From positions 1,683,034 through 1,747,033 of the forward strand of contig OZ244845.1 of assembly GCA_965220775.1 (NCBI GenBank): a DNA stretch of 64,000 nt. Reading direction: 5' to 3'. Shown here piece after piece: positions 1 through 64,000 of the stretch. The notes under the pieces were generated by a model, which made no database searches, was not told where the DNA came from, and saw only the letters and a list, made by a program, of their open reading frames with translations. Position 1 is the first letter of the stretch. Each line of letters starts with the position of its first letter. The position numbers were made by a program, and so were the translations under genes. The DNA is from Chloroflexota bacterium. Lineage in GTDB: Bacteria > Chloroflexota > UBA6077 > FW602-bin22 > JBCLEL01.

Positions 1-270
1 CCAACCCCAGCCGGTGTTCACGAATAGGTCCAGGTTGCCCCCACTGATTCGGATGGCCATAGCCAGGCCGACCAAGATCGTGACGACCGCGCTGATGCCA
101 AGCACCCGTCCTATCACGCGCGCGATTATATGCATCACCGGGCGCTGATAGTCGGGGCCCAACTCTCGCAGACGCCGTCCTAGCATTAGAATGACAGACA
201 GTGCGGCACCGGCCCATAATACGCCAAAGCCTATGTGGAGAATCCGCATCACTACCATCTCAAAATTCAT
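1..270 (-). CDS. hypothetical membrane protein (3' part runs off the window)
   Basis: Manual reverse-strand translation from ATG at 270-268 gives MNFEMVVMRILHIGFGVLWAGAALSVILML..., hydrophobic and open to position 1. Divergent from cobT. Not in the ORF track because it is edge-truncated. Confidence 0.4.
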   Translation of the reverse strand, partial: MNFEMVVMRILHIGFGVLWAGAALSVILMLGRRLRELGPDYQRPVMHIIARVIGRVLGISAVVTILVGLAMAIRISGGNLDLFVNTGWGW

Positions 271-417
271 CGACTCTCATTCCTCCCACCTATATTCGGT
301 CAAGGACCCTTGGTCTCAATCCGCTCCCTGATGCGGCGGAAACCGCGTTGGTGACGGATTGTTTCGCTTCACTCACAATAATTATCCTATACCATATTTC
401 GAGGCAAAAGGTGAGGA

Positions 418-1506
418 TTGTCCAGAGGAGCTATGAACGGCGAACAAGAGTTTCTGAACGATTTGGTGACCTCTATCCGGCCGCTGGATCGAGCGGTGAT
501 GGCCGCCGCAAGACAGCGTCAAGATAATCTCACCAAGCCGGCTGGCAGCCTCGGCCGGCTGGAGGAGTTGGCGATCTGGCTGGCCGGAGTCACCGGCGAG
601 TTGACCCCGGCGACCGAGCCGCGCACCGTAATCGTGATGGCCGGCGATCACGGCGTCACAAGTGAGGGCGTCAGCGCCTACCCGTCGGAGGTCACACCCC
701 AGATGGTGATGAACTTCCTTGGCGGAGGTGCTGCTATCAATGTGCTGGCAGGTCAGGCCCGGGCCAGAGTCTTGGTCGTAGACCTCGGCGTGGCGACCGA
801 AATGGGTGAGGTGTCTGGGCTGGTGGCTCGCAAAGTCGGTCCCGGCACCGCGAACATCGCCGTCGGACCGGCTATGAGCCGGCCGCAGGCTCTGAAGGCG
901 CTCAGGATTGGCGCCGAGTTGGCCGAATCGGAGATTGCAGCCGGCGCGCGGCTGCTGGCAACCGGCGAGATGGGCATAGGCAATACTACTCCCGCAAGCG
1001 CATTGATCTGTGCGCTAACCGACACCGCGCCAGAGGTTATTGTGGGGCGCGGCACCGGCTTGGATGATGCCGGTCTAGCGCACAAGCGGAAGGTCGTCGG
1101 TAGAGCATTAGCCTCAAACCGGTCCGCGTTGACCGATCCGGTCGATGCGTTGGGCGCTATTGGTGGCTACGAGATCGCCGGAATGGTTGGGTCGATTCTG
1201 GCCGGCGCTGCCAGACGCCGGCCGGTCGTGTTGGACGGTTTCATCGCAGGCGCTGCCGCGTTAGTTGCCGCGAGGATTGCTCCGGCCGCCCGAAACTATA
1301 TGGTGGCCGGTCATCTATCGGCGGAGCCGGGCCACCTCGTCGCGTTGAGTGCGCTGGATTTGCAACCTCTACTTAACCTCAACTTGCGGCTAGGTGAAGG
1401 AACCGGCGCCGTTCTCGCCCTCCATCTTATCGACGCTGCAACGCGTATTATGGCCGAAATGGCCACCTTTTCAGAGGCAAGTATCAGTAGAGCAGTCGAG
1501 CTCTGA
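418..1506 (+). CDS. cobT: nicotinate-nucleotide--dimethylbenzimidazole phosphoribosyltransferase
   Basis: 362-aa ORF with a GEMGIGNTT motif and CobT-like layout. First gene of a tightly packed B12 cluster. TTG start at 418; the ATG at 433 is an alternative start. Confidence 0.9.
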   Translation: MSRGAMNGEQEFLNDLVTSIRPLDRAVMAAARQRQDNLTKPAGSLGRLEELAIWLAGVTGELTPATEPRTVIVMAGDHGVTSEGVSAYPSEVTPQMVMNFLGGGAAINVLAGQARARVLVVDLGVATEMGEVSGLVARKVGPGTANIAVGPAMSRPQALKALRIGAELAESEIAAGARLLATGEMGIGNTTPASALICALTDTAPEVIVGRGTGLDDAGLAHKRKVVGRALASNRSALTDPVDALGAIGGYEIAGMVGSILAGAARRRPVVLDGFIAGAAALVAARIAPAARNYMVAGHLSAEPGHLVALSALDLQPLLNLNLRLGEGTGAVLALHLIDAATRIMAEMATFSEASISRAVEL

Positions 1507-1512
1507 AGTCAG

Positions 1513-2313
1513 ATGCGACCACCGAGAACTGGATTTATCGGTTCTTTCAGCCTATTTCGCTCGTTGGTGGTCGCACTGCAATTCCTCACCTTGTTTCCAG
1601 TCCGAGCTCGTGGGCCGTTGGCATCAGGAGAGTTGGGACGATCTCTCATCTTTTTTCCCGTGATCGGCGCTGTGATTGGTGGGATTATGGCGCTGGTCGG
1701 CTCTACGCTAACGACGATCGCACCACCCTTATTGACGGCCGCCATTATCGTTGCGCTAGGTCTGGTCCTTACCGGCGTATTGCATTTCGATGGGCTTCTC
1801 GACACGGTAGACGGACTCTTCGGAGGCGTTCATATAGAGGATCGACTGGCGATCATGCGCGACAGTCGCGTCGGCAGCTTTGCTTTGGCGGCCGGCATTT
1901 GCGATGTGCTGTTTAGGTTAGTGACAGTTAACATATTGGTCGATGTCGGCGCGTTGGGCGGCCTTTTAATGGCCGCAACTGGCTCTAGATTCGCGATGGT
2001 CTATGCGGTTGTTGCGTTTAAGCCGGCCCGCGACTCTGGCTTCAGCTCCGACTTCAGGGTCGGCACGAACCCCTTGACGGTCGTCCTGGCGGCCCTGATA
2101 ACGTTGGTCGTGGGATACGCGGCTGTTGGGCCGGCAAGTTTGGCCCTGATGGCCTGCGCTTTCACGTTGACTCACTTTGCCGGCATGCTCGCCGTCAACA
2201 AGGTCGGTGGCCTTACTGGGGATGTATATGGCGCTGTCAACGAGATCGTCGAGGTTGGAATCCTCATAGCGCTGGCGCTCTGGTGGCCGTCAGTTTCAGG
2301 TCTTCTAGGCTAA
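1513..2313 (+). CDS. cobS: adenosylcobinamide-GDP ribazoletransferase (cobalamin synthase)
   Basis: 266-aa polytopic membrane ORF with a CobS-like N-terminus (LQFLTLFP). Lies 6 bp after cobT. Confidence 0.85.
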   Translation: MRPPRTGFIGSFSLFRSLVVALQFLTLFPVRARGPLASGELGRSLIFFPVIGAVIGGIMALVGSTLTTIAPPLLTAAIIVALGLVLTGVLHFDGLLDTVDGLFGGVHIEDRLAIMRDSRVGSFALAAGICDVLFRLVTVNILVDVGALGGLLMAATGSRFAMVYAVVAFKPARDSGFSSDFRVGTNPLTVVLAALITLVVGYAAVGPASLALMACAFTLTHFAGMLAVNKVGGLTGDVYGAVNEIVEVGILIALALWWPSVSGLLG

Positions 2314-2339
2314 TGTCTTCAGAACGGAGATGACCCGGT

Positions 2340-3362
2340 TTGAAAGAGGCTTCGTCTTACGCGCATCGTTCGATGGTGCTGCTGCTTGCGCTGGCGTTCG
2401 ATTGGATATGGCGCGAGCCGCCTGCTTGGGCGCATCCGGTCGTTTGGCTCGGAAAGCTAGTCGACCTTCTGGTGCCGGCCAAGAGCTCAACATCGGTGAC
2501 TGACCGGGACCGCATCGCCCAGGTCTTCCAAGGCGCCTTCATTTGGGCACTGACCGTGCTCACCGCCTATCTCAGTGCGCGAATCGTCGAACTGGCAATC
2601 CGGCGGCTGCCGGGGCCATTGGGACTGCTGGCCGGCGCGATTGTGTTGAAGCCGGCCTTTGCAGTGCAGGGCCTCGTCGAGGCATCAGCGATCGTCGAGA
2701 CTCGTCTCCACGCCGGCGATATGGCCGGCGCACGTGCCTCGCTAACCACTTTGGTCAGTCGCGATGTTGCCGCGCTGGACCAGCCCCTGGTAGCCGCCGG
2801 CGCTATAGAATCACTCGCCGAAAACCTGAACGACTCGTTCGTAGCGCCGGCCAGCTACTTTCTAGTCTTCGGCCTACCCGGCGCATTTGCCTATCGAGCC
2901 GCCAACACGCTCGACTCGATGATCGGCTATCGGGGACGGTACGAGTATCTGGGTAAAATCTCCGCTCGAGCAGATGATCTCGCCAATCTGGTTACCTCCC
3001 GAATGACCGCCGTTCTGATCGTCGGAGCGGCGGCGCTCAATCGCTTGGACTGGCCCAAATCTCTGCTAATCTCCCTACGCGACCATCGACTGACGGCAAG
3101 CCCTAATGCCGGCTGGCCGATGGCCGCGATGGCGGGCGCGTTAAATGTGCAGCTAGAGAAGCCGGACGACTACCGGCTCGGTGCTGAGTTCGGTCGACCG
3201 GAGCCGGCCGACATCAACCGAGCCGCCCGGGTCGCCCGATCGGCCGTCTGGCTTTGTTGGGCGTTGGCCGCCGTAGCTGCCCTCGCTTTCAGGCTCGGCA
3301 AGCTCTTTCGCGTGAATTCGCCGCTTAGTACCAAGGCCGCGGGAGTGGCAAGGCGTGGGTGA
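2340..3362 (+). CDS. cbiB: adenosylcobinamide-phosphate synthase
   Basis: 340-aa membrane ORF with a CbiB/CobD-family signature (REPPAWAHPVVWLGKLV). TTG start. Sits in B12 gene context. Confidence 0.85.
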   Translation: MKEASSYAHRSMVLLLALAFDWIWREPPAWAHPVVWLGKLVDLLVPAKSSTSVTDRDRIAQVFQGAFIWALTVLTAYLSARIVELAIRRLPGPLGLLAGAIVLKPAFAVQGLVEASAIVETRLHAGDMAGARASLTTLVSRDVAALDQPLVAAGAIESLAENLNDSFVAPASYFLVFGLPGAFAYRAANTLDSMIGYRGRYEYLGKISARADDLANLVTSRMTAVLIVGAAALNRLDWPKSLLISLRDHRLTASPNAGWPMAAMAGALNVQLEKPDDYRLGAEFGRPEPADINRAARVARSAVWLCWALAAVAALAFRLGKLFRVNSPLSTKAAGVARRG

Positions 3363-4434
3363 GGACGGCATCGGACCCGGCCCGGTCCATCATGGCAGCA
3401 TCAGCGAGGCTGAGCTGACAACTTACGGACTGACTATCGACCAGGTTATCGATTTCAGCGTAAACACTCACCCGCTTGGCCCCTCGGAAAACGTGCGTGC
3501 CGCTCTCGCTGGTCTATCCATAGATCGCTATCCGGAAGACGGAACACCCAGGCTCCGCCAAGTACTTGCCGATCGGCAAGCGAGACCGCCCGATTGGATC
3601 GCTGCCGGCAACGGCTCTATCGACCTGATTTGGCAGTTGGCGCTCGCATCACTGGCGCCGGGAAAAAAGGCTCTCGTTGTAGGACCTACTTTCGGCGAAT
3701 ATCAGCGGGCGATCCGGGCAGCCGGCGGACAGCCGGTGATTTATTGCGCTGATAGATCCTGCGATTTCTCTCCCGATCTGGCGGATGTGATCCGGATTGC
3801 CGATGAAGAACGGCCTTCGCTTATATTTATCTGCAATCCGAATAACCCGACCGGCCATCTGCTCTCCAGCGCCCAGCTTGCAAGAATTGTTGAAGCGGCG
3901 CCGACGGCCCGATTGGTCGTCGATGAGGCATACATGTCTTTCGTCGATTCAGCAATGTCCGCGTCGGCCGACATTGCTCTGTTAGTAGAGGCCGGCCGAG
4001 CGGTAATTCTGCGCTCGCTGACTAAGGATTGCGCGATCGCCGGCCTGCGCTTGGGTTACGCCGTCGCACGACCGGAGATCATCAGTGCGCTGGACGCTGT
4101 GCGACCGCCTTGGAACGTGAACGCGGCCGCAGTCGCCGCCGGTCTGGCCGCGCTGTCCGATGGCGATCACCTGGCCCGAGGCAGGGCAGTCGTAGTAGAG
4201 GCTCGGTCATACCTGACTAACGAATTGAGCCGGCTTGGATACAAGGTCTGGCCGTCCGTAGCCAATTTCTTAATGGTCGAGGTCGGCGATGGTGCCGGCC
4301 TGCGCCACCGGCTTATAAGGCGCGGACTGGTCGTCCGCGACTGCGCTTCCTTTGGCCTGCCCGAATGCATCCGCATAGGAATGAAGCCGCTGGCAGATTG
4401 TCGGCGACTGATCGAGGCCCTGGTCGATGCCTGA
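3355..4434 (+). CDS. cobD: threonine-phosphate decarboxylase (class I/II aminotransferase fold)
   Basis: 359-aa ORF with an NPNNPTG motif and a PLP aminotransferase-like sequence. Overlaps cbiB by 8 bp and cobQ by 8 bp. Confidence 0.8.
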   Translation: MGEDGIGPGPVHHGSISEAELTTYGLTIDQVIDFSVNTHPLGPSENVRAALAGLSIDRYPEDGTPRLRQVLADRQARPPDWIAAGNGSIDLIWQLALASLAPGKKALVVGPTFGEYQRAIRAAGGQPVIYCADRSCDFSPDLADVIRIADEERPSLIFICNPNNPTGHLLSSAQLARIVEAAPTARLVVDEAYMSFVDSAMSASADIALLVEAGRAVILRSLTKDCAIAGLRLGYAVARPEIISALDAVRPPWNVNAAAVAAGLAALSDGDHLARGRAVVVEARSYLTNELSRLGYKVWPSVANFLMVEVGDGAGLRHRLIRRGLVVRDCASFGLPECIRIGMKPLADCRRLIEALVDA

Positions 4435-5983
4435 AACACCCGTCCTGATGGTCCAAGGTACTGCCTCCGGCGTCGGCAAGAGCCTGATAGTGACCGGCCT
4501 CTGTCGTCTTCTCCACCAGATGGGTCACAGGGTCGCGCCGTTCAAGGCGCAGAATATGTCGAACAATTCCTTCGTCACCGCCGACGGATACGAAATCGCG
4601 CGATCGACCGCGGTGCAGGCTGAGGCAGCCTGCATAGAGCCGACTCAGTACATGAATCCCCTGCTGCTAAAGCCGGAGGCCGATAGCAGCTCGCAGGTGG
4701 TTGTCTTGGGAAGACCGATCGGCTCTCTCTCTGCTCGCGGCTACTACCGACGCAAAATAGACCTGTGGCCAAAGGTTACCGAGGCATTGGCCCGACTCCG
4801 GGGCGAGTTCGACGTAATAGTCGCCGAAGGCGCCGGCAGCCCAGCCGAGATCAATCTCCGCGAACACGACGTGGTGAACATGCGTCTCGCCCTTCATGCC
4901 GGGGCGTCGGTATTGTTGGTCGGAGATATTGACCGGGGAGGCATCTTCGCGCAGCTTCTGGGAACACTGGACCTGCTGAGCAGTGAAGAGCGAGGGCTCG
5001 TTCAAGGGCTTGTAGTCAACCGGTTCCGCGGAGACCCATCGCTTTTCGACGACGGTGTGGACATCCTCGAGCGTCGATCCGGCAAGCCAGTAATCGGTGT
5101 AGTGCCCTATGTGCCCGATCTCGCAATAGCCCAGGAGGACTCGGTCGGCCTCGAGGACCGGCGCTCTCTCGCCGGCCCGACTCGTCCGGATGCCAATAAA
5201 CTCGACATTATCGTCATTCGACTACCGCGCATCTCCAACTTCGACGACTTCGATCCATTGGATCGCGAGCCCGGCGTCCAAGTGCGTTACGTCGATTCTC
5301 CTCGGTCGTTTGGCCGCCCCGACCTGGTCATCTTGCCCGGCACCAAGACGACGGTGAGCGATCTGAACGCCATCCGAGCCAATGGACTTGCCGGCGCAAT
5401 AGTCGCTGCCGCCTCGGCCGGAGTTCCAGTCATAGGCATTTGTGGCGGTTACCAAATGCTCGGCCGGCTTATCCGCGATCCGCTGACAGCGGAATCATCG
5501 GAGCCGATGGTCGAAGGACTGGCCCTATTACCTGTTGAGACCGTCTTTTCCCATGAGAAGCGGACCACCAGGGCTCAGGCCCGCGTCGTTGCCCGGAAAG
5601 GCCCCCTGGCCGGTGCCCACGGCAAACCAATCGCCGGCTACGAAATACACATGGGACGTTCGACTGGTGCCGGTGAGGCGCCCTTTCAGATCACTCGCCG
5701 GCTGGACCGCCCGGTCGATGAGCCGGATGGCGCGTCTGCAAGCGACGGGCTCGTCACGGGTACCTACCTGCATGGCCTGTTCGCGAACGAGCCGATTCGG
5801 CGCAGCATACTGAACTGGCTCCGGTCATCCAGACCAATGCCGGCACCGACCAAACTGGCGCAGGCCGTCGATCCCTACGATCGCTGGGCCGACGTGCTGC
5901 GCCGAACGTTGGACTTGGAGCAGATCAATCAGTTCATTGAGGAACTGGGTGTGAACCCTCGAGATCACAGTGGCGGCAGGTAA
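4427..5983 (+). CDS. cobQ: cobyric acid synthase
   Basis: 518-aa ORF. N-terminal MVQGTASGVGKS P-loop, and a C-terminal glutamine amidotransferase-like GICGGYQMLG. Confidence 0.9.
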   Translation: MPETPVLMVQGTASGVGKSLIVTGLCRLLHQMGHRVAPFKAQNMSNNSFVTADGYEIARSTAVQAEAACIEPTQYMNPLLLKPEADSSSQVVVLGRPIGSLSARGYYRRKIDLWPKVTEALARLRGEFDVIVAEGAGSPAEINLREHDVVNMRLALHAGASVLLVGDIDRGGIFAQLLGTLDLLSSEERGLVQGLVVNRFRGDPSLFDDGVDILERRSGKPVIGVVPYVPDLAIAQEDSVGLEDRRSLAGPTRPDANKLDIIVIRLPRISNFDDFDPLDREPGVQVRYVDSPRSFGRPDLVILPGTKTTVSDLNAIRANGLAGAIVAAASAGVPVIGICGGYQMLGRLIRDPLTAESSEPMVEGLALLPVETVFSHEKRTTRAQARVVARKGPLAGAHGKPIAGYEIHMGRSTGAGEAPFQITRRLDRPVDEPDGASASDGLVTGTYLHGLFANEPIRRSILNWLRSSRPMPAPTKLAQAVDPYDRWADVLRRTLDLEQINQFIEELGVNPRDHSGGR

Positions 5984-6004
5984 ACGCACTCGTCGTCAGA
6001 TTGC

Positions 6005-6435
6005 CACGAAAATCGATGGTTCCCGTCACGCCCCCAGGCCCCGGCCAAAACTGTAGCGCGTGAGGTAGTCTCACGCTTGATCCCCGTCACGCCCGTGGGT
6101 CGCGGCCAATCCAGCGAGCCCGGTCATTCCGGCGAAAGCCGGAATCCAGGGGAGGCATGGGTCGTCCATTTACACGCGAACTCCTCCACCAATCAGCGCC
6201 CCTAATTTTCATACCGTGGTGTGCCGGTGGCAACCGGCACGGGCGATTGCAACGAAAATGCGCTTAAGCGGTTTTCGAGTGCCCAACGAACCCCTCCATT
6301 CGTCATTCCCGCGAAGGCGGGAATCCAGAGGGGAAGGGTGGCACCAACCACACCCAAACACCTCCAACGACCAGGTCTCATTTTCATACCTTGGTGTGCC
6401 GGCGGTGGCCGGCATGGGCGATTGCAACGGAACTG
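6005..6435. repeat. intergenic cluster of short palindromic modules (cluster R1)
   Basis: Contains tgtagcgcGTGAGgtagtCTCACgc, gtcattCCGGCgaaaGCCGGaatccagggga, ttttcataccgtggtGTGCCGGTggcaACCGGCACgggcgattg, and a second copy of each of the latter two. The same modules recur at 8 other loci in the window. Confidence 0.85.
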
Positions 6436-6647
6436 ACAAGAGCCGTGAGTCATCAGACTAAGATTGATCCCGGCAGGACATTGGGCCAGTGTCAGATCCC
6501 CAAGGCCACGAGTGAACTGCAATTCGCCCGGATAAATTCCTGATTCGTTCTGCGCCGCGTCGCTGGCATCGCTTGACAACGTGCAGTGCTGTCTCGACAA
6601 TGGCGCCCGTTGGCGGCGTGTCCTTCTGTTGCGCTTGGCAGAAAGGA

Positions 6648-6923
6648 ATGGCTTTGCGGTCGCTGTTGGCGCTACTATCCGGACTGCTGATTCTATCGAC
6701 TGCTTGCCTGGCTCCGGCATCCGCGCCTGGTCCAACCGAAGTGCCTCCGACTCCCATTTCCGCACCGGCTCCAACGGAAGCGCCTGCATTGAATGCGACA
6801 GTGACACCCTCTCCTGCCAACGAATACCAAGATTCCGATTGCCCGTGCGAAGCCGACAACAGCTTCCACAGACGCCCCAGCACCGTGTACCAACACGCCG
6901 ATGCCGTTGTCTACGCCGGATGA
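6648..6923 (+). CDS. small putative lipoprotein, possibly a truncated gene
   Basis: An internal Met of ORF 6573..6923 gives MALRSLLALLSGLLILSTAC (a lipobox-like signal), then a Pro/Thr-rich linker and a DCPC motif, then an early stop. The 5' part of the ORF lies next to repeat DNA. Confidence 0.3.
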   Translation: MALRSLLALLSGLLILSTACLAPASAPGPTEVPPTPISAPAPTEAPALNATVTPSPANEYQDSDCPCEADNSFHRRPSTVYQHADAVVYAG

Positions 6924-7027
6924 ATCGGCTAAATGAACCGGAGGAAATGCGCTATCCCAGAGCGTCAAAATCGAGGACGTACTGGGGAATTCTGTCTCAA
7001 ACGCTAACTTAAACTAGGAGCAACGTT

Positions 7028-7825
7028 GTGTTATCCAGGGAACAGCTAGCTTTCTTCGAAACGTTCGGGTTTCTTGTAGTGCCACAAGCATTTGTACACA
7101 AGGAGACGGCCGCAATCAGTCAGGAGTTCGATAGGATACTTGAGCGCGACCGGCGGGGAGAACCCTTTTCTGAGACGAAGCGACAGGTGATTTACGGGTT
7201 CTACGAGAAAAGTCCTTTACTGATGGCCTTGCTGGACGATGACCGTATCTACGAAGCGGCCGGGCAGTTGTTAGGGCCGGGATTCTCTTGGTTGGTCTCG
7301 GAGGGAAACCTATTTGTCGGGGATACGCGGTGGCATCCGGACGGCACGAGGCTGGATTTTGCTCCGCTCAAGATAACGATGTACCTTGACGACCTCACCT
7401 CCGACACAGGTTGTCTTCGGGTGATTCCAGGTTCGCATTGCCTGCCCTTTCACGAAGACCTCAAGCCGTCGCCAACGCACGACCGACCGAGGAGCTACGA
7501 CAAATTCGGAGTGAGTGGGACCGCAGTGCCTTCCTTTCCGCTGGAGACGCAACCCGGCGACCTTATATTCCTGAACATGAACCTCTGGCATGCAGCCTTT
7601 GGTGGCCGGCCCGGCCGTCGTCAGCTATCGGTAATCTTCACCCCAGAGCCCAGCACCCAACAACATGTTGAGATTATGCGGCGGAACTACGAGCACAACA
7701 TAGCGGAAATCGGCAGGTATCAATGGTCTCCGCCTGGCCCAATCATTGATGACGCGCTCTTGACCAGTGAAAGTCCTCGGGTGCGCGGACTCGTGTCAAA
7801 GTGGATCGAGCTTGGACTGAAGTAG
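7028..7825 (+). CDS. phytanoyl-CoA dioxygenase (PhyH) family Fe(II)/2-oxoglutarate oxygenase
   Basis: 265-aa ORF. WHPDG (HxD) and a distal LWHAAFGG histidine are typical of the PhyH family. GTG start. Confidence 0.8.
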   Translation: MLSREQLAFFETFGFLVVPQAFVHKETAAISQEFDRILERDRRGEPFSETKRQVIYGFYEKSPLLMALLDDDRIYEAAGQLLGPGFSWLVSEGNLFVGDTRWHPDGTRLDFAPLKITMYLDDLTSDTGCLRVIPGSHCLPFHEDLKPSPTHDRPRSYDKFGVSGTAVPSFPLETQPGDLIFLNMNLWHAAFGGRPGRRQLSVIFTPEPSTQQHVEIMRRNYEHNIAEIGRYQWSPPGPIIDDALLTSESPRVRGLVSKWIELGLK

Positions 7826-8039
7826 ATAATAGGCCTATCCCACAGACTAACAGAATTAGGCGCCGCTGCCGGGTCAGAGCACCGAATCGTCGGACCTTAA
7901 CTATTGGAGAGCCAGTTGATCGTCCTACTGGAGGAGTGCTGTAACTGTTCAGACTTAGGCGGACCGGTCTTGCGAGCTTATTGCAATAATAATAGGCGAC
8001 TCCCGTCGCGCCCGCGAGTCCTGTCATTGCCATTAAATT

Positions 8040-8680
8040 AGGTTCCCGCCATTCGCTGCGTCATACCTTTCCCCCACGCGGTCTTTGGTACGAAAATGGT
8101 GTTACGCGGCCTCAAGTACGCCTGAATGCCACCGGCCCCCGCTTCGTCATTCCGGCCCCCCTCTTCGTCATTCCGGCGATCGAAAGCATGCCCCGTACCC
8201 CGATACGGGGCCGGAATCCAGAGGGGAGGGGTGGCACCTATGACACCCAAAGACCTCCAACGACCAAGCGTCATTTTCATACCTTGGTGTGCCGGCGGCA
8301 TCCGGCATGAGCGATTGGTAGGGGAATGAATTCCGGCACCGGCCGGCGACACCAACCGCCGTCGCCCGAACAACGACAGCCCAGGGCCCCAAGAGAAATG
8401 TAGCGCTGGGGCTTGTCCCCAGCTCAGGGCGCGACGGCAGTTCGCCCCCGTTGCACTGCCCACCGCCGTCCCATTTTCATCCCCTTATGTGGCCTTCGCA
8501 AGGCCATAGGTGATTCCGGCGAAAGCATGCCCTGTACCCCGATACGGGGCCGGAATCCAGAAGGGGAGGGGAGAGACAAGACCGCCATACGACAGTAAGA
8601 GACCCGGCGTCCCAGCATTCTCATCCTCTTATGTGGCCTTCGCGAGGCCGTGGTGAACGCCGGCAAAAATCCGGACACGA
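8040..8680. repeat. intergenic cluster of short palindromic modules (cluster R2)
   Basis: Carries these modules: cgtcattccggc; gcatgCCCCGTAccccgaTACGGGGccggaatccag (twice); ttttcataccttggtgtgccggcggcatccggcatgagcgattg; tgtagcGCTGGGGcttgtCCCCAGC; and attttcatcc(c/t)cttatgTGGCCTTcgcAAGGCCA (twice). Confidence 0.85.
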
Positions 8681-8841
8681 AATCGAGTGACTGATGAGGA
8701 CCAATTACACGCGAGCTTAAAGCCCGTGACGGATTTGTTCGTACACTGACACACGTGCGCTATTATGGCTGATACTTGCCGCAAAACCGATTACTGGTGG
8801 ACCAGGATGACCGACAGGATAGGTCCTGGACGTGAGATACG

Positions 8842-9759
8842 ATGCAAGACTTCGTTGCTTACTTCAACGGTGAATGGCTTCCTCACAGCGAGTGTAAGCT
8901 GCACATAGACGACCGTGGCGTCCGTTTGGGCGACGCAGTCTATGATGTAGAACGTACCTTTGATGGCAAGATCTTCGACCTCGAAGGCCACATTGACCGA
9001 TTCTATCGGTCGCTTGGATACGTGCGGATCGATCCCGGCCTGACCAAAGAGGAGATGGCGGAGATCACTCTCGAAGTCGTGAGACGTAACGATCATCTGC
9101 GCACCGCCGGCAACGACTTCATGGTCCGCCAAATAGTTACCGGAGGATCAGCTTGGTCTGTAGCGGATCGTAACCAACCCAACGTGTACGTTGGGGCCGG
9201 CTATCTGAACTTCAAGCGCTTCGCTCATCTGTACGAACAAGGGTGTCACGTCGTCTTCGCTCGAACCCGCGCCTATCATCCCACCTCAGTTGACCCCAAA
9301 GTGAAGCACTATAGCCGTCTGAATTTCGTTCTGGCAGAGCTGGAGGCCATTGACGTAGATCCTGGGGCGTGGCCTGTTCTCCTTGATCATGATGGGAACA
9401 TCTCCGAAGGCACTACTTTCAACTTCGGTCTGGTAAAGGACGGCATCATATATACCGCCGGCGACCGCAATGCTCTTCAAGGGATATCTCAGAACGTGAT
9501 AAGGAGGCTGGCCCAAGATCTGGGAATACAAGCAGTCGAAGGTGAGCTGCAGCCTTACGATGCTTATTCTGCCGACGAAGCGTTCGTGTTGGCCTCGAGC
9601 TATTGCCTGCTACCCGTGTCCAAAGTGGACAATCGGCCGTTGAAGGCCGAGACTCCAGGCCCTGTCGTAAGACGCTTGCTCCAAGCGTGGAGCGAACTGG
9701 TAGGTGTCGATATCGTCGAACAGGCGCGACAACAGGCCGGGATCAGTGCCCCGGCTTAG
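8842..9759 (+). CDS. class IV aminotransferase (branched-chain / D-amino-acid aminotransferase family)
   Basis: 305-aa ORF with a typical class-IV N-terminus (FNGEWLPHSECKLHIDDRGVRLGDAVYDVERTFDGKIF). Confidence 0.8.
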   Translation: MQDFVAYFNGEWLPHSECKLHIDDRGVRLGDAVYDVERTFDGKIFDLEGHIDRFYRSLGYVRIDPGLTKEEMAEITLEVVRRNDHLRTAGNDFMVRQIVTGGSAWSVADRNQPNVYVGAGYLNFKRFAHLYEQGCHVVFARTRAYHPTSVDPKVKHYSRLNFVLAELEAIDVDPGAWPVLLDHDGNISEGTTFNFGLVKDGIIYTAGDRNALQGISQNVIRRLAQDLGIQAVEGELQPYDAYSADEAFVLASSYCLLPVSKVDNRPLKAETPGPVVRRLLQAWSELVGVDIVEQARQQAGISAPA

Positions 9760-10622
9760 CGTCCGGCGAATGCCCGCTCCTTGACGAACGAGTGGTACTC
9801 GAAGATGGAGCCAGTCCTCGCCGGTTTCGGCAGCGGCAGCCTGACCTTCGTCATACTAGTCATGCGGTACTCGTGAGTTGGCTCGCCGCGCACGATAGTC
9901 TGGTCATACTCGTCGAGATCTCCAACGCCCGCGAGCGGCCACGCATCTACCGCGGTGTACTGGTAGAACAGCAGCCGACGCGGATTCGATGAGCGGTTGG
10001 GCGCTGAAGCGTGAAGTGTACCGCAATGATGGATCGTTACCCCACCCGCCTTCACTTCCACCGGTACCGCCGTGCTTAGGTCCACGTTCTCACGGCTCGG
10101 GGAGATAGCGCCCACGAAGACGCCGTCCTGATGCTCGTCGTAGATCGTCCCCTTGTGAGAGCCGGGAATGACCAGCAAGCAGCCATTTTCCAAGGTGCAA
10201 TCGTCTAGCGCGACACCCACCGCCACGAGATCGTCATTGGTGTGCGGGTAGTGGGCGAAGTCTTGATGCCATTCGATTGGGCTGCCCACTTCGGCAACCT
10301 TCATGTTCAGTTTGTCTCCTTGGAAACGGATGTCGGGGCCAATCAACGGACTTACGAGATCCAAGATCGCATCGGAACGCATCAAGCCCTCGAAGAACGG
10401 ATGCCACTTGCTTGGCGTTTTTAGACGCCTCAATAGCGGTCGTTCGGCAGTATGCTCTGGTTCCAGGTCAAAAATCTCGGAATGCTCGGAGACTTCCCGC
10501 GATTTTTCGACGAACTCATCGACGACGCGACGAGCTTCCTCTAGTTCCGATGGTGTGAGGACATTCTCCACTCCCAGGTAGCCGTGGGTCCGATAGTACT
10601 CAATTTGGTCGAGCGTAAGCAT
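9756..10622 (-). CDS. phytanoyl-CoA dioxygenase (PhyH) family oxygenase
   Basis: 288-aa ORF. PhyH-like N-terminus (LTLDQIEYYRTHGYLGVENVL), WHQD and a distal HHCGTLH histidine. Confidence 0.85.
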   Translation of the reverse strand: MLTLDQIEYYRTHGYLGVENVLTPSELEEARRVVDEFVEKSREVSEHSEIFDLEPEHTAERPLLRRLKTPSKWHPFFEGLMRSDAILDLVSPLIGPDIRFQGDKLNMKVAEVGSPIEWHQDFAHYPHTNDDLVAVGVALDDCTLENGCLLVIPGSHKGTIYDEHQDGVFVGAISPSRENVDLSTAVPVEVKAGGVTIHHCGTLHASAPNRSSNPRRLLFYQYTAVDAWPLAGVGDLDEYDQTIVRGEPTHEYRMTSMTKVRLPLPKPARTGSIFEYHSFVKERAFAGR

Positions 10623-10909
10623 GAACGAAACTCCACACTGGTTGGATCGCGTTTACACCGCAATCACACTAATTCTTCGATGACACGTCTCGCGCCACGG
10701 CAGCGTCTTTGCATGCCGTGGAAGACTCCGAGTAACCATAATACCATAACGCTCCAATAAATCCGCCTTGTGCCACCTACATTCAAATGACCCCACGTCT
10801 GGCCTTGCTATTCCCTGTGCCCGGTTGGGTCCAGACGGCCATGGTAAGATGAGTTGCGAACTGCGACCGGCTGCGAGCGGCGCACTTCTTGTAACCCGGG
10901 GGAAGCTCA

Positions 10910-11344
10910 TTGGCGGATAGATTCGACAAATTCACCGAGCGTGCGGTAAAAGTTCTCACCTTAGCGCAGGAAGAGGCGCAGCACTGCAACCGCAACTACG
11001 TAGGCACCGAGCACCTACTGCTAGGCCTCGTCCGCGAACGCGAGGGCGTCGCGGCTAGGGTGCTGGCAAATATGGGGGTAGAGCTGTCGAAAATGCGCTT
11101 GGCGATCGAATTCATCATCGGTCGCGGCGACCGAATGGTGATGGGCGAAATTGGACTAACCCCGCCTGCCAAGAAGGTCATAGAGCTTGCGGTTGATGAG
11201 GCCCGCCGGCTGAACCACCGCTATATCGGTACCGAGCATATTCTGCTCGGTTTGGTCCGAGAGGGTGAAGGAATCGCCGCCGGCGTCTTGGAGGCTTTGG
11301 GAGTTAGCCTCGACAAGGTGCGCGCGCAGGTAATGCTCGTTTGA
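10910..11344 (+). CDS. stand-alone Clp N-terminal (Clp_N repeat) domain protein, paralogue of the ClpC N-domain
   Basis: 144-aa ORF that aligns residue-for-residue with ClpC aa 1-141 (11426..). By eye about 13 substitutions. It shares the same roughly 65-bp leader and the TTG start context gggggaagctcaTTG. Confidence 0.75.
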   Translation: MADRFDKFTERAVKVLTLAQEEAQHCNRNYVGTEHLLLGLVREREGVAARVLANMGVELSKMRLAIEFIIGRGDRMVMGEIGLTPPAKKVIELAVDEARRLNHRYIGTEHILLGLVREGEGIAAGVLEALGVSLDKVRAQVMLV

Positions 11345-11425
11345 CTGTTGCCGGCCGTGTTAAGATTAACTGCGAATCGCGACCGGCTGCGAGCGGCGCA
11401 CTTTTTGTAACCCGGGGGAAGCTCA

Positions 11426-13882
11426 TTGGCGGATAGATTCGATAAATTCACCGAGCGAGCCAGAAAAGTTCTGACCTTAGCGCAAGAAGAGGCGCAGCGC
11501 TTCAACCACAACTACATAGGTACGGAGCACCTACTCCTGGGCCTTGTCCGCGAAGGCGAGGGTGTCGCGGCTAAAGTGCTGGCAAATATGGGAGTAGAGC
11601 TATCGAAAGTGCGCTCGGCGGTCGAATTTATCATCGGTCGCGGCGACCGAATGGTAATGGGCGAGATTGGACTGACTCCCCGTGCCAAGAAGGTTATAGA
11701 GCTTGCCGTTGACGAAGCCCGCCGGCTGAACCATCACTACATCGGCACCGAGCACATTCTGCTCGGTTTGGTCCGAGAGGGTGAAGGAATTGCCGCCGGC
11801 GTCTTGGAGAGTCTCGGAGTCAGCCTCGATAAGGTTCGCGCTCAGGTCATCCACCTTCTCAGCCAAAGTTCTACATACACGCAGCATGAGTCCCGCCAGC
11901 CGACCAGAACTCCGACAATCGACCAGATGGGAATTGACCTGACTGCGGCTGCCAGATCCGGCAAGCTCGATCCCGTCATCGGTAGGTTGACCGAAATCGA
12001 GCGCGTGGTTCAGATTCTTTCGCGTCGTACCAAGAACAATCCTGCCTTGATTGGCGAGCCCGGCGTTGGGAAAACAGCCATCGTCGAAGGATTGGCCCAG
12101 CGCATAGTGGCCGGCGACGTCCCCGAGACTTTGACAGGAAAGAGGCTGCTCACTCTCGACATCGGGTCGTTGGTTGCCGGTACCAAGTATCGGGGAGAGT
12201 TCGAAGAACGGCTAAAGAAGATCGTTGAAGAAATCCGGACCGCCGGCAACTGCGTCATGTTCATCGATGAGCTTCACACACTAGTGGGCGCCGGCGCTGC
12301 CGAGGGCGCGGTCGATGCCGCCAACATTCTCAAGCCGTCGCTTGCGCGTGGTGACCTCCAATGCATAGGCGCGACCACTCTTGATGAGTACCGAAAGTAC
12401 ATCGAGCGCGACGCCGCTTTGGAGCGCCGTTTTCAGCCGGTCACCGTTGAAGAACCCACAATCGAAGAGACGATCGCTATTTTGAAGGGTATCAAGGAGC
12501 GGTACGAGGCGCACCACCGGCTCGAGATATCCGAGGAAGCTATCCAAGCTGCCGCCGACTTGGCAGCCCGCTACATCGCCGACCGATTCCTTCCGGATAA
12601 GGCGATCGATTTGGTTGATGAGGCATCTTCTCGTGTCCGACTCAAGAAGTCGAAAGCGCCACCCTCTCTGAAAGATGCATTACAAGGACTCGAGGCGGTC
12701 CAGCGTGAAAAAGAGGCGGCTATCAGTGCCCAGCAGTATGAGTTGGCAGCCGATCTGCGCGACCGCGAGGTCAAGTTGCGGGAAAAGATCGACGCACTGG
12801 AGGCCGGCTGGCAAGAGACGCAAGCGGCCGGTAAAACGGTCGTCACCGGAGAGCATATCGCCGAAGTCGTCTCGATGTGGACTGGTGTCCCAGTTACCAG
12901 GATTGCTATGGAGGAGTCCGAGCGCCTGCTTCAAATGGAAGATGCGCTGCACAAACGTGTCGTCGGTCAACAGGAAGCCATCGTGACGATCTCCCGCGCC
13001 GTGCGGCGGGCCCGCGCCGGCCTTAAAGATCCTAAACGTCCAATCGGTTCGTTCATCTTTCTTGGCCCAACCGGAGTTGGCAAGACGGAGTTGGCACGCG
13101 CCTTGGCCGAGTTTTTGTTCGGCAGCGAAGAAAACATGATCAAGATCGACATGTCGGAGTTCATGGAGCGCCATTCGGTCGCCCGCTTGGTTGGCGCGCC
13201 TCCCGGTTACGTCGGGTACGATGAGGGCGGACAGCTTACCGAGGCCGTTCGACGCAAGGGATATTCGGTCGTACTGCTGGATGAGATCGAGAAGGCACAT
13301 CCTGAAGTCTTCAACATGCTCCTTCAGGTAATGGAAGACGGCCGCCTGACCGATGCCAAAGGCCGCAAGGTTGACTTCCGCAACACGATTATCGTGATGA
13401 CGTCGAACGTCGGCGCCGATTTAATCAAGAGGGACACGACGCTTGGGTTCACGGCGCGCGGCTCAGAAGCGAGTAATTCAGAAAGCGCCTACGTGAAAAT
13501 GAAAGAGAAGGTATTGGGCGAGCTGAAGAAGACGTTTAGGCCCGAGTTCATGAATAGGATTGATTCGGTGGTGGTATTCCGCGCGCTGAACAAGGAAGAA
13601 ATCCGGGCAATCGTCGATATATTGATGGGCCGGGTGCGTGCCCAGCTCATTGAACAGCAAATAACCCTCGAAATCGACGATGAAGCGAAGGATCTTTTGG
13701 CCGAGAAGGGGTGGGATCCGCAATTCGGCGCCCGGCCTCTGCGGCGGACTATCCAAAATATGATCGAAGATGAGCTTGCGGAACAGCTGTTGCAGGGACA
13801 ATTCAAGCAAGGATCAACCGTCAGTGTCACGGTCAAGGACGACAAGCTTGAGATGAAGGAGGTCGAGCTCGTAGGAGTTTGA
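11426..13882 (+). CDS. clpC: ATP-dependent Clp protease ATP-binding subunit ClpC
   Basis: 818-aa ORF with two Clp_N repeats, two AAA+ modules (GEPGVGKT and GPTGVGKT Walker A) and a UVR-like linker. Confidence 0.95.
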
Positions 13883-13909
13883 TCAGGGCGATTCACGACC
13901 TTACTTGAA

Positions 13910-13937
13910 GGGAGACGCTGCGAGTCTCCCTTTTTTT
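13910..13937 (+). terminator. rho-independent terminator after clpC
   Basis: GGGAGAC-gctgcga-GTCTCCC followed by TTTTTTT, 28 bp after the clpC stop. Confidence 0.75.
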
Positions 13938-13958
13938 CTGCCCATAAGGCGCAAATTG

Positions 13959-15341
13959 ATGGCCAATGGTCGACCCAAGCGACGTATCATCTACGTCTGC
14001 CGGCAGTGCGAAGCGCAGGCTCCCCAATGGCTCGGGCGATGCCCCGAATGCGGCGAATGGAACACACTGTTGGAGACCCCCGAGCCGCGACCGCCGGCTC
14101 CCGGCCCGTTAGCGACGAATAGGTCGGGCTCCACTCCTGTTGCGCTGGACGACGTTATCTTGCAGGACACGCCCCGCATCAGCACGTCTATTGCCGAACT
14201 CGACCGAGTGCTAGGGGGCGGTATCGTACATGGCTCGGTCATACTGCTAGGCGGTGATCCCGGTATTGGCAAGTCCACGCTCGCTTTGCAGGTAGCTGCG
14301 GGAATGGCAGGTCGAGATCAACCGATTCTTTACGTTTCCGGGGAAGAATCGACTGGTCAGATCGTGATGCGCGCCCAGAGAGTTGCTTCCACCAACACCA
14401 ACATTCTCGCTCTCTCCGAAACCTCCCTGGACCAATTGGTCCCACAGATAAGGCAGATCCGGCCTGCGCTCTTGATAATAGACTCGATCCAAGCGGTGTA
14501 CTTGGAAAGCCTGTCCGCGGCCGCTGGAAGTACAGGCCAGGTGAGAGAGTGTGCAATGGCGTTGCTTCGCTTAGCCAAGGAGTCGGTCATACCGACGATC
14601 ATCATCGGGCACGTAACTAAAGAGGGAGCCATAGCCGGGCCTCGCGCGTTAGAGCACATAGTGGACGTCGTGCTTTATCTGGAGGGCGAACGATTTCATA
14701 GCTATAGGCTATTGCGTGGTGTGAAAAACCGCTTCGGTTCGACGAACGAGGTTGGCGTTTTCGAAATGCTAGGTGATGGTCTCAAAGAAGTTAAGAATCC
14801 CTCACATGTTTTCCTTGCGGAGCGCCCTGCGGGCGCGGCCGGATCTACGGTTGCCGTGACTGTCGAGGGTACTCGTCCAATGCTGGTTGAGGTTCAGGCG
14901 CTGGCGACCTACAGCCCCCTCACGATTCCTCGTCGCACCGTCAACGGTGCCGACATGAATCGATTGCAGCTAATCATTGCGGTGTTGACGAAACGAGTGG
15001 GGCTTGGCCTGGTCAATCAGGATATCTACGTGAACGTAGTCGGTGGACTGCATGTTGAGGAGCCGGCTGCCGATCTTGCGGTAGCACTGGCAATCGCTTC
15101 GAGCTTCCGCGACCGACCGGTCGCCGGCGATTTGGTCGCGATTGGAGAAGTCGGTCTCGCCGGCGAGTTGAGAAGGGTCTCCCACTTGGAGCGGCGGCTC
15201 ACCGAGGCGTCGAAACTTGGCTTCACTCGATGCATCCTTCCAAGTGGGGCCGCGAGTGGATTGCCGGCACCGGCGAATTTGAACCTCCTGAGGTGCGCAA
15301 CGTTGGCTGAGGCGTTGGAGGCGGCGTGGCAGATCGTTTGA
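13959..15341 (+). CDS. radA: DNA repair protein RadA/Sms
   Basis: N-terminal zinc ribbon (CRQCEAQAPQWLGRCPECGEW), GDPGIGKST Walker A, KNRFG motif and a Lon-like C-terminus. The ATG at 13959 is chosen because the longer ORF (13905) overlaps the clpC terminator. Confidence 0.93.
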   Translation: MANGRPKRRIIYVCRQCEAQAPQWLGRCPECGEWNTLLETPEPRPPAPGPLATNRSGSTPVALDDVILQDTPRISTSIAELDRVLGGGIVHGSVILLGGDPGIGKSTLALQVAAGMAGRDQPILYVSGEESTGQIVMRAQRVASTNTNILALSETSLDQLVPQIRQIRPALLIIDSIQAVYLESLSAAAGSTGQVRECAMALLRLAKESVIPTIIIGHVTKEGAIAGPRALEHIVDVVLYLEGERFHSYRLLRGVKNRFGSTNEVGVFEMLGDGLKEVKNPSHVFLAERPAGAAGSTVAVTVEGTRPMLVEVQALATYSPLTIPRRTVNGADMNRLQLIIAVLTKRVGLGLVNQDIYVNVVGGLHVEEPAADLAVALAIASSFRDRPVAGDLVAIGEVGLAGELRRVSHLERRLTEASKLGFTRCILPSGAASGLPAPANLNLLRCATLAEALEAAWQIV

Positions 15342-16018
15342 ACGCGGACCTTACTGCGGTCATTCTAGCGGCCGGCCAGAGTCGGCGATTGGGCAGCGAC
15401 AAGTTGCTCTTGCCCATAGCGAAACGCCCTGTCATAGCTTGGACTCTCGACGCTTTCTCACGCAGCCACCTCGTGAGCCGGATTGTACTGGTCATATCCG
15501 AACGTAATCGCCGATTCTGCTCGGACCTGTTAGAACAAATGGGAATTGTTGACCGGACAGACCTAGTTGTTGGTGGGAATCGCCGGCAAGATTCCGCTCG
15601 GACCGGCCTTTTGGCTGCCAGAACCGAATGGATAGCGGTACACGATGGTGCCCGCCCCTTCACCAGTGGAGACCTAATTGAGCGAGGATTCCAGGCTGCT
15701 CAGTCTACCGGCGCTGCCGTACCCTGCCTGCCAGTAACCGACACTGTCAAACGGGTAGATTGCCAGGGTAGAGTCGTCGAGACTCTCAAGCGGTCCGAAT
15801 TGGTGTCGGTCCAGACGCCGCAGTTCTTTCGTCGGGATCTCTTGCTCGCCGCGGTTATGTCCGCCGGCGACGACGTGACCGACGATAGCTCATTGGTCGA
15901 AGCGATGGGTTCGCGAGTCCAAACGTTCAGGGGCGAGCCGTCAAACATCAAGATCACCAAGACAGAAGATATTAAACTGGCCGAAATGAGCGCCGCTGAA
16001 GCGTTGGTCCGGCGATGA
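15326..16018 (+). CDS. ispD: 2-C-methyl-D-erythritol 4-phosphate cytidylyltransferase
   Basis: 230-aa ORF with an AVILAAGQSRRLG motif. Overlaps radA by 16 bp and ispF by 4 bp. Confidence 0.9.
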   Translation: MADRLNADLTAVILAAGQSRRLGSDKLLLPIAKRPVIAWTLDAFSRSHLVSRIVLVISERNRRFCSDLLEQMGIVDRTDLVVGGNRRQDSARTGLLAARTEWIAVHDGARPFTSGDLIERGFQAAQSTGAAVPCLPVTDTVKRVDCQGRVVETLKRSELVSVQTPQFFRRDLLLAAVMSAGDDVTDDSSLVEAMGSRVQTFRGEPSNIKITKTEDIKLAEMSAAEALVRR

Positions 16019-16515
16019 GGGTAGGGATAGGTAACGACATTCACCGACTGATTGCCGGCCCCACGCTCGTCTTAGGCGGTGTCGACGTGCCATTCGACAA
16101 GGGGCCCGCGGCCCATTCTGATGGTGACGTCGCGATTCACGCCTTGATTGATGCGTTCTTGGGAGCCGCCGGCCTCGGAGACATCGGCACGCATTTCCCG
16201 GACAGCGAACCGCGTTATCGCGGGGCTTCGAGCATCGACCTGCTGCGACGCTGCATCGGGCTGCTGGGTGAGGCTGAATTCCGGCCCCACAATGTTGACA
16301 TTTCGATATTGATTGAACGGCCCCGGCTGGCGCCCTACCTGGGCCTGATGGTCGAGCGAATCGCCGCCGTGCTGGAATTGCCGGCAAATCGAGTCAATAT
16401 CAAGGTCGGAACAAACGAAGGTATGGACGCGATAGGTCGCGGAGAAGCAGTTGCCGCCCTGGCTGTCGTCACCGTGCTCGGAGGAGAAACCCAATTCGAA
16501 GATTCATCTACCTGA
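16015..16515 (+). CDS. ispF: 2-C-methyl-D-erythritol 2,4-cyclodiphosphate synthase
   Basis: 166-aa ORF with IspF signatures: RVGIGNDIHRL, HSDGDVAIHALIDAFLGA, GDIGTHFP. Confidence 0.92.
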   Translation: MRVGIGNDIHRLIAGPTLVLGGVDVPFDKGPAAHSDGDVAIHALIDAFLGAAGLGDIGTHFPDSEPRYRGASSIDLLRRCIGLLGEAEFRPHNVDISILIERPRLAPYLGLMVERIAAVLELPANRVNIKVGTNEGMDAIGRGEAVAALAVVTVLGGETQFEDSST

Positions 16516-16586
16516 TCTATTCGTCGCCGATTTATGCGACTTGCCTCCGGTCCGCAAACCATCTCCCAGGTTGAGGAACCTTCCGG

Positions 16587-17567
16587 TTAGCGAGGATCTC
16601 GCGACAGTATGCCGGCGCGAGCCATTGATTCTTCTACCCCGGACCCAGGTCGTCCGTTGCCCAATTGGTCGACGATTGGCCGTATGCGTCCATCACCTAC
16701 TCTGAGCCAATGCATCAACATTGCAAAGTCTACGCGTCGTTGGAGATCATCTCGCATAGGGGCAATTGCTTCGATCAACGCTTGCCGAGTCCCGTAACGC
16801 CATTTGTCCAGAGTCTGGTTCGAGTAGGCGCCGGCTGATATCGCCGGGGCGGCGTGGCGCGACAACCCGTATTGCTCTGCGATTGCTCCGGCAGAGCTCC
16901 TGAGCGCGCTGGACGACAGTCGAGTGAAATCGCTGCCTAGGGGCAGCCATCCAACCATTGCGGAAAATGACTGATTGGGTGGTGAACTCAGTAGAAGATC
17001 TAAGTCGGAACGGCCGTTGTCGCCCCGAGGCGCGACCATGAACCTCGCCAACCGAAAAAGTTGGCCCAGTTCCCGGTCGCGGTCTTGGTAATATCGCGGA
17101 TCCAAGATCTGCACGATCTTGTCGAAGCCTACCAGGAAAGTGAGCCCGCCAAGCTTGGGAAACGCTTTTCGGTAGGCGATTGCTTGATCCAGGTACAGAC
17201 CAAGATTTGTTACAGCTACCGAGACTCTTTGATGGGCCCGCCCAAGGCTTGTTAATGACACTAACCGGTCTACAAGACTGGCGCCTTGTTGCTCTGTCTT
17301 GTCTATTGTGTGGACGGCAATCGAGACTACTGCCTCGTCACACTGGACGGTGCCTAGCGCCTGCTCGATAATTGCTTCGTGGGCAATCGTCAAGGGATTG
17401 AACGAGCCGGCAAACACCGCCATCCGGCAGCCCGGCGCGGTGATACCGGGCGCTACGTAGATTGGCCTGAGAGTTGGTGCGGCGCTCTGCCTCAGTTGGG
17501 CCACGCTGTGCCGAATGGAAAGTGCCAGATCGAGATCGTCGAACGCCGCGAATCCCGGTGAATTCAA
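16587..17567 (-). CDS. cytidylyltransferase-like / NMN(NaMN) adenylyltransferase-family protein with a long C-terminal extension
   Basis: 326-aa ORF. FAGSFNPLTIAHEAII resembles the GxFxPxHxGH nucleotidyltransferase motif, with TIAH in place of HxGH. Confidence 0.6.
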   Translation of the reverse strand: MNSPGFAAFDDLDLALSIRHSVAQLRQSAAPTLRPIYVAPGITAPGCRMAVFAGSFNPLTIAHEAIIEQALGTVQCDEAVVSIAVHTIDKTEQQGASLVDRLVSLTSLGRAHQRVSVAVTNLGLYLDQAIAYRKAFPKLGGLTFLVGFDKIVQILDPRYYQDRDRELGQLFRLARFMVAPRGDNGRSDLDLLLSSPPNQSFSAMVGWLPLGSDFTRLSSSALRSSAGAIAEQYGLSRHAAPAISAGAYSNQTLDKWRYGTRQALIEAIAPMRDDLQRRVDFAMLMHWLRVGDGRIRPIVDQLGNGRPGSGVEESMARAGILSRDPR

Positions 17568-17613
17568 GCCAATCCGCTTGCCGGATCAGGTGAAAATCCT
17601 GAGACTGGTGACC

Positions 17614-17871
17614 TCAGACCGCCGCCTGGACCTTTTCTTCCACCTGGTCGGTTATCTCTTTGAGGTCAGGGAATCTGCCAGTGTCCCACTTCGAGTGTAT
17701 TTGCTCGCCGTCCACTGAGACCTCGAAGGCTCCGTTGAGACCGCCAATCAGCTTAACTGAGCCCACTTGACCCTTGAACTTAGTCATGATCTCGGCCGCC
17801 GTCCAGGCGGCCCGCAGCTGATAGTTTCAAGGTACGCAGTAGATTATTTCCATATGGAACGTATTATCCAT
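17614..17871 (-). CDS. SelW/Rdx-family selenoprotein (in-frame TGA = selenocysteine in a CxxU motif)
   Basis: Manual translation gives MDNTFHMEIIYCVP[TGA]NYQLRAAWTAAEIMTKFKGQVGSVKLIGGLNGAFEVSVDGEQIHSKWDTGRFPDLKEITDQVEEKVQAAV*. The TGA is at 17829-17827. A GGAGGAG RBS lies 4-5 nt upstream of the ATG. Rdx-family hallmarks are present: YCxxU, RAAW, FEVxVDGExI, GxFP. The gene is absent from the ORF track because of the TGA. Confidence 0.8.
17794..17812 (-). promoter_or_regulatory. candidate bacterial SECIS hairpin
   Basis: In the mRNA, UGA-aacuaucagcugcg-GGCCGCC-UGGAC-GGCGGCC. This is a 7-bp all-GC stem with a 5-nt loop, starting 14 nt after the UGA. Confidence 0.5.
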
Positions 17872-17984
17872 GTCACTCCTCCATTTGGCTTTGTGGGCTG
17901 AATCGGCACGCGTCCTTCCGCCCGCCAATCCATGTCCTATTTCTCTCTGTGCCTATTGTAGCCGATCCGGACGAATGGTACAGC

Positions 17985-18365
17985 ACACCCAAATCTCATA
18001 CCGTCGTGCGCCCGCGGCAACCGGCCTCCCATTCGTCATTCCCGCGGCGGTTGGAATCCACGCACCATCCTTCCGCGAAAGAACGTCAATCGCGATACCA
18101 CCACTTGCCCCCCAACGTAACGCCAGAAATCGGCCCCACGGTCGGTCATCCCGGCCAAAACATTCCCCCATATCGGCCCCCCCATACCCCGATACGGCGC
18201 CGGAATCCAGGGGAGGCGAGGGTCGACCCTGTAGCGCCGGGGCTTGTCCCCAGCCATGGACAAGCCGGCCATCCAACCGGTCAACCGCGCCGCCCATCTC
18301 GTCATTCCCGTGCAGCCATGTCCCGTACCCCGACACAGGGCCGGAATCCACCGGCCGGCGCTAAC
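17985..18365. repeat. intergenic cluster of short palindromic modules (cluster R3)
   Basis: Degenerate copies of cgtcattcccgcggcggttggaatcc, ccccgatacggcgccggaatccagggga, tgtagcgccggggcttgtccccagc and catgtcccgtaccccgacacagggccggaatcc. Confidence 0.8.
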
Positions 18366-18478
18366 CGTCTTCAAATCCCTGTGCGCGGAAGCGCCCTATA
18401 ATATATTTGTGGCTCGCACTATTCGATTGTATGACGAGCATTGCAGCGACGGGCGAATCCACCTAAAAGGAGTGAGAC

Positions 18479-18880
18479 GTGCATCCGATACCGATTGGTA
18501 CGCGAGGCAAAGCCAGTGAGACCGTGAGCGAGCAAAAGACCGCGAGCGCCGTCGCCAGCGGAGCGGTTCCAACATTCGCCACGCCGGCGATGATTGCTCT
18601 GATGGAGCGGGCATCGGTGAACGCCATTCGGCGTTTCTTGGACGAAGGGCAAGACAGCGTGGGAACGCTAGTCAACGTGACGCATCTGGCCCCTACGCCG
18701 GTAGGATGTAGGGTGCAAGCGGAGGCCGAGGTCACCGCAGTAGATGGCAGAAAAATCATGTTCAAGGTTTGTGCGTCTGACCCAATCGAGTTGATCGGAG
18801 AGGGCACACACGAGAGAGTGCTTGTGGATCGAGCAAAGTTTATTTCGAAGGCAGCGACCAAAGGCCGCGGCCTCGGTTAG
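18479..18880 (+). CDS. hotdog-fold thioesterase family protein
   Basis: 133-aa ORF. VPTFATPAMIALMERA and a VGTLVNVTHLAPTPVG core are typical of small hotdog thioesterases. AAGGAG RBS before the GTG start. Confidence 0.7.
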   Translation: MHPIPIGTRGKASETVSEQKTASAVASGAVPTFATPAMIALMERASVNAIRRFLDEGQDSVGTLVNVTHLAPTPVGCRVQAEAEVTAVDGRKIMFKVCASDPIELIGEGTHERVLVDRAKFISKAATKGRGLG

Positions 18881-18888
18881 ATTCTCGT

Positions 18889-20184
18889 ATGCCTAGTTCA
18901 ACCGAGCTGATTACCCTGGCGCGGCAGCGCTTGAACGCGGGTGATGTCGAGTACGTTGCCCAATGCTGTCGCATCATTCTGAATCATTTGCCGGCCCATA
19001 TACCCGCGCACCTGTTGCTCGCGGAGTGTCTGTCAAGTATCGACGAATATGGGCAGGCCAAGGACCTGTCGCAGAGGGTACTCAGCTCTGTACCGGACAA
19101 CCTCCGGGCTCTTCGTACGCTAGGGTCCGCGATTGTTGAAACCGACGGACTTGGTGCCGCCGAATATGTGTATCAGATCGCGTTCGATAATCACTCGTTC
19201 CATCCCGAGCTACCCGGCGAAATCGAAGATGTCTTGGGAAAGCGACTCACCCTATCGAATATAGGATTGGCTCGACTTAGCCTGAACTCAGGCCAATTCT
19301 TGGACGCCGCCGGGGCGCTCAATCGGGCACTCGCGGTCGATCCGCGGCGCTTGGATGCCCGGGCGCTTCTGGCACTTGCCTATCATCGCGTCGGTGATCG
19401 CTCATCTTCCGAAGCCGTGTGCAAGGATTTGCTTAATGACGCTCCGGATTGTCTGCCCGCCTTGGCAATACTTTTGCACCATCTTATTCTCGACGGTTCC
19501 GGCTCGAATGAGGCGGAGCAGATAGTCTCGCATATTGCTGCCCGTGATCCATCCTACCTGTACGTCAGGGAAATCTTGCCGGCGGAGATCCTGTCTCAGC
19601 TGCCTCGATCGGACATCGAGATCGACCTCTCTTCGGACGACTCGACCGATTCTCATCCATCTCCGCAACTCGAGAACGACGTCCCCAGAGGCTCCGATGG
19701 CGGGGAAACCGATGCCTGGATGTCCAAGATGATCCGCCCGTCGAACGCCGGCGAAACCGCTGCCGGCGTTCCTCCGGCCAATGCTCGATCAGACGAACCC
19801 AATCCGGCTCCGCATACGTCCCCGGCGAGTTCCGAGCGTCCGGGCATCCCGGGGATGTATCTGAAGGTGGCCGCGAAAGCTGATGAACAAGTGACCGGCT
19901 TGACGACGGAAGCAATGCGGCAACATATGGACAAGGCGTTGCGATTCCAGCAGAGCGACAAGTTTGACGAGGCCGTTTCGGAGTACGCCGCGATCTTGCG
20001 CTCGGACCCATCGCTGGCAGGTGAGATAGTAGATAACCTGCGATGGATCGTGTACGCTAAGCCCAATCACATCGCCGCTTTGAAGACGTTGGGAGACGCC
20101 TACATGAGAGTTGGTGATGTCGAAAAGGCGGTCGAGCAATACGATCGCGTGATGAGTCTCCGCGGATCAGGCAGCCGCAATTGA
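18889..20184 (+). CDS. tetratricopeptide-repeat protein
   Basis: 431-aa ORF. TPR-like helical repeats at both ends flank an acidic, Pro-rich low-complexity middle. Confidence 0.7.
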   Translation: MPSSTELITLARQRLNAGDVEYVAQCCRIILNHLPAHIPAHLLLAECLSSIDEYGQAKDLSQRVLSSVPDNLRALRTLGSAIVETDGLGAAEYVYQIAFDNHSFHPELPGEIEDVLGKRLTLSNIGLARLSLNSGQFLDAAGALNRALAVDPRRLDARALLALAYHRVGDRSSSEAVCKDLLNDAPDCLPALAILLHHLILDGSGSNEAEQIVSHIAARDPSYLYVREILPAEILSQLPRSDIEIDLSSDDSTDSHPSPQLENDVPRGSDGGETDAWMSKMIRPSNAGETAAGVPPANARSDEPNPAPHTSPASSERPGIPGMYLKVAAKADEQVTGLTTEAMRQHMDKALRFQQSDKFDEAVSEYAAILRSDPSLAGEIVDNLRWIVYAKPNHIAALKTLGDAYMRVGDVEKAVEQYDRVMSLRGSGSRN

Positions 20185-20215
20185 TCGGAGGATCCTTGTT
20201 GGGTAGCAGGTTCAG

Positions 20216-20671
20216 ATGGAAAAAACTTTAATCATCATAAAACCCGATGGCGTAGAGCGAGGAATGGTCGGCGAGATTATCTCGCGCTTCGAGCGGCGCG
20301 GATTCAGGATCGGCGCTCTCAAGATGGTGAAGGTCGATCGCACGTTGGCGGAACAGCATTACGCCGTTCACCGGGGTAAGTTCTTCTACGATGACCTCGT
20401 CAAATATATTTCCTCGTCGCCTGTGATTGTGGCCGTATTGGAAGGTCCAGATGTTATCAAAGCGACCCGCCTTATGGTCGGCGCGACCCGGCCGGCCGAG
20501 GCGGCGCCCGGCACCATTCGCGGCGACCTCGCCGTCTCTACCCTGCGCAATCTGATCCATGCATCCGACGGGATTGAAACAGCAAAGCAAGAGATCGCTC
20601 TGTGGTTCACCAAGGGTGGTGTTCTCGACTACCAGCGCGACATCGACTCGTGGATTTACGAGGCCGACTGA
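20216..20671 (+). CDS. ndk: nucleoside-diphosphate kinase
   Basis: 151-aa ORF with Ndk signatures: MEKTLIIIKPDGVERGMVGEIISRFERRGF and NLIHASD. Confidence 0.95.
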   Translation: MEKTLIIIKPDGVERGMVGEIISRFERRGFRIGALKMVKVDRTLAEQHYAVHRGKFFYDDLVKYISSSPVIVAVLEGPDVIKATRLMVGATRPAEAAPGTIRGDLAVSTLRNLIHASDGIETAKQEIALWFTKGGVLDYQRDIDSWIYEAD

Positions 20672-20692
20672 CTCAGGCTATCTATCCGGGCG

Positions 20693-21901
20693 TCAGGCTC
20701 CGAACTTCTTCAACCTCATGGCGTGAGCCAACACCAACGCCATAATCGTTCTCGCAGGAAAGACGCCGAGGCCGCCGCCGGCGCAGGCCCGCTCACCGAA
20801 CCTCGTAGTCTCATCTGGCATCGCCACCGGCGAGGAGAGCAAGAACGGCGTCGGATGCCACGAGTGACTCCCAAGATTCGCCGGCGTGCTGTGGTCGCCG
20901 GTCACCACCAGAACTTGCGGTTTCAACTCGGTAATACGCGGCATTAGCCGGTCCACCTCCTCGATTACCGCAACTTTGCCATCGAAGTCGCCGTCTTCGC
21001 CCCTCGAGTCAGTCGGTTTGACGTGCACGAAGAAGAAGTCGTATTCGCCGTAGGCGCTCGTCAGCGTGTCGAACTCTTCGCCGATCGACTTCCCGGTAGA
21101 AAGAGCGTCCATGCCCACCAGCCGGCCGAGTCCACGGTACATGGGATATGCGGCAATCGCCGCGCATCTTATGCCGTGCGCCTCCGGCAGCGTTGTCAGA
21201 GAAGGGAGCTTGGCAAATCCTCGCAGCAGAATCATATTCGCCGGATATTCGTCAGCCAGCGCGCACCGGGCCTCTTCGATGAACCGGCTGACGATTGAGG
21301 CGGTTGCCTCGGCACTTGGACTATCCGCTCTGGGTTCCAGCGGCGAGACACCAACATGCTGAGGATCGGTATCGGACAATGCCCCCGACAGGTTCTCGCC
21401 CCGGAAAACGACGACCGCCCTGTGCTCGCTTTCCGTTTCCAGGAAGATCTCAACTCCCGGCACCCTGATCGCCCTCAACTTGTCGCACAGCCGGCGGTTC
21501 AGCTCATTTGAGATACGGCCGGCACGACGGTCGGTGACCACGCCTTGGCGATCGATAGTCGCGAAATTGATTCGGGCAGCCAGATCGTCTTTACCCAGCT
21601 CGAAGTCGACGCCGAGAGCCGACAACACGCCTCGTCCCACGTTTTCCGCGATAGGATCGTATCCGAAGAGCGCTAGGTGAGAAGGTCCGCTGCCCGGCGT
21701 GATGCCCGGTCCTACAGTCTGGCTCAAACCGCACATTCCACCCGCCGCCAGTTCGTCCAGGTTAGGCGTATTCGCAAGTTCAAGCTCCGTCAGCCCCTTC
21801 TCTATATGGGGCAGTCCGCCCAACCCATCCAGGACCAACATCACGATTTTCGAATCTGCCGGCTGTTTCAATGCCGGCAACAGCTCAATAGAATCTTGCA
21901 A
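20693..21901 (-). CDS. apgM: cofactor-independent phosphoglycerate mutase, archaeal type
   Basis: 402-aa ORF with the ApgM-family pattern: IVMLVLDGLGG, VVTGDHSTP, HSWHPTPF. TTG start. Confidence 0.88.
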   Translation of the reverse strand: MQDSIELLPALKQPADSKIVMLVLDGLGGLPHIEKGLTELELANTPNLDELAAGGMCGLSQTVGPGITPGSGPSHLALFGYDPIAENVGRGVLSALGVDFELGKDDLAARINFATIDRQGVVTDRRAGRISNELNRRLCDKLRAIRVPGVEIFLETESEHRAVVVFRGENLSGALSDTDPQHVGVSPLEPRADSPSAEATASIVSRFIEEARCALADEYPANMILLRGFAKLPSLTTLPEAHGIRCAAIAAYPMYRGLGRLVGMDALSTGKSIGEEFDTLTSAYGEYDFFFVHVKPTDSRGEDGDFDGKVAVIEEVDRLMPRITELKPQVLVVTGDHSTPANLGSHSWHPTPFLLSSPVAMPDETTRFGERACAGGGLGVFPARTIMALVLAHAMRLKKFGA

Positions 21902-22460
21902 GAGACCGCCTTGGTTGCTTCAGTTCGTTCGATAGATGGGCGTCTATGTCGCTCAGAGTTTGGGCCAGACGTGGGAAAAACACCCAGACCGTGGACGCTC
22001 CGAACAAAGCGCCGGTCGTCACACGCAGCAGCCAGTCGCTTTCGCGCATTCCAAGCATCTGCGATAGGCCATCGATAATCATTGGCGATATCGCTATGAA
22101 ATACAATCTTATGGGCATCGGTCCCAATCGCTCTTGGACGTGTCGATAGACAAGACTCGATGCAAACAACCCGACATAGATGCCTACTTCTCTCTGACAG
22201 ACTGCCAACTGATGGCCGAACAGGAAGAAGCTGCGTTCCGGAATTTGATGGCAGGCCACGCTAAAGCCCACGAATATTGCACGCGCCAACTGATCGTAGC
22301 CGATCGCCGCAAGCGCCGGCGCCAAGAACGGCAGCAGCGAAAAGAGTCCAAAGACCCCAGTCACGGATATTAAGAAAAGTCCAAGCCCGCGCCTAATGAT
22401 AATCGCTGCAAAGGTCAACATTGCCGTCCCGCAAACATTTGCCGCCCCGGCCGGCAGCAA
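21885..22460 (-). CDS. DUF2085-family membrane protein
   Basis: 191-aa polytopic ORF with a CHQIPERSFF motif. 17-bp overlap with apgM. Confidence 0.7.
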   Translation of the reverse strand: MLPAGAANVCGTAMLTFAAIIIRRGLGLFLISVTGVFGLFSLLPFLAPALAAIGYDQLARAIFVGFSVACHQIPERSFFLFGHQLAVCQREVGIYVGLFASSLVYRHVQERLGPMPIRLYFIAISPMIIDGLSQMLGMRESDWLLRVTTGALFGASTVWVFFPRLAQTLSDIDAHLSNELKQPRRSLARFY

Positions 22461-22474
22461 CCTATAATCTTGGC

Positions 22475-22546
22475 GGGCCGCTAGCTCAATGGTAGAGCAA
22501 CGGACTTTTAATCCGCAGGTTCAGGGTTCGATTCCCTGGCGGCCTA
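22475..22546 (+). tRNA. tRNA-Lys (anticodon TTT)
   Basis: Hand-folded cloverleaf. Acceptor gggccgc/gcggcct, D arm gctc-aatggta-gagc, anticodon loop cTTTTaa, T arm caggg-ttcgatt-ccctg. No encoded CCA. Confidence 0.85.
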
Positions 22547-22599
22547 CCGCCATCGACCATTTCCATTATGCACGCCCCGCGCCTATGGTAGCAACGCCG

Positions 22600-22730
22600 G
22601 CCGGCCCAAAGAGGAACCTGTAGCGCTGGGGCTTGTCCCCAGCCAAAGCCCAGCGTCCCCGTAGGGGCGATTCACGAATCGCCCTTGGGTGCGGTAATGG
22701 CAACGCCCGCTGGCCGGCCCCATCCTTGAC
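22600..22730. repeat. palindromic modules (cluster R4)
   Basis: tgtagcGCTGGGGcttgtCCCCAGC followed by cccgtagGGGCGATTCacGAATCGCCC. Confidence 0.8.
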
Positions 22731-23001
22731 CCCCCCATACCGGCATTACCACTTCACACCCCATGGGTTACACTGCAAAAAACAAACAACCACCGCGAAT
22801 CTGCACTGCAGTCACGCGGAGAATCCAACTTGGCCACCGCACGAACAACCGAACCCGGCGACACCGTCACCGGCTACGAGTCCCAGCTTCGGCGGATGGC
22901 CGACGCCTTGCGCGGCAGCCGGCCGAAGCCCGCCGGCTGGATGCGGCCATTGACGCTAATCTGGACAGCTTGGGCTTCATCTCCAATCAGGAGGACGCCG
23001 A

Positions 23002-23642
<641 letters not shown>

Positions 23643-23710
23643 GGACTAGCCCATGGCCACTCACAAAACAGGAACCGAAGGATTTAGTTATTATCGACCC
23701 TAACGACAGA

Positions 23711-23947
23711 TTGCTACGGAGGGTTTTGAGCGGCCGATCAGATGCAAATATACGTTTCGACGACCTTCGCATGCTATTGTTGCGATTGGGATTCGCTGAG
23801 CGAGTACGGGGGAGTCATCACATCTTTAGAAAGGAACACGTACAAGAAAGACTAAACTTGCAGCGTGATGGAAGTCACGCCAAGCCTTATCAGGTGCGAC
23901 AGGTCCGGCGGGTTATCCTGAGAGACCGGCTTGAAGGGGAAGACTAA
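23711..23947 (+). CDS. hicA: HicA-family mRNA interferase toxin
   Basis: 78-aa ORF with a GSHHIFRKE core. The stop overlaps the hicB ATG (TAATG). Confidence 0.8.
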   Translation: MLRRVLSGRSDANIRFDDLRMLLLRLGFAERVRGSHHIFRKEHVQERLNLQRDGSHAKPYQVRQVRRVILRDRLEGED

Positions 23948-24159
23948 TGCACAAATATGAGATCATCATCTATTGGAGCAACGACGACGGCGCATACGTA
24001 GCCGAAGCGCCCGAGCTTCCAGGGTGCATGGCCCACGGCGACACCCAGGAGGCTGCACTTGAGAATATCGGCCAAGCCGTAAATCTGTGGCTTCAAACTG
24101 CACGGGAGTTCGGCGACCCTATCCCGGAACCAAGGGGCGAACGCCTGATACTGACATAG
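23947..24159 (+). CDS. hicB: HicB-family antitoxin
   Basis: 70-aa ORF. YVAEAPELPGCMAHGDTQEAALENIGQAVNLWL is a typical HicB N-domain. Confidence 0.85.
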   Translation: MHKYEIIIYWSNDDGAYVAEAPELPGCMAHGDTQEAALENIGQAVNLWLQTAREFGDPIPEPRGERLILT

Positions 24160-24199
24160 GACCAGCATCCCCCAAGCCGGCCTCGCCTAGCCCACCCGG

Positions 24200-24568
24200 C
24201 TACACCACCAGCCCCGCCCCCCTCGGCCGGCTCTTGCCCCCATGCACCGACGGCTGCGCGCACCACTTAGCCGCCAGCCGGCGCACCCCAACATACGTGT
24301 CCTCGTCGAACTCCAGCAGGTCGCACACCACCCGGCCGTCCAGTAGCGCCCGATTCGGATCCGCGTCCGCCAGGTAGGCCGGCTTCAGTTTCTTGTCCCG
24401 GAACTCCTCAATGAGCGATCGGCCGCCGTAATCAGGATGTCCGGACGCAGCCCGGGGGTGCCCGGCGGTCGTTTGCGTGTTCTCCGATAGCACCTGCCGG
24501 CGGGACAACATGCCCTGCAGCAGGGTGCCCATCGCGTTGTTGGCGCTAGGCTCCGTCTGGTGTGGCAT
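24200..24568 (-). CDS. hypothetical ORF, possibly the out-of-frame remainder of a decayed gene
   Basis: 122-aa ORF with no motif I recognise. A 30-codon ORF (ATG 24669, ATGA overlap with the higA stop) ends just upstream in another frame, which suggests a frameshifted gene. Confidence 0.25.
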   Translation of the reverse strand: MPHQTEPSANNAMGTLLQGMLSRRQVLSENTQTTAGHPRAASGHPDYGGRSLIEEFRDKKLKPAYLADADPNRALLDGRVVCDLLEFDEDTYVGVRRLAAKWCAQPSVHGGKSRPRGAGLVV

Positions 24569-24665
24569 ACTGCTATTCAGCCGCTTTCCCGCCGGCCGGC
24601 GACAGCAGCACCCGTGCAGCGGCCGGTTATGTAACGGTGCCGGACCACCTTCGCGACCTTGTTTT

Positions 24666-24956
24666 TCATCCCGATACCTCGACGAGCGGCTTGATCGCGC
24701 TGGTGTCGGTCGTCGCCCGGGCCCGGTCGAGGTCGTACATCCGCTGAAGGTTCAGCCAGAATTCCGGAGTCATCCCCAGGGCCCGCCCGATTCGCGGTGC
24801 CGTGTCCGCCGTAATGGAGCGCCCGCCCAGGACGATCTGATTGATGCGTCTGGGATGCACACCGATCGCCTTCGCCAGCCGGTGCTGGCTGATGTTCAGC
24901 TCGTCCAGGATCTCCGCCAAGTGTTCTCCAGGATGGATCGGCGCTCCTGTGGTCAT
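24666..24956 (-). CDS. higA: HigA-family (XRE HTH) antitoxin, orphan
   Basis: MTTGAPIHPGEHLAEILDELNISQHRLAKAIGVHPRRINQIVLGGRSITADTAPRIGRALGMTPEFWLNLQ is a classic HigA/VapI sequence. Start set at the internal ATG (GGAG RBS). The 48-codon N-extension in the ORF track reads through repeat DNA. Confidence 0.8.
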   Translation of the reverse strand: MTTGAPIHPGEHLAEILDELNISQHRLAKAIGVHPRRINQIVLGGRSITADTAPRIGRALGMTPEFWLNLQRMYDLDRARATTDTSAIKPLVEVSG

Positions 24957-25400
24957 CGGCTCTCCACCGGCGAAACGTGCCGAATCATAGACCGATGGTC
25001 TATGGCGGAATGAGATAATGTAGCGCGGGGGCTTGTCCCCCGCTGGGGTCGGGGTGGGGCGTGGCAGAATCCGCCGTACCAATTCACTGTACGAAGCCAC
25101 AACTCCGGCTTTTCATACCTTGGTGTGCCGGCGCCAGCCGGGATGAGCGATTGCTATGAGAGCATGTCCGGACTACGATCCGGAATAGACTACCGCCACT
25201 CATTTCGTCATTCCAGCGATCGAAAGCATGCCCCGTACCCCGATGCGGGGTTGGAATCCAGAATGGATGGGAATGGGTAAGACCACCATACGATGGAAAA
25301 AACCGACCCGTCACCCCATTTTCATCCTCTTATGCGACCTTCGCAAGGCCATGGTGATTCCGGCCAAAACATGCCCCGTGCCCCGATACGGGGCCGGCGC
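24957..25400. repeat. intergenic cluster of short palindromic modules (cluster R5)
   Basis: Same unit as in 40.5-40.8 kb and 61.0-61.6 kb, in reverse orientation (tgtagcgcgggggcttgtcccccgc, ttttcataccttggtgtgccggcg..., catgtccggactacgatccgg). Also carries cgtcattccagcg, ccccgtaccccgatgcgggg and attttcatcctcttatgcgaccttcgcaaggccat. Confidence 0.85.
24986..25004 (-). promoter_or_regulatory. perfect palindrome upstream of higA (candidate operator)
   Basis: CATAGACC-gat-GGTCTATG, 30 bp upstream of the higA ATG. Confidence 0.4.
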
Positions 25401-25429
25401 ATTGTTTCACCCGGCTCTACGCTCCTACA

Positions 25430-25825
25430 TCATTCTAAGCGCTCGACTCCAGGACACGTGTCGTAGTCGCGATCGAAGCTTAGGATAGGATTTGTCCCGG
25501 CCCTGCGCATCATGACCACGTGCAAGGCATCTCGTGCGGAAAGGCCGTCCACTGAACCGATGAGCGCTCTGGCGGCACGGACCTCAGACATGCCAAATGT
25601 CAGCATTTCGTCGACAATGGCATCCAAGCTCCTGAAAGCGGGATCGATGGCATCGGGACGCCGAATCGCCGTGTATCTATGAAGTATCTCCTGGTAGACC
25701 TCCGCGTCGGTGACGAATCGCTCTCCGTCGCGCACTAACTAGGTCAATATAGCTAAGTCTCGGTCCTTGTTTGTATGGGCAGCCCCAACGAGGTACATCG
25801 GTACGTTGGAGTCGATGAAGATCAC
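25430..25825 (-). pseudogene. vapC: VapC (PIN-domain) toxin gene interrupted by an in-frame TAG
   Basis: A GTG start overlaps the antitoxin stop (GTGA). Translation VIFIDSNVPMYLVGAAHTNKDRDLAILT*LVRDGERFVTDAEVYQEILH...SARDALHVVMMRRAGTNPILSFDRDYD spans 132 codon positions (396 nt) with an amber codon at 25741-25739. Confidence 0.7.
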
Positions 25826-26067
25826 GGCGGACGTCCCCCTGATTCGATCTCCCGTAGCATCATCTCTATATCGGCTGTTGGAAACTCGTGGCCAGACGCA
25901 TCAGCAATGGCGCGCAGCTTCGTTTCGACCGTTGCCGGGTCGTCCGCCTTTGCCTTGCGCAACGCTTGTCGGACCCACTCGGCGAGCGTCATTCGCTGCC
26001 GGCGGGCGACAGCCTGAATCTCTGAGTATTCCTCCTCATCTAGGAGGACTTGCAGTCGTTTGGACAT
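25822..26067 (-). CDS. ribbon-helix-helix (CopG/VapB-like) antitoxin
   Basis: 81-aa ORF. MSKRLQVLLDEEEYSEIQAVARRQRMTLAEWVRQAL is a typical RHH N-terminus. Sits immediately upstream of the PIN gene. Confidence 0.75.
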   Translation of the reverse strand: MSKRLQVLLDEEEYSEIQAVARRQRMTLAEWVRQALRKAKADDPATVETKLRAIADASGHEFPTADIEMMLREIESGGRPP

Positions 26068-26154
26068 GCGGACAGTCTAATTGGCTCATAGGCGATTAGT
26101 CAATGACACTCCTGGTTGGTAACCGCTCACGATTTTCGCTGGCAAGTATTGTTA

Positions 26155-26570
26155 GCGATTGGTACGAACCCACGCCCCGTATCCCGATACAAGGCCGGCA
26201 TCCACGATGCCGGCGGACCTTCCATCCACCGCCGGATGGTGGGCCTCCCGGTCCTCTATGTGGCATGACCCAAATGAGGGCGAAGCCCTCAGCACTGGGG
26301 CTCGTCCCCATCCATACACACAGCCGGCAACTCCTCGGATCAACCATCCGACGCCCCCGTAGGTGCGATTCGCGAATCGCCCAGGGGTTGGGGATCACGG
26401 CAAATCTCCACCCGGCCGTCCGCGGTTATTCCGGCCTCTTCACACAAACCAACGGCCCCGGTAGGGACGTCCCTCGTGGGCAGCTCCCCCAACCCCCCGC
26501 GGTGGGTGCCTACCCACCAACCCCTCGTTGTACAATATCCGGCGGAGCCTAGCTCCGCCCGGCCACAATC
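26155..26570. repeat. cluster of short hairpin modules (cluster R6, more divergent)
   Basis: A series of small inverted repeats: ccccgtatcccgatacaagg, GGCATCcacGATGCC, CCATCCaccgccGGATGG, GAGGGCgaaGCCCTC, ctggggctcgtcccca, GGTGCGATTCgcGAATCGCCC, GGTGGGTgcctACCCACC, GGCGGAGcctaGCTCCGCC. Confidence 0.7.
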
Positions 26571-26590
26571 CCAGGCACCAGAGGACACTC

Positions 26591-27412
26591 GTGCGGGAAA
26601 ACCAGGTCAAACGCCTCCTCGCAGCCGGCGAGGTAGTCTGCGGCGCCGGCCTGACCATAATGTCCCCCGCGCTGGTCGAGCTCATAGGCCTCGCCGGCTT
26701 CGACTACGTCATTCTCGACGAGCAACACGGCTGGATGAACCCTGAGAGCGTCGCCGACATTATTCGCGCGTCGGAAAATGCCGGCCTCACCCCAATGGTG
26801 CGAGTCCCAGAGATCCACTCTTCCACTGTCGGCAAGTTCCTCGACTTGGGAGCCCAGGGGGTAGTCTTCCCCAACGTCAACAACGCGGGTGACGCAAAAC
26901 GCGCCGTCGACTCCGTGCGCTACGAGCCATTCGGCACAAGAGGCTCCTGCCCCACCGTGCGCGCGGCGGACTACTCCATGACCGATTGGCTCGAACACTA
27001 CGAAGCCTCCAATCGTGGCATCTTCACACTCCTGCTCATCGAAACCCGCGCCGGCTTCGATAACCTCGAGAGCATTCTCGAAGTTGACGGCATCGATTCG
27101 GTTCTCCTGGGTCCCTTCGACCTGTCGTCGTCGCTCGGCGTTCCCGGGCAAGTGAATCATCCAGAGGTCGTCAGCCGCGTCCGGCGCGCCCAGGACCTCG
27201 TCCAGCGGAGCGGCGTCACCATCTGCTCCTGGAGCCTCGAGTTCGATTCGGTAATTCGAGCCGCTGAAGAAGGCGCCAGGATGTTCTGGCTCTCCGGAAC
27301 CAAGATGCTGGCCGACGCACTCCGCCAGAACATCGACACCGTCCGGCGAGCAACCGACCGCGTGTCTGGCGCCAATCGGCCTGGCCGTCCCGGCTACGCG
27401 CCGCCTCGCTGA
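26591..27412 (+). CDS. HpcH/HpaI-family aldolase
   Basis: VRENQVKRLLAAGEVVCGAGL..., FDYVILDEQHG, and LLIETRAGFDNLESILEVDGIDSVLLGPFDLS are typical of the HpcH/HpaI family. GTG at 26591 is chosen because the longer ORF begins inside repeat DNA. Confidence 0.8.
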   Translation: MRENQVKRLLAAGEVVCGAGLTIMSPALVELIGLAGFDYVILDEQHGWMNPESVADIIRASENAGLTPMVRVPEIHSSTVGKFLDLGAQGVVFPNVNNAGDAKRAVDSVRYEPFGTRGSCPTVRAADYSMTDWLEHYEASNRGIFTLLLIETRAGFDNLESILEVDGIDSVLLGPFDLSSSLGVPGQVNHPEVVSRVRRAQDLVQRSGVTICSWSLEFDSVIRAAEEGARMFWLSGTKMLADALRQNIDTVRRATDRVSGANRPGRPGYAPPR

Positions 27413-27448
27413 GTTCCTGCGCGCTGGCTCCCGGAGTGGTATAATTTA

Positions 27449-27720
27449 AAACAAATGTTCGCAAACGACCGCACCGGCTCTGATTTCGGCATACTTACTG
27501 AACGCCGGTCTGCACCGACTGCCGGAGGGCCCGCGACGAAAAATGGAAAAATGCAAAACAAAATGATGGGTCACGCCTCCGCCGGCCACTTTCGCCGGGA
27601 ACACGGCCATTACAAAAAAGTCGAAATTGCAAAACAAATTGGCCAGGCAATCCAACTGCCGGCCTTTACGAGTTCACACGGGCACGCTGCAAAAAACCTA
27701 AAAATGCAAAACAACAATCC
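27449..27720. repeat. tandem A-rich boxes (AAAAA-N-AAAWTGCAAAACAA) with 76-77 bp spacing
   Basis: TGCAAAACAA at 27552, 27628 and 27705, plus a degenerate box near 27449. GC-rich spacers contain CCGCCGGCC or CTGCCGGCC. Confidence 0.7.
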
Positions 27721-27805
27721 AATCAAGCTAGACACCGAACGAACAGAGGACGGCGTCCGCACCAACGAATGAGACCGCATTAGGACTTATCGGGAGGACA
27801 GGAAA

Positions 27806-28837
27806 ATGCGCGCGATGCGACTATTGGGAGAGGGCCAAGCCATAGTAACCGACCGGCCGGAGCCCAGGCCGGGACCGGGGCAGGTGCTCTTGAAGATGAA
27901 AGCGGCTGCCATCTGCGGCAGCGATCTCCATCGCTACAAGCTCAAGCTGTCCGACGACGATCCGACCAAGCGGTTCGTGCCAGGCCACGAACCCTGCGGT
28001 GATGTCGTCGAGATTGGACCAGGAGTCGACGATTGGTCTGTCGGAGAGCGCGCGGTCGTTTACCATCGCGTTACCTGCATGCAGTGCCTCTACTGTATCG
28101 GCGGCGAGCGAAACCTGTGCGTCAATAGGATTGGAGCCTACGGATTCGACCCCGACGGCGCCAATCAAGACTACATGATCGCCGCGCCCCAGCACCTGAT
28201 AAGATTGGCGGACGATTTCGACCACGTCGATGGAGCTCTCTTCGCTTGCCAGGTCGGAACCGCCTATCACCCATTGAAGACGATGAACGTCAGCGGGCGA
28301 GACCGGCTGGTCGTGTCCGGACTGGGGCCGGTCGGTCTCTTCACCCTCCTGCTCGCCAAGGCCATGGGCGCTGCCGTCGCCGGCGTCGATCCGTCACCCG
28401 AACGCCGGCAGCTCGCTGAGCGGTTGGGTGCCGACGCGGTCCTCGATCCGACCGCCAGGCCCATAGGCGAAGCGGTGAACTCCGTATTTCCTGGCGGCGC
28501 CGACAAGTTGGCCGAGACCTCCGGCGCCACGTCGGCCCACCGAGCTATCTCCAGTCAGCTTCGTACCAACGGCCAGGCCGCGATCATCGGCTTGGCTCGC
28601 CCCGGCGCTCCATTGGATCTCGGAGACCTCGACGAAATCCTCTTCAATCAGATCCGCGTCTTCGGCTCCAACCTCTACCCCAACAAGGACTTCGACGAGA
28701 TCGTCGACTTCGTCCGGCGCAAGAAAGTGCCGATCAAGAAAGTCATCACTCACGAAATGGGTGTCGAAGACGGCCCCGCGGCATTTCAGCTTGCCGCCGG
28801 CGCCACCGCCGGCAAGATCGTGTTTAGATTCGACTAG
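27806..28837 (+). CDS. zinc-dependent alcohol dehydrogenase (MDR superfamily)
   Basis: 343-aa ORF with GHEPCG, a structural-zinc Cys cluster (CMQCLYCIGGERNLC) and a GLGPVG Rossmann motif. Confidence 0.85.
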   Translation: MRAMRLLGEGQAIVTDRPEPRPGPGQVLLKMKAAAICGSDLHRYKLKLSDDDPTKRFVPGHEPCGDVVEIGPGVDDWSVGERAVVYHRVTCMQCLYCIGGERNLCVNRIGAYGFDPDGANQDYMIAAPQHLIRLADDFDHVDGALFACQVGTAYHPLKTMNVSGRDRLVVSGLGPVGLFTLLLAKAMGAAVAGVDPSPERRQLAERLGADAVLDPTARPIGEAVNSVFPGGADKLAETSGATSAHRAISSQLRTNGQAAIIGLARPGAPLDLGDLDEILFNQIRVFGSNLYPNKDFDEIVDFVRRKKVPIKKVITHEMGVEDGPAAFQLAAGATAGKIVFRFD

Positions 28838-28944
28838 GCCCGTCGCATCTGAACCACAGCTTGCGAACTGCTGGACTTGTCCCTGCCACGTACGTCGCAC
28901 CCGGCATTGTGGCCCGTCCAGTGGCCCTTGCCTAGAGGCACGGC

Positions 28945-29361
28945 TTGAGATCGCTGACCCGCCTGACGTGGGTAGTCTCCCTGTTGCTTGCCTTGTGGCT
29001 TTTGATCTGGGCGGTGACTGGGCATTGGCTCACCGCGGCTCTGGCAGTAATTTTCGGGTACGCGGTCCTGCGCCTATCGAAGCAACTGCTAATCTCCCTA
29101 TTCCACCGGCCGATCCGGCGAGTTATTGGCCGGCTCGCCGGACGCGGCTCAAGATATCCTTCCGATTGGGATCGAATCCGCCGGCGGGTGTATCGCCGGG
29201 ATAGCTATACCTGTCAAAACTGTGGCGCGACCGGTGTGCGAATCGAGGCGCATCATATCGTCCCCATCCGATTCGGCGGGACTCATCACCTAAGTAACCT
29301 CATAAGCTTGTGCAGCGACTGCCACGGCAAGGCCGACCGCAAGCGGCTTCGATCCGGATAA
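28945..29361 (+). CDS. HNH endonuclease with two N-terminal transmembrane helices
   Basis: 138-aa ORF, TTG start. Hydrophobic N-terminus (WVVSLLLALWLLIWAV, LTAALAVIFGYAVL), then CQNCG...HHIVP...HHLSNLISLCSDCH. Confidence 0.75.
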   Translation: MRSLTRLTWVVSLLLALWLLIWAVTGHWLTAALAVIFGYAVLRLSKQLLISLFHRPIRRVIGRLAGRGSRYPSDWDRIRRRVYRRDSYTCQNCGATGVRIEAHHIVPIRFGGTHHLSNLISLCSDCHGKADRKRLRSG

Positions 29362-29769
29362 GTCGATCTCTGATCAGTCTTCGTACAGACAGGAGCCGGC
29401 GACAGGTCCAAATTGCGCCTTCGGACACCTCGTGAGCCCGGCGCTAGTGACTCCCCTTACCATCGTTCCTTGGTGGTTACAGCCTAGAGATGTCAATGGC
29501 TCGATGGAGTCCGTCGTCGTTCGGAGGCGCTCAAAATAGCACGCGAGCGGCATTCTTGATCGACGTTGACCGTGTAGCACGGGAAGTCTAGCTTCGAGGG
29601 TCTATCCACTAGCCCAAATGCTCCGATAGTCCGAGCCGGCCTGTATAGTCATAGACTGTATAATGCAACTTAACTAGGTCCGTTCCAGCTTTGATGCTGG
29701 GAACTCATGTCCTGGGGATTACTCCTAAGATACCTTGTCCATATCGCAAAACGCGGAGGGGATTTCTTG

Positions 29770-30354
29770 ATGACCCTGCACCTTCCTATGATCAAGCAGA
29801 CCGAGATAAAGGTCCTCAGCGATATCAATGCGATCAAACACGGCGATTATGTCCTAAGAAATGGGGCGAAGTCGGACATACTAATTGACCTTCACGGTCT
29901 AGCGTCACATCCCTCTATTTTTCGCTATCTCGCGGAGAAGGTGTCCAACATAGTTTGGGACTTGGGGATAGATCGAGTCGTCGGAGTGCCATACGCAGGT
30001 ATCCCGCTCGCAACGGCACTATCCCTAATGACGGATATTCCGATGTTATGGGTGCGCAAAATGGCGGATTCACCCAACGAGCCGTCCGGAGTTGAAGGGG
30101 ACTTTGCCCGCGCGAGCGTGGCATGCGTAGTCGAAGACTTGGTGACCACTGCGGCGAGTGCCATCGAGACTGCCCATCAGGTGCGCGAAGCTGGTTTAAT
30201 CGTCCACGATGTGGTGACTGTCGCTGATATGGAACAGGGTGCAAGAGAGAATCTGGCTGCAAATGACTTGAAGTTGCACTCTCTAGTTACCTTGAGCGAG
30301 GTCAGGAGATACGGCCAGCCACGCCCGGTCGGGCCGATCAGTCGAGAGGAATAA
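29770..30354 (+). CDS. orotate phosphoribosyltransferase-like (type I PRTase)
   Basis: ATG at 29770 preceded by GGAGGGG. AIKHGDYVLRNGAKSDILIDLHGL resembles the OPRT N-terminus, and VCVVEDLVTTAASAIET is the PRPP-binding motif. Confidence 0.7.
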   Translation: MTLHLPMIKQTEIKVLSDINAIKHGDYVLRNGAKSDILIDLHGLASHPSIFRYLAEKVSNIVWDLGIDRVVGVPYAGIPLATALSLMTDIPMLWVRKMADSPNEPSGVEGDFARASVACVVEDLVTTAASAIETAHQVREAGLIVHDVVTVADMEQGARENLAANDLKLHSLVTLSEVRRYGQPRPVGPISREE

Positions 30355-30761
30355 GACTCGGCTGAGGGTCATCCGCGTGATCCGACGCTGTTAGCGAATC
30401 CAAAATGATACGGGGCTTCGTGGTTGTCTGTTATGCTAGTCAGGTCAAGGACAGTCGGCCTAGCCTGGAGGGTGGGGCGACATAGTCCCCGCAACGGCAG
30501 ACGCGAGATCGGCCTCTGGGCCGTGCTCTCTTTGGGTAATTCCACTTTCCGGCAACGGAGATTTGCTGCGAGTGTCGGCCACGTTTGACTTCGTGTACTG
30601 TGAGAGGCTTGTCAACAACACCAGGCAACTAACACCGACTGGAACTGCTCTGCAATACGAGTTTGGTCCATCTAGGGCATGACTGCGAATTACAAGTCCA
30701 GATCTCCAGTTTACGAAGGGCCGTTGGTTACAGTTCGGTCAAACATACAGGAGGATTTCAA

Positions 30762-32003
30762 TTGCCCTACGAGGTAAAGCTTCTTCAGCTTTCGCCGTCT
30801 ATGGATGACGGTACAGTGACCGCCTGGCTAAAGAAAGTAGGAGATGAGGTCGAGGAAGGTGAAGAGCTATACGAGGTCGAAAGTGACAAGGTATCGGCGC
30901 CAGTAAAGTCGCCCGCTACCGGGACCGTTCACCAATTATCCGTAAATGAAGGCGACAACGTCCAGGTTGGTGCGCTGCTGGCGATACTAGCGCTGCCTGG
31001 CGAGAAGCTGGAGGCGCCCGCTGCCGCCGGCCAAGTAGACCCCGCGGCCATGGTTTCTCCGTCGCCGGCGGTTTCTGCACCCGTCCCAACGCCTCCACCT
31101 CCACAAAGGGCAACGTCTAAGACAGGACGCATATTTGTTTCTCCCAGAGCTCGCCGAGTCGCGAAAGAGCTTGGCCTAGACCCTACGACGTTAACCGGAA
31201 CCGGCCCTGGCGGCCGCGTCTTGGAAAGAGATGTCATTGCTGCGTCCAAAGCGGCCCCAACCGCTCCTGTCGCTCCGATACTGCCGGCTCCGGCTGCCGC
31301 TCCGGTGCCTGGTGTGTTTGACGTAGTGAGGTTGACGGGCATGCGTAAGACCATCGCCGAACGCATGCACCTCAGCAAAGACACCACGGCATCCGTGACT
31401 TTGACCTCCGAGGTCGATATGAGTGAGGTTGCGAAGCTGCGATCTCAGATCAATACGGAGTGGGAGAGCAAATTCAACATTCGCGTCTCTTACACCGATG
31501 TCATAGTCAGGGCAGTCACCAAGGCGCTGGGCGAGCATCCGGCTGTCAACGCCAGTCTGGTGGATCAAGAGATTCGAAGGCATAAGGATATAAACGTTGG
31601 TGTTGCAGTCGCGCTGGATGATGGGCTAATAGTGCCGAACATTCCCAACGCCGACCAAAAGTCGTTGCTTGAAATCTCGACCACGCTCCGCGAGCTAGCC
31701 GGCAAGGCCCGGGATGGTAGTTTGTCTCACACTGAGGTCACTGGAGGCACGTTTACCATCACAAATCTGGGCACATATGGTGTTGAGGCATTTACTCCCA
31801 TCATTAACCATCCTGAGTGCGCAATTCTCGGAGTCGGTAGGATCGCCGATCGGGCCGTAGTACGTGACGGGGAAATAGTCATACGTCCAACGATGTGGCT
31901 AAGCCTCACCTTCGATCACCGTATCGTCGATGGTGCCCCGGCCGCTCAATTCCTGGCTCGCGTCCAGAACCTACTCGAATCTCCTTACCTCCTGTTCGTT
32001 TAA
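30762..32003 (+). CDS. dihydrolipoamide acyltransferase (E2) of a 2-oxoacid dehydrogenase complex
   Basis: TTG start after AGGAGGA. Lipoyl domain (EVESDKVSAPV), Ala/Pro linker, E3-binding domain (SPRARRVAKELGLD) and catalytic domain (LTFDHRIVDG). Confidence 0.88.
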   Translation: MPYEVKLLQLSPSMDDGTVTAWLKKVGDEVEEGEELYEVESDKVSAPVKSPATGTVHQLSVNEGDNVQVGALLAILALPGEKLEAPAAAGQVDPAAMVSPSPAVSAPVPTPPPPQRATSKTGRIFVSPRARRVAKELGLDPTTLTGTGPGGRVLERDVIAASKAAPTAPVAPILPAPAAAPVPGVFDVVRLTGMRKTIAERMHLSKDTTASVTLTSEVDMSEVAKLRSQINTEWESKFNIRVSYTDVIVRAVTKALGEHPAVNASLVDQEIRRHKDINVGVAVALDDGLIVPNIPNADQKSLLEISTTLRELAGKARDGSLSHTEVTGGTFTITNLGTYGVEAFTPIINHPECAILGVGRIADRAVVRDGEIVIRPTMWLSLTFDHRIVDGAPAAQFLARVQNLLESPYLLFV

Positions 32004-32030
32004 GCACTAACTCGTACGGGTGAGATTATT

Positions 32031-33443
32031 TTGACGATTGAAACTGACATTGCGATAGTCGGAGCCGGCCCGGCCGGCTACGTTGGGGCTATTCGGGCTG
32101 CCCAAATGGGGGCGCGAGTTACCCTGGTCGAAAAGTCCGAGCTTGGTGGCACCTGCCTGAATCGTGGTTGCATACCTAGCAAAGCGCTGCTCGAAGCTGC
32201 ATCGAGATACACTGACTTGAAGGAGGCCGAGCAATTTGGCCTACGCGCAAATGACGTCGGATTTGACTACCGAAAAATCGGCGACCGTAAGAATAAAGTA
32301 GTTCGGCAATTGCGTAATGGCGTTGAAAGCTTGGTACGAGGCAACGGCATCAATTGGGTGCGAGGCAAGGGCACTATATCCGCCGTAGGCGTCCGGGTAG
32401 AGAAAACGGACGGGACTATTGAGCGGATCCGCGCGGGCCGAGGCGTTCTGATTGCCACAGGCTCTAAGGAGGGAAGACCTCCTATTCCTGGGGTTAATCT
32501 GCCGGGCGTACTAGGAAGTGACCAAGCGCTCGAACTGGATGAGGTGCCGAAATCCATTGTAATCGTGGGTGGTGGACCTGTCGGAGTCGAGTTTGCGACC
32601 ATCTTCAGCAGCTTTGGCAGTCATGTCACTGTCGTAGAGATGTTGCAAACGCTATTGCCATTGGAAGATGCCGAGATGGGTCGTTTGTTGGCGCGCAGCT
32701 TCGCCCGAAAGGGAATCTCGATCAAGACTGGCACTGCTGTCAGCCGGATCGAGTCGGACGCAGGGAGCTTAGCGGTAGTTGTCGGTGACCCGGATGGGCA
32801 GACCGAGGAACGGTTATCGGCTGAGCGTGTATTGATAGCGGTAGGTCGTCAACCAAACACGGATGGTCTTGGCTTGGCCGAATCTCGAATCAAGATGGAT
32901 GGTCGGCACATTCACGTGGACGAGAGCATGAGGACCTCGGCGTCAAACGTCTATGCGGCTGGTGACGTCGTCGGAGGCTATATGCTAGCCCACGTGGGTT
33001 CAGCCGAGGGCGAGGTGGCGGTGGAGCATATGTTGGGGGAGCAGGTCAGAGCGGACTACCGCGCGGTGCCAAGCTGCACCTATTCGTCTCCAGAGGTCGC
33101 AGGTGTTGGCCTCACGGAAGTAGAGGCGCGAGAGGCCGGCCACAAGGTCAAGATTGGTCACTTTCCCTTTGCCGCGGCCTCAAAGGGGATCGTCTCTGGT
33201 GAAGCGGACGGCGTTGTGAAGATCATCGCCGAGGCGCAGTACGACCAGGTGCTCGGTGTACACATCATAGCCTCCCATGCTACTGATATGATCGCTGAGG
33301 CCGCATTAGCCATCAACCTCGAGACCACGCTGGAGGATTTCGCCAACACGATCCATCCTCATCCCACGATGACCGAGGCAGTTCGTGAGGCTTCGTTGGA
33401 CGCGGACAGTCGTGTGATACATCTGCTCAAGCGTAGAGGCTAG
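32031..33443 (+). CDS. lpdA: dihydrolipoyl dehydrogenase (E3)
   Basis: 470-aa ORF with GAGPAGY, the redox-active GGTCLNRGCIPSK and the C-terminal HPHPT motif. Confidence 0.92.
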   Translation: MTIETDIAIVGAGPAGYVGAIRAAQMGARVTLVEKSELGGTCLNRGCIPSKALLEAASRYTDLKEAEQFGLRANDVGFDYRKIGDRKNKVVRQLRNGVESLVRGNGINWVRGKGTISAVGVRVEKTDGTIERIRAGRGVLIATGSKEGRPPIPGVNLPGVLGSDQALELDEVPKSIVIVGGGPVGVEFATIFSSFGSHVTVVEMLQTLLPLEDAEMGRLLARSFARKGISIKTGTAVSRIESDAGSLAVVVGDPDGQTEERLSAERVLIAVGRQPNTDGLGLAESRIKMDGRHIHVDESMRTSASNVYAAGDVVGGYMLAHVGSAEGEVAVEHMLGEQVRADYRAVPSCTYSSPEVAGVGLTEVEAREAGHKVKIGHFPFAAASKGIVSGEADGVVKIIAEAQYDQVLGVHIIASHATDMIAEAALAINLETTLEDFANTIHPHPTMTEAVREASLDADSRVIHLLKRRG

Positions 33444-33541
33444 CCAAGCCGGGCATTGACGTACCCATGACCGGCTACTTAGAATGTCTGCGCCGGCACA
33501 GCCGGATTCCCACAATACCATCATTTTGAGGAGTGTTGCAG

Positions 33542-34525
33542 ATGTCCAAGGTATTCGTTTCGCGACTCATTCCCGAGCGTGGGCTGAAGAAAGTGAAGGC
33601 CGCGACGGACACCGAGGTCTGGAATAGTGATTTGCCGCCACCGGCCGACGTGCTGCTGGATAAGGCTAAGGAGTGCGATGGCCTTCTGTCGCTTTTGACC
33701 GACAAGATAGATGGCGACTTCATGGACGCTTGTCCTAGGCTGAAAGTAATCGCAAATTTGGCAGTCGGCTTCGACAATATCGACATTCCTGCGGCTACGA
33801 AACGTGGCGTCATCGTCGGAAACACTCCCGGCGTACTTACGGACACGACCGCGGATTTTGCTTGGACTCTACTAATGGCAGCGGCCCGCCGGCTAACTGA
33901 AGGTGAGCGCTACGTCCGGGACGGCAAGTGGACAACCTGGGGGCCGTTACTGCTGCGCGGGCAGGATATCCATCACGCCACGTTGGGGCTCGTTGGCTTG
34001 GGCAGGATCGGCTCCGAAATGGCGCGGCGCGCCCAGGGTTTTTCGATGCAAGTGCTGTACCACGATGTCGTCAGGCGCGAAGATCTTGAGCAGTCGATGG
34101 GCATTCGCCACGTAGATATGGACACGCTGCTAAATGAGTCTGATTTCGTCTCTGTGCATGTTCCTTTGTTCAAAGAGACGTACCACCTCATTAACGATGC
34201 TGCCTTTGCCAAGATGAAGAATAGCGCCGTGTTAGTGAACTCTGCTCGTGGCCCAATAGTGGACCCGAAGGCGCTGTACGATGCCTTGTCAACTGGGCAG
34301 ATTTTCGCGGCGGGGTTGGACGTGACGGAGCCCGAACCTATCACGATGGACGATCCGCTCCTGACTTTGGAAAACTGTGTGATCGCACCCCATATTGCGA
34401 GCGGCAGCGTGGAGACTCGCGAGCAGATGTCGGACGTGGCAGCCGAAAACATCTTGGCCGGTCTGGCCGGCAAACAAGGACCGGCGATCGTGAACCCAGA
34501 CGTATTCGCGAAGGGTCTGCGTTAA
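33542..34525 (+). CDS. D-isomer-specific 2-hydroxyacid dehydrogenase (glyoxylate/hydroxypyruvate reductase-like)
   Basis: ATG after GAGGAG. GLVGLGRIG NAD motif, and SARG...D...HIAS catalytic pattern. Confidence 0.88.
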   Translation: MSKVFVSRLIPERGLKKVKAATDTEVWNSDLPPPADVLLDKAKECDGLLSLLTDKIDGDFMDACPRLKVIANLAVGFDNIDIPAATKRGVIVGNTPGVLTDTTADFAWTLLMAAARRLTEGERYVRDGKWTTWGPLLLRGQDIHHATLGLVGLGRIGSEMARRAQGFSMQVLYHDVVRREDLEQSMGIRHVDMDTLLNESDFVSVHVPLFKETYHLINDAAFAKMKNSAVLVNSARGPIVDPKALYDALSTGQIFAAGLDVTEPEPITMDDPLLTLENCVIAPHIASGSVETREQMSDVAAENILAGLAGKQGPAIVNPDVFAKGLR

Positions 34526-34623
34526 TAACAGAAGCCTCCGCCCGACTTAATATAACTGCGCGGGTTCCCTTGTCTTCGGTCGGACGCTATCGTCCTAGGC
34601 TGCGAGTCCTTCTATACCTTCGA

Positions 34624-36306
34624 CTAGTACCCGATCGCCATCCCAGCAACCCTCGGATCTGTCCCTCCGAGGAGAATCTTGCGGCGGTGATCGAAGGCTA
34701 TTAACTGAACTCCGCCGCCCGCGCCCCAACGATCCAGTCGTTCCACGCGATGGCCCCGCTCAGTCAGTCCGGCTAGTGCGTCGTCCGAAATACCCTGTTC
34801 TGCTCTTACAACGAACCTATTTTCGATGGTTTCCGGATCGGTGCTGGGAAAGCTGTACCATCTAGGTGCTTCGGCAGCCTCCTGTACGTTCAGGTCGAAG
34901 TCCACAAGGTTTACGATCGTCTGCATATTCCACTGGGGTTGCTGATCTCCGCCCGGCGTTCCGCCGACGATCACCGGTTTGCCCTCGTTGGTGATGAGAT
35001 AGCAATTCAGCGTATGCATAGTCCGCTTGCCGCCAGCCAAGCGGTTAGGATGGCCCGCTTCCAGTGTGAATCCACGTCCGGCCCGGTTATTCAGCACGAT
35101 GCCGGTATCGCCAGCTACTACTCCGCTGCCAAAGGCGTTAGACAAACTGTGAATGAATGAGACTGCGTTACCCCAACGGTCAGCTACTGCGAAATAGGTC
35201 GTGTCACCTCCTAGTAACTCCGGCGGGGCACCGGCCAACACGCCCAGCGCCCGGCTGTGGTCGATGTCCCGACGGCGCAAGGCCGCGAACTCTTTGCCTA
35301 TCAACGAGTCGACTGGGAAATCAACAGTGCGTGGGTCGCCACAATAACGCAGGCGATCGGCGAAAGCCAGCTTCTTGGTTTCAATCATGATGTGCAGTGT
35401 TTGCGTCGTATTCCGTCCCAACATCCGCAGATCGAATCCTTCAAGAAGGTTCAACTCTTCGAGAACTATTAGACCTTGCGATACTGGTCTGGTCTGGTGA
35501 ACCTGGTAACCTCGATAGTCGGTCGAAATTGGAGCGTAGACTTCGGTCTCGTGATCCGCGAATTCAGCTTCTGTGAGTCCACTATCCGAGTTACCATTTG
35601 CACGGTAGAAGTCGGCGATTCGTCTCGAGATATCGCCTTCATAGAATGCCTTAGAGCCACCAGACGCAATGAGGCGCAAGGACTTGGCCAGATCCGGATT
35701 TCGGAGCCGGTCGCCAGCCTTTAGTGATCTACCGCCCGGTATGAATATTGACGCGGAAGTCGGGAATTGACCCAGGATGTGGGCCGTCCCAGCGATAGTG
35801 CCGGCCATTGTCTCCGGCAGGATGAACCCCTGTCCGGCAATCTCGATGGCCGGCTGCAAAAGGTCGCCCAACGGGCGAGTAGCGAAGAGGTTAGCTATTG
35901 TCTCGTATGCATGAACTGCTCCCGGTACTGCTACTGAGTACAGGCCGGAGATTGGCATCTTGCGAAATCCGCGCTCCAGGAAATACTCCGGTGTTGCCTT
36001 GTAGGCGCACACTCCACTTCCGTTGATCGCCGTGCATCTGCCAGTACTTGCTTCGTAAACGATGGCGAAGACGTCACCGCCCAATCCGCACATGGCCGGC
36101 AACGTGACATTCTCGACAGATGCGACTGCGATGGCCGCATCGACCGCATTGCCCCCTGATTCCAATACGTCGATGCCCACGCGTGCCGCGATCGGGTCTG
36201 CGGCAGATATCATTCCCTCAGAGCCATACGCAATCGGGCTGTGCTGGCCGGCTCGAGGAACGCTGCCAGTAGTTCTTAGTCCAATCCCTCCGGATGCCGA
36301 GCTCAT
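34624..36306 (-). CDS. ggt: gamma-glutamyltransferase
   Basis: GGDTTYFAVADRWGNAVSFIHSL (autoprocessing Thr) and TPGGDQQPQ are present. Start set at the ATG with a GGAGGAG RBS. The ORF-track start at 36372 is 22 codons longer. Confidence 0.9.
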   Translation of the reverse strand: MSSASGGIGLRTTGSVPRAGQHSPIAYGSEGMISAADPIAARVGIDVLESGGNAVDAAIAVASVENVTLPAMCGLGGDVFAIVYEASTGRCTAINGSGVCAYKATPEYFLERGFRKMPISGLYSVAVPGAVHAYETIANLFATRPLGDLLQPAIEIAGQGFILPETMAGTIAGTAHILGQFPTSASIFIPGGRSLKAGDRLRNPDLAKSLRLIASGGSKAFYEGDISRRIADFYRANGNSDSGLTEAEFADHETEVYAPISTDYRGYQVHQTRPVSQGLIVLEELNLLEGFDLRMLGRNTTQTLHIMIETKKLAFADRLRYCGDPRTVDFPVDSLIGKEFAALRRRDIDHSRALGVLAGAPPELLGGDTTYFAVADRWGNAVSFIHSLSNAFGSGVVAGDTGIVLNNRAGRGFTLEAGHPNRLAGGKRTMHTLNCYLITNEGKPVIVGGTPGGDQQPQWNMQTIVNLVDFDLNVQEAAEAPRWYSFPSTDPETIENRFVVRAEQGISDDALAGLTERGHRVERLDRWGAGGGVQLIAFDHRRKILLGGTDPRVAGMAIGY

Positions 36307-36478
36307 ATTGTCTCCTCCAACGGGCCTGTCGAATCCCGATTTTGGTCTGCCATCTCGATTAGAAATTCCCACTTAGGCGGGAACATGCAGATGGCAATTG
36401 TATCTCAGTATGTAGCTCGCGAAGGGTGTTACAATGGAGGTCCTGTTGAAGACGGGACGATAGGTTGGAGGTGAATTT

Positions 36479-37261
36479 GTGGCGCAGGCCGCTCTCAACT
36501 ACAGCCGGGCCGAACTAATGGCTGTATGCTCGGCCCGTGAAATCAAGAACGGTGAACGAGTCTTTGTCGGAACTGGCCTGCCCATGCTGGGAGCAATGCT
36601 GGCCAAGAGAACACATGCACCGGACTCTGTGCAGATCTATGAGTCCGGGGTGATCGACTCTAGGCCGACGCGAACCCCGATTAGCATAGGCGATTGTTGC
36701 CTAGTACCAGATAGCGCAATGCTCTGTGGTTTGACCGAAGTCTTTGGTTCGATCCTGCAGCCCGGTTACGTGGACGTCGGGTTTATAGGCGCCGCTCAGA
36801 TTGATCGATACGGCAACATTAATACGAGTGTAATAGGTGATTACTTCCACCCAAAGGTCCGGCTCCCAGGTAGCGGTGGCGCGAACGAGATAGGCAGCCT
36901 CGCCAATCGTGTGTGCGTGATGATGGTTCAAGATCGTCGCAAGTTCAGCGAAAAAGTAGATTACGTGACAACGCCGGGCTACCTTTCCGGTCCTGGGGCT
37001 CGGCAAGCGGCCGGCTTGCCGCGTGGCGGTCCATCGGTGGTGATCACTCAGATGGCCATATATGGGTTCGACCAAGAGTGCGAAATGCGCCTGGTTTCGG
37101 TTCACCCTGGCGTGACGGTTGATGATGTGCGTGAACAGGTGGCCTGGGATCTGCGAGTCGCACCCGAAGTCGAAGAGACGGCACCGCCTATCGAAAACGA
37201 GCTTCGCCTATTGCGTGAAGAGCTGGACCCGAAAGGCATCTTTCTGGGAAGCCGCGACTAG
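36479..37261 (+). CDS. CoA-transferase, beta-subunit-like
   Basis: 260-aa ORF. GAAQIDRYGNINTSVIG and LPGSGGANEI are typical of family I CoA-transferase B subunits. No A subunit is adjacent. Confidence 0.8.
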   Translation: MAQAALNYSRAELMAVCSAREIKNGERVFVGTGLPMLGAMLAKRTHAPDSVQIYESGVIDSRPTRTPISIGDCCLVPDSAMLCGLTEVFGSILQPGYVDVGFIGAAQIDRYGNINTSVIGDYFHPKVRLPGSGGANEIGSLANRVCVMMVQDRRKFSEKVDYVTTPGYLSGPGARQAAGLPRGGPSVVITQMAIYGFDQECEMRLVSVHPGVTVDDVREQVAWDLRVAPEVEETAPPIENELRLLREELDPKGIFLGSRD

Positions 37262-37326
37262 GGAGATTTCGATCATTGTCGCGGGACCGTGTTGCCGGCG
37301 GGTGAAATAACTTTCTTCAGGCTTGT

Positions 37327-37749
37327 CTAGCTATCGGTAGGCTCCAGAGTTATGCCCGGCCACCTCTCGTCAACCTCGCTGACGTCGACAGTAATGCCGT
37401 CGGGGTCTTCTACCTTGAATGCTCGATCCTCAAGATTATCGGGATCCACGGGGCGTTTTCCATTCAGGCCGTCCGAAAAGATTTCGTAGCCCATTTCGCG
37501 GAGGCGCCGGGCAGCCTCTGGGACATTAGTAACGCCAACCCCCACGTGCAGGTAATCCAACATGCCGCCTACATGGTCAGGTCGCGGGTCGCCGGTGTGC
37601 TGGAAGACGGCGAAATTGTGGTAACCGTCTGAAAGGTCGTAGCGTATGCCCTTGTGCTTTACTACTTTCATACCGAGACCATCGCGCCAGAATCGTACCG
37701 AATCATCCAGATTGGACGCACGCACGCCAACATGCACCAAGACACTCAT
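37327..37749 (-). CDS. VOC (glyoxalase/bleomycin-resistance/dioxygenase) family protein
   Basis: MSVLVHVGVRASNLDDSVRFWRDGLGM... and HVGVGV... show the VOC beta-alpha-beta-beta-beta pattern. The internal ATG is chosen as start. Confidence 0.75.
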   Translation of the reverse strand: MSVLVHVGVRASNLDDSVRFWRDGLGMKVVKHKGIRYDLSDGYHNFAVFQHTGDPRPDHVGGMLDYLHVGVGVTNVPEAARRLREMGYEIFSDGLNGKRPVDPDNLEDRAFKVEDPDGITVDVSEVDERWPGITLEPTDS

Positions 37750-37928
37750 CGTAACAGAACTCCTAATCCGCAAAGATCCATCTAACGTCCAACTCGGGCC
37801 GGCTTGACAGTATCGATTCTAGCATGGCGCCGGCCCCTGCCCCTTGGAGTGCACCGGGTTCCGGTTGAGACCGGATCGCATCCGCTTGAGTGTTGGGATT
37901 GACAATATCAGGGAGTTCGCCTCCTTGC

Positions 37929-38183
37929 CTATTGCTCCTGTAGCCGCATGTGGATTCGGTGTCGCAGGTCATACGGGCTCGATTCGTCCTTTGCGACTTG
38001 GGCGATCAATCGCCGCAACCTGTCGGAGAATCTGAAACGTGCGCGGCAGTTCGGGCACGCGTCGAGGTGCCGCCGGACGATTGCCGCTTCGTGGTCGGAC
38101 AGTTCGCGGTCGAGGTACATGTGTAACTTTTCTTCTGCTTCCTGGCACTCTATATGATCAGGTTCGCTATGAAAGTTCGTCAC
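37929..38183 (-). CDS. zinc-binding anti-sigma factor (ZAS, RsrA-like)
   Basis: 84-aa ORF with an HLDACPNC (HxxxCxxC) motif. Overlaps the sigma gene end by 17 bp. Confidence 0.75.
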   Translation of the reverse strand: MTNFHSEPDHIECQEAEEKLHMYLDRELSDHEAAIVRRHLDACPNCRARFRFSDRLRRLIAQVAKDESSPYDLRHRIHMRLQEQ

Positions 38184-38793
38184 GATTACCCGCCTGTACC
38201 TGGATTCCGGCCGCCGAACTCGAATATTGCCATAATTTCTTCTGCATAAGCCTGCGGCCGCGCGAAAGTCGGCTCATCACGGTACCTATTGGAACGTCGG
38301 TCACGTCTGCGATTTCTCGGTAGCTAAGACCCTCGACGTCGGACAATAGCACCGCAATACGAAATTGCGCCGGGAGTTCCTCGATTGCGGCTTTGATGTC
38401 CAAGTCGACTAGCTCGCGGAACACTTCATCTTCGGCACTCTTGGGAAGGGGACTCTCTGACCGGTTCGTCCGGTTGTAGAGATAGAACTCCTCCAAATCT
38501 TCGATTGAAGACTCGCTTGTAGACCACTTTGCCCTGTTCATGTTGACGTGGGTATTGTGTAGGATCCGAAACACCCATGCCCGCATATTTGTTCCCAACT
38601 GAAATGTGTGGGCCGAACGAAATGCGCGAAGGTAGGTTTCTTGGACGAGATCTTCGGCGTCCTGCGCGTTGCGCGTCATACGGCGGGCGGTACGGTACAG
38701 CGAATCGACATGTTTCATCGCCTGGCGTTCGAATTCGGAACTCTCTGAGGCAGACATTGCCGCTTTGTTGTCGCTAGGGTTTTTCTGGATCAT
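38167..38793 (-). CDS. ECF-type RNA polymerase sigma factor
   Basis: 208-aa ORF with sigma-70 region 2 (DAEDLVQETYLRAF) and region 4 (LSYREIADVTDVPIGTVMSRLSRGR). Confidence 0.88.
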   Translation of the reverse strand: MIQKNPSDNKAAMSASESSEFERQAMKHVDSLYRTARRMTRNAQDAEDLVQETYLRAFRSAHTFQLGTNMRAWVFRILHNTHVNMNRAKWSTSESSIEDLEEFYLYNRTNRSESPLPKSAEDEVFRELVDLDIKAAIEELPAQFRIAVLLSDVEGLSYREIADVTDVPIGTVMSRLSRGRRLMQKKLWQYSSSAAGIQVQAGNRDELS

Positions 38794-39058
38794 GGTCTTG
38801 CCCTTTGCCTTGCGTCGAGTTGAGTCTACGCTCGCCTCTCCGGAAACTCAATCCCATATCGTATGATGCACCGCGCGCCGCACGTTCTCGGAAATGCAAT
38901 TCTCATTTGGAATTGAGGTCCAACTAAGATTGTACGATCAGTACTGAACACTCAAGGTCGATACAAGACTCTCCGTCGATTGGACAGAGTCTGTCGATTC
39001 TCCGTCCGAGGCGGCCGAAAGTTACACCTACGCCTAGCCACGCGCTTCATAGGGCGCT

Positions 39059-39400
39059 TTGTTTTGCAAAAAGTACCTCTTAGAGGTGGGTCCCTCCGAT
39101 CTGATGGAGGCCGGCGGTTTGAGACGATGCCAAATCCGGCCGGCTTGCGCTCGTCAAGACAATTTGTTTTGCAAAAAGTACCTCTTAGAGGTGGGTCCCT
39201 CCGATCTGATAGAGGCCGGCGAGTTGAGACGATGCCAAATCCGGCTGGCTTGCGCTCGTCAGGATATTTTGTTTTGCATTCTTGTCATCGGAAAAGCGGT
39301 TCTGCGCAAGTTGATAGAGGCCGGCGGCCTGAAATGACGTCACCAATTGGCCGGCGTGCGCTTGTTTTGTGTTTTTTCGTATTGGGCCGGCCATCTTCCA
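39059..39400. repeat. tandem array of about 105-bp units (about 3 copies plus a degenerate one)
   Basis: TTGTTTTGCA at 39059, 39164 and 39269, and a degenerate TTGTTTTGTG at 39362. Units 1 and 2 are near-identical and contain ACCTCT-t-AGAGGT and CCTCC-gatctgat-GGAGG inverted repeats. Confidence 0.85.
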
Positions 39401-39521
39401 CGGACGGATATCAAGCTGCGCGCCGTAGGTGTGCTGTCATCAGATTTGGCACGAATAAGCGAACATACGTACCATTATTATACCGCAGTAAGAGCGATAT
39501 TGCGGTAACTGTTGACGGCGG

Positions 39522-41153
39522 CAGGGGTTTTTGATTCTCTAACATCCGTTTTCACCCAAAGGTTGGCGGTGGTCTTGCCTTCCCCCACCCGTCTGGATTC
39601 CGGCTTCCGCCGGAATGACGAATCGAGGGGCCGGAATGACCAATAAGAGGCTGCTGGAGCGGTCTATCCCGGATCGGAGTCCGGGACATGCTTTCGTGCC
39701 AATCGCTCATGCCGGCTGGCGCCGGCACACCAAGGTGTGAAAATCGGGTGCATTGGTTGGTGGGAGAGTTCTAGCGTCATTGCCACAACCCGTACCTCCC
39801 CTCTGGATTCCCGCCTTCGCGGGAATGACGAATCGAGGGGCCGGAATGACGAATCGAGGGGCCGGAATGACCAATGAGAGGCTGCTGGAGCGGTCTATCC
39901 CGGATCGGAGTCCGGGACATGCTTTCGTGCCAATCGCTCATGCCGGCTGGCGCCGGCACACCAAGGTATGAAAAGCGGGAGTTGTCGTTTGGTACAGCGA
40001 ATCGGCACGGTGGATTCTGCTGAGCCCCACCCCGACGCCAGCGGGGGACAAGCCCCTCGCCTCGCGAAGTCTTCGACCGCGCTACGATCCCCTCTCCCCA
40101 CCCCTCTGGATTCCGGCCTTCGCCGGAATGACGAATGGGGGGCCGGATTGGCGAATGGATGCCGCGAATGACCAATGAGAGGCTGCTGGAGCGGTCTATC
40201 CCGGATCGGAGTCCGGGACATGCTTTCGTGCCAATCGCTCATGCCGGCTGGCGCCGGCACACCAAGGTATGAAAAGCGGGAGTTGTGGTTTGGTGCAGCG
40301 AATCGGCACGGTGGATTCTGCCACGCCCCACCCCGACCCCAGCGGGGGACAAGCCCCCGCGCTACGATCCCCTCTCCCCACCGCTCTGGATTCCGGCCTT
40401 CGCCGGAATGACGAATGGGGGGCCGGATTGGCGAAGGGATGCCGCGAATGACCAATGAGAGGCTGCTGGAGCGGTCTATCCCGGATCGGAGTCCGGGACA
40501 TGCTTTCATAGCAATCGCTCATGCCGGTTGGCGCCGGCACACCAAGGTGTGAAAATCGGGAGTTGTGGTTTGGCACAGCGAATCGGCACGGCGGATTCTG
40601 CCACGCCCCACCCCGACCCCAGCGGGGGACAAGCCCCCGCGCTACATTTTCTCATTCCGCCATCGGCCATCGGTCTACAATTCGACAGGTTTCGCCGGTG
40701 GAGAGCCGGGACGGAGGGCGATTGGAGGGCGCATCCCGGATCGGAGTCCGGGACATGCTTTCGTGCCAATCGCTCATGCCGGCTGGCGCCGGCACACCAA
40801 GGTATGAAAAGCCGGAGTTGTGGTTTGGTACAGCGAATCGGCACGGCGGATTCTGCCACGCCCCACCCCGACCCCAGCGGGGGACAAGCCCCTCGCGCTA
40901 CGATCCCCTCTCCCCACCCCTCTGGATTCCGGCCTTCGCCGGAATGAGGAATAGAGGGGCCGGAATGACGAGAACGCGGAATGGAGGGGTTCAACGGCGC
41001 GATCGAAAGCGGCGTAGGCGCATTTTCGTACGAATGACGACGTGCGGTTTGCGGACTATCGAAATGGCCTTGGCGGGTTGATTGTTTCGACCAACTGCTT
41101 GTCGGCCTAGGAAAATACTCAAGAAGTCCTAAACATTAAAGAATAGAAAAGCC
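39522..41153. repeat. composite repeat element, long copy (cluster R7), about 5 internal tandem units
   Basis: Starts with caggggtttttgattctctaacatccgtt and ends with ...cctaaacattaaagaatagaaaagcc. The interior is made of 230-300-bp units (anchor gctgctggagcgg at 39650, 39881, 40182, 40462) built from the same palindromic modules as the other clusters. Confidence 0.9.
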
Positions 41154-41319
41154 TTGGACGGTGGGCTAGGGTCTTCCGGTTCTCCGTCCAAGTCGGTCAC
41201 ACGAGTTTCAACTCCGGACGGAGGTGCGCTGCCATGGGGTTAGCCATCTGCCCGGAGAATCAGATATCCTTGGTCGATTGGGTGCAAAACCAAGAGACCA
41301 CGATCGTTGCCTACTGCAA

Positions 41320-43578
41320 CTAGATGGGCTCGGTTACCGTTATCGTCCGATCGGCAGAGATGTTGCTTATCGACTGCACAACTCCACTGGGCCAGCGGAT
41401 TTCGAGTTCGTCAACTGTGCCAACTTGGCCTAGACCAAAGTGGGCGATCAAACTGTTTTGGGACAAGAAGCTTGTTCCGCTCTGAATCTCACGGATCTGG
41501 CGCCTATCTCCAGCGGTCAGAATAAGCCGAGCTCCGATCCCGTCCCGGTTACTCTGGCTTCCGGCGAGTTGGACGCTCAACCACCGATTGCCGTTGCCCC
41601 TATTCCTAAAAAGCACTGGCTGTTGGTCGTAGTTGGCGACGAGCATGTCCAAGAATCCATCGCCATCTATGTCACCAACGGCTAGTCCGCGGGCGCATCC
41701 GGTGTGTGCGGTGGAAGTGATCCTCGATACGTCACGGAATGTCCCGTCGCCCATGTTGTGGAAAAGGGCATTGGGTTGGTCCGGAGGGTAGTTTCCGTCA
41801 GCTTTTTGCTCTGGGTATAATCTACCGGCTACAAAGTAGAGATCGAGTACGCCATCGTTGTCGAAGTCTAGGAAAGCGGTACCCCATCCGCTTGAGTCCT
41901 CGCCGCGAACGACCGCGCGGCCGACGCCAGCTCGATTCGTCATTTCTTCAAATGTCGCGTCGCCTCGGTTGCGATAAAGGACGTTGCTGCCCAAGTTAGT
42001 CGCGAACATGTCCAGACGCCCGTCGCCATCGTAATCGCCCACCGCGACTCCCATTCCGTGAAATGCCGCATCGACGCCGGCGCGCGCGCCGACCTCTCGA
42101 AACGCCCAGCCATCGTCTCTTGGGCCAAGGTTGCGAAACAGCGTGTTTGGGCGAATGTGGTGGCCGAAGTCGTTAACTATGTACAAGTCCGGCCTGCCGT
42201 CGTCGTCATAGTCAAATGAGCCGACAGCCAGTCCTGCACCATGGATCTCGCCCGCGTTCAGATATTTCGTCACGTCAGTGAACGTGCCGTTGCCCTTGTT
42301 TTGGAACAGACGGTGGCTGCGAGATGCCGCAGTATACGCCTTACGAGTGAAATCTGGCGACATCTCCAACCGGAACTCTGGAACCTCGTCAAGCCAGTAC
42401 GTGACGTAGAGGTCCAAATGTCCGTCGCTATTGAAATCAACCCAGGCTGCCGAGGCGGGGTGACCTTCACCGCGGGCAAGCAGTGCGTCGAACGTAACGT
42501 CAGAGAATCTGCCATTGCCCTTGTTTCGGAACAGCTTTAATCCGCTCAGAGTCGTAAGCAGAATGTCACAGTGACCGTCGTTGTCATAATCGGCGGCGGC
42601 GACTCCAATAGCAACCCCGTCAGGATCGGCTATACCCGCCTCGTCTGCGATTTCGGTGAACGTGCCGTCTCCATTGTTGATATAGAGCGCGTTCGATCCA
42701 TTCGCATTGGTCAAGAATATGTCCGGCATGCCATTCCCATTGACGTCAATAAAGGCCGCGCCGGCTTGAATGGTGTCGGCACGCCGGTTAGCCTGATGCC
42801 TGAAGTTAATTCCTGCCCGCAGCGTAATGTCCTCGTAGATTGGTAGCGTTGCCTCGGGATCGGGTCGACGCAGTGCCGCGGCAACTCTTGCTCCGCCAAT
42901 CGCGACAACGAATCCCGCCATACCCATGAGCAGAGCCCGGCGAGACAGCCCAGGGGAGCTCTTGAATCCGGTTGAGCTTGCCGGCTGATTGGCGACTTGG
43001 TTCCAACCCGCGATCAGATCGGCCGCTAGGTGTCGATTGAATCCCCCTATCCAGTAGGCGACGATTACCGGCAGATAGGCGGCGGTGTTAAGGGCGAGAT
43101 GGAGCCACATTAGATGCAAGGCATTACCCAAGATACCGGGCGTTCCGTCTCGCCCGAACTCAACAAACTGCCAGATCTTGAATATGTGCTCGATGGCGTG
43201 ATATCCCTGGATAAGGATGCCTACCGTGAGAAGCCACCACGCTGCGGTCCCGCGGGACCAAAGCTGTGGTCGGTGCGCACCACTCAGGGCATAGACTGAG
43301 ACAAGGAGAAGAAAAAAGAGAATGTTATAGGCGAATTGAAGTGGCTCTTGGTCGAAATATTGACCGAGCAGGCCTTTCGCATTCTGTAGGTCGAGGACGA
43401 ATCGCTGAAATACTTGAACGACTTGCTCGGCCTCATGGAACCCCTGAATTATCAAGAGTCCGAGGAACGCAACGGCAAGTGCTGGGTTGGGTAAGTGTTC
43501 GGTAGCTTCTAGTTGGCTCAGCCGCTTTCGAAGCTCGAGGATCCGTTCACGTATGGCTGCCGACTCACCGCTGACCAA
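41320..43578 (-). CDS. CRTAC1-family protein (FG-GAP/VCBS repeats plus ASPIC/UnbV domain) with an N-terminal polytopic membrane domain
   Basis: 752-aa ORF. Repeated DxDxDGxxD FG-GAP motifs, and a C-terminal NRDGIGARLILTAGDRRQIREIQSGTSFLSQNS...EIRWPSG (UnbV_ASPIC-like). The TTG start is uncertain. Confidence 0.85.
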   Translation of the reverse strand: MVSGESAAIRERILELRKRLSQLEATEHLPNPALAVAFLGLLIIQGFHEAEQVVQVFQRFVLDLQNAKGLLGQYFDQEPLQFAYNILFFLLLVSVYALSGAHRPQLWSRGTAAWWLLTVGILIQGYHAIEHIFKIWQFVEFGRDGTPGILGNALHLMWLHLALNTAAYLPVIVAYWIGGFNRHLAADLIAGWNQVANQPASSTGFKSSPGLSRRALLMGMAGFVVAIGGARVAAALRRPDPEATLPIYEDITLRAGINFRHQANRRADTIQAGAAFIDVNGNGMPDIFLTNANGSNALYINNGDGTFTEIADEAGIADPDGVAIGVAAADYDNDGHCDILLTTLSGLKLFRNKGNGRFSDVTFDALLARGEGHPASAAWVDFNSDGHLDLYVTYWLDEVPEFRLEMSPDFTRKAYTAASRSHRLFQNKGNGTFTDVTKYLNAGEIHGAGLAVGSFDYDDDGRPDLYIVNDFGHHIRPNTLFRNLGPRDDGWAFREVGARAGVDAAFHGMGVAVGDYDGDGRLDMFATNLGSNVLYRNRGDATFEEMTNRAGVGRAVVRGEDSSGWGTAFLDFDNDGVLDLYFVAGRLYPEQKADGNYPPDQPNALFHNMGDGTFRDVSRITSTAHTGCARGLAVGDIDGDGFLDMLVANYDQQPVLFRNRGNGNRWLSVQLAGSQSNRDGIGARLILTAGDRRQIREIQSGTSFLSQNSLIAHFGLGQVGTVDELEIRWPSGVVQSISNISADRTITVTEPI

Positions 43579-43673
43579 TAGCCGACCCTTCTGCCTCGTC
43601 CTGTGATTTTACCCTTAGGTAGAACATCGTAAGTATACACGCGGCCAATGGAATGGCTTGGGAGAGTGCACAC

Positions 43674-44488
43674 CAGGGGTTTTTGATTCTCTAACATCCG
43701 TTGTCACCCAAAGGTTGGCGGTGGTCTTGCCTTCCCCCTCCCCTCTGGATTGCGGCCCCGTATCGGAGTACGGGGCATGCTTTTGATCGCCGGAATGACG
43801 AGGGGATGCCGCGAATGACCAATGAGAGGCTACTGGAGCGGTCTATCCCGGATCGTAGTCCGGGACATGCTTTCATAGCAATCGCTCATCCCGGCTGGGG
43901 CCGGCACACCAAGGTATGAAAATCGGGTGCATTGGGTGGTGGGAGAGTTCTAGCGTCATTGCCACAACCCGCACCTCCCCTCTGGATTCCCGCCTTCGCG
44001 GGAATGACGATTGGGGGGCCGGATTGACGAGGGGATGCCGCGAATGACCAATGAGAGGCTACTGGAGCGGTCTATCCCGGATCGTAGTCCGGGACATGCT
44101 TTCATAGCAATCGCTCATGCCGGCTGGCGCCGGCACACCAAGGTGTGAAAATCGGGTGCATTGGTTGGTGGGAGAGTTCTAGTGTCATTGCCACAACCCG
44201 CACCTCCCCTCTGGATTCCCGCCTTCGCGGGAATGACGAAGGGGGGGGTGCGGGAATGACGAATTGAGGGGCCGGAATGACGAGATCGCGGAATGGAGGG
44301 GTTCAACGGCGCGCTCGAAAGCGGCGTAGGCGCATCCCGGATCGGAGTCCGGGACATGCTTTCGTACGAATGACGAGATGCGGTTTCGGACTATCGAAAT
44401 GGCATTGGTGGGTTGACTGTTTCGACCAACTGCTTGTCGGCCTAGGAAAATACTCTAGAGGTCCTAAACATTAAAGAATAGAAAAGCC
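43674..44488. repeat. composite repeat element, short copy (cluster R8)
   Basis: Same 5' terminus (caggggtttttgattctctaacatccgtt) and 3' terminus (...aaagaatagaaaagcc) as 39522..41153, but only 2-3 internal units. Confidence 0.9.
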
Positions 44489-44539
44489 CTGGGGTGCACA
44501 CAGGGTCCGCAGACGGACACCCAGGACGCGGGATGGGAG

Positions 44540-45187
44540 CTAGTTTGGGTTAGCCTGCTGGGAAGTGGATGGGTCAACCGAGTTACGAGCTCGCTCTCTT
44601 CGTCTGATCACTCGCGCCGAGGCGTTTATCAAAAGAAAGCCAGCAACAAATAAGACTGCGAAGAGTGTGACCGCCAACTCGAAATATTGCGAAAGGTAGT
44701 ACTGTATAGTCTCGCCGAACGCGAATATCAATCCGCCCACCAGGAAAAACCTGGCTCCACGGCCGATCGCTGAGGCGATCACGAAGCGTCTAAAATCCAA
44801 TTCGAAGAGACCGGCGCTTATGGAAAACACTTTATACGGTATGGGTGTAAATGCCGCGATCAGGATCGCCCACACGTCGTAGCGCTGATAAAGTCTTTGG
44901 ACGAGCATAATCTTTTCTTCCCCGAATAGTTTGATCGCTACCGGCCGGCCTCCCCTCATGCCTATCTGGTGCCCAAGCATACCGCCTAGGACCGACCCGA
45001 TCATACATACGAGTGCGAACACCAAGGCCGTCGGTGGATTTGCGAGGCTCAGAGCGATAAGCAAAACATCCGGAGGAACCGGAAAGAAACTAGATTCCGC
45101 GAATGATATGACGAAGAGTGCGGCCGGACCGTATGGTGATTCCGCCCACGCGACTACCCACTCCACGAGATGTCGAAGAATTTCCAC
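44540..45187 (-). CDS. DedA/YqaA-family membrane protein
   Basis: 215-aa polytopic ORF with an ESSFFPVPPDVLL motif. Confidence 0.8.
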   Translation of the reverse strand: MEILRHLVEWVVAWAESPYGPAALFVISFAESSFFPVPPDVLLIALSLANPPTALVFALVCMIGSVLGGMLGHQIGMRGGRPVAIKLFGEEKIMLVQRLYQRYDVWAILIAAFTPIPYKVFSISAGLFELDFRRFVIASAIGRGARFFLVGGLIFAFGETIQYYLSQYFELAVTLFAVLFVAGFLLINASARVIRRRERARNSVDPSTSQQANPN

Positions 45188-45385
45188 TCAGAAATCCCTC
45201 CTACGTTTCTAGTTGTATTCCGCCTCGCACGCCGACGTGACGTGGAGAGCCAATGCCGGAACTACTCAATCCGGCCACTAAATCTTGCGCATGAAGCCCA
45301 CGGACTCAGCTATTCTCGAAGGTCGTTTGCCGCAAGACCTTGGAACGGTTTGGACAGCTGGGAAAGTCAGTATCCTATAAACGCG

Positions 45386-45844
45386 CTACTTCCAGCCGCG
45401 GAGGACTTTCTCGGTTTCCTCTTTGTGGGTGGTTTCATCCTTGATAAAGTCTTCAAGGACCAGTCTCAGAGCGTGCTCGCCAAGCTGTCCGGCGAATTCT
45501 GCATGCTCGACGTACCGATTGATAGCGTCATTCTCAGCCGAAAGTACATTATTTAGCATTTCTACTGGCTCGGTGGCTTCGGGAACAGCTTTTGGCTCGG
45601 TTGTCGGAACGCCACCTAGCGCCGCAACCTTTTGCGCCAAGTACTGGGAATGGCTCAACTCACTGCTAACTTCGCTGGAGAAGAACTCCGAGAGCCAGGA
45701 CCTATGAGGGCCCGTTACTACAGATGAATACTGGATGTACATGATGACGGCCTGATACTCGTACGCCAAGTCCTCGTTGATGGCGCTGATCAGCCGGTCC
45801 TTGGCGTTGCTGGTTATTTCGGTGACAGAAGATACGGTAGCCAT
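45386..45844 (-). CDS. ferritin-like (bacterioferritin/Dps superfamily) protein
   Basis: 152-aa ORF with a four-helix-bundle-like pattern and paired E...ExxH motifs (SSELSHSQYL, KDETTHKEE). Confidence 0.7.
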   Translation of the reverse strand: MATVSSVTEITSNAKDRLISAINEDLAYEYQAVIMYIQYSSVVTGPHRSWLSEFFSSEVSSELSHSQYLAQKVAALGGVPTTEPKAVPEATEPVEMLNNVLSAENDAINRYVEHAEFAGQLGEHALRLVLEDFIKDETTHKEETEKVLRGWK

Positions 45845-46132
45845 GAGATCTCCTTCGAGTGTCTGCTTGAAGTGCTAGTTTGTTAGTGCAATAACAGTAT
45901 AGTTTGTTTTCCGGTTGGTTGAAAACTTGTGCCAATTCGTGAAAATCATATTACCCAATGTAGGAATAGTGACGAGATGACGTTTCCCGGATGAGAATGG
46001 CGACTCTTGACTTCTATGCATCATGGGCGCTCAATCGAATCGAAACAGCTACGTTCTGACGGCGTCTCTGTTTTGATCACCAGGACGTAGGAACGCGATA
46101 CTTCGCGCGGAAAATCGAGTCGGGTAAACATT

Positions 46133-46209
46133 GGGTGGTTAGCTCAGCCGGCTAGAGCACCGCGTTGACATCGTGGAGGTCGCTGGTTCGAGTCCAGTAT
46201 CGCCCACCA
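46133..46209 (+). tRNA. tRNA-Val (anticodon GAC), copy 1
   Basis: Hand-folded. Acceptor gggtggt/atcgccc, anticodon arm ccgcg-ttGACat-cgtgg, T arm gctgg-ttcgagt-ccagt, encoded CCA. Confidence 0.9.
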
Positions 46210-46290
46210 AACTGGACAAAATCGACAACCTTCGTTTTGAAGTTCAGCCTGGCGCTCTAGTCTTGTGCCAGACTAACCTAATATATCTGA

Positions 46291-46902
46291 ATGAAGAGTG
46301 GTAGCTTTCCAACCAATTGTCGTGGGCTTGAAGCAATACGCAGCTCCCCTGGCACCAGCGTAGCTAACAGCGGGAACCGCCTCCTGCCCAATAGCTTCCA
46401 GGTCACTCGTCCCCGCTTCGGGGCGGGAGAGTATCCTGGCGCGAAGGGCCCTATCGAGGCTGCAAGAAAGCTGAGAACATTGCTAAGCGCGGGAATCGAC
46501 CACTTCATCGACCCGACGGAGCCGGGAGAATTGATCCCCTATGCTGAGATTGCGGAGAAGGGAGCCCGTTGCCTTGGCCCTGCCGTTGGATATGAACGGA
46601 GTCCAATTGTTCACCAGTGCGTTCCATGCGGTCCAGAGCAGATGGCCGGGCTCCTCGACGCCATCGACACCGCTATGCGTGACGGCAAGACCGTGTACCT
46701 CCATTGTTGGGGCGGAGTTGGCTGGACCGGTAACGTGGTTGGGTGCTCGTTGGTCAGGCATGGACACACGAGAGACGCAGCACATCGCCAGATTGCCGAG
46801 TGGTGGCCGGGAGTTGAAAAGGTCTACCGGCAGCCCATCTCGCCCGAAACGAGCGAACAACATGAGCACGTCCGCAACTGGATTGTGCCGTCGTCAGAAT
46901 AG
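46291..46902 (+). CDS. protein-tyrosine/dual-specificity phosphatase-like protein with Arg-to-Trp change in the P-loop
   Basis: 203-aa [13 protein letters not shown] stands where the family has HCxxGxxRT (CX5R). AGEYPG and [16 protein letters not shown] are typical of this bacterial PTP-like family. Confidence 0.65.
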
Positions 46903-46910
46903 GTAACCGC

Positions 46911-47882
46911 TTGAGTGAGCTAACCACACGGGACCGTTTTCGCGGCTGCCTAGTGGGGCTGGCGGCGGGTGACGCGCTGGGCACCACGCTGGAGTTCGAG
47001 CGGCCCGGTACTTTCCAGCAAATCGACGACATGATCGGCGGCGGGCCGTTTAACTTGGAACCCGGCCAGTGGACCGATGACACGTCCATGGCCCTGTGCT
47101 TGGCCGCCAGCCTGATCGAGAGGGGCGAGTTTGACCCGATGGACCAGATGCGACGCTACGTGCGTTGGCGGGATGAGGGTTACCTCTCGTCCACAGGGGC
47201 ATGCTTCGACATTGGGAACACCATCGCAAGTGCGTTGTCGCGCTTTATGGATACAGGCGAACCTTATGCCGGCTCTTCCGACCCTTATTCCGCCGGGAAC
47301 GGTTCGCTGATGCGGCTTGCGCCGGTGCCGATGTACTTTGCAGGCGATGCTGCCGAAGCAATCAGCAGGAGCGCCGATAGTTCCCGAACCACCCACGGGG
47401 CCGAAGAAGCGGTTGACGCTTGCCGCTACTTCGCCGGACTGCTCGTTGGCGCTTTGAATTGCGCCGACAGAGAGACGCTCCTATCCGCACGCTATTGCCC
47501 GGCGGAAGGCCTTTGGGAAAGAAGCCCGCTGGCGGTAAAGGTCGCCACTGTGGCAGGCGGGTCGTTCAAGGATCGAGAACCTCCTGAGATCAAGGGATCG
47601 GGCTACGTTGTAAAGTCGCTGGAGGCGGCATTGTGGGCCTTCCACAATTCTCAGGACTTTCGTGACGGAGCCCTTCTGGCCGCCAACCTCGGGGACGACG
47701 CCGACACCACCACCGCAATCTACGGGCAGATCGCTGGGGCTCACTATGGAGTTGAGGCTATCCCGTTTGAATGGCGGGACCGCCTGACGATGGTGGCTGA
47801 GATTACGGCGATGGCCGACAGTCTCCATGGCCACGCCAGGCAGTCCTTGCCCGCAAGGCCGCACAATAGGAAGGCGCCATGA
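46911..47882 (+). CDS. ADP-ribosylglycohydrolase family protein
   Basis: 323-aa [36 protein letters not shown] and [20 protein letters not shown] are ARH/DraG-family hallmarks. Confidence 0.88.
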
Positions 47883-48051
47883 CGGCGGAAGGAACTGAAC
47901 GAACGGGTGAGATTCGGGGCGTGAATGTGCACTGGGTCAGTCGTCAAAGCCTTGGCCGACGAGGCATTGGAGTGTCCGTCGCCGGAGTTCGAGGCCTAGC
48001 GTTCACAATGAGAGCGCCCATCGAAGCCTTCGCGGTACAAAGGGAGTCCTG

Positions 48052-48390
48052 ATGAACAACATCGACACAGCATTCGCCAAAATGTTCGAAAGTTGGAACA
48101 TCCATCTTCCTCTTAATGCTACTACTCTGCAGCAACCCGGCAAGATCGTGCAAGCCGGATGGGCCATACGGTATGTGTTCGGCGAGGACTATCTCGACTA
48201 TTATGCCGAACACCGTATGACTAGCCCATGCCATGAAAGAATCCACTCCGATGGGCGGTGTGAGTCATTGCAGGCCCCGAGCAACAATGTTGAGGCAATT
48301 CGATCTTTTGACCACCAGGACGTAGGGAGGCTATACTTCGTGTGGCAAAACGAGTCGGGTAGTGATAGGGCGGTTAGCTCAGCTGGCTAG
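48052..48390 (+). CDS. hypothetical protein; C-terminus reads into the duplicated tRNA-Val leader
   Basis: 112-aa ORF. The last roughly 28 codons lie inside the 139-bp duplicated segment and the tRNA itself, so the ORF is either truncated or spurious. Confidence 0.3.
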   Translation: MNNIDTAFAKMFESWNIHLPLNATTLQQPGKIVQAGWAIRYVFGEDYLDYYAEHRMTSPCHERIHSDGRCESLQAPSNNVEAIRSFDHQDVGRLYFVWQNESGSDRAVSSAG

Positions 48391-48444
48391 AGCGCCACGT
48401 TGACATCGTGGAGGTCACTGGTTCGAGTCCAGTATCGCCCACCA
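48368..48444 (+). tRNA. tRNA-Val (anticodon GAC), copy 2
   Basis: Same fold as copy 1 with a few compensated substitutions. Encoded CCA. Confidence 0.9.
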
Positions 48445-48454
48445 TTTGCCTCAG

Positions 48455-48531
48455 GGCGCATTCGTCTAGCGGCCTAGGACACCGCCCTCTCAAGGCGGAG
48501 ATCACGGGTTCGAATCCCGTATGCGCTACCA
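48455..48531 (+). tRNA. tRNA-Glu (anticodon CTC)
   Basis: Acceptor ggcgcat/atgcgct, D region tcgtctagcggcctaggac, anticodon arm ccgcc-ctCTCaa-ggcgg, T arm cgggttcgaatcccg, encoded CCA. Confidence 0.88.
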
Positions 48532-48837
48532 ACATCTCAAGTAGGTCCCAATTCCCTGCGCCGATACTCGGTACAAGCCCAGAAAGCGAAGGTAGATTGG
48601 GGTACTTCCGAGATCGTTCTCCTCCCTTCCTAATTTGTCGTCGTCGAGAGTCGTAAAGCGAAGAGGGTCGTTCCTGATCCACGCAAGTGGGGCGATGGCA
48701 CAAACACTGGACTTGTTGCTTAGGGTGTCTCGGGAGGGTTCCGGGTTCGAGATAAGAAGCTGAATTAGGGTTGCGAACATCAAGCGTCTTCACGTATAAC
48801 GACTTGGCGAAGAGAATCTCAGGAACAATGGAGGGTA

Positions 48838-49701
48838 ATGATGGAGTGGAGCTTCGAACAGGTTGCCGGCCCATTCAATCTCACTGAAGGACCGGTTTGG
48901 AATGGGGAGCGTCTGCTCTTCACCGCAATTTATGATAGAGAGATCAAGTCATTTGATCCCTCGACCGGCGAATGTAGTGTTTTCGCCCAAGAGACCGGAA
49001 ATGGCAACGGTATGTTTCTAGACCAGCAGAGAAACCTTCTGGTCTGCGAGGGCGCGGGCCGGCGAGTCGCACGCTACCAACAAGATGGGCAACGGGTGAC
49101 CTTGGCCAGCCATTTCGAGGGTCGCCGGCTGAACCAACCGAACGACATAGTTGCCGATAATCAGGGGCGTATTTGGTTCACTGATCCATGTTATTACGAT
49201 AGAGAGAGCATGGAGTTGGATCACGAGTCAGTTTACCGGCTCGATCCCGAATCTGATGGCAGCTACAGTATGTCCAGAGTGACGTTTGACACTCTAAGTC
49301 CGAACGGCTTGGTCTTTTCGCCCGATCAGACAACTTTGTATGTTGCGGAGGCACCTAGTGTGCCGAGAGGTCAGCGCGAGCTACGCGCGTACCCTGTCCA
49401 AAGCGACGGCAGTCTCGGTGAGCCAACGATATTGCACGACTTTGGCCCGCATCGTGGCATCGACGGGATGAGAATCGACAAAGACGGCAACGTCGTGGCA
49501 GCTTGTGGATGGCCGGAAAGTGGGCCCGGTGCTCGGATAGCCGTCTTCTCCCCATCCGGCGAGGTATTGGAGGACCACGCGGTGCCGACGAGTCCTACAA
49601 ATTGTTGCTTCGGAGACAGTGACCTACAAACTCTCTACGTCACTGGTTACGACGGCTGTCTGTACAGGGGACGCACCCACCGAAAAGGGTATGTTCAGTA
49701 G
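48838..49701 (+). CDS. SMP-30/gluconolactonase/LRE-family protein
   Basis: 287-aa ORF with EGPVW, NDIVADNQGRIWFTDP, PNGLVFSPD and DGMRIDKDGNV beta-propeller motifs. Confidence 0.85.
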   Translation: MMEWSFEQVAGPFNLTEGPVWNGERLLFTAIYDREIKSFDPSTGECSVFAQETGNGNGMFLDQQRNLLVCEGAGRRVARYQQDGQRVTLASHFEGRRLNQPNDIVADNQGRIWFTDPCYYDRESMELDHESVYRLDPESDGSYSMSRVTFDTLSPNGLVFSPDQTTLYVAEAPSVPRGQRELRAYPVQSDGSLGEPTILHDFGPHRGIDGMRIDKDGNVVAACGWPESGPGARIAVFSPSGEVLEDHAVPTSPTNCCFGDSDLQTLYVTGYDGCLYRGRTHRKGYVQ

Positions 49702-49804
49702 GATTCGTCGAAATAAGTCGATCTCGTTGCCCCGTTCGACGGGCGCTAAGGTCAACGCATGCCACAGCAGGGCCCCCAATCGGCGGTGAAATCGCAGAGG
49801 GGCG

Positions 49805-50698
49805 CTACGGGCTAATAGGGACCGGGATGCCGGTAGCCAAAGTGTGCAGTCGGTAAACGCTCGTGCGTGCCGTAATGAACAGGGTGGACCATCCTTCGCC
49901 ACCCCAGGCCAAGTTCGCCGGTGCTTCAGGTGGGACGATACGACCCAGCAGCCTGCCGGATGGGTCGATGATCGATATGCCGCCGGCGCCGGTACAGTAG
50001 ACGTTGCCCTCCCGATCTACTTTCATCCCATCGGGAGGTCCTGGGGCGTCCGACTGCATGTCCAGGAAGAGTCTGCCATTAGCCAGCGTGCCATCCGGCC
50101 TCACGTCGAACGCTCGGATGTGCTGGCGACCACTGTCATCGATGTATAGCGTAGCCTCGTCTGGAGACAATGCCAATCCGTTCGGCCGGTCAAAGTCGTC
50201 TGCAACTACTGTCAACGAACCTTCCGGGGTAAATTTGAAGACACCGTTGAAAGTCAGCTGCTTCCCTTCGGTCCTATTTGGAAGCGCCCACGCGGGGTCT
50301 GTGAAATAGATGTCGCCGTTAGAACCCACGATGATGTCGTTGGGCCCGTTAAGCCTCTTGCCCTTGTACTTATCTATCAGGGTATGAGAGTCTCCATTTG
50401 CGTCCATGACCGAGACGCGGCGTGCTCCACCCTCGCACGTCAGCAGCCTGCCGCTCAAATCCAACGTGAGCCCGTTGCCCTTAGCGGTATCGGTCCTATA
50501 CGTAGTGACTTCCGGTCCTTCCGGCAACTCGCGCCACCGCACTGTGCGGTTACGCCGTATGTCGCTGAATAGCAAGTGTTCGCGACACCAAACCGGGCCC
50601 TCGGTGAAGCCAAAACCGCCGGCGATTCGCTCCGGGATTGCGTCTGCGGGAATCAGTTCTAGCAGGGCCTTGTCCTGCACCTCAATACGACCGAGCAT
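49805..50698 (-). CDS. SMP-30/gluconolactonase/LRE-family protein (paralogue, convergent)
   Basis: 297-aa ORF with TEGPVW, PNDIIVGSNGDIYFTDP, PNGLALSPD and DGMKVDREGNVY. Confidence 0.85.
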   Translation of the reverse strand: MLGRIEVQDKALLELIPADAIPERIAGGFGFTEGPVWCREHLLFSDIRRNRTVRWRELPEGPEVTTYRTDTAKGNGLTLDLSGRLLTCEGGARRVSVMDANGDSHTLIDKYKGKRLNGPNDIIVGSNGDIYFTDPAWALPNRTEGKQLTFNGVFKFTPEGSLTVVADDFDRPNGLALSPDEATLYIDDSGRQHIRAFDVRPDGTLANGRLFLDMQSDAPGPPDGMKVDREGNVYCTGAGGISIIDPSGRLLGRIVPPEAPANLAWGGEGWSTLFITARTSVYRLHTLATGIPVPISP

Positions 50699-50867
50699 AG
50701 ATCCTCCTTAACATCTCGCAAACCGCTTGGTACGCTGGTTCTATTTGCGGTCACCTCTCGATTCGTTCACTCATTGTCGGACTTCGACCACATCGCCAAT
50801 CACCACTATCTGTCGAAGGCCCATAGATTATACTTGCCATCCGGTTATGCGCTCAGCGGTGAAGAGA

Positions 50868-51797
50868 ATGGCTTCAACACCCGACAAATTTGTCTGGATC
50901 GACGGTGAACTAACTCCCTGGGATCAGGCGACAGTCCACATTTCGCACCTTGGTTGGTCTACAGTGGCGGCCGTATTCGACAGCATCAACGCCTACTGGA
51001 ATGCGCAACACAGGCAGCTATACGTCCTTCAACACGCCGAACATCTCCGCAGGCTATTGCAGTCGATGAAAATAATGCGCCTGCAGACCAACTTGGCGCT
51101 GGAGGACCTCGCTGAAGGCGCTCTGGACCTGCTGCGCGCTAACGGCTACCGTAAGGATTGCCGCGTAAGACCCGTCGCCTACCAGCCTGACGCCGACTGG
51201 TTTGGGACCTGGACCGAGAGCCGCACCTCGATCTTTATGACGACTGCGGCACGCAAGTCATGGTTGGGCCGGCAGGTCGGCCTGCGCGCCGGCGTCAGCT
51301 CTTGGACTCGCATCTCCGACAACTCTTTGTCCCCGCGGGTAAAGGGCATCTCGAACTACCAGAACAGCCGATTGGCGCTATTGGAGGCGAATCTACGCGG
51401 CTATGACCAGCCCATCCTGCTGAATGCCGCCGGCAAGGTGGCCGAGTCAGCGACCGCGTGCGTCTTCATCGTCCGCGACGGCCGGCTGATTACCCCATCG
51501 ATCACGAGCGGCATCCTCGAGAGCATCACCCGCCGAAGTGTCATCAGGTTGGCGACCGAGCTGCTGAATATTCCAGTGCAGGAACGTGAGGTTGACCGGA
51601 CCGAAATGTACATCGCCGAGGAAATGTTTCTCTGTGGAACGAACGCGGAGATCAGGCCCATAATCTCGATTGACGATTACCAAGTTGGCGACGGTGTAGC
51701 GGGGCCGGTGACCGAGCGACTGACCGGGCTACTCAATGACTTGGTGAGGGGGAACGATTCGCGCTTTCCTGAATGGCGCCGGCCGGTCTACGCTTAA
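50868..51797 (+). CDS. class IV (branched-chain amino acid) aminotransferase
   Basis: MASTPDKFVWIDGELTPWDQATVHISHLGW... is a typical class-IV N-terminus. The internal ATG is chosen. The 47-codon extension in the ORF track has no support. Confidence 0.8.
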   Translation: MASTPDKFVWIDGELTPWDQATVHISHLGWSTVAAVFDSINAYWNAQHRQLYVLQHAEHLRRLLQSMKIMRLQTNLALEDLAEGALDLLRANGYRKDCRVRPVAYQPDADWFGTWTESRTSIFMTTAARKSWLGRQVGLRAGVSSWTRISDNSLSPRVKGISNYQNSRLALLEANLRGYDQPILLNAAGKVAESATACVFIVRDGRLITPSITSGILESITRRSVIRLATELLNIPVQEREVDRTEMYIAEEMFLCGTNAEIRPIISIDDYQVGDGVAGPVTERLTGLLNDLVRGNDSRFPEWRRPVYA

Positions 51798-51987
51798 TCA
51801 AATATGGACCGGCGATTCAGCATCGCTCACTCTGAAACGGGTGCTGCCGAGGGTATCTAGACGACCAAACAAGCCCCAGCCGGATCCGTGGCAGTGATCC
51901 TCGTCTCCGCATCCCCGTCCGTCATCACAGCGAACGTCCGGCCGTAGCGCTTGAGAATCTGATCTTTAGAATGTGGGTGGCGAAAAT

Positions 51988-53325
51988 CTACGGCAGAAGG
52001 TTCAGGACAAAAGTATTCCAGCCATATGCTTCGCGTAGCGTATCCGAGCTTCCGAGACTGTCAGGACTGGTGCTTATGAACTCATGCGATGCCCAAGAGT
52101 ATCGCACTTCCGATTGAAGTCGTTGAAAGAACAGATCAGTTGCGCCCGGCAGGTTGTGTCTGCCGGCTACGTAAAGCGCCAAAGCATCGTAGAGTAACCA
52201 GCTGGCCCCATGGTGGTAATTCCCCGGCCGGTTGACTTGAGGGATAATGAACTCGTTGTCATGTCGATAGCCGCCGTAGTAGTCGCTGATCACTTTGTAG
52301 CCCAGGAAACTTCCATCGGGATAGTGCACCTTGGAGAACCTATTGAACGTCGCCTCTACCCGCTCGGTGGACAGAATGGGTCTATCGAACAGGTAAAGAG
52401 ACAGAGCCTCCCCTACCAAGGATGCTACGTCGATGATCGTGGATCCCATCCTCTGGGGTAGAGAGACCCCATCCTCTGGATTAACCATTCCTCTATATAT
52501 TTCTTCAGCACGCGGTCGAAGCTGAGGGTCGATTGCGACGTTCATTTCTTCCAAACATTTGAGAGTCACACACAGCAGGCCCTGGTTGTAGGCGATTACT
52601 TCAGAGGTTGCCGCAGGCTTGCCGGCCGGCCTGAATGTATCCGCCCAATAATGGTAGGCGCCGATCTCGTTGACGCCGCCCGGTACCGAGATCCGCCGCG
52701 TCTCACCGGTGGTCACGTAAGATCCATCCTTAATATGTGTGAGAATGAAATCGTATGCCCTTTCCAGAGACTCTAGGTTGGGCGCTCCACCTAGTTTGCT
52801 TAGCTGATAGTTATGGAGCACGAACATCATCGTGCTCTCTTCCGCGCGATCACGCAAGGGTGGACGCGAGCCGTCTCGACGGAGAGCTGTCGCAATATGA
52901 CCGTCGGGGTTCAAGAGTTGATCGGCAGCAAACTTAGCGACGGCCTTATCTGAAATGGTGGGGTTTTCTAAAGCGGCCAATACCCAGAAAGAATCTCGGG
53001 AGAAGAAGAAGAACTCGAAAAGCTTACTTGGGATCACCCAGTCGCCGGCGTCCAGCACACAAGACCAAGCTGTTTCAAGCATGAGTTGCTTGAAAGAGGC
53101 CAGGAATTCCTGGCTACCCGTGCTTCCAGACAGCTTGCCAATAGTTTCAAGAAATTGTGGGTGGGATAACGGCGGGGCCGGCTGCTCCGGCTCGGAAGGC
53201 TCCGAGGCGCCTGCAGTCAAGGGAAAAAACGAAGCGAGCGCCACATTGCCGGCAGCTGCCAAAGCGAGCTTCGAGAAAGTCCTACGGCCCATCAGACCGC
53301 CGTCGTTACCCGACCTTGCCCCCAC
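51988..53325 (-). CDS. secreted (Tat-signal-like) protein, possibly an (alpha/alpha)6-barrel glycoside-hydrolase-like enzyme
   Basis: 445-aa ORF. GRRTFSKLALAAAGNVALASF resembles a twin-arginine signal. The helix-rich body with a YHHGASWLLYDA motif is reminiscent of GH63/GH15-like barrels. Functional assignment is weak. Confidence 0.5.
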   Translation of the reverse strand: MGARSGNDGGLMGRRTFSKLALAAAGNVALASFFPLTAGASEPSEPEQPAPPLSHPQFLETIGKLSGSTGSQEFLASFKQLMLETAWSCVLDAGDWVIPSKLFEFFFFSRDSFWVLAALENPTISDKAVAKFAADQLLNPDGHIATALRRDGSRPPLRDRAEESTMMFVLHNYQLSKLGGAPNLESLERAYDFILTHIKDGSYVTTGETRRISVPGGVNEIGAYHYWADTFRPAGKPAATSEVIAYNQGLLCVTLKCLEEMNVAIDPQLRPRAEEIYRGMVNPEDGVSLPQRMGSTIIDVASLVGEALSLYLFDRPILSTERVEATFNRFSKVHYPDGSFLGYKVISDYYGGYRHDNEFIIPQVNRPGNYHHGASWLLYDALALYVAGRHNLPGATDLFFQRLQSEVRYSWASHEFISTSPDSLGSSDTLREAYGWNTFVLNLLP

Positions 53326-53431
53326 CGACTGTATGTGCCTCCCTAAGTATCCCTGACATCCATGCCCGAACAGTTATATCACGTTTGCATGGCAGGCGTC
53401 GGAGGCCGTCAGCGTTAGAATCCCATAAGAG

Positions 53432-53911
53432 TTGCATCGTTCGTTAGTGGCGGTCAATCGCCCATTAAGGACTAAAATAACAGACCGTCCAACTCTAGAG
53501 GAGGTTGTGGTATCTTCTAAATGCTATGAAAGCGGGGTGCACTCTTTGAGTTCGGTATTAGACAGGCTCTGGCGGACGGGAAAAGCAACCGCATTCGGAG
53601 ACCGGGCAAAGATAGAAGAGGAAGTCGCGAATTGGGAGGACGACCTTGCTCGTCGGGGCCGCGATAACCAGCGGCGGCAGAGAACGCCGGCTTCGCTCGT
53701 GAATTCGAAGGAGTTGCAGGATGCTTTCGCGGCACTGGAAGTGCCTATCGGCTCAGATTGGGAGACCTCCCACCGAGCCTTTCGCAGGATGGCTCAGAAG
53801 TATCATCCGGATAAATGGCATAATGATCCCAAGCGAGAAGTGGCGGAAGTGCTGTTCAACAAGATAAATCAGGCCTTTGATCTTATAAAGGCGCACTACG
53901 GAAAAAGATAG
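53432..53911 (+). CDS. J-domain (DnaJ-like) protein
   Basis: C-terminal J domain with an HPD tripeptide (FRRMAQKYHPDKWHNDPKREVAEVLFNKINQAFDLI). Start uncertain: TTG at 53432, or GTG near 53507 after GGAGG. Confidence 0.75.
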   Translation: MHRSLVAVNRPLRTKITDRPTLEEVVVSSKCYESGVHSLSSVLDRLWRTGKATAFGDRAKIEEEVANWEDDLARRGRDNQRRQRTPASLVNSKELQDAFAALEVPIGSDWETSHRAFRRMAQKYHPDKWHNDPKREVAEVLFNKINQAFDLIKAHYGKR

Positions 53912-53962
53912 TTTCACGCTCCCAAAGGGGTGTGTAGTACGTGGGGTAAGGAGAATAGAATC

Positions 53963-54346
53963 ATGTCACACTATGAGAGTGTCAAGGCGATGGTAGTTGA
54001 ACTGGGGTTCGTCCCTCATAACGAGGATCCTGAAGGGACGTTGTTCGTCATTACTGACGAAGACCGAGGCATCCTGAACCTCGTGGTGGACTGCCAGGAC
54101 GACATTCTGAGACTCGAGCAGGTCTTGGGTCTCATCACTCCACAGACGGACTTCCGGCAACTCCTGGCGATGAACCGGGAGTTGGTGCATGGAGCGTACG
54201 CCCTTGGCCGGCAAGGCAAACGTATCATATGGACAGACACCCTACAGATTGGCAACCTTGACCCGAACGAGCTCGAAGGCTCATTCGACGCGCTGTCGCT
54301 TGCTGTAGCCGAGCACGGCGATCAACTGATCAAGATGCTCAAATAA
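53963..54346 (+). CDS. YbjN/YjfI-like (DUF2170-type) small cytoplasmic protein
   Basis: 127 aa from the ATG after AAGGAG. Size, acidic character and position directly upstream of pspA mirror E. coli yjfI. No strict motif, so the assignment is by context and general resemblance. Confidence 0.55.
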   Translation: MSHYESVKAMVVELGFVPHNEDPEGTLFVITDEDRGILNLVVDCQDDILRLEQVLGLITPQTDFRQLLAMNRELVHGAYALGRQGKRIIWTDTLQIGNLDPNELEGSFDALSLAVAEHGDQLIKMLK

Positions 54347-54380
54347 GGAAAGTCGAGGATAGGCTGAAAGGAGAAACGAA

Positions 54381-55070
54381 ATGTCACTATTCCAACGAGT
54401 GTTCGGCATCGGAAAGGCCGAGGCGCATAGCGCTCTCGACAAAATAGAGGACCCTGTCAAGATGACCGAGCAGGGGATTCGAGACCTGCGAAGTGATCTT
54501 GAAAAAAGCGTGAACGCGCTGGCTGCGGTCAAAGCCAATGCCATACAAGCGAGAAGAAGACTTAATGACCAGCGGCGTCGCGCCCAAGACTACGTGAAGA
54601 AAGCCTCATTGTTGGAGGAACGCACCGGCGACGACAACCAAGAGTTAGCTTCCAAAGCGCTCGTCGAGGCTCAAACGATCGCTGCAAGCCTTCCTCAACT
54701 CCAACAGGACGCGGAAAGACAAGAGGCGATGGGTACCCAGCTTGGTGGAAAGATAGGAGAGTTGAAGACCACGATTCGTTCCTACGAAAACGAACTGACC
54801 ATCCTGAAAGCGCGGGCCCAGACCGCAAAATCCGTCGAGAAGATCAATAAGGTGATGGCCGGCGCAGACTCCTCGGGAACCGTAGCTATGTTGGAGCGTA
54901 TGAAGGAGAGAGTTGACGAGGGAGAGGCACGCGCTCAGGCATATGGCGAGCTTGCGGAGGGTGGATCCAGCCTTGACGACGAGTTAAAAAAGGCACTACC
55001 CGCCGGCGGTGCTTCCCAGGATTCTAACGCAAACCGGATCGATGACCTAAAGAAACAACTGGACATGTGA
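54381..55070 (+). CDS. pspA: PspA/IM30 (ESCRT-III-like) family protein
   Basis: 229-aa coiled-coil ORF. MSLFQRVFGIGKAEAHSALDKIEDPVKMTEQGIRDL matches the PspA/IM30 N-terminus. AAAGGAG RBS. Confidence 0.9.
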   Translation: MSLFQRVFGIGKAEAHSALDKIEDPVKMTEQGIRDLRSDLEKSVNALAAVKANAIQARRRLNDQRRRAQDYVKKASLLEERTGDDNQELASKALVEAQTIAASLPQLQQDAERQEAMGTQLGGKIGELKTTIRSYENELTILKARAQTAKSVEKINKVMAGADSSGTVAMLERMKERVDEGEARAQAYGELAEGGSSLDDELKKALPAGGASQDSNANRIDDLKKQLDM

Positions 55071-55082
55071 TAAGGAGTACAG

Positions 55083-55634
55083 ATGGACGAGATTTCCGCC
55101 TCCGACCTTAAGACTCTAAAAAAGGGCGATATCATCGACTTCCATGATGCCTACCTGGTCACCGGTTTTCCCATCCCGAATTTCAACATTCTTTCGGAGG
55201 GGCCGTTCACGGTAAAGAAGAGGTTCAAATATAGCTACAGTTGGGAATATCTAGTCGAAAGCATCGAAGGTAGGAACGCCTATGTCGAGTATGAAGAGGA
55301 AGATGGAGAGCCGGAGATACTTATAGATATTCGCCTGGACAAGAAATTCCCCCATATCTCGCACGAGCTATTGAGTACGTCGAAACGCGACGTAAGTAAG
55401 TTCACGCTGAACAGCGTTGCTTATTATCTGGATGAGAACGATGACGACACCGATGAGGACGGGGAGGAGTACGAATATTGGGACTTCTACTCCGGCCCAA
55501 TTCCCGGGAGCGAAGACCAACGGCTATTTATAGGCATAGAGGATTATGGAGATCCCGGCAAGCCGGAGTACGAGGTGTTCGCGGGGTTTACGCTTCCAGC
55601 ACGTGCGATCAAGGACATTATCAGGCGGAGATGA
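55083..55634 (+). CDS. DUF4178-like protein
   Basis: 183-aa ORF, 12 bp after pspA. LKKGDIIDFHDAYLVTG plus an acidic C-terminal half resembles DUF4178 proteins found next to pspA (B. subtilis ydjH-type). Needs HMM confirmation. Confidence 0.6.
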   Translation: MDEISASDLKTLKKGDIIDFHDAYLVTGFPIPNFNILSEGPFTVKKRFKYSYSWEYLVESIEGRNAYVEYEEEDGEPEILIDIRLDKKFPHISHELLSTSKRDVSKFTLNSVAYYLDENDDDTDEDGEEYEYWDFYSGPIPGSEDQRLFIGIEDYGDPGKPEYEVFAGFTLPARAIKDIIRRR

Positions 55635-55790
55635 ATCACAAGATTTGCGCATCAACATCGGGACATTGGTAGGTGTCCCGATTTATATTACAGAATCTCC
55701 ACATTTTCCTTTTACAAATCCTCTAGACTTAACTTAGCTGAGGCCAGCACGTCACAACGTGAAACCTGCTGAATATCTCTGCCCTCATTC

Positions 55791-56516
55791 TTGCCTAGCC
55801 CTGAAAACGTGAGTGAAATGGAGACTCCTGTGAGCAACGAGTTGGATTATCAAGAGCAATCCGCTCAAGATCTCCGACTAAACGTCATTGAAGGTGAGTT
55901 CGACCTGTCCCAGTTCCAAATCTTCAAGACGGAAGTACTGCAAGTCTCACCTGAATTCAGTGTGGAGGCCATGATCATAGGCAGAAGTCATGCGATCTGT
56001 TTTCAGGTTGGCGCTATGAGGTTGTACGAGGTCTTTGCCTGTGGGGAGGTCCGAACGTCGCGCAGCCGAGCCTTTTATGGGCCGCTTAGCGAGGTCACTG
56101 GTTCCGTGGAGCTTGGCTTTCACCCTCAGGTAACCTACGGTTTCCGGGCGATGGCAATGCGTTGGCCTGAAGGTACGGCGGAAATTCGACGGATGGAAAC
56201 TGAGAGCGTCGGTTCCCAAGGATTCTATTTGAGCTATGATTTTCCCCGAGGAGCGCACGGAGATCCTGCGAGGACCATCATCTTGGGATATCCTAATGAG
56301 CCGGAGGCTTCCTTAAGAATCAGGACCGCTCACTCATATCCCAACGAAGGAACGATTGTAATCAGCCACTCTGGTTTGCTTACCGGAAAGGATGGCAGAG
56401 CCTATGAGAACGAAGTATCTGTGGCCGGCCATGGCCGTCCTGTTAACAATGTTGTTAATGGGAGGATGCGCCGGACTGCCTCAGGAGCTCCGGGACCAAG
56501 CCGACGCGATTCCTGA
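55791..56516 (+). CDS. hypothetical protein of the pspA neighbourhood
   Basis: 241-aa ORF with no motif I can name. Its last roughly 38 codons overlap the lipoprotein gene in another frame. Start uncertain: TTG at 55791 or ATG at 55818. Confidence 0.45.
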   Translation: MPSPENVSEMETPVSNELDYQEQSAQDLRLNVIEGEFDLSQFQIFKTEVLQVSPEFSVEAMIIGRSHAICFQVGAMRLYEVFACGEVRTSRSRAFYGPLSEVTGSVELGFHPQVTYGFRAMAMRWPEGTAEIRRMETESVGSQGFYLSYDFPRGAHGDPARTIILGYPNEPEASLRIRTAHSYPNEGTIVISHSGLLTGKDGRAYENEVSVAGHGRPVNNVVNGRMRRTASGAPGPSRRDS

Positions 56517-57996
56517 GCAGATCACTCAGGCAGAACAAAGAGTTGGTGAGCTCTCTGATAGCTTTCAGAGCGTCAAACAGTCATCCGAGTACACAGATTT
56601 CTTCAAGCGGTACGATGAACGCGAGAAGTGGGATTCGTATTTCCAGGACGCTCGCAGCCGGCTGGCTGATGCTGGCGCCGTCTATGAACAGGCCGTGAAA
56701 CCTCTCCTTGATCGCAATAGCCCTGAAGACGCAGAGGCGTTGCGCGTGCAGCTGGAGCGCCTCGGCCTCGCGGTGAGAGATGCCCGCGAGGAGGCTGCAA
56801 AGCCCGGTAACCGCATGCAATTCCTGCGTGACGCCAAGGCCCAGGGCCCGGAATGGGTGGTAGAGGCCGAGAAAGATCTGGGCCTGACCAAGGTAGTATT
56901 CGACGATCTGGCCACGGTTGTAAACGAGGCCAAGAGCGATTATCCGGACAAAGAGACGGATCTTACTGCCCGCTTTGTGGCCGTGCGTGACCTCTACGAC
57001 GCGTCCCAAAAGGCGGTAGATGTTGCGAAAAGCGAGAGAAATTCGGCAGATCCCGATTACGCCGCACTGGGAGACAGTGTGCAACTTGTCGCTGAGAATT
57101 TCGACCGAATCCAAGAACAGGATAAGGAGCTAAGAGCTAGGCTGGCAGAGCTTGGTCGCAGTTACTCGAAGATGCTCGTCGATATGGATGTGCGCAAGTC
57201 CATAATCGTGGGGCGCACTAGCTGGAACGAAGGCGCAGATTTCCCCGCGGAGCACAACTACGCCTATGGTCCAAGACAGGTAGATCAAGCGACCTACGAT
57301 TCAATCGCTGGGCTTCCGGACAATCACGTCCTCGCAATCTTCACCAGCGGATTCTTCAGTGGTCAGAGTCTCCGGGTCGGCATGGACCAGGCTGGATGGA
57401 ACGCATTGGGTATCGATCCGGCGGAATCCTGGCCCAGCGGAGACGATACTGCGGAGTTTTGGTTGCAAGACGCGCCGGCCGACTACTATCACAAATACAT
57501 TGTCACTGAGAACGGCCAACGCCGAGAAACCGGCTGGGAACCAGTGACTTGGGAGTACTTCGAAGCCAACTTGGAGAACCTTGGCATGGACATTGTGACA
57601 AAACCCTACGGTGCGTACGAGGACGAGGTCGTCAACGTGGCTGCGCCTCCGGGTATGGCCTATGTCGGTAACTCCAGATACGGCGAATGGCGGGAGGATA
57701 ACCAGGGAAATCGGTTCTGGGACTGGTTTGGTCCATACTTATTCTTCAGCACACTTCTCCATAGGCCCTACTACTACAACGACTGGAATGGCTGGCGCGG
57801 CGGATACTATGGTCAGAGACCCTACTATGGTCCCGCCGGCGATTCCAAACGATACGGTACGTACTCACAGAATACAGGGACTCGATACTCTGGCTCGGCT
57901 TGGGCGAGGAAAGGCGGACTCCAAAGTCAATCTGCCTCTGTGCGTGGAGCGGGCCCTGCCGGTCGCGGGGGAGGTCCCAGCGGGGGCGGAAAGTGA
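56392..57996 (+). CDS. large lipoprotein with coiled-coil N-half and Gly/Tyr/Arg-rich C-terminal tail
   Basis: 534-aa ORF. MRTKYLWPAMAVLLTMLLMGGC is a lipobox (the ATG at 56404 may be the true start). Helical, charged N-half. The tail is ...YYYNDWNGWRGGYYGQRPYYGPAG...GAGPAGRGGGPSGGGK. Confidence 0.7.
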   Translation: MAEPMRTKYLWPAMAVLLTMLLMGGCAGLPQELRDQADAIPEQITQAEQRVGELSDSFQSVKQSSEYTDFFKRYDEREKWDSYFQDARSRLADAGAVYEQAVKPLLDRNSPEDAEALRVQLERLGLAVRDAREEAAKPGNRMQFLRDAKAQGPEWVVEAEKDLGLTKVVFDDLATVVNEAKSDYPDKETDLTARFVAVRDLYDASQKAVDVAKSERNSADPDYAALGDSVQLVAENFDRIQEQDKELRARLAELGRSYSKMLVDMDVRKSIIVGRTSWNEGADFPAEHNYAYGPRQVDQATYDSIAGLPDNHVLAIFTSGFFSGQSLRVGMDQAGWNALGIDPAESWPSGDDTAEFWLQDAPADYYHKYIVTENGQRRETGWEPVTWEYFEANLENLGMDIVTKPYGAYEDEVVNVAAPPGMAYVGNSRYGEWREDNQGNRFWDWFGPYLFFSTLLHRPYYYNDWNGWRGGYYGQRPYYGPAGDSKRYGTYSQNTGTRYSGSAWARKGGLQSQSASVRGAGPAGRGGGPSGGGK

Positions 57997-58053
57997 CCCT
58001 CCGGCCAACAGAACTACATTCGGAGTCTGTGAGAGAACAAAGGAGCGAAGCTC

Positions 58054-58923
58054 GTGTCTAACATCGACCTATCGCAAGAGGTCAACCAGCTTTGGCAAGG
58101 TCTCGTATTCATAGCGGTCGTCCTCGCATTCATGTTCCTCATGAAACTTTGGCGCGATTGGCGGACGCATTTCGACACCGACGAAGAGGTGGAAGAGAGG
58201 AGAAACCTTGCCGTCGGCTTACGTCGGGCCGGCATTTATCTAGCGATTGCGATTGCTATGGTGGGAGCTGTTTCTGGGTCACCGCAAGGGTTCGTGCCGG
58301 ACCTGACTGCATTGGTCATCGATGGGATTCTGGCCGTTGTCCTTCTCGCCGGTGCGCGGATATTCAACGATGCCGTGATCCTAGGAGCAGTCGATAACGA
58401 CACCGAAGCAAAGAATGGCAACGTCGCGGTAGGGCTTGTCGAGGCGGGGTCCACTATCGCGACGGGCCTTATTCTGTACGGCGCATTCACCGGAGAGAGT
58501 GTCGATTTACTGAACGGTATCTTGAGTGTTCTGGCATTTGCGGTTCTGGGTCAGATAGCGTTGTTCGTTTTCTACGAGGTGTACCAGCTAATTACACCGT
58601 TCAACGTCAAGGATGAGATAAAGAACGGGAATGCCGCCGCGGGCACTGCGGTCGCCGGAATGCTTGTCGCCCTGGGATTCATCCTGAAGGCGAGTATCGC
58701 AGGTCCGTTTGTCAGTTGGGTAGATGACCTTGTGTCATTTGCGTTGTACGCGGTCATTGGTATCTTGGTCCTTCTCCTGTTCCGCAAGGTGATCGATTGG
58801 CTATTCCTCCCTAACACGAACCTTGCAACCGAGGTTGCCCGCGACAGGAACGTCGCGGCCATCGCCATGGCCCAAGGCGCGATTATCGCCGTGGCTCTGG
58901 TCATTAGCGCCGCGATCATCTAA
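58054..58923 (+). CDS. polytopic membrane protein with repeated DUF350-type segments
   Basis: 289-aa ORF, GTG after AAAGGAG. Four repeats of the pattern (R/G)N(V/A)A(V/A)G...G...A..(L/V)I (RNLAVGLRRAGIYLAIAIAM, GNVAVGLVEAGSTIATGLIL, GNAAAGTAVAGMLVALGFIL, RNVAAIAMAQGAIIAVALVI), as in YjfL/DUF350. Confidence 0.7.
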   Translation: MSNIDLSQEVNQLWQGLVFIAVVLAFMFLMKLWRDWRTHFDTDEEVEERRNLAVGLRRAGIYLAIAIAMVGAVSGSPQGFVPDLTALVIDGILAVVLLAGARIFNDAVILGAVDNDTEAKNGNVAVGLVEAGSTIATGLILYGAFTGESVDLLNGILSVLAFAVLGQIALFVFYEVYQLITPFNVKDEIKNGNAAAGTAVAGMLVALGFILKASIAGPFVSWVDDLVSFALYAVIGILVLLLFRKVIDWLFLPNTNLATEVARDRNVAAIAMAQGAIIAVALVISAAII

Positions 58924-59114
58924 GGGTCCCGACCCGAAGATCGCGGTCGAAGTCAGAAGGGCAAATTGTCCTTAAGCTTTTCTCCGCGCAGATACATATG
59001 TAGTGGGCTCGGTTGCGCTACTCGATGGAGCACTCCGTGAAAGGACGAGTTGCCGTAGACCAGCTGTCGGGAAAATGGCCAGCCGGATTGAGATCGTTCT
59101 TCCGGAACGTGCCT

Positions 59115-60788
59115 ATGCGCGCTCATCTCCCGACGATCCTGCTTGCCTCGTGCATGTTCTTTACCGGCGCCGCCGGCCTGGTTGTCGAGTACATCCTCAG
59201 CACCGTAAGCACCTACATCCTAGGGAACTCGATCGAACAATTCGTCATCATCATTGCGCTGATGCTGTTGATGATGGGAGTTGCCGGCTCGGCGCAGAAT
59301 CTGATCGGCGACCGCGGCCTCGTAGAGAAGTTCATCCTCATCGAGATTTTGTTGGCGTGGCTCGGTGGATTCGCCCCCATAGCAATATACGCTGCCTTTG
59401 GCGCTCTGGTGCACCACTTCCAGGTTATTCAGTACTTCTTTGTGATCTCCATAGGTCTCCTGATCGGATTTGAAATTCCCCTCGTGCTTCGTATCAACGA
59501 GAGATACCAGAAGCGGCTGGGTGCAAACATCGCCAGCATCTATACGCTCGACTACGTCGGAGCATTCGTAGGGGCCGTAGCCTTCAACTTCTTACTACTG
59601 AAGCTCTTTCCCCTCACGGAGATAAGCTTCATTGTCGCCGGCCTCAATTTCTTCGTAGCAACACTGGCATTCTGGTACTTCTGGCGACAGGACCTGATTT
59701 CCCATCGGTGGGTGATGGGGGGAGCAATTGTTGTTACCGTCTTCGCACTGGGGTACGGGTACCTCAATAACCGCGGCTGGAATCAGAGTATCGAACAGAG
59801 ACTATATAATGCGCCAATAGTCTTGGCTAAGACGACCAGCTATCAGCGGCTGGTATTGACCTATAGCGATCGACGGGGCGAATATCGGTTTTTCATCAAT
59901 GGCAATCTGCAGTTTTCGAGCAGAGACGAGAGCATTTATCACGAGCAGCTTGTACACCCGGCGATGGCGCTCGTGCCGGACCATCGGCGAGTCCTGATAC
60001 TCGGAGGCGGAGATGGCCTTGCCTTGCGTGAGGTGTTGAAATACCCGGATGTCGAAGAGGTGACCCTAGTCGAACTGGACCCGGAAATGATCGAGCTGTT
60101 TTCTACAAACTCGACTCTACGTGAACTCAACAACGATGCATTCGCCGATGCCCGGGTGAGGGCTTGGTCTTCGCCGGGGGTGCAGGCATCTGAGGAGAGA
60201 ACAGTTCTCTACCAAGAATCGGGAGAGACCGATCAAGCCGGACGCGGCGTGTCCGAGCCGATCAGTAGCGTAGAAGTGTACACCGTAGACGCGGACCGGT
60301 TCATCGCTGACGTGGGCGAAGCCTGGAACGTGATCTTTATCGATCTGCCTGACCCAAGCTCGGTGGAACTCGCCAAGCTGTACAGCAAGGAGTTCTACTT
60401 GAAATTGCATCCGGTTCTCGCCGAAACAGGCGTGGTCGCCTTACAAGCAACCTCCCCTTATCACGCAACAGAGACCTACCTCGGCATTCAGAGGACGATG
60501 GAAGCGGCCGGCTTCAGGACGTTGCCCTATCACGACAACGTCCCTAGTTTCGGCGACTGGGGTTGGTTATTGGGCTGGAAGAATGAGACTTCCGAGGAGA
60601 CGGTTCGAGCCAGAATCGAGCGTCTGTCCCAGTTTCAGGTGGAGACGGACTATTTGACGCCAGAGGTGTTCCGGCGGGCTCTTGTATTTGGAAAGAATTG
60701 GCTCGAGTCCCGGCACGACGGGATCAGTACGCTCATGGATCCCAAGGTACTCTACTATTACCTAGATGAGAGTTGGATAGCCGAATAG
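59115..60788 (+). CDS. membrane-anchored polyamine aminopropyltransferase (spermidine/spermine synthase-like)
   Basis: An N-terminal multi-TM domain of about 220 aa, followed by a SpeE-like domain (ILGGGDGLALREVLKY, IFIDLPDPSS). The start could also be 59013 or 59025. Confidence 0.85.
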   Translation: MRAHLPTILLASCMFFTGAAGLVVEYILSTVSTYILGNSIEQFVIIIALMLLMMGVAGSAQNLIGDRGLVEKFILIEILLAWLGGFAPIAIYAAFGALVHHFQVIQYFFVISIGLLIGFEIPLVLRINERYQKRLGANIASIYTLDYVGAFVGAVAFNFLLLKLFPLTEISFIVAGLNFFVATLAFWYFWRQDLISHRWVMGGAIVVTVFALGYGYLNNRGWNQSIEQRLYNAPIVLAKTTSYQRLVLTYSDRRGEYRFFINGNLQFSSRDESIYHEQLVHPAMALVPDHRRVLILGGGDGLALREVLKYPDVEEVTLVELDPEMIELFSTNSTLRELNNDAFADARVRAWSSPGVQASEERTVLYQESGETDQAGRGVSEPISSVEVYTVDADRFIADVGEAWNVIFIDLPDPSSVELAKLYSKEFYLKLHPVLAETGVVALQATSPYHATETYLGIQRTMEAAGFRTLPYHDNVPSFGDWGWLLGWKNETSEETVRARIERLSQFQVETDYLTPEVFRRALVFGKNWLESRHDGISTLMDPKVLYYYLDESWIAE

Positions 60789-60894
60789 TAACTGTTCAGA
60801 TTTGAGCGTAATTTGTCCTGCGCGTTTGCAAATTGTGATCGAACAAGGACGGTAGGTTGTGGCGGAACTGCCCATAGCGACTCAATGTGGCACG

Positions 60895-61640
60895 GGTGCG
60901 CCGGCCGCCCCTCCCCTGGATTCCCGCCCCGTATCGGGGTACGGGGCATGCTGTTGATCGCGGGAATCACCATGGCCTTGCGAAGGCCGCATAAGCCGCA
61001 TAAGAGGATGAAAATTGGCAACGCGAGTTAGGGGACTCATCCATCCCGGATCGGAGTCCGGGACATGCTTTCATAGCAATCGCTCATGCCGGCTGCCGCC
61101 GGCACACCAAAGTATGAAAACCCGGAGTTGTGATTTGGTACAGCGAATTGGCACGGCGGATTCTGCTACGCCCCACCCCGACCCCTGCGGGGGACAAGCC
61201 CTCGCGCTACATTTTCTCATTCCGGCATCGACCATCGGTCTACAATTCGGCAGGTTTCGCCGGTGGAGAGCCGGCATCGAGGTTGATTGGAGGGCACATC
61301 CCGGATCGGAGTCCGGGACATGCTTTCGTACCAATCGCTCATGCCGGCGGGCGCCGGCACACCAAGGTATGAAAAGCCGGAGTTGCGGCTTGGTACAGCG
61401 AATTGCCATGGCGGATTCTGCCATGCCCCACCCCGACCCCTGCGGGGGACAAGCCCCCGCGCTACATTCTCTCATTCCGGCATCGGCCATCGGTCTACAA
61501 TTCGGCAGGTTTCGCCGGTGGAGAGCCGGCATCGAGGTTGATTGGAGGGCACATCCCGGATCGGGGTCCGGGACATGCTTTCGTACCAATGACGAGAGTG
61601 GGGATCTATTCTCGTACCAATGACACTCACGAGACTGGTC
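60895..61640. repeat. intergenic cluster of palindromic modules (cluster R9), about 3 tandem units of 245-265 bp
   Basis: The anchor atcccggatcggagtccggg occurs at 61043 and 61308, with a variant (atcccggatcggggtccggg) at 61553. Units match 40.5-40.8 kb and, inverted, 24.96-25.2 kb. Preceded by ccccgtatcggggtacgggg and tggccttgcgaaggcc modules. Confidence 0.9.
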
Positions 61641-61694
61641 CGCCTAAATCTGAACAGTTACGCCGAATAAGCTGAATCTACCAGCTAGATTGTT

Positions 61695-62027
61695 TCAGGT
61701 CTGGCCGAACCGGCGATGGCCGCGTGTCGGTGCGACGGTCGCTTTTTTCAGCCGGCTGCCGCAGAACGGGCAATAGCGAGCCGGCCAGAAACGGATCTCC
61801 GGATTGCCGACGCTGACCGTCTCGTAATCGGTGCCGTAGAGCAACCAGCCGGAATCGCTGTCAATGGGATTGGCGAACGTGACGTCGCAGGCGCTGCGGA
61901 AATCCTCGCAGCAATACTCGATCTTCATGCCCGGGCCGGTGCTCGCCCCATCTGAAGTTCTCAATCGGTCGTCCTCGTCTTCCAGTCGCCCGCTGCGGAT
62001 CTCAGGATAGCTCTCGATATTCCGCAA
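61695..62027 (-). CDS. small Cys-containing hypothetical protein
   Basis: 110-aa ORF (alternative ATG at 61928 gives MKIEYCCEDF...). It has a C-terminal CPFCG motif and lies 15 bp downstream of the toast-rack gene on the same strand. Confidence 0.4.
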   Translation of the reverse strand: MRNIESYPEIRSGRLEDEDDRLRTSDGASTGPGMKIEYCCEDFRSACDVTFANPIDSDSGWLLYGTDYETVSVGNPEIRFWPARYCPFCGSRLKKATVAPTRGHRRFGQT

Positions 62028-62042
62028 TATGCAGGCTCCGTG

Positions 62043-62999
62043 CTACCGGATAGAGATCGATGAAACTCCGCTGTCAATCCGCAAGTCTACGCGATTATCC
62101 GCGCTTTCATAGTCGGGCGAAACATATCTGTCTCCCACTTTCGGGAAGCGTGCCAGGTCGACATCGATGTCATTGAGTCCTCCCTCGATTCTGATGCTGG
62201 CGGCGACTCCTTCTGGGATTTCGATATCGATCTCTGCGGCGCCCGTAGAAATCGATCCCACGGTGTGCCCAAGCTTCGGCGCGACGATGTCGATCGTGCT
62301 CGCACCAGCATCAAGCGTAAATCGAGTGACTCTTAGAGATCCCATGTCGAGTTTCGCTTCAGAAGCACCGAATGCAAACTCCAAATTCAGTGGAATCTCC
62401 TGGGTTAGCATCACGTCCCAATCGTCTGCAACGACAGTCGATCCGCCAAAGAATCCTTCGCCCGAGCTGTGCAGCTCGAGCACGGCGGCTCTATCGTCAC
62501 GACGCAACTCTTGCTCGATGAATCTATTCGAGCGGATCGCTCCAGTGGCCAGAAGTTGACTGCCGCGTTCGAGCTCGGAGAGCTCGAATGCGGCTGCACC
62601 GGTAGCTAAGCGGATGGTAGCGCTTTCCGCTAGGCCCAACTCGGCCTTCACATTGTGCGTCACAAGGTGTGGAAGTCCATAGTTACCCACCGCGGATGGC
62701 GATAGCGTCGCTATGAGGAGAATTCCGGCAATGGCGGCAATCGCGATAACTCCCATAAGATATTTGCCTAGAGCCGTCCGCCGGCCGACGATGATGTCGA
62801 GCCCTATAAGGATCAGAATGACCGGCCAAAAGCGCCAGAGTCGTCCCCAGACTTCCCAAGGTACAAATCCCAACGTCTGAGATAGGAAGATCAATCCCAG
62901 GGCAATTAGCAGGATTGGAAATAGGAGTGAGCCTCGGTTATTGGCTGCCTGCGATTGAGTCGAACCCACAGATGGTGCGTTCACAGTTTGGTCGCTCAT
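62043..62999 (-). CDS. LiaF-like membrane protein: N-terminal TM hairpins plus C-terminal toast-rack (DUF4097/DUF2154-like) beta domain
   Basis: 318-aa ORF. The N-terminus LLFPILLIALGLIFLSQTLGFVPWEVWGRLWRFWPVILILIGLDIIVG shares the hairpin motif of the three upstream small genes. The C-terminal half shows repetitive short beta-strand patterns (GAAEIDIEIPEGVAASIRIEGGLNDIDVDL). ATGA overlap with the upstream gene. Confidence 0.7.
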   Translation of the reverse strand: MSDQTVNAPSVGSTQSQAANNRGSLLFPILLIALGLIFLSQTLGFVPWEVWGRLWRFWPVILILIGLDIIVGRRTALGKYLMGVIAIAAIAGILLIATLSPSAVGNYGLPHLVTHNVKAELGLAESATIRLATGAAAFELSELERGSQLLATGAIRSNRFIEQELRRDDRAAVLELHSSGEGFFGGSTVVADDWDVMLTQEIPLNLEFAFGASEAKLDMGSLRVTRFTLDAGASTIDIVAPKLGHTVGSISTGAAEIDIEIPEGVAASIRIEGGLNDIDVDLARFPKVGDRYVSPDYESADNRVDLRIDSGVSSISIR

Positions 63000-63256
63000 T
63001 TTCTAACCCTCAAGTTGACATTCCTTGCCAGAGTGAATAGTCCGATCCCGATAATGATTGTGGGCCACATCGTCCCCCAGTTCCACCACCAAAGGAACCC
63101 AAGATTGGCCAGCAAAAATATCACCCCAACCAGGATCAGGATCAGGCCGGCTAGTTGCTTTGGTCTCCAACCGCCTTTGGACGGCATTGACTTGATGGAG
63201 ACCGTGTTTGCACTGTCCGAGCCGGTCAAACGGTTGCTAGTAGCTTGCTCACTCAT
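62996..63256 (-). CDS. small LiaI/PspC-type TM-hairpin protein (paralogue 3)
   Basis: 86 aa from the internal ATG: MSEQATSNRLTGSDS...KQLAGLILILVGVIFLLANLGFLWWWNWGTMWPTIIIGIGLFTLARN. ATGA overlaps at both ends. Confidence 0.65.
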   Translation of the reverse strand: MSEQATSNRLTGSDSANTVSIKSMPSKGGWRPKQLAGLILILVGVIFLLANLGFLWWWNWGTMWPTIIIGIGLFTLARNVNLRVRK

Positions 63257-63513
63257 CGTGCCTCCTTCCCCCTCGTGTTGCCCATCAAGAAGAATAGCCC
63301 TACTCCCATTATGATCACGGGCCAAGTCGTATCCCAATCCCACCACCAGAAGAGTCCAAAATTGGACAGAAGAAAAATCACTCCAACTAGGATCAGGATC
63401 AGGCCGGCTAGCTGCTTCCGTCTCCACCGGCCACTGGATGGCTTCGGCTCGATGGCGACAGGTGTCGCACTTTCCGAACGGGTCGAGTCATTGCTGGCGG
63501 TTTGTTCACTCAT
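63253..63513 (-). CDS. small LiaI/PspC-type TM-hairpin protein (paralogue 2)
   Basis: 86-aa ORF: MSEQTASNDSTRSES...KQLAGLILILVGVIFLLSNFGLFWWWDWDTTWPVIIMGVGLFFLMGN. ATGA overlaps at both ends. Confidence 0.65.
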   Translation of the reverse strand: MSEQTASNDSTRSESATPVAIEPKPSSGRWRRKQLAGLILILVGVIFLLSNFGLFWWWDWDTTWPVIIMGVGLFFLMGNTRGKEAR

Positions 63514-64000
63514 CGTTCACCTCTGCTTCTAGCGTTGTTCGCCAAGAGGAATAGACCTATTCCGATAATGACCATTGGCCACATCCAGTCCCAATTCCAC
63601 CACCAGAATAGTCCCAGGTTGTCCAGAAGAAATATCGCTCCAATCAGAAGCAGGACCAGGCCGATTAGTTGCCGCGGTCGTCGCCGGCCACCGAATGGCC
63701 TTGAAGGGGCGGTTGGTGCAGTCTCTTCTGCGCGTACGGAGGAGCGTACTTCCTCGCCAAGCTGTTCCGCCCGCTGAGCGACATCCATGGCTGCATCAGC
63801 TAATCTGTGACCGATGTTCTCGCCCTCGGCTGACGCCGATTCACCAGCCGAAGTAAATGCGGCGTTGGCTTCCTCGCCGAGCTTCCGAGCCCGCTCGCCG
63901 ATTTCGCGAGCCGTCTCCGAGAATTGCTCGCTGAGTTCGCCGGCGCCAGAGGCCGAGTTGGCAATCGTAGATTCTGGAGTCGTGGCCGGCTCCTCCGGCA
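63510..64000 (-). CDS. LiaI/PspC-type TM-hairpin protein with a longer charged helical N-terminal region (5' end outside the window)
   Basis: The frame is open from 63998 with no stop: PEEPATTPESTIANS...AREIGERARKLGEEANAAF...MDVAQRAEQLGEEVRSSV...RQLIGLVLLLIGAIFLLDNLGLFWWWNWDWMWPMVIIGIGLFLLANN. The ORF-track entry (Met at 63788) is the shortest version. Confidence 0.6.
   Translation of the reverse strand, partial: PEEPATTPESTIANSASGAGELSEQFSETAREIGERARKLGEEANAAFTSAGESASAEGENIGHRLADAAMDVAQRAEQLGEEVRSSVRAEETAPTAPSRPFGGRRRPRQLIGLVLLLIGAIFLLDNLGLFWWWNWDWMWPMVIIGIGLFLLANNARSRGER

Follow-up and report, generated by a model that had tools for sequence, protein, structure and literature searches.

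SelW-like selenoproteins with a CxxU redox motif have been described in bacteria since 2004-2005, and are abundant and well established (PMC1088965, PMC2398784). Carrying the SECIS element within their own ORF, they were among the earliest prokaryotic selenoproteins to be found computationally, and they are covered by the surveys of the prokaryotic selenoproteome (PMC1088965, PMC1794560, PMC2398784). Their selenocysteine (Sec) forms outnumber the cysteine (Cys) forms (PMC1088965, PMC2398784); in the GOS set, where SelW-like proteins are the most abundant selenoproteins, 427 Sec forms stand against 56 Cys forms (PMC2398784). The same Pfam family holds the mammalian selenoprotein W, SelT, SelH, SelV and Rdx12, with CxxU at the same structural position, and also a set of Cys-containing bacterial Rdx proteins of solved structure. 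A further described group is the SelT/W/H selenoprotein of Campylobacterota, represented by the NCBIfam equivalog NF041051 (SelTWH_Campy).

The locus analysed here holds a gene of a familiar type, from the well-known SelW/Rdx family, and its host is new. It lies in the window, that is, the whole 64-kb stretch of DNA under analysis, which comes from an uncultured soil Chloroflexota bacterium, unlike the first-described examples, which were marine, deltaproteobacterial or clostridial. As in the known bacterial SelW-like selenoproteins, it encodes a single domain of about 80-90 residues with an N-terminal CxxU whose Sec would be specified by an in-frame UGA, followed just downstream, within the coding region, by a SECIS-type hairpin with a G in its small apical loop. 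In this it differs from the eukaryotic SECIS, which lies in the 3' UTR and is built around a kink-turn core; the element in the window sits within the ORF and is a plain hairpin, as is usual in bacteria. Like its known counterparts, which are routinely truncated or missed by annotation, the gene has been shortened in public data. It belongs to a sub-clade marked by the motif GEQI(Y/H)SK, also found in Acidobacteriota and Planctomycetota and, unlike known bacterial SelW-like genes, has a divergent nucleotidyltransferase gene for a partner. The elements of the gene are as follows:

17614..17871, minus strand: SelW-like/Rdx coding sequence (85 codons and a terminal TGA) in which the UGA at codon 15 is predicted to be read as selenocysteine
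17876..17882, minus strand: Shine-Dalgarno-like GGAGGAG, 4 nt 5' of the ATG at 17871, read directly
17827..17838, minus strand: CxxU redox motif, consisting of Cys12 (TGC 17838-17836), Val, Pro and the putative Sec15 (TGA 17829-17827)
17794..17812, minus strand: SECIS-type hairpin GGCCGCC-UGGAC-GGCGGCC, with a 7-bp stem and a 5-nt loop that has G at position 2
17614..17787, minus strand: 57-residue product of the public gene calls, starting at an internal ATG (Met29); the catalogued proteins P0001-P0007 are all 57 aa long

Translation of 17871..17614 on the minus strand yields MDNTFHMEIIYCVP up to the internal TGA at 17829-17827 and NYQLRAAWTAAEIMTKFKGQVGSVKLIGGLNGAFEVSVDGEQIHSKWDTGRFPDLKEITDQVEEKVQAAV after it, with 70 sense codons between this triplet and the gene's own stop, the TGA at 17616-17614. 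This confirms the claim of a preliminary description of the locus that an 85-residue protein is contiguous only if the first TGA is decoded. The strong ribosome-binding site that it placed before the ATG is present at 17882-17876, and GGAGGAG is kept in the close relatives L001-L024, where the most distant member, L023, has GGAGAG. Standard ORF finding splits the locus into a 33-residue piece running up to the first TGA and a 57-residue ORF from the ATG at 17787, and all the genes called in L001-L024 begin at the equivalent internal ATG. The resulting 57-residue product, devoid of strand beta-1 and of the redox motif, is a truncation artefact. Every element that the preliminary description had listed is found where it had been located, but the gene was not strictly "unannotated", since public data do call the locus, as the 57-residue product from ATG 17787.

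Membership of the Rdx/SelW family, also part of that description, is borne out by two profiles above their curated cut-offs. When Cys is put at the TGA, the full reading scores 80.6 bits against Pfam Rdx (PF10262; cut-off 22.6, E = 9.6e-23) and covers profile positions 2-73 of 74. The 57-residue tail that follows the TGA scores 43.6 bits by itself against the same cut-off, which leaves about 37 bits to the 14 codons ahead of the TGA. The second profile, TIGR02174 (CXXU_selWTH), gives 63.6 bits for a cut-off of 34.2, over positions 1-73 of 74. By E-value, the best NCBIfam match is NF041051 (4.6e-19), which has the same domain and length as the window protein; its 68.4 bits are under the 88-bit equivalog cut-off, and the gene is therefore not placed in that subfamily.

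Six Cys-containing bacterial Rdx structures (2fa8, 2obk, 2oka, 2ojl, 2p0g and 3dex) align to residues 7-80 with E-values from 8.6e-14 to 7e-09, the best being 2fa8 (Agrobacterium Atu0228, E = 8.6e-14), and the NMR structure 2ljk (Rdx family, C17orf37) matches the protein with E = 2.9e-06. The Cys proteins share with it the pattern YCxxC...LRA.W...G.FE(V/I)..DG...(S/W)...GRFP; they differ in having CTQC where the window gene has its UGA, a C terminus longer by about 20 residues, and no need for a SECIS. In the three best alignments, followed residue by residue (2fa8, 2obk and 2oka), the CtqC motif falls on C12-V-P-TGA15. Full-length Cys relatives, retrieved by searching exhaustively with HMMER and the 57-residue tail as query, show the same register, with CVPC, CHEC, CSAC or CTQC opposite C-V-P-TGA; among them is P0134 (EYCVPCNYLPRATW / 'IDIEYCVPCNYLPRATWVAQEIL'), whose second Cys is aligned with the TGA. 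Since both the Cys structures and the full-length Cys relatives align their CxxC there, the TGA stands exactly at the second redox position. The preliminary description had put it at that position, and had named an alignment of homologues with the TGA off the CxxC/U motif as the result that would speak against it; the two coincide. By homology to the solved Rdx structures over residues 7-80, the 85-residue protein is predicted to adopt a thioredoxin-like alpha/beta fold.

One entry of the representative protein library, P0154, is recorded as 'MSQLTIEYCVQWNYEPRAAG...' ('EYCVQWNYEP'), with a W at the Sec/second-Cys position. The codon behind this W is most likely a TGA, which a pipeline set to a different code table would have rendered as Trp.

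The hairpin begins 14 nt after the UGA, with its arms at 17812-17806 and 17800-17794 and its loop at 17805-17801, which gives a UGA-to-loop distance of 21 nt. It is present in the minimum-free-energy fold (-27.3 kcal/mol over 66 nt, z = -3.0), and only 1 of 200 shuffles folds as well. Under the consensus published for bacterial SECIS elements (PMC13188914), the apical loop has 3-9 nt and the upper stem 4-16 bp, a G occurs within the first two positions of the loop, 16-37 nt separate the UGA from the loop, and the free energy does not exceed -7.5 kcal/mol. Scored with a strict re-implementation of these rules that takes a contiguous stem, the hairpin of the window agrees with all of them (UGGAC loop, 7-bp stem, 21 nt, -14.8 kcal/mol). 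The window holds 1850 TGA trinucleotides, 119 of which (6.4%) are followed by a rule-conforming hairpin and 9 (0.5%) by one this stable. A hairpin at the place expected for a bacterial SECIS, as the preliminary description had noticed and for which it had proposed bSECISearch or an equivalent, is therefore supported by its position, by the published rules and by the predicted fold. At gathering thresholds, no Rfam SECIS family matches the window, nor does any match positions 17600-17900 up to E = 10, where the only matches, two on the opposite strand, are at chance level and involve no SECIS family. This weighs little, because bacterial SECIS elements are described in the literature as having no conserved features.

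When one genome for each GTDB species was scanned, 33 related loci emerged; their hosts are Chloroflexota, Anaerolineales, Planctomycetota and many Acidobacteriota. The hairpin recurs at the same distance from the UGA in 32 of them, although its sequence varies by lineage: in Acidobacteriota it reads GAGGC-CGUGA-GCCUC, and Planctomycetota have GCCGUC-type stems. The strict contiguous-stem test is passed by 13 of 37 loci, a number that is low because many of the 5-bp acidobacterial stems, when scored alone, fall just short of -7.5 kcal/mol.

Because the hairpin sits inside a conserved peptide motif (RAAWTAAE in the window gene), it could be a by-product of coding, and this was tested on synonymous sites and on Cys forms. 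Across 24 acidobacterial genes, codon entropy drops to 0 where the stem encodes Glu-Ala-Val (GAG GCC GTG); the Ala codon just outside the stem reaches 1.76 bits, and four-fold codons elsewhere 1-2 bits. Similarly, codons 22-27 (GCC TGG ACG GCG GCC GAG) are invariant in 11 distinct Chloroflexota sequences, where the sole change in the stem is a GCC to GCT that turns a G-C pair into a G-U pair. The upper helix of the acidobacterial hairpin is paired in 98.4% of cells and shows five wobble-compatible changes and one compensatory change; its covariation cannot be told from that of shuffles, the variation being too small. In view of this weak covariation, the case for RNA constraint rests on the conservation of synonymous sites and on two Cys-form controls. 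The first control is L058, a JGI metagenome contig with tandem SelW-like paralogues at 306-554 and about 570-818, a Cys copy (CVPC) followed by a Sec-type copy (CVP-TGA). In the latter, CCGCC-UGGAU-GGCGG is found with identical spacing (-19.1 kcal/mol, z = -2.4); the former, at -11.7 kcal/mol and z = -0.7, folds no better than shuffles. The second is the Cys form L059, where RAAWWAAE is written in other codons and the equivalent place carries no hairpin. With synonymous sites frozen in two lineages and these two controls, the hairpin is under RNA-level constraint beyond the needs of the protein.

Two further observations concern these loci. The acidobacterial loci L032-L057 contain a candidate lower stem, GACAUC ... 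GAUAUC (alignment A2, columns 7-12 with 40-45), which flanks the hairpin. Its pairing is complete in L034 and L043 and stands at 73% overall, with two compensatory pairs, and it is not significant against controls. Moreover, the Sec-type copy of L058 has been shortened to 59 residues by the gene caller.

Taken from the sequence evidence, the UGA at codon 15 very probably encodes selenocysteine. The intact gene, 17871..17614 on the minus strand, would then give rise to an 85-residue thioredoxin-fold SelW/Rdx protein. On arrival of the ribosome at the UGA, the complex of SelB, GTP and Sec-tRNA(Sec) would bind the hairpin, which lies 14 nt further 3', and would deliver Sec in competition with release factor 2, so recoding codon 15. 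The product would have its redox centre, Cys12-x-x-Sec15, where strand beta-1 meets helix alpha-1 and, judging from its family, would act as a thiol-dependent oxidoreductase cycling between the selenol/thiol and the selenenylsulfide states.

The machinery for such decoding may be expected elsewhere in the genome. Neither the 64-kb window nor some 600 kb of sequence from related loci yielded a tRNA-Sec, selA, selB or selD in searches with tblastn, ARAGORN and Rfam, the tblastn queries being approximate E. coli SelA, SelB and SelD sequences (the SelA query is 95-100% identical to the E. coli entries of the database). In a genome of about 3.7 Mb, this absence from the window is uninformative. A protein-database search with E. 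coli SelA returned 8000 matches, of which the best 120 are all from Enterobacteriaceae. That the organism carries the machinery is inferred from the conserved UGA and hairpin and from reports at the level of the phylum, as some members of Chloroflexi and Acidobacteria are known to carry selenoproteins (PMC1794560; PMC13326102). No second selenoprotein was found in the window: among the TGA-bridged ORFs outside the long ORFs, only the SelW-like locus combines a CxxU with a hairpin that follows the SECIS rules.

With the machinery itself putative, the UGA could also be translated otherwise than as Sec, through near-cognate suppression or with Cys or Trp inserted, if the lineage had lost SelA, SelB or SelC. 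The W of P0154 could be read in the same sense, though it is most likely a translation choice of the pipeline. Such a lineage would nevertheless maintain a SelB-type hairpin at the right distance from the UGA, conserved and synonymously constrained in every lineage, which would be pointless in the absence of SelB, and it would depart from the documented norm of the SelW-like family, which is the Sec form. This explanation is accordingly improbable.

Slightly less probable still is that the TGA is a real stop, so that the locus would produce only a 14-residue leader peptide or the 57-residue fragment from ATG 17787, or would be a pseudogene arisen by a TGC/TGT-to-TGA change. It agrees with every public gene call, all of them for the 57-residue product, with the use of TGA as a normal stop codon in this genome and with a Sec machinery that is putative. 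The conservation of the triplet argues otherwise. An identical or near-identical gene, TGA included, occurs on more than 18 contigs assembled independently from metagenomes, so the TGA is not a sequencing error. A related locus on OZ253568.1, the chromosome of a 3.71-Mb Chloroflexota MAG, is 99% identical. Of the 33 related loci, 32 have C-x-x-TGA between open frames, at identities down to about 40%, with the motif reading CVP, CTS, CAV, CTA, CAM, CFF or CFI before the TGA; these 32 keep the beta-strand-like segment upstream of the TGA as well as the rest of the domain downstream. As the TGA is conserved in 32 loci of three or four phyla, it cannot be explained as a recent nonsense mutation.

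Other features of the gene likewise stand against a real stop. The 57-residue fragment would not have strand beta-1 or the redox motif, which correspond to Rdx profile positions 1-24, and the upstream codons, besides fitting the family profile, stay in frame across relatives. Among the 11 distinct close (Chloroflexota) sequences, all 11 keep the TGA, and the changes in the 14 codons upstream of it are synonymous or conservative, with F5, E8, I9, Y11, C12 and P14 invariant. The position equivalent to Met29 is not Met in Acidobacteriota, and therefore there is no conserved internal start from which the fragment could be made. Finally, the synonymous sites are frozen exactly at the hairpin.

The sole exception among the 33 loci, L052, is a fragment. 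At 831-947, in the same MAG as L050, it is a second, partial SelW-like copy without a recognisable N terminus or CxxU, and could represent either a pseudogene or a piece altered by the assembly.

An alternative genetic code with TGA as a sense codon for Trp or Gly, for which nothing speaks besides the in-frame TGA itself, is ruled out for practical purposes because TGA ends 15 of the 42 long ORFs in the window, most of these 15 with full-length Pfam matches, and in addition the SelW-like gene itself, in DNA of 52-61% G+C with normal ORF lengths under table 11.

The gene has the following neighbours:

16587..17567, minus strand: 326-residue divergent nucleotidyltransferase (NadD/CoaD-like), downstream and co-oriented, 46 nt after the SelW-like stop
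13905-16515, plus strand: radA, ispD and ispF, beyond the nucleotidyltransferase gene, on the opposite strand
about 17950-18400: interspersed repeat cluster, upstream of the SelW-like gene
18479-18880, plus strand: FlK-type thioesterase gene, further upstream, on the opposite strand
18889-20184, plus strand: TPR protein gene, further upstream, on the opposite strand

The nucleotidyltransferase matches Pfam CTP_transf_like with 22.5 bits and TIGR00482 with 29.9 bits, the latter below cut-off; the match is limited to its N-terminal part, and the specific NadD/CoaD models are all below their cut-offs. It evolves faster than its neighbours, with 92% identity against their 93-99% in L025 and 69% against 76-88% for the well-aligned ones in L026. 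No terminator-like site was found between this gene and the SelW-like gene, and the two are probably co-transcribed. Their pairing is kept in the close Chloroflexota relatives only and is absent in the other phyla, which makes it weak evidence for a functional link.

The repeat cluster upstream of the SelW-like gene belongs to a family with the core CCGATACGG(G/C)GCCGGAATCCA, present in 6 copies in the window for 0.01 expected by chance (8200-8220, 8539-8559, 18189-18209, 18330-18350, and, on the minus strand, 43746-43766 and 60917-60937). The family is clustered, and one of its clusters lies just upstream of the SelW-like gene. Related pseudo-ORF motifs extend across about 39.5-44.3 kb, with the recurring read-through translations 'GWRRHTKV*KSG' and 'LVCRRQPA*AIG'. 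In relatives, ORFs of 112 and 165 residues have been called over the repeat cluster (L011 997-1335 and L014 939-1436); they have no Pfam match and are probably spurious.

The treatment of the locus in protein catalogues deserves separate mention. One of the 57-aa relatives, P0002, has been labelled by JGI as "selT/selW/selH-like putative selenoprotein". Besides its own cluster, 66 nearest representative clusters were considered, of which about 42 look similarly truncated and about 10 are full-length Cys forms. The 90%-identity clusters of the stubs P0002 and P0005 each hold one unrelated long protein: P0196, a multi-pass membrane protein of 381 aa, and P0197, of 463 aa. A fusion of the SelW-like stub in P0196 and P0197 was considered and rejected, as these are unrelated proteins brought in by an artefact of the catalogue clustering. 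With all public calls for the locus and its relatives being stubs without the active site, the locus provides one more concrete case of a known annotation failure, the systematic loss of selenoproteins from MAG-derived catalogues.

A more far-reaching proposal, which at present should be regarded as speculative and rather unlikely, is that the GEQI(Y/H)SK sub-clade is essentially Sec-obligate and widespread in soil Chloroflexota, Acidobacteriota and Planctomycetota, and that the Chloroflexota gene perhaps forms an operon with the fast-evolving NadD/CoaD-like nucleotidyltransferase. If the sub-clade were indeed Sec-obligate, its full-length protein would be almost wholly missing from a catalogue of 5.8 billion sequences. 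The operon, if real, would give a hint of a selenol-dependent step, so far undescribed, in the metabolism of nucleotide cofactors or in its redox control. The locus leaves the knowledge of SelW-like proteins and of Sec decoding unchanged; what it implies is that a soil Chloroflexota lineage, together with many soil Acidobacteriota and Planctomycetota, decodes Sec and needs selenium.

Follow-up and report, generated by a model that had tools for sequence, protein, structure and literature searches.

A translationally coupled operon of PspC, LiaI/LiaF hairpin and toast-rack proteins beside a CesT-PspA operon in an uncultured Chloroflexota bacterium

Psp and Lia systems are understood mainly from Proteobacteria and Firmicutes. 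The Lia system of Bacillus subtilis (liaIH-liaGFSR), VraTSR and the enterococcal LiaFSR share with the locus studied here small LiaI-LiaF-TM proteins and a LiaF-like protein that joins transmembrane (TM) segments to a toast-rack domain. LiaI anchors LiaH and LiaF controls LiaRS (PMC9239133). Two other described contexts are also close, both from Ravi et al. 2024 (PMC11237479). There, Toastrack, PspC and LiaI-LiaF-TM domains are reported to co-migrate and to occur with two-component systems, and many PspA-free PspC/Toastrack contexts are described. The same source describes a CesT/Tir-PspA-spermine synthase-DUF350-lipoprotein operon type, its second group, with a 7TM-spermine synthase, DUF350 (YjfL), a lipoprotein and DUF4178. 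The parts of PMC11237479 used here hold no description of such an operon beside a PspC/LiaI/Toastrack operon.

We analysed a 64,000-nucleotide stretch of DNA (the window) from an uncultured Chloroflexota bacterium, at the end of which lies a genuine operon for small membrane proteins built from PspC, LiaI/LiaF hairpin and toast-rack domains. The operon enlarges on a two-gene module that is itself widespread, and is no new type of system. The initial annotation of this DNA described consecutive minus-strand genes coupled by ATGA, and the ORF listing and the sequence bear this out: four genes (63510 to 64000, cut by the window end; 63253-63513; 62996-63256; 62043-62999) overlap at every junction by an ATGA stop/start, with a GGAGG-like Shine-Dalgarno sequence closely 5' of each, and the overlaps are kept in relatives as well. 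The extent first given, 61695-64000, is right for the hairpin and toast-rack genes, but its lowest 330 nt (61695-62027) form a separate Cys-rich ORF. The expected continuation of the cut gene beyond 64000 was found on contig L001, which is 100% identical to the window over the overlap (its position 850 is window position 64000) and reaches 849 nt beyond the window end. With L001, the operon reads pspC (70 aa), pspC-linker-hairpin (224 aa), two hairpin genes of 86 aa and a LiaF-like gene of 318 aa. The last four of these five genes carry the ATGA overlaps, so their products are probably synthesised in a constant ratio and belong to one membrane complex. Against relatives at informative divergence, every cistron has a dN/dS of 0.07-0.36, which indicates purifying selection on each of them.

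The two 86-aa products are single TM hairpins encoded on the minus strand, LiaI2 (63253-63513; loop WWWDWDTTWP) and LiaI3 (62996-63256; loop WWWNWGTMWP), with ATGA at both ends of each gene and PF18917 scores of 39.3 and 35.4 bits, respectively. The proposal that these are LiaI/LiaF-type hairpins holds for all four window proteins, which pass the PF18917 gathering score (31.5-39.3 against 27 bits), and the motif said to unite the three small products, (K/R)QL(A/I)GL..L..G.IFLL.N.G..WWW.W...WP.II.G.GLF, is present in all of them. The Pfam scan also gave PF22570 (LiaF-TM) at 29.6-33.7 bits; weak matches of the hairpins to UbiA, Acyl_transf_3, Phage_holin_3_6, Apolipoprotein and YtxH were far under the cut-offs and were set aside as hydrophobic or helical noise. 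LiaI2 has orthologues in L005, L006, L085, L090 and L091 (dN/dS 0.15-0.33). LiaI3 has them in L005, L006 and L091 (dN/dS ~0.30-0.36 against L006/L085); L085 has it as an in-frame fusion with LiaI2, and L090 lacks it. Both extra hairpin genes are long-standing paralogues subject to purifying selection, and the fusion in L085 shows that they act together. Both ends of the hairpin proteins carry K/R-rich tails, which are therefore probably cytoplasmic.

The PspC part of the system was initially overlooked; it comprises one gene for PspC alone and one for a PspC fusion. The cut gene had been taken for a longer first paralogue of the hairpins; it does encode a hairpin and a charged N-region, but is in fact the 3' part (491 nt, 63510-64000, minus strand; Pfam PspC and PF18917 LiaI-LiaF-like_TM1, the latter with 31.5 bits for a gathering score of 27) of a PspC-linker-hairpin fusion. 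The full gene, whose 5' end was taken from L001, encodes 224 aa at window-equivalent positions 63510-64184 and is preceded on L001 by the 70-aa pspC-only gene. Both products match PspC (PF04024) in Pfam, with the PspC parts lying outside the window on L001, and both match NCBIfam TIGR02978 (PspC; E=2.6e-16 for 70 aa, 4.3e-14 for 224 aa) under the equivalog cut-off, so that PspC membership applies at the domain level only. The linker of the fusion, ~100 aa in this clade, was lengthened through duplication of a helical acidic motif, of which it holds two copies; the repeated RA..LGEE motif reported for the charged N-region is real (ERARKLGEE and QRAEQLGEE). The AF2 model of the fusion has a pLDDT of 52, and this low confidence makes it usable only as a hint of a helical linker. 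Just upstream of the operon, beyond the window end, lies a promoter-like ATGACA-17-TAGAGT, and an ~80-nt upstream block (L001 185-262) is conserved down to relatives of 55% identity. The RNA fold of the 110-nt spacer between pspC and pspC-liaI was not notable (z-score -1.4). Two called genes of 82 and 118 aa upstream of pspC70 overlap with repeat DNA and show little conservation, and for these reasons were not counted as genes.

The last gene of the coupled set encodes the LiaF-like protein of 318 aa (62043-62999, minus strand; PF18917 36.3 bits, PF22570 LiaF-TM 33.7 bits), with a TM hairpin at ~25-72, a third TM segment at ~80-100 and a C-terminal toast-rack beta-helix at ~110-318. It had been annotated with an N-terminal hairpin and a toast-rack in its C-terminal part. 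The first agrees with the PF18917 score, which is above the gathering score, and the second with a profile comparison and a fold search: the family profile matches PDB 4QRK (4qrk_A) with E=6.5e-39 over profile positions 109-307, and the AF2 model, with a pLDDT >90 in the C-domain, retrieves 4qrk in Foldseek (E=3.7e-16, TMt 0.84), followed by the DUF4097 structures 3pet, 3lyc, 4opw, 3ljy and 3jx8. The protein itself did not reach the cut-offs of PF17115 (E=0.22, 12.3 bits for a cut-off of 22) or of the LiaF_C_term equivalog NF040535 (12.8 bits for 57); among its homologues, Toast_rack_N (PF17115) was found in 20 of 30 family members and LiaF-like_C (PF09922) in 15 of 30. Judged by profile and predicted fold, the C-terminal two thirds of the protein is a toast-rack.

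How close is this operon to the Lia systems? The description as Lia-like is apt for the hairpin and toast-rack domains, but the operon is not of the Bacillus type, with no pspA/liaH, a LiaF equivalog score of 12.8 against 57 and, in relatives, a generic kinase. The likeness extends to an adjoining HisKA_3 kinase and NarL/GerE-type regulator, here in relatives only (86-55% identity): in L002-L006 and L085, genes for a HisKA_3 kinase and a Response_reg+GerE (NarL-type) regulator lie upstream of the operon and are read divergently from it. Neither the window, as had been remarked of LiaRS-like genes, nor L001 contains kinase or regulator genes, and the suggestion of a regulator past the window edge agrees with the position of the pair in the relatives. 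By analogy, the likeness probably also includes an accessory membrane protein that modulates an intramembrane-sensing kinase, and hairpins that serve as PspA-family anchors. The differences are many. The window operon lacks LiaG as well as liaH/pspA, and the arrangement of a PspA homologue (liaH) directly downstream of liaI in one operon is absent, the sole PspA of the window being on the opposite strand. Single hairpins (2 TM) occupy tandem genes where Lia has one 4-TM LiaI, and there are two PspC domains. The kinase of the relatives is of the generic PAS-HisKA_3 type with ~4 TM (Strep_LiaS model 78 bits, cut-off 450), is divergently transcribed outside the operon of the LiaF-like gene and lies with its regulator upstream, whereas in Bacillus liaS and liaR follow liaF. 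The LiaF-like protein apparently has three TM segments instead of four, which would put the toast-rack outside. Finally, the LiaF equivalog HMM missed it, and the host phylum is Chloroflexota.

The PspC/LiaI-LiaF-TM/Toastrack kinds, including B. subtilis yvlABCD and the actinobacterial PspC-kinase systems, have the identical three domains in identical order, and the two-component link and the pspA-free operon are already described for them. The window gene pair divides between two genes what fused proteins such as P0029 combine in one chain, PspC+LiaF-TM+Toast_rack. This core pair, [PspC-hairpin]+[hairpin-toast-rack], was present in 28 of 34 more distant loci from five phyla, and was seen in Chloroflexota, Bacteroidota, Ignavibacteriota, Halanaerobiales and WWE3; within 10 kb of it, no HisKA_3 kinase was detected outside the narrow clade. 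The clade differs by a second, stand-alone PspC, two stand-alone hairpins and a longer linker, and the whole window locus is tail-to-tail with a PspA operon. The comparison shows that the two hairpin genes, the second PspC gene and the divergent HisKA_3 kinase/NarL-type regulator pair are clade-specific additions. PspC alone, PspC with hairpin, hairpin alone (twice) and hairpin with toast-rack are here separate coupled cistrons, an unusually dissected form which, together with the natural fusion and loss variants, makes a handy set of constructs for tests of pairwise interaction and topology.

The neighbouring PspA string (53432-60788, plus strand) was correctly described as convergent with the hairpin operon. 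The proposed spacing of ~0.9 kb applies when measured from the Cys-rich ORF, but between the stop of the LiaF-like gene and that of the spermine-synthase gene at 60788 there are 1.25 kb. The string encodes a DnaJ-domain protein, CesT_Tir_1, PspA (54381-55070, plus strand, the only PspA in the window), a 183-aa protein, DUF2617, a 534-aa lipoprotein, DUF350 (8TM) and a multi-TM spermine-synthase-like protein, with Pfam matches to PF22550 (3e-35), PF04012 (4.5e-48), PF03994 (7e-52) and PF01564 (1e-31). CesT_Tir stands next to PspA, and DUF350 and the multi-TM spermine-synthase-like protein are both present. By its Pfam content, which fits the description in the parts of PMC11237479 used here, the string is the known CesT-PspA-DUF350-spermine-synthase operon, a neighbour of the hairpin operon that is separate from the finding. 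A PspC/toast-rack sensor module thus sits beside a CesT-PspA-polyamine operon in Chloroflexota, and co-regulation of both operons, if true, would connect two PSP contexts.

Taken as a whole, the locus is probably best explained as a Psp/Lia-type module for envelope or membrane stress, with the PspA string as a candidate effector partner. A single promoter just outside the window would drive all five genes from pspC to the LiaF-like gene. The PspC domains and Trp-rich hairpins may sense membrane perturbation, and the LiaF-like protein may modulate an adjacent intramembrane-type kinase, as LiaF and VraT do with LiaS and VraS, the regulator presumably acting on the conserved block that precedes the -35. 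By analogy with LiaI and LiaH, the hairpin tails and the helical acidic PspC linker would be docking sites for PspA, for which the most obvious candidate would be the PspA of the convergent CesT-PspA-polyamine operon, at a distance of 7 kb.

It is possible, although we hold it distinctly less likely, that the operon is an autonomous PspC/toast-rack membrane-signalling module, functioning independently of the PspA string next to it, in which case the adjacency would be inherited synteny and a PspA partner would be irrelevant or encoded elsewhere. In ~75 other loci, drawn from many phyla, the core occurs without a PspA being detected within 10 kb, a result of single-sequence phmmer searches that may miss divergent PspA, and PspA-free PspC/Toastrack contexts are among those found in the consulted parts of PMC11237479. 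Adjacency of the two operons is kept in L005, L006, L085 and L090, but only where general synteny holds on both flanks, including the aminotransferase and hydantoinase genes, so its functional meaning may be nil. A regulatory site shared by the two operons was rejected, as no common motif exceeded chance: nothing in the window matches the 23-nt conserved promoter core at <=3 mismatches, and the operon promoter shares one 10-mer with the region upstream of the PspA string, for 0.7 expected. Yet the adjacency persists to 55% identity of the LiaF-like protein and outlasts an insertion between the kinase and regulator genes, hairpin fusion or loss, and repeat insertion, and LiaI-type hairpins are known anchors of PspA/LiaH. 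It is synteny within one narrow clade that suggests a functional tie to the PspA string.

A more ambitious and rather doubtful extension of the stress-module reading would unite the kinase/regulator pair, the PspC/hairpin/toast-rack operon and the CesT-PspA-DUF350-spermine-synthase operon in one integrated stress locus peculiar to the clade. An extracytoplasmic toast-rack and two PspC sensors would gate the PAS-HisKA_3 kinase, and hairpin copy number, through duplication, fusion and loss, would set the recruitment of a chaperoned PspA and of polyamine-based repair machinery. If true, it would join two PSP contexts hitherto described apart and offer a natural system to settle the topology and function of the toast-rack.

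The placement of the toast-rack is in dispute in the literature: intracellular in PMC11237479 and extracellular in the VraT preprint. Over 30 homologues, the charge counts (KR/DE) are 2.5/0.5 in the N-tail, 1.9/0.07 in the TM2-TM3 loop and 1.3/3.6 after TM3, a pattern that points to three TM segments and an N-terminus on the inner side; by this charge count alone, the toast-rack would be on the outer face of the membrane. Such a location would also suit a TM-anchored extracytoplasmic protein of structural or adhesin-like, cell-wall-binding function, with hairpins as assembly scaffolds and no stress signalling, and the closest structures were indeed deposited as 'putative cell adhesion protein/adhesin'. 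We consider this very improbable: the PDB names are structural-genomics guesses, the gene is in a tight operon with PspC domains, a two-component system adjoins it in relatives, and Pfam ties the toast-rack family to LiaF-like_C. That the small hairpin genes are no more than chance ORFs or repeat DNA, as their shortness (86 aa) and the repeats close by might suggest, is effectively refuted by Pfam matches above threshold, distinct orthologue groups in at least five relatives (dN/dS 0.15-0.36, dS up to 1.4), the in-frame fusion in L085, the Shine-Dalgarno sites and ATGA coupling, and homologues in 395 representative clusters, many as stand-alone proteins with a length of 50-110 aa.

Two features lie between the operon and the PspA string. 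The small Cys-rich ORF (61695-62027, minus strand; core of 77 aa from the ATG at 61928, CC..C...CPFC) matched no Pfam family, and is kept downstream of the LiaF-like gene in L005, L006, L085 and L091 (dN/dS ~0.09-0.23). A homologue with 62% identity occurs in an amidohydrolase/Rieske context that is unrelated, for which reason the ORF was rejected as a ZnR partner and defining part of the module; it is probably a last cistron or a passenger. An Rfam scan of 60600-62100 gave no match. The convergent intergenic region also holds a tandem array of 255-nt repeats (61042-61590), which is missing in the 86%-identical L005, where the flanking sequence is kept; the array is an insertion and lies outside the system.

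The best-supported reading of this locus is a Psp/Lia-type envelope-stress module. The ORF listing and the sequence place four consecutive genes on the minus strand: one cut by the window edge (63510 to beyond 64000), two of 86 aa, LiaI2 (63253-63513) and LiaI3 (62996-63256), and a 318-aa LiaF-like gene (62043-62999). All junctions are ATGA overlaps, and a GGAGG-like Shine-Dalgarno sequence lies a few bases 5' of every start. All four proteins match PF18917 (LiaI-LiaF-like_TM1) and PF22570 (LiaF-TM) of Pfam above the gathering score, and no further domains of this type were found in the 64-kb window. The initial annotation was thus right about consecutive ATGA-coupled TM-hairpin genes, and the three small products share the C-terminal motif as it had spelled it out, with loops WWWDWDTTWP (LiaI2), WWWNWGTMWP (LiaI3) and WWWNWDWMWP (cut gene). 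The operon range it proposed, 61695-64000, holds for the hairpin and LiaF-like genes at 62043-64000, but 61695-62027 is a separate small Cys-rich ORF. The latter (minus strand, 61695-61928, possibly from a TTG at 62027; IEYCCEDF...C...CPFCGSRL) matches none of the Pfam families. In the clade it lies downstream of the LiaF-like gene and is strongly conserved (dN/dS ~0.1). In another Chloroflexi MAG (L089), a homologue with 62% identity instead comes after amidohydrolase and Rieske genes.

A public contig of 2.8 kb, L001, encodes an identical 318-aa protein. It shares 1959 nt with the window at 100% identity and prolongs it by 849 nt. The cut gene, previously described as a longer paralogue with a charged N-region, does carry the hairpin and the ...RA..LGEE repeat reported for it. 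Yet, its complete form in L001 is a fusion of 224 aa, with an N-terminal PspC domain, an acidic, predicted helical linker of ~100 aa and the C-terminal hairpin. A 70-aa PspC-only gene precedes it, itself preceded by a promoter-like ATGACA-17-TAGAGT. Directly upstream of this -35/-10 pair, an ~80-nt block (L001 185-290, equivalent to window positions ~64665-64560, outside the window) reads GATAGCCGCATCGGTAGAAAGGATGATGAA...CTCTTTGTCT...GTTGG.C.GCCGATGACA. It is near-invariant in relatives down to 55% LiaF-like protein identity and holds CATCGG/CCGATG inverted hexamers ~60 nt apart. Its position just 5' of the -35 suits an activator site; the block is a candidate for regulator binding.

Compared directly with toast-rack models, the 318-aa protein stayed below threshold (PF17115 of Pfam, E=0.22; LiaF_C_term of NCBIfam, E=0.099). 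A profile of 30 homologues, however, matched PDB 4QRK, given as an example of the Toastrack fold in PMC11237479, with E=6.5e-39 over profile positions 109-307. The AlphaFold2 model (mean pLDDT 80, above 90 in nearly all 10-residue blocks from 111) has four helices followed by an all-beta C-domain. In structure comparison it aligns with 4qrk (E=3.7e-16, TMt 0.84); the next structural matches are DUF4097 structures (3pet, 3lyc, 4opw, 3ljy, 3jx8). Among the 30 family members, 20 match Toast_rack_N and 15 LiaF-like_C (E<=0.01). Since profile, structure and family matches agree, the C-terminal two thirds are a toast-rack of the DUF2154/LiaF-like branch, as anticipated for the C-terminal part.

In the hairpin proteins, an uncharged Trp-rich loop is framed by two tails rich in K/R, which suggests an N-in/C-in topology with a Trp belt at the outer interface. 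In the LiaF-like family, which has three hydrophobic segments, charge counts (K+R against D+E) are 2.5 and 0.5 in the N-tail, 1.9 and 0.07 in the TM2-TM3 loop, and 1.3 and 3.6 in the 25 residues after TM3. This pattern suggests that the toast-rack is extracytoplasmic. The literature is split on the matter: the Toastrack is predicted to be intracellular in PMC11237479, whereas a preprint on VraT places the LiaF-like domain outside the cell and the DUF4097 of LiaG is described as extracellular (PMC9239133).

Each hairpin gene forms a separate orthologue group, and all three groups are present in relatives. Comparisons of the window with its relatives L006 and L085 gave dN/dS of 0.09-0.36, at dS of 0.4-1.4, for all six cistrons; the small hairpin genes are under selection. 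At the nucleotide level, the paralogues differ from each other by dS of 0.7-1.1 and dN of 0.30-0.43, which makes the duplication an old one, from before these lineages split. L091 keeps both LiaI2 and LiaI3, L090 (650-1094) lacks the second copy, LiaI3, leaving a 190-nt gap, and in L085 (9498-10004) both 86-aa genes are joined in frame into one 168-aa two-hairpin gene. This fusion is evidence of the Rosetta-stone type that the two hairpins act together, and its product resembles the 4-TM LiaI-LiaF-TM unit as defined in PMC11237479. Proteins that consist of a hairpin alone (50-110 aa) and those with several hairpins are frequent: at E<=1e-3 there are 395 representative clusters, many with 2-3 matched stretches.

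The closest genomes are Chloroflexota MAGs (e.g., OZ253568.1, 86% identity). Loci with the whole arrangement (L002-L006, 86% and 72% identity; L085/L086, 55%) have a multi-TM PAS-HisKA_3 kinase and a Response_reg+GerE regulator divergent from the operon, then pspC, pspC-hairpin, hairpin(s), LiaF-like and the small Cys-rich ORF. They also keep the convergent string of spermine-synthase-like, DUF350, lipoprotein, DUF2617, 183-aa protein, PspA, CesT_Tir_1 and DnaJ genes. Given this recurrence, the window's own LiaRS-like genes most likely lie just beyond its end, although the pair in the relatives is of the generic HisKA_3/NarL class, not LiaSR equivalogs. Kinase and regulator genes are adjacent in L005 (5729-7895), and ~1-1.5 kb is inserted between them in L006 (4550-7744) and L085 (4328-7893), in the latter with small uncharacterised plus-strand ORFs.

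We annotated 40 loci with HMMs made from the window's own domains. A PspC-linker-hairpin gene lies immediately 5' of the LiaF-like gene in 28 of the 34 more distant loci, in Chloroflexota, Bacteroidota (Pedobacter, Arcticibacter), Ignavibacteriota, Halanaerobiales and WWE3. P0029 is a fused PspC+LiaF-TM+Toast_rack protein. A search of the 10 kb around the core in the distant loci detected neither PspA nor a HisKA_3 kinase. Only the narrow clade around the window has the additional PspC gene, both stand-alone hairpin genes, the long duplicated linker and the two-component pair; an extra stand-alone PspC in L018 is the sole exception. The domains, their co-occurrence, the two-component association and PspA-free variants have already been described (PMC9239133 and PMC11237479). 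The novelty lies in the dissected and amplified form (two genes with PspC, two for stand-alone single hairpins, natural variants by fusion and loss), the PAS-HisKA_3 kinase, the location beside a CesT-PspA-polyamine operon in Chloroflexota and, probably, a 3-TM LiaF-like protein.

The data show which domains are present, how the operon is built and that its genes are under selection; every step of signalling and anchoring we infer. Perturbation of the membrane would be sensed by the PspC domains and the Trp-rich hairpins. On the model of LiaF/VraT, the LiaF-like protein would act as a modulator of the kinase next to it, and a PspA-family protein would dock on the cytoplasmic side to the hairpin tails and the PspC linker, much as LiaH is anchored by LiaI (PMC9239133). 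The plus-strand string at 53432-60788 is an operon of the CesT/Tir-PspA type and includes a multi-TM spermine synthase, an 8-TM DUF350 protein and a lipoprotein; PMC11237479 describes this type. The convergence noted earlier is kept, tail to tail, in relatives as distant as 55% identity. The outer flanks, however, are conserved as well, and synteny alone is therefore no proof of a functional link. No promoter motif common to operon and string was found beyond chance. Within the string, a 534-aa protein (56392-57996, plus) without a Pfam family begins like a lipoprotein (LLMGGC). The longest ORF for it shares 125 nt with the DUF2617 ORF (55791-56516, plus), so one of the two probably starts further downstream. 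For the 183-aa protein (55083-55634), neither Pfam nor NCBIfam gave a match, at a position where a DUF4178-like protein would be expected from the literature.

The operons had been said to be separated only by repeat DNA. The array is indeed present, but it is an insertion: L005, an 86% relative, keeps the flanks and both arms of a 21-nt inverted repeat (60788-60808 and 61641-61661, 90% complementary) that brackets the convergent intergenic region, and lacks ~680 nt of array, while L006 and L085 have only ~25 nt between stop codons and neither arm. This suggests a small inserted element, later expanded. The array at 61042-61590, without Rfam match, belongs to a dispersed tandem-repeat family with two others (39669-40770 and 43848-44371) and periods of ~230-300 nt; the 35-nt core of the family, CCGGATCGGAGTCCGGGACATGCTTTCGTACCAAT, has 11 copies at <=3 mismatches (0 expected), all of them on the plus strand and in the three arrays. 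A partial copy lies upstream of the operon promoter (L001 ~20-130), so that the operon has members of this repeat family to either side. Elsewhere in the window, plus-strand genes for tRNA-Val(GAC) (48368-48444) and tRNA-Glu(CTC) (48455-48531) explain a spurious 166-aa minus-strand ORF at 48374-48874.
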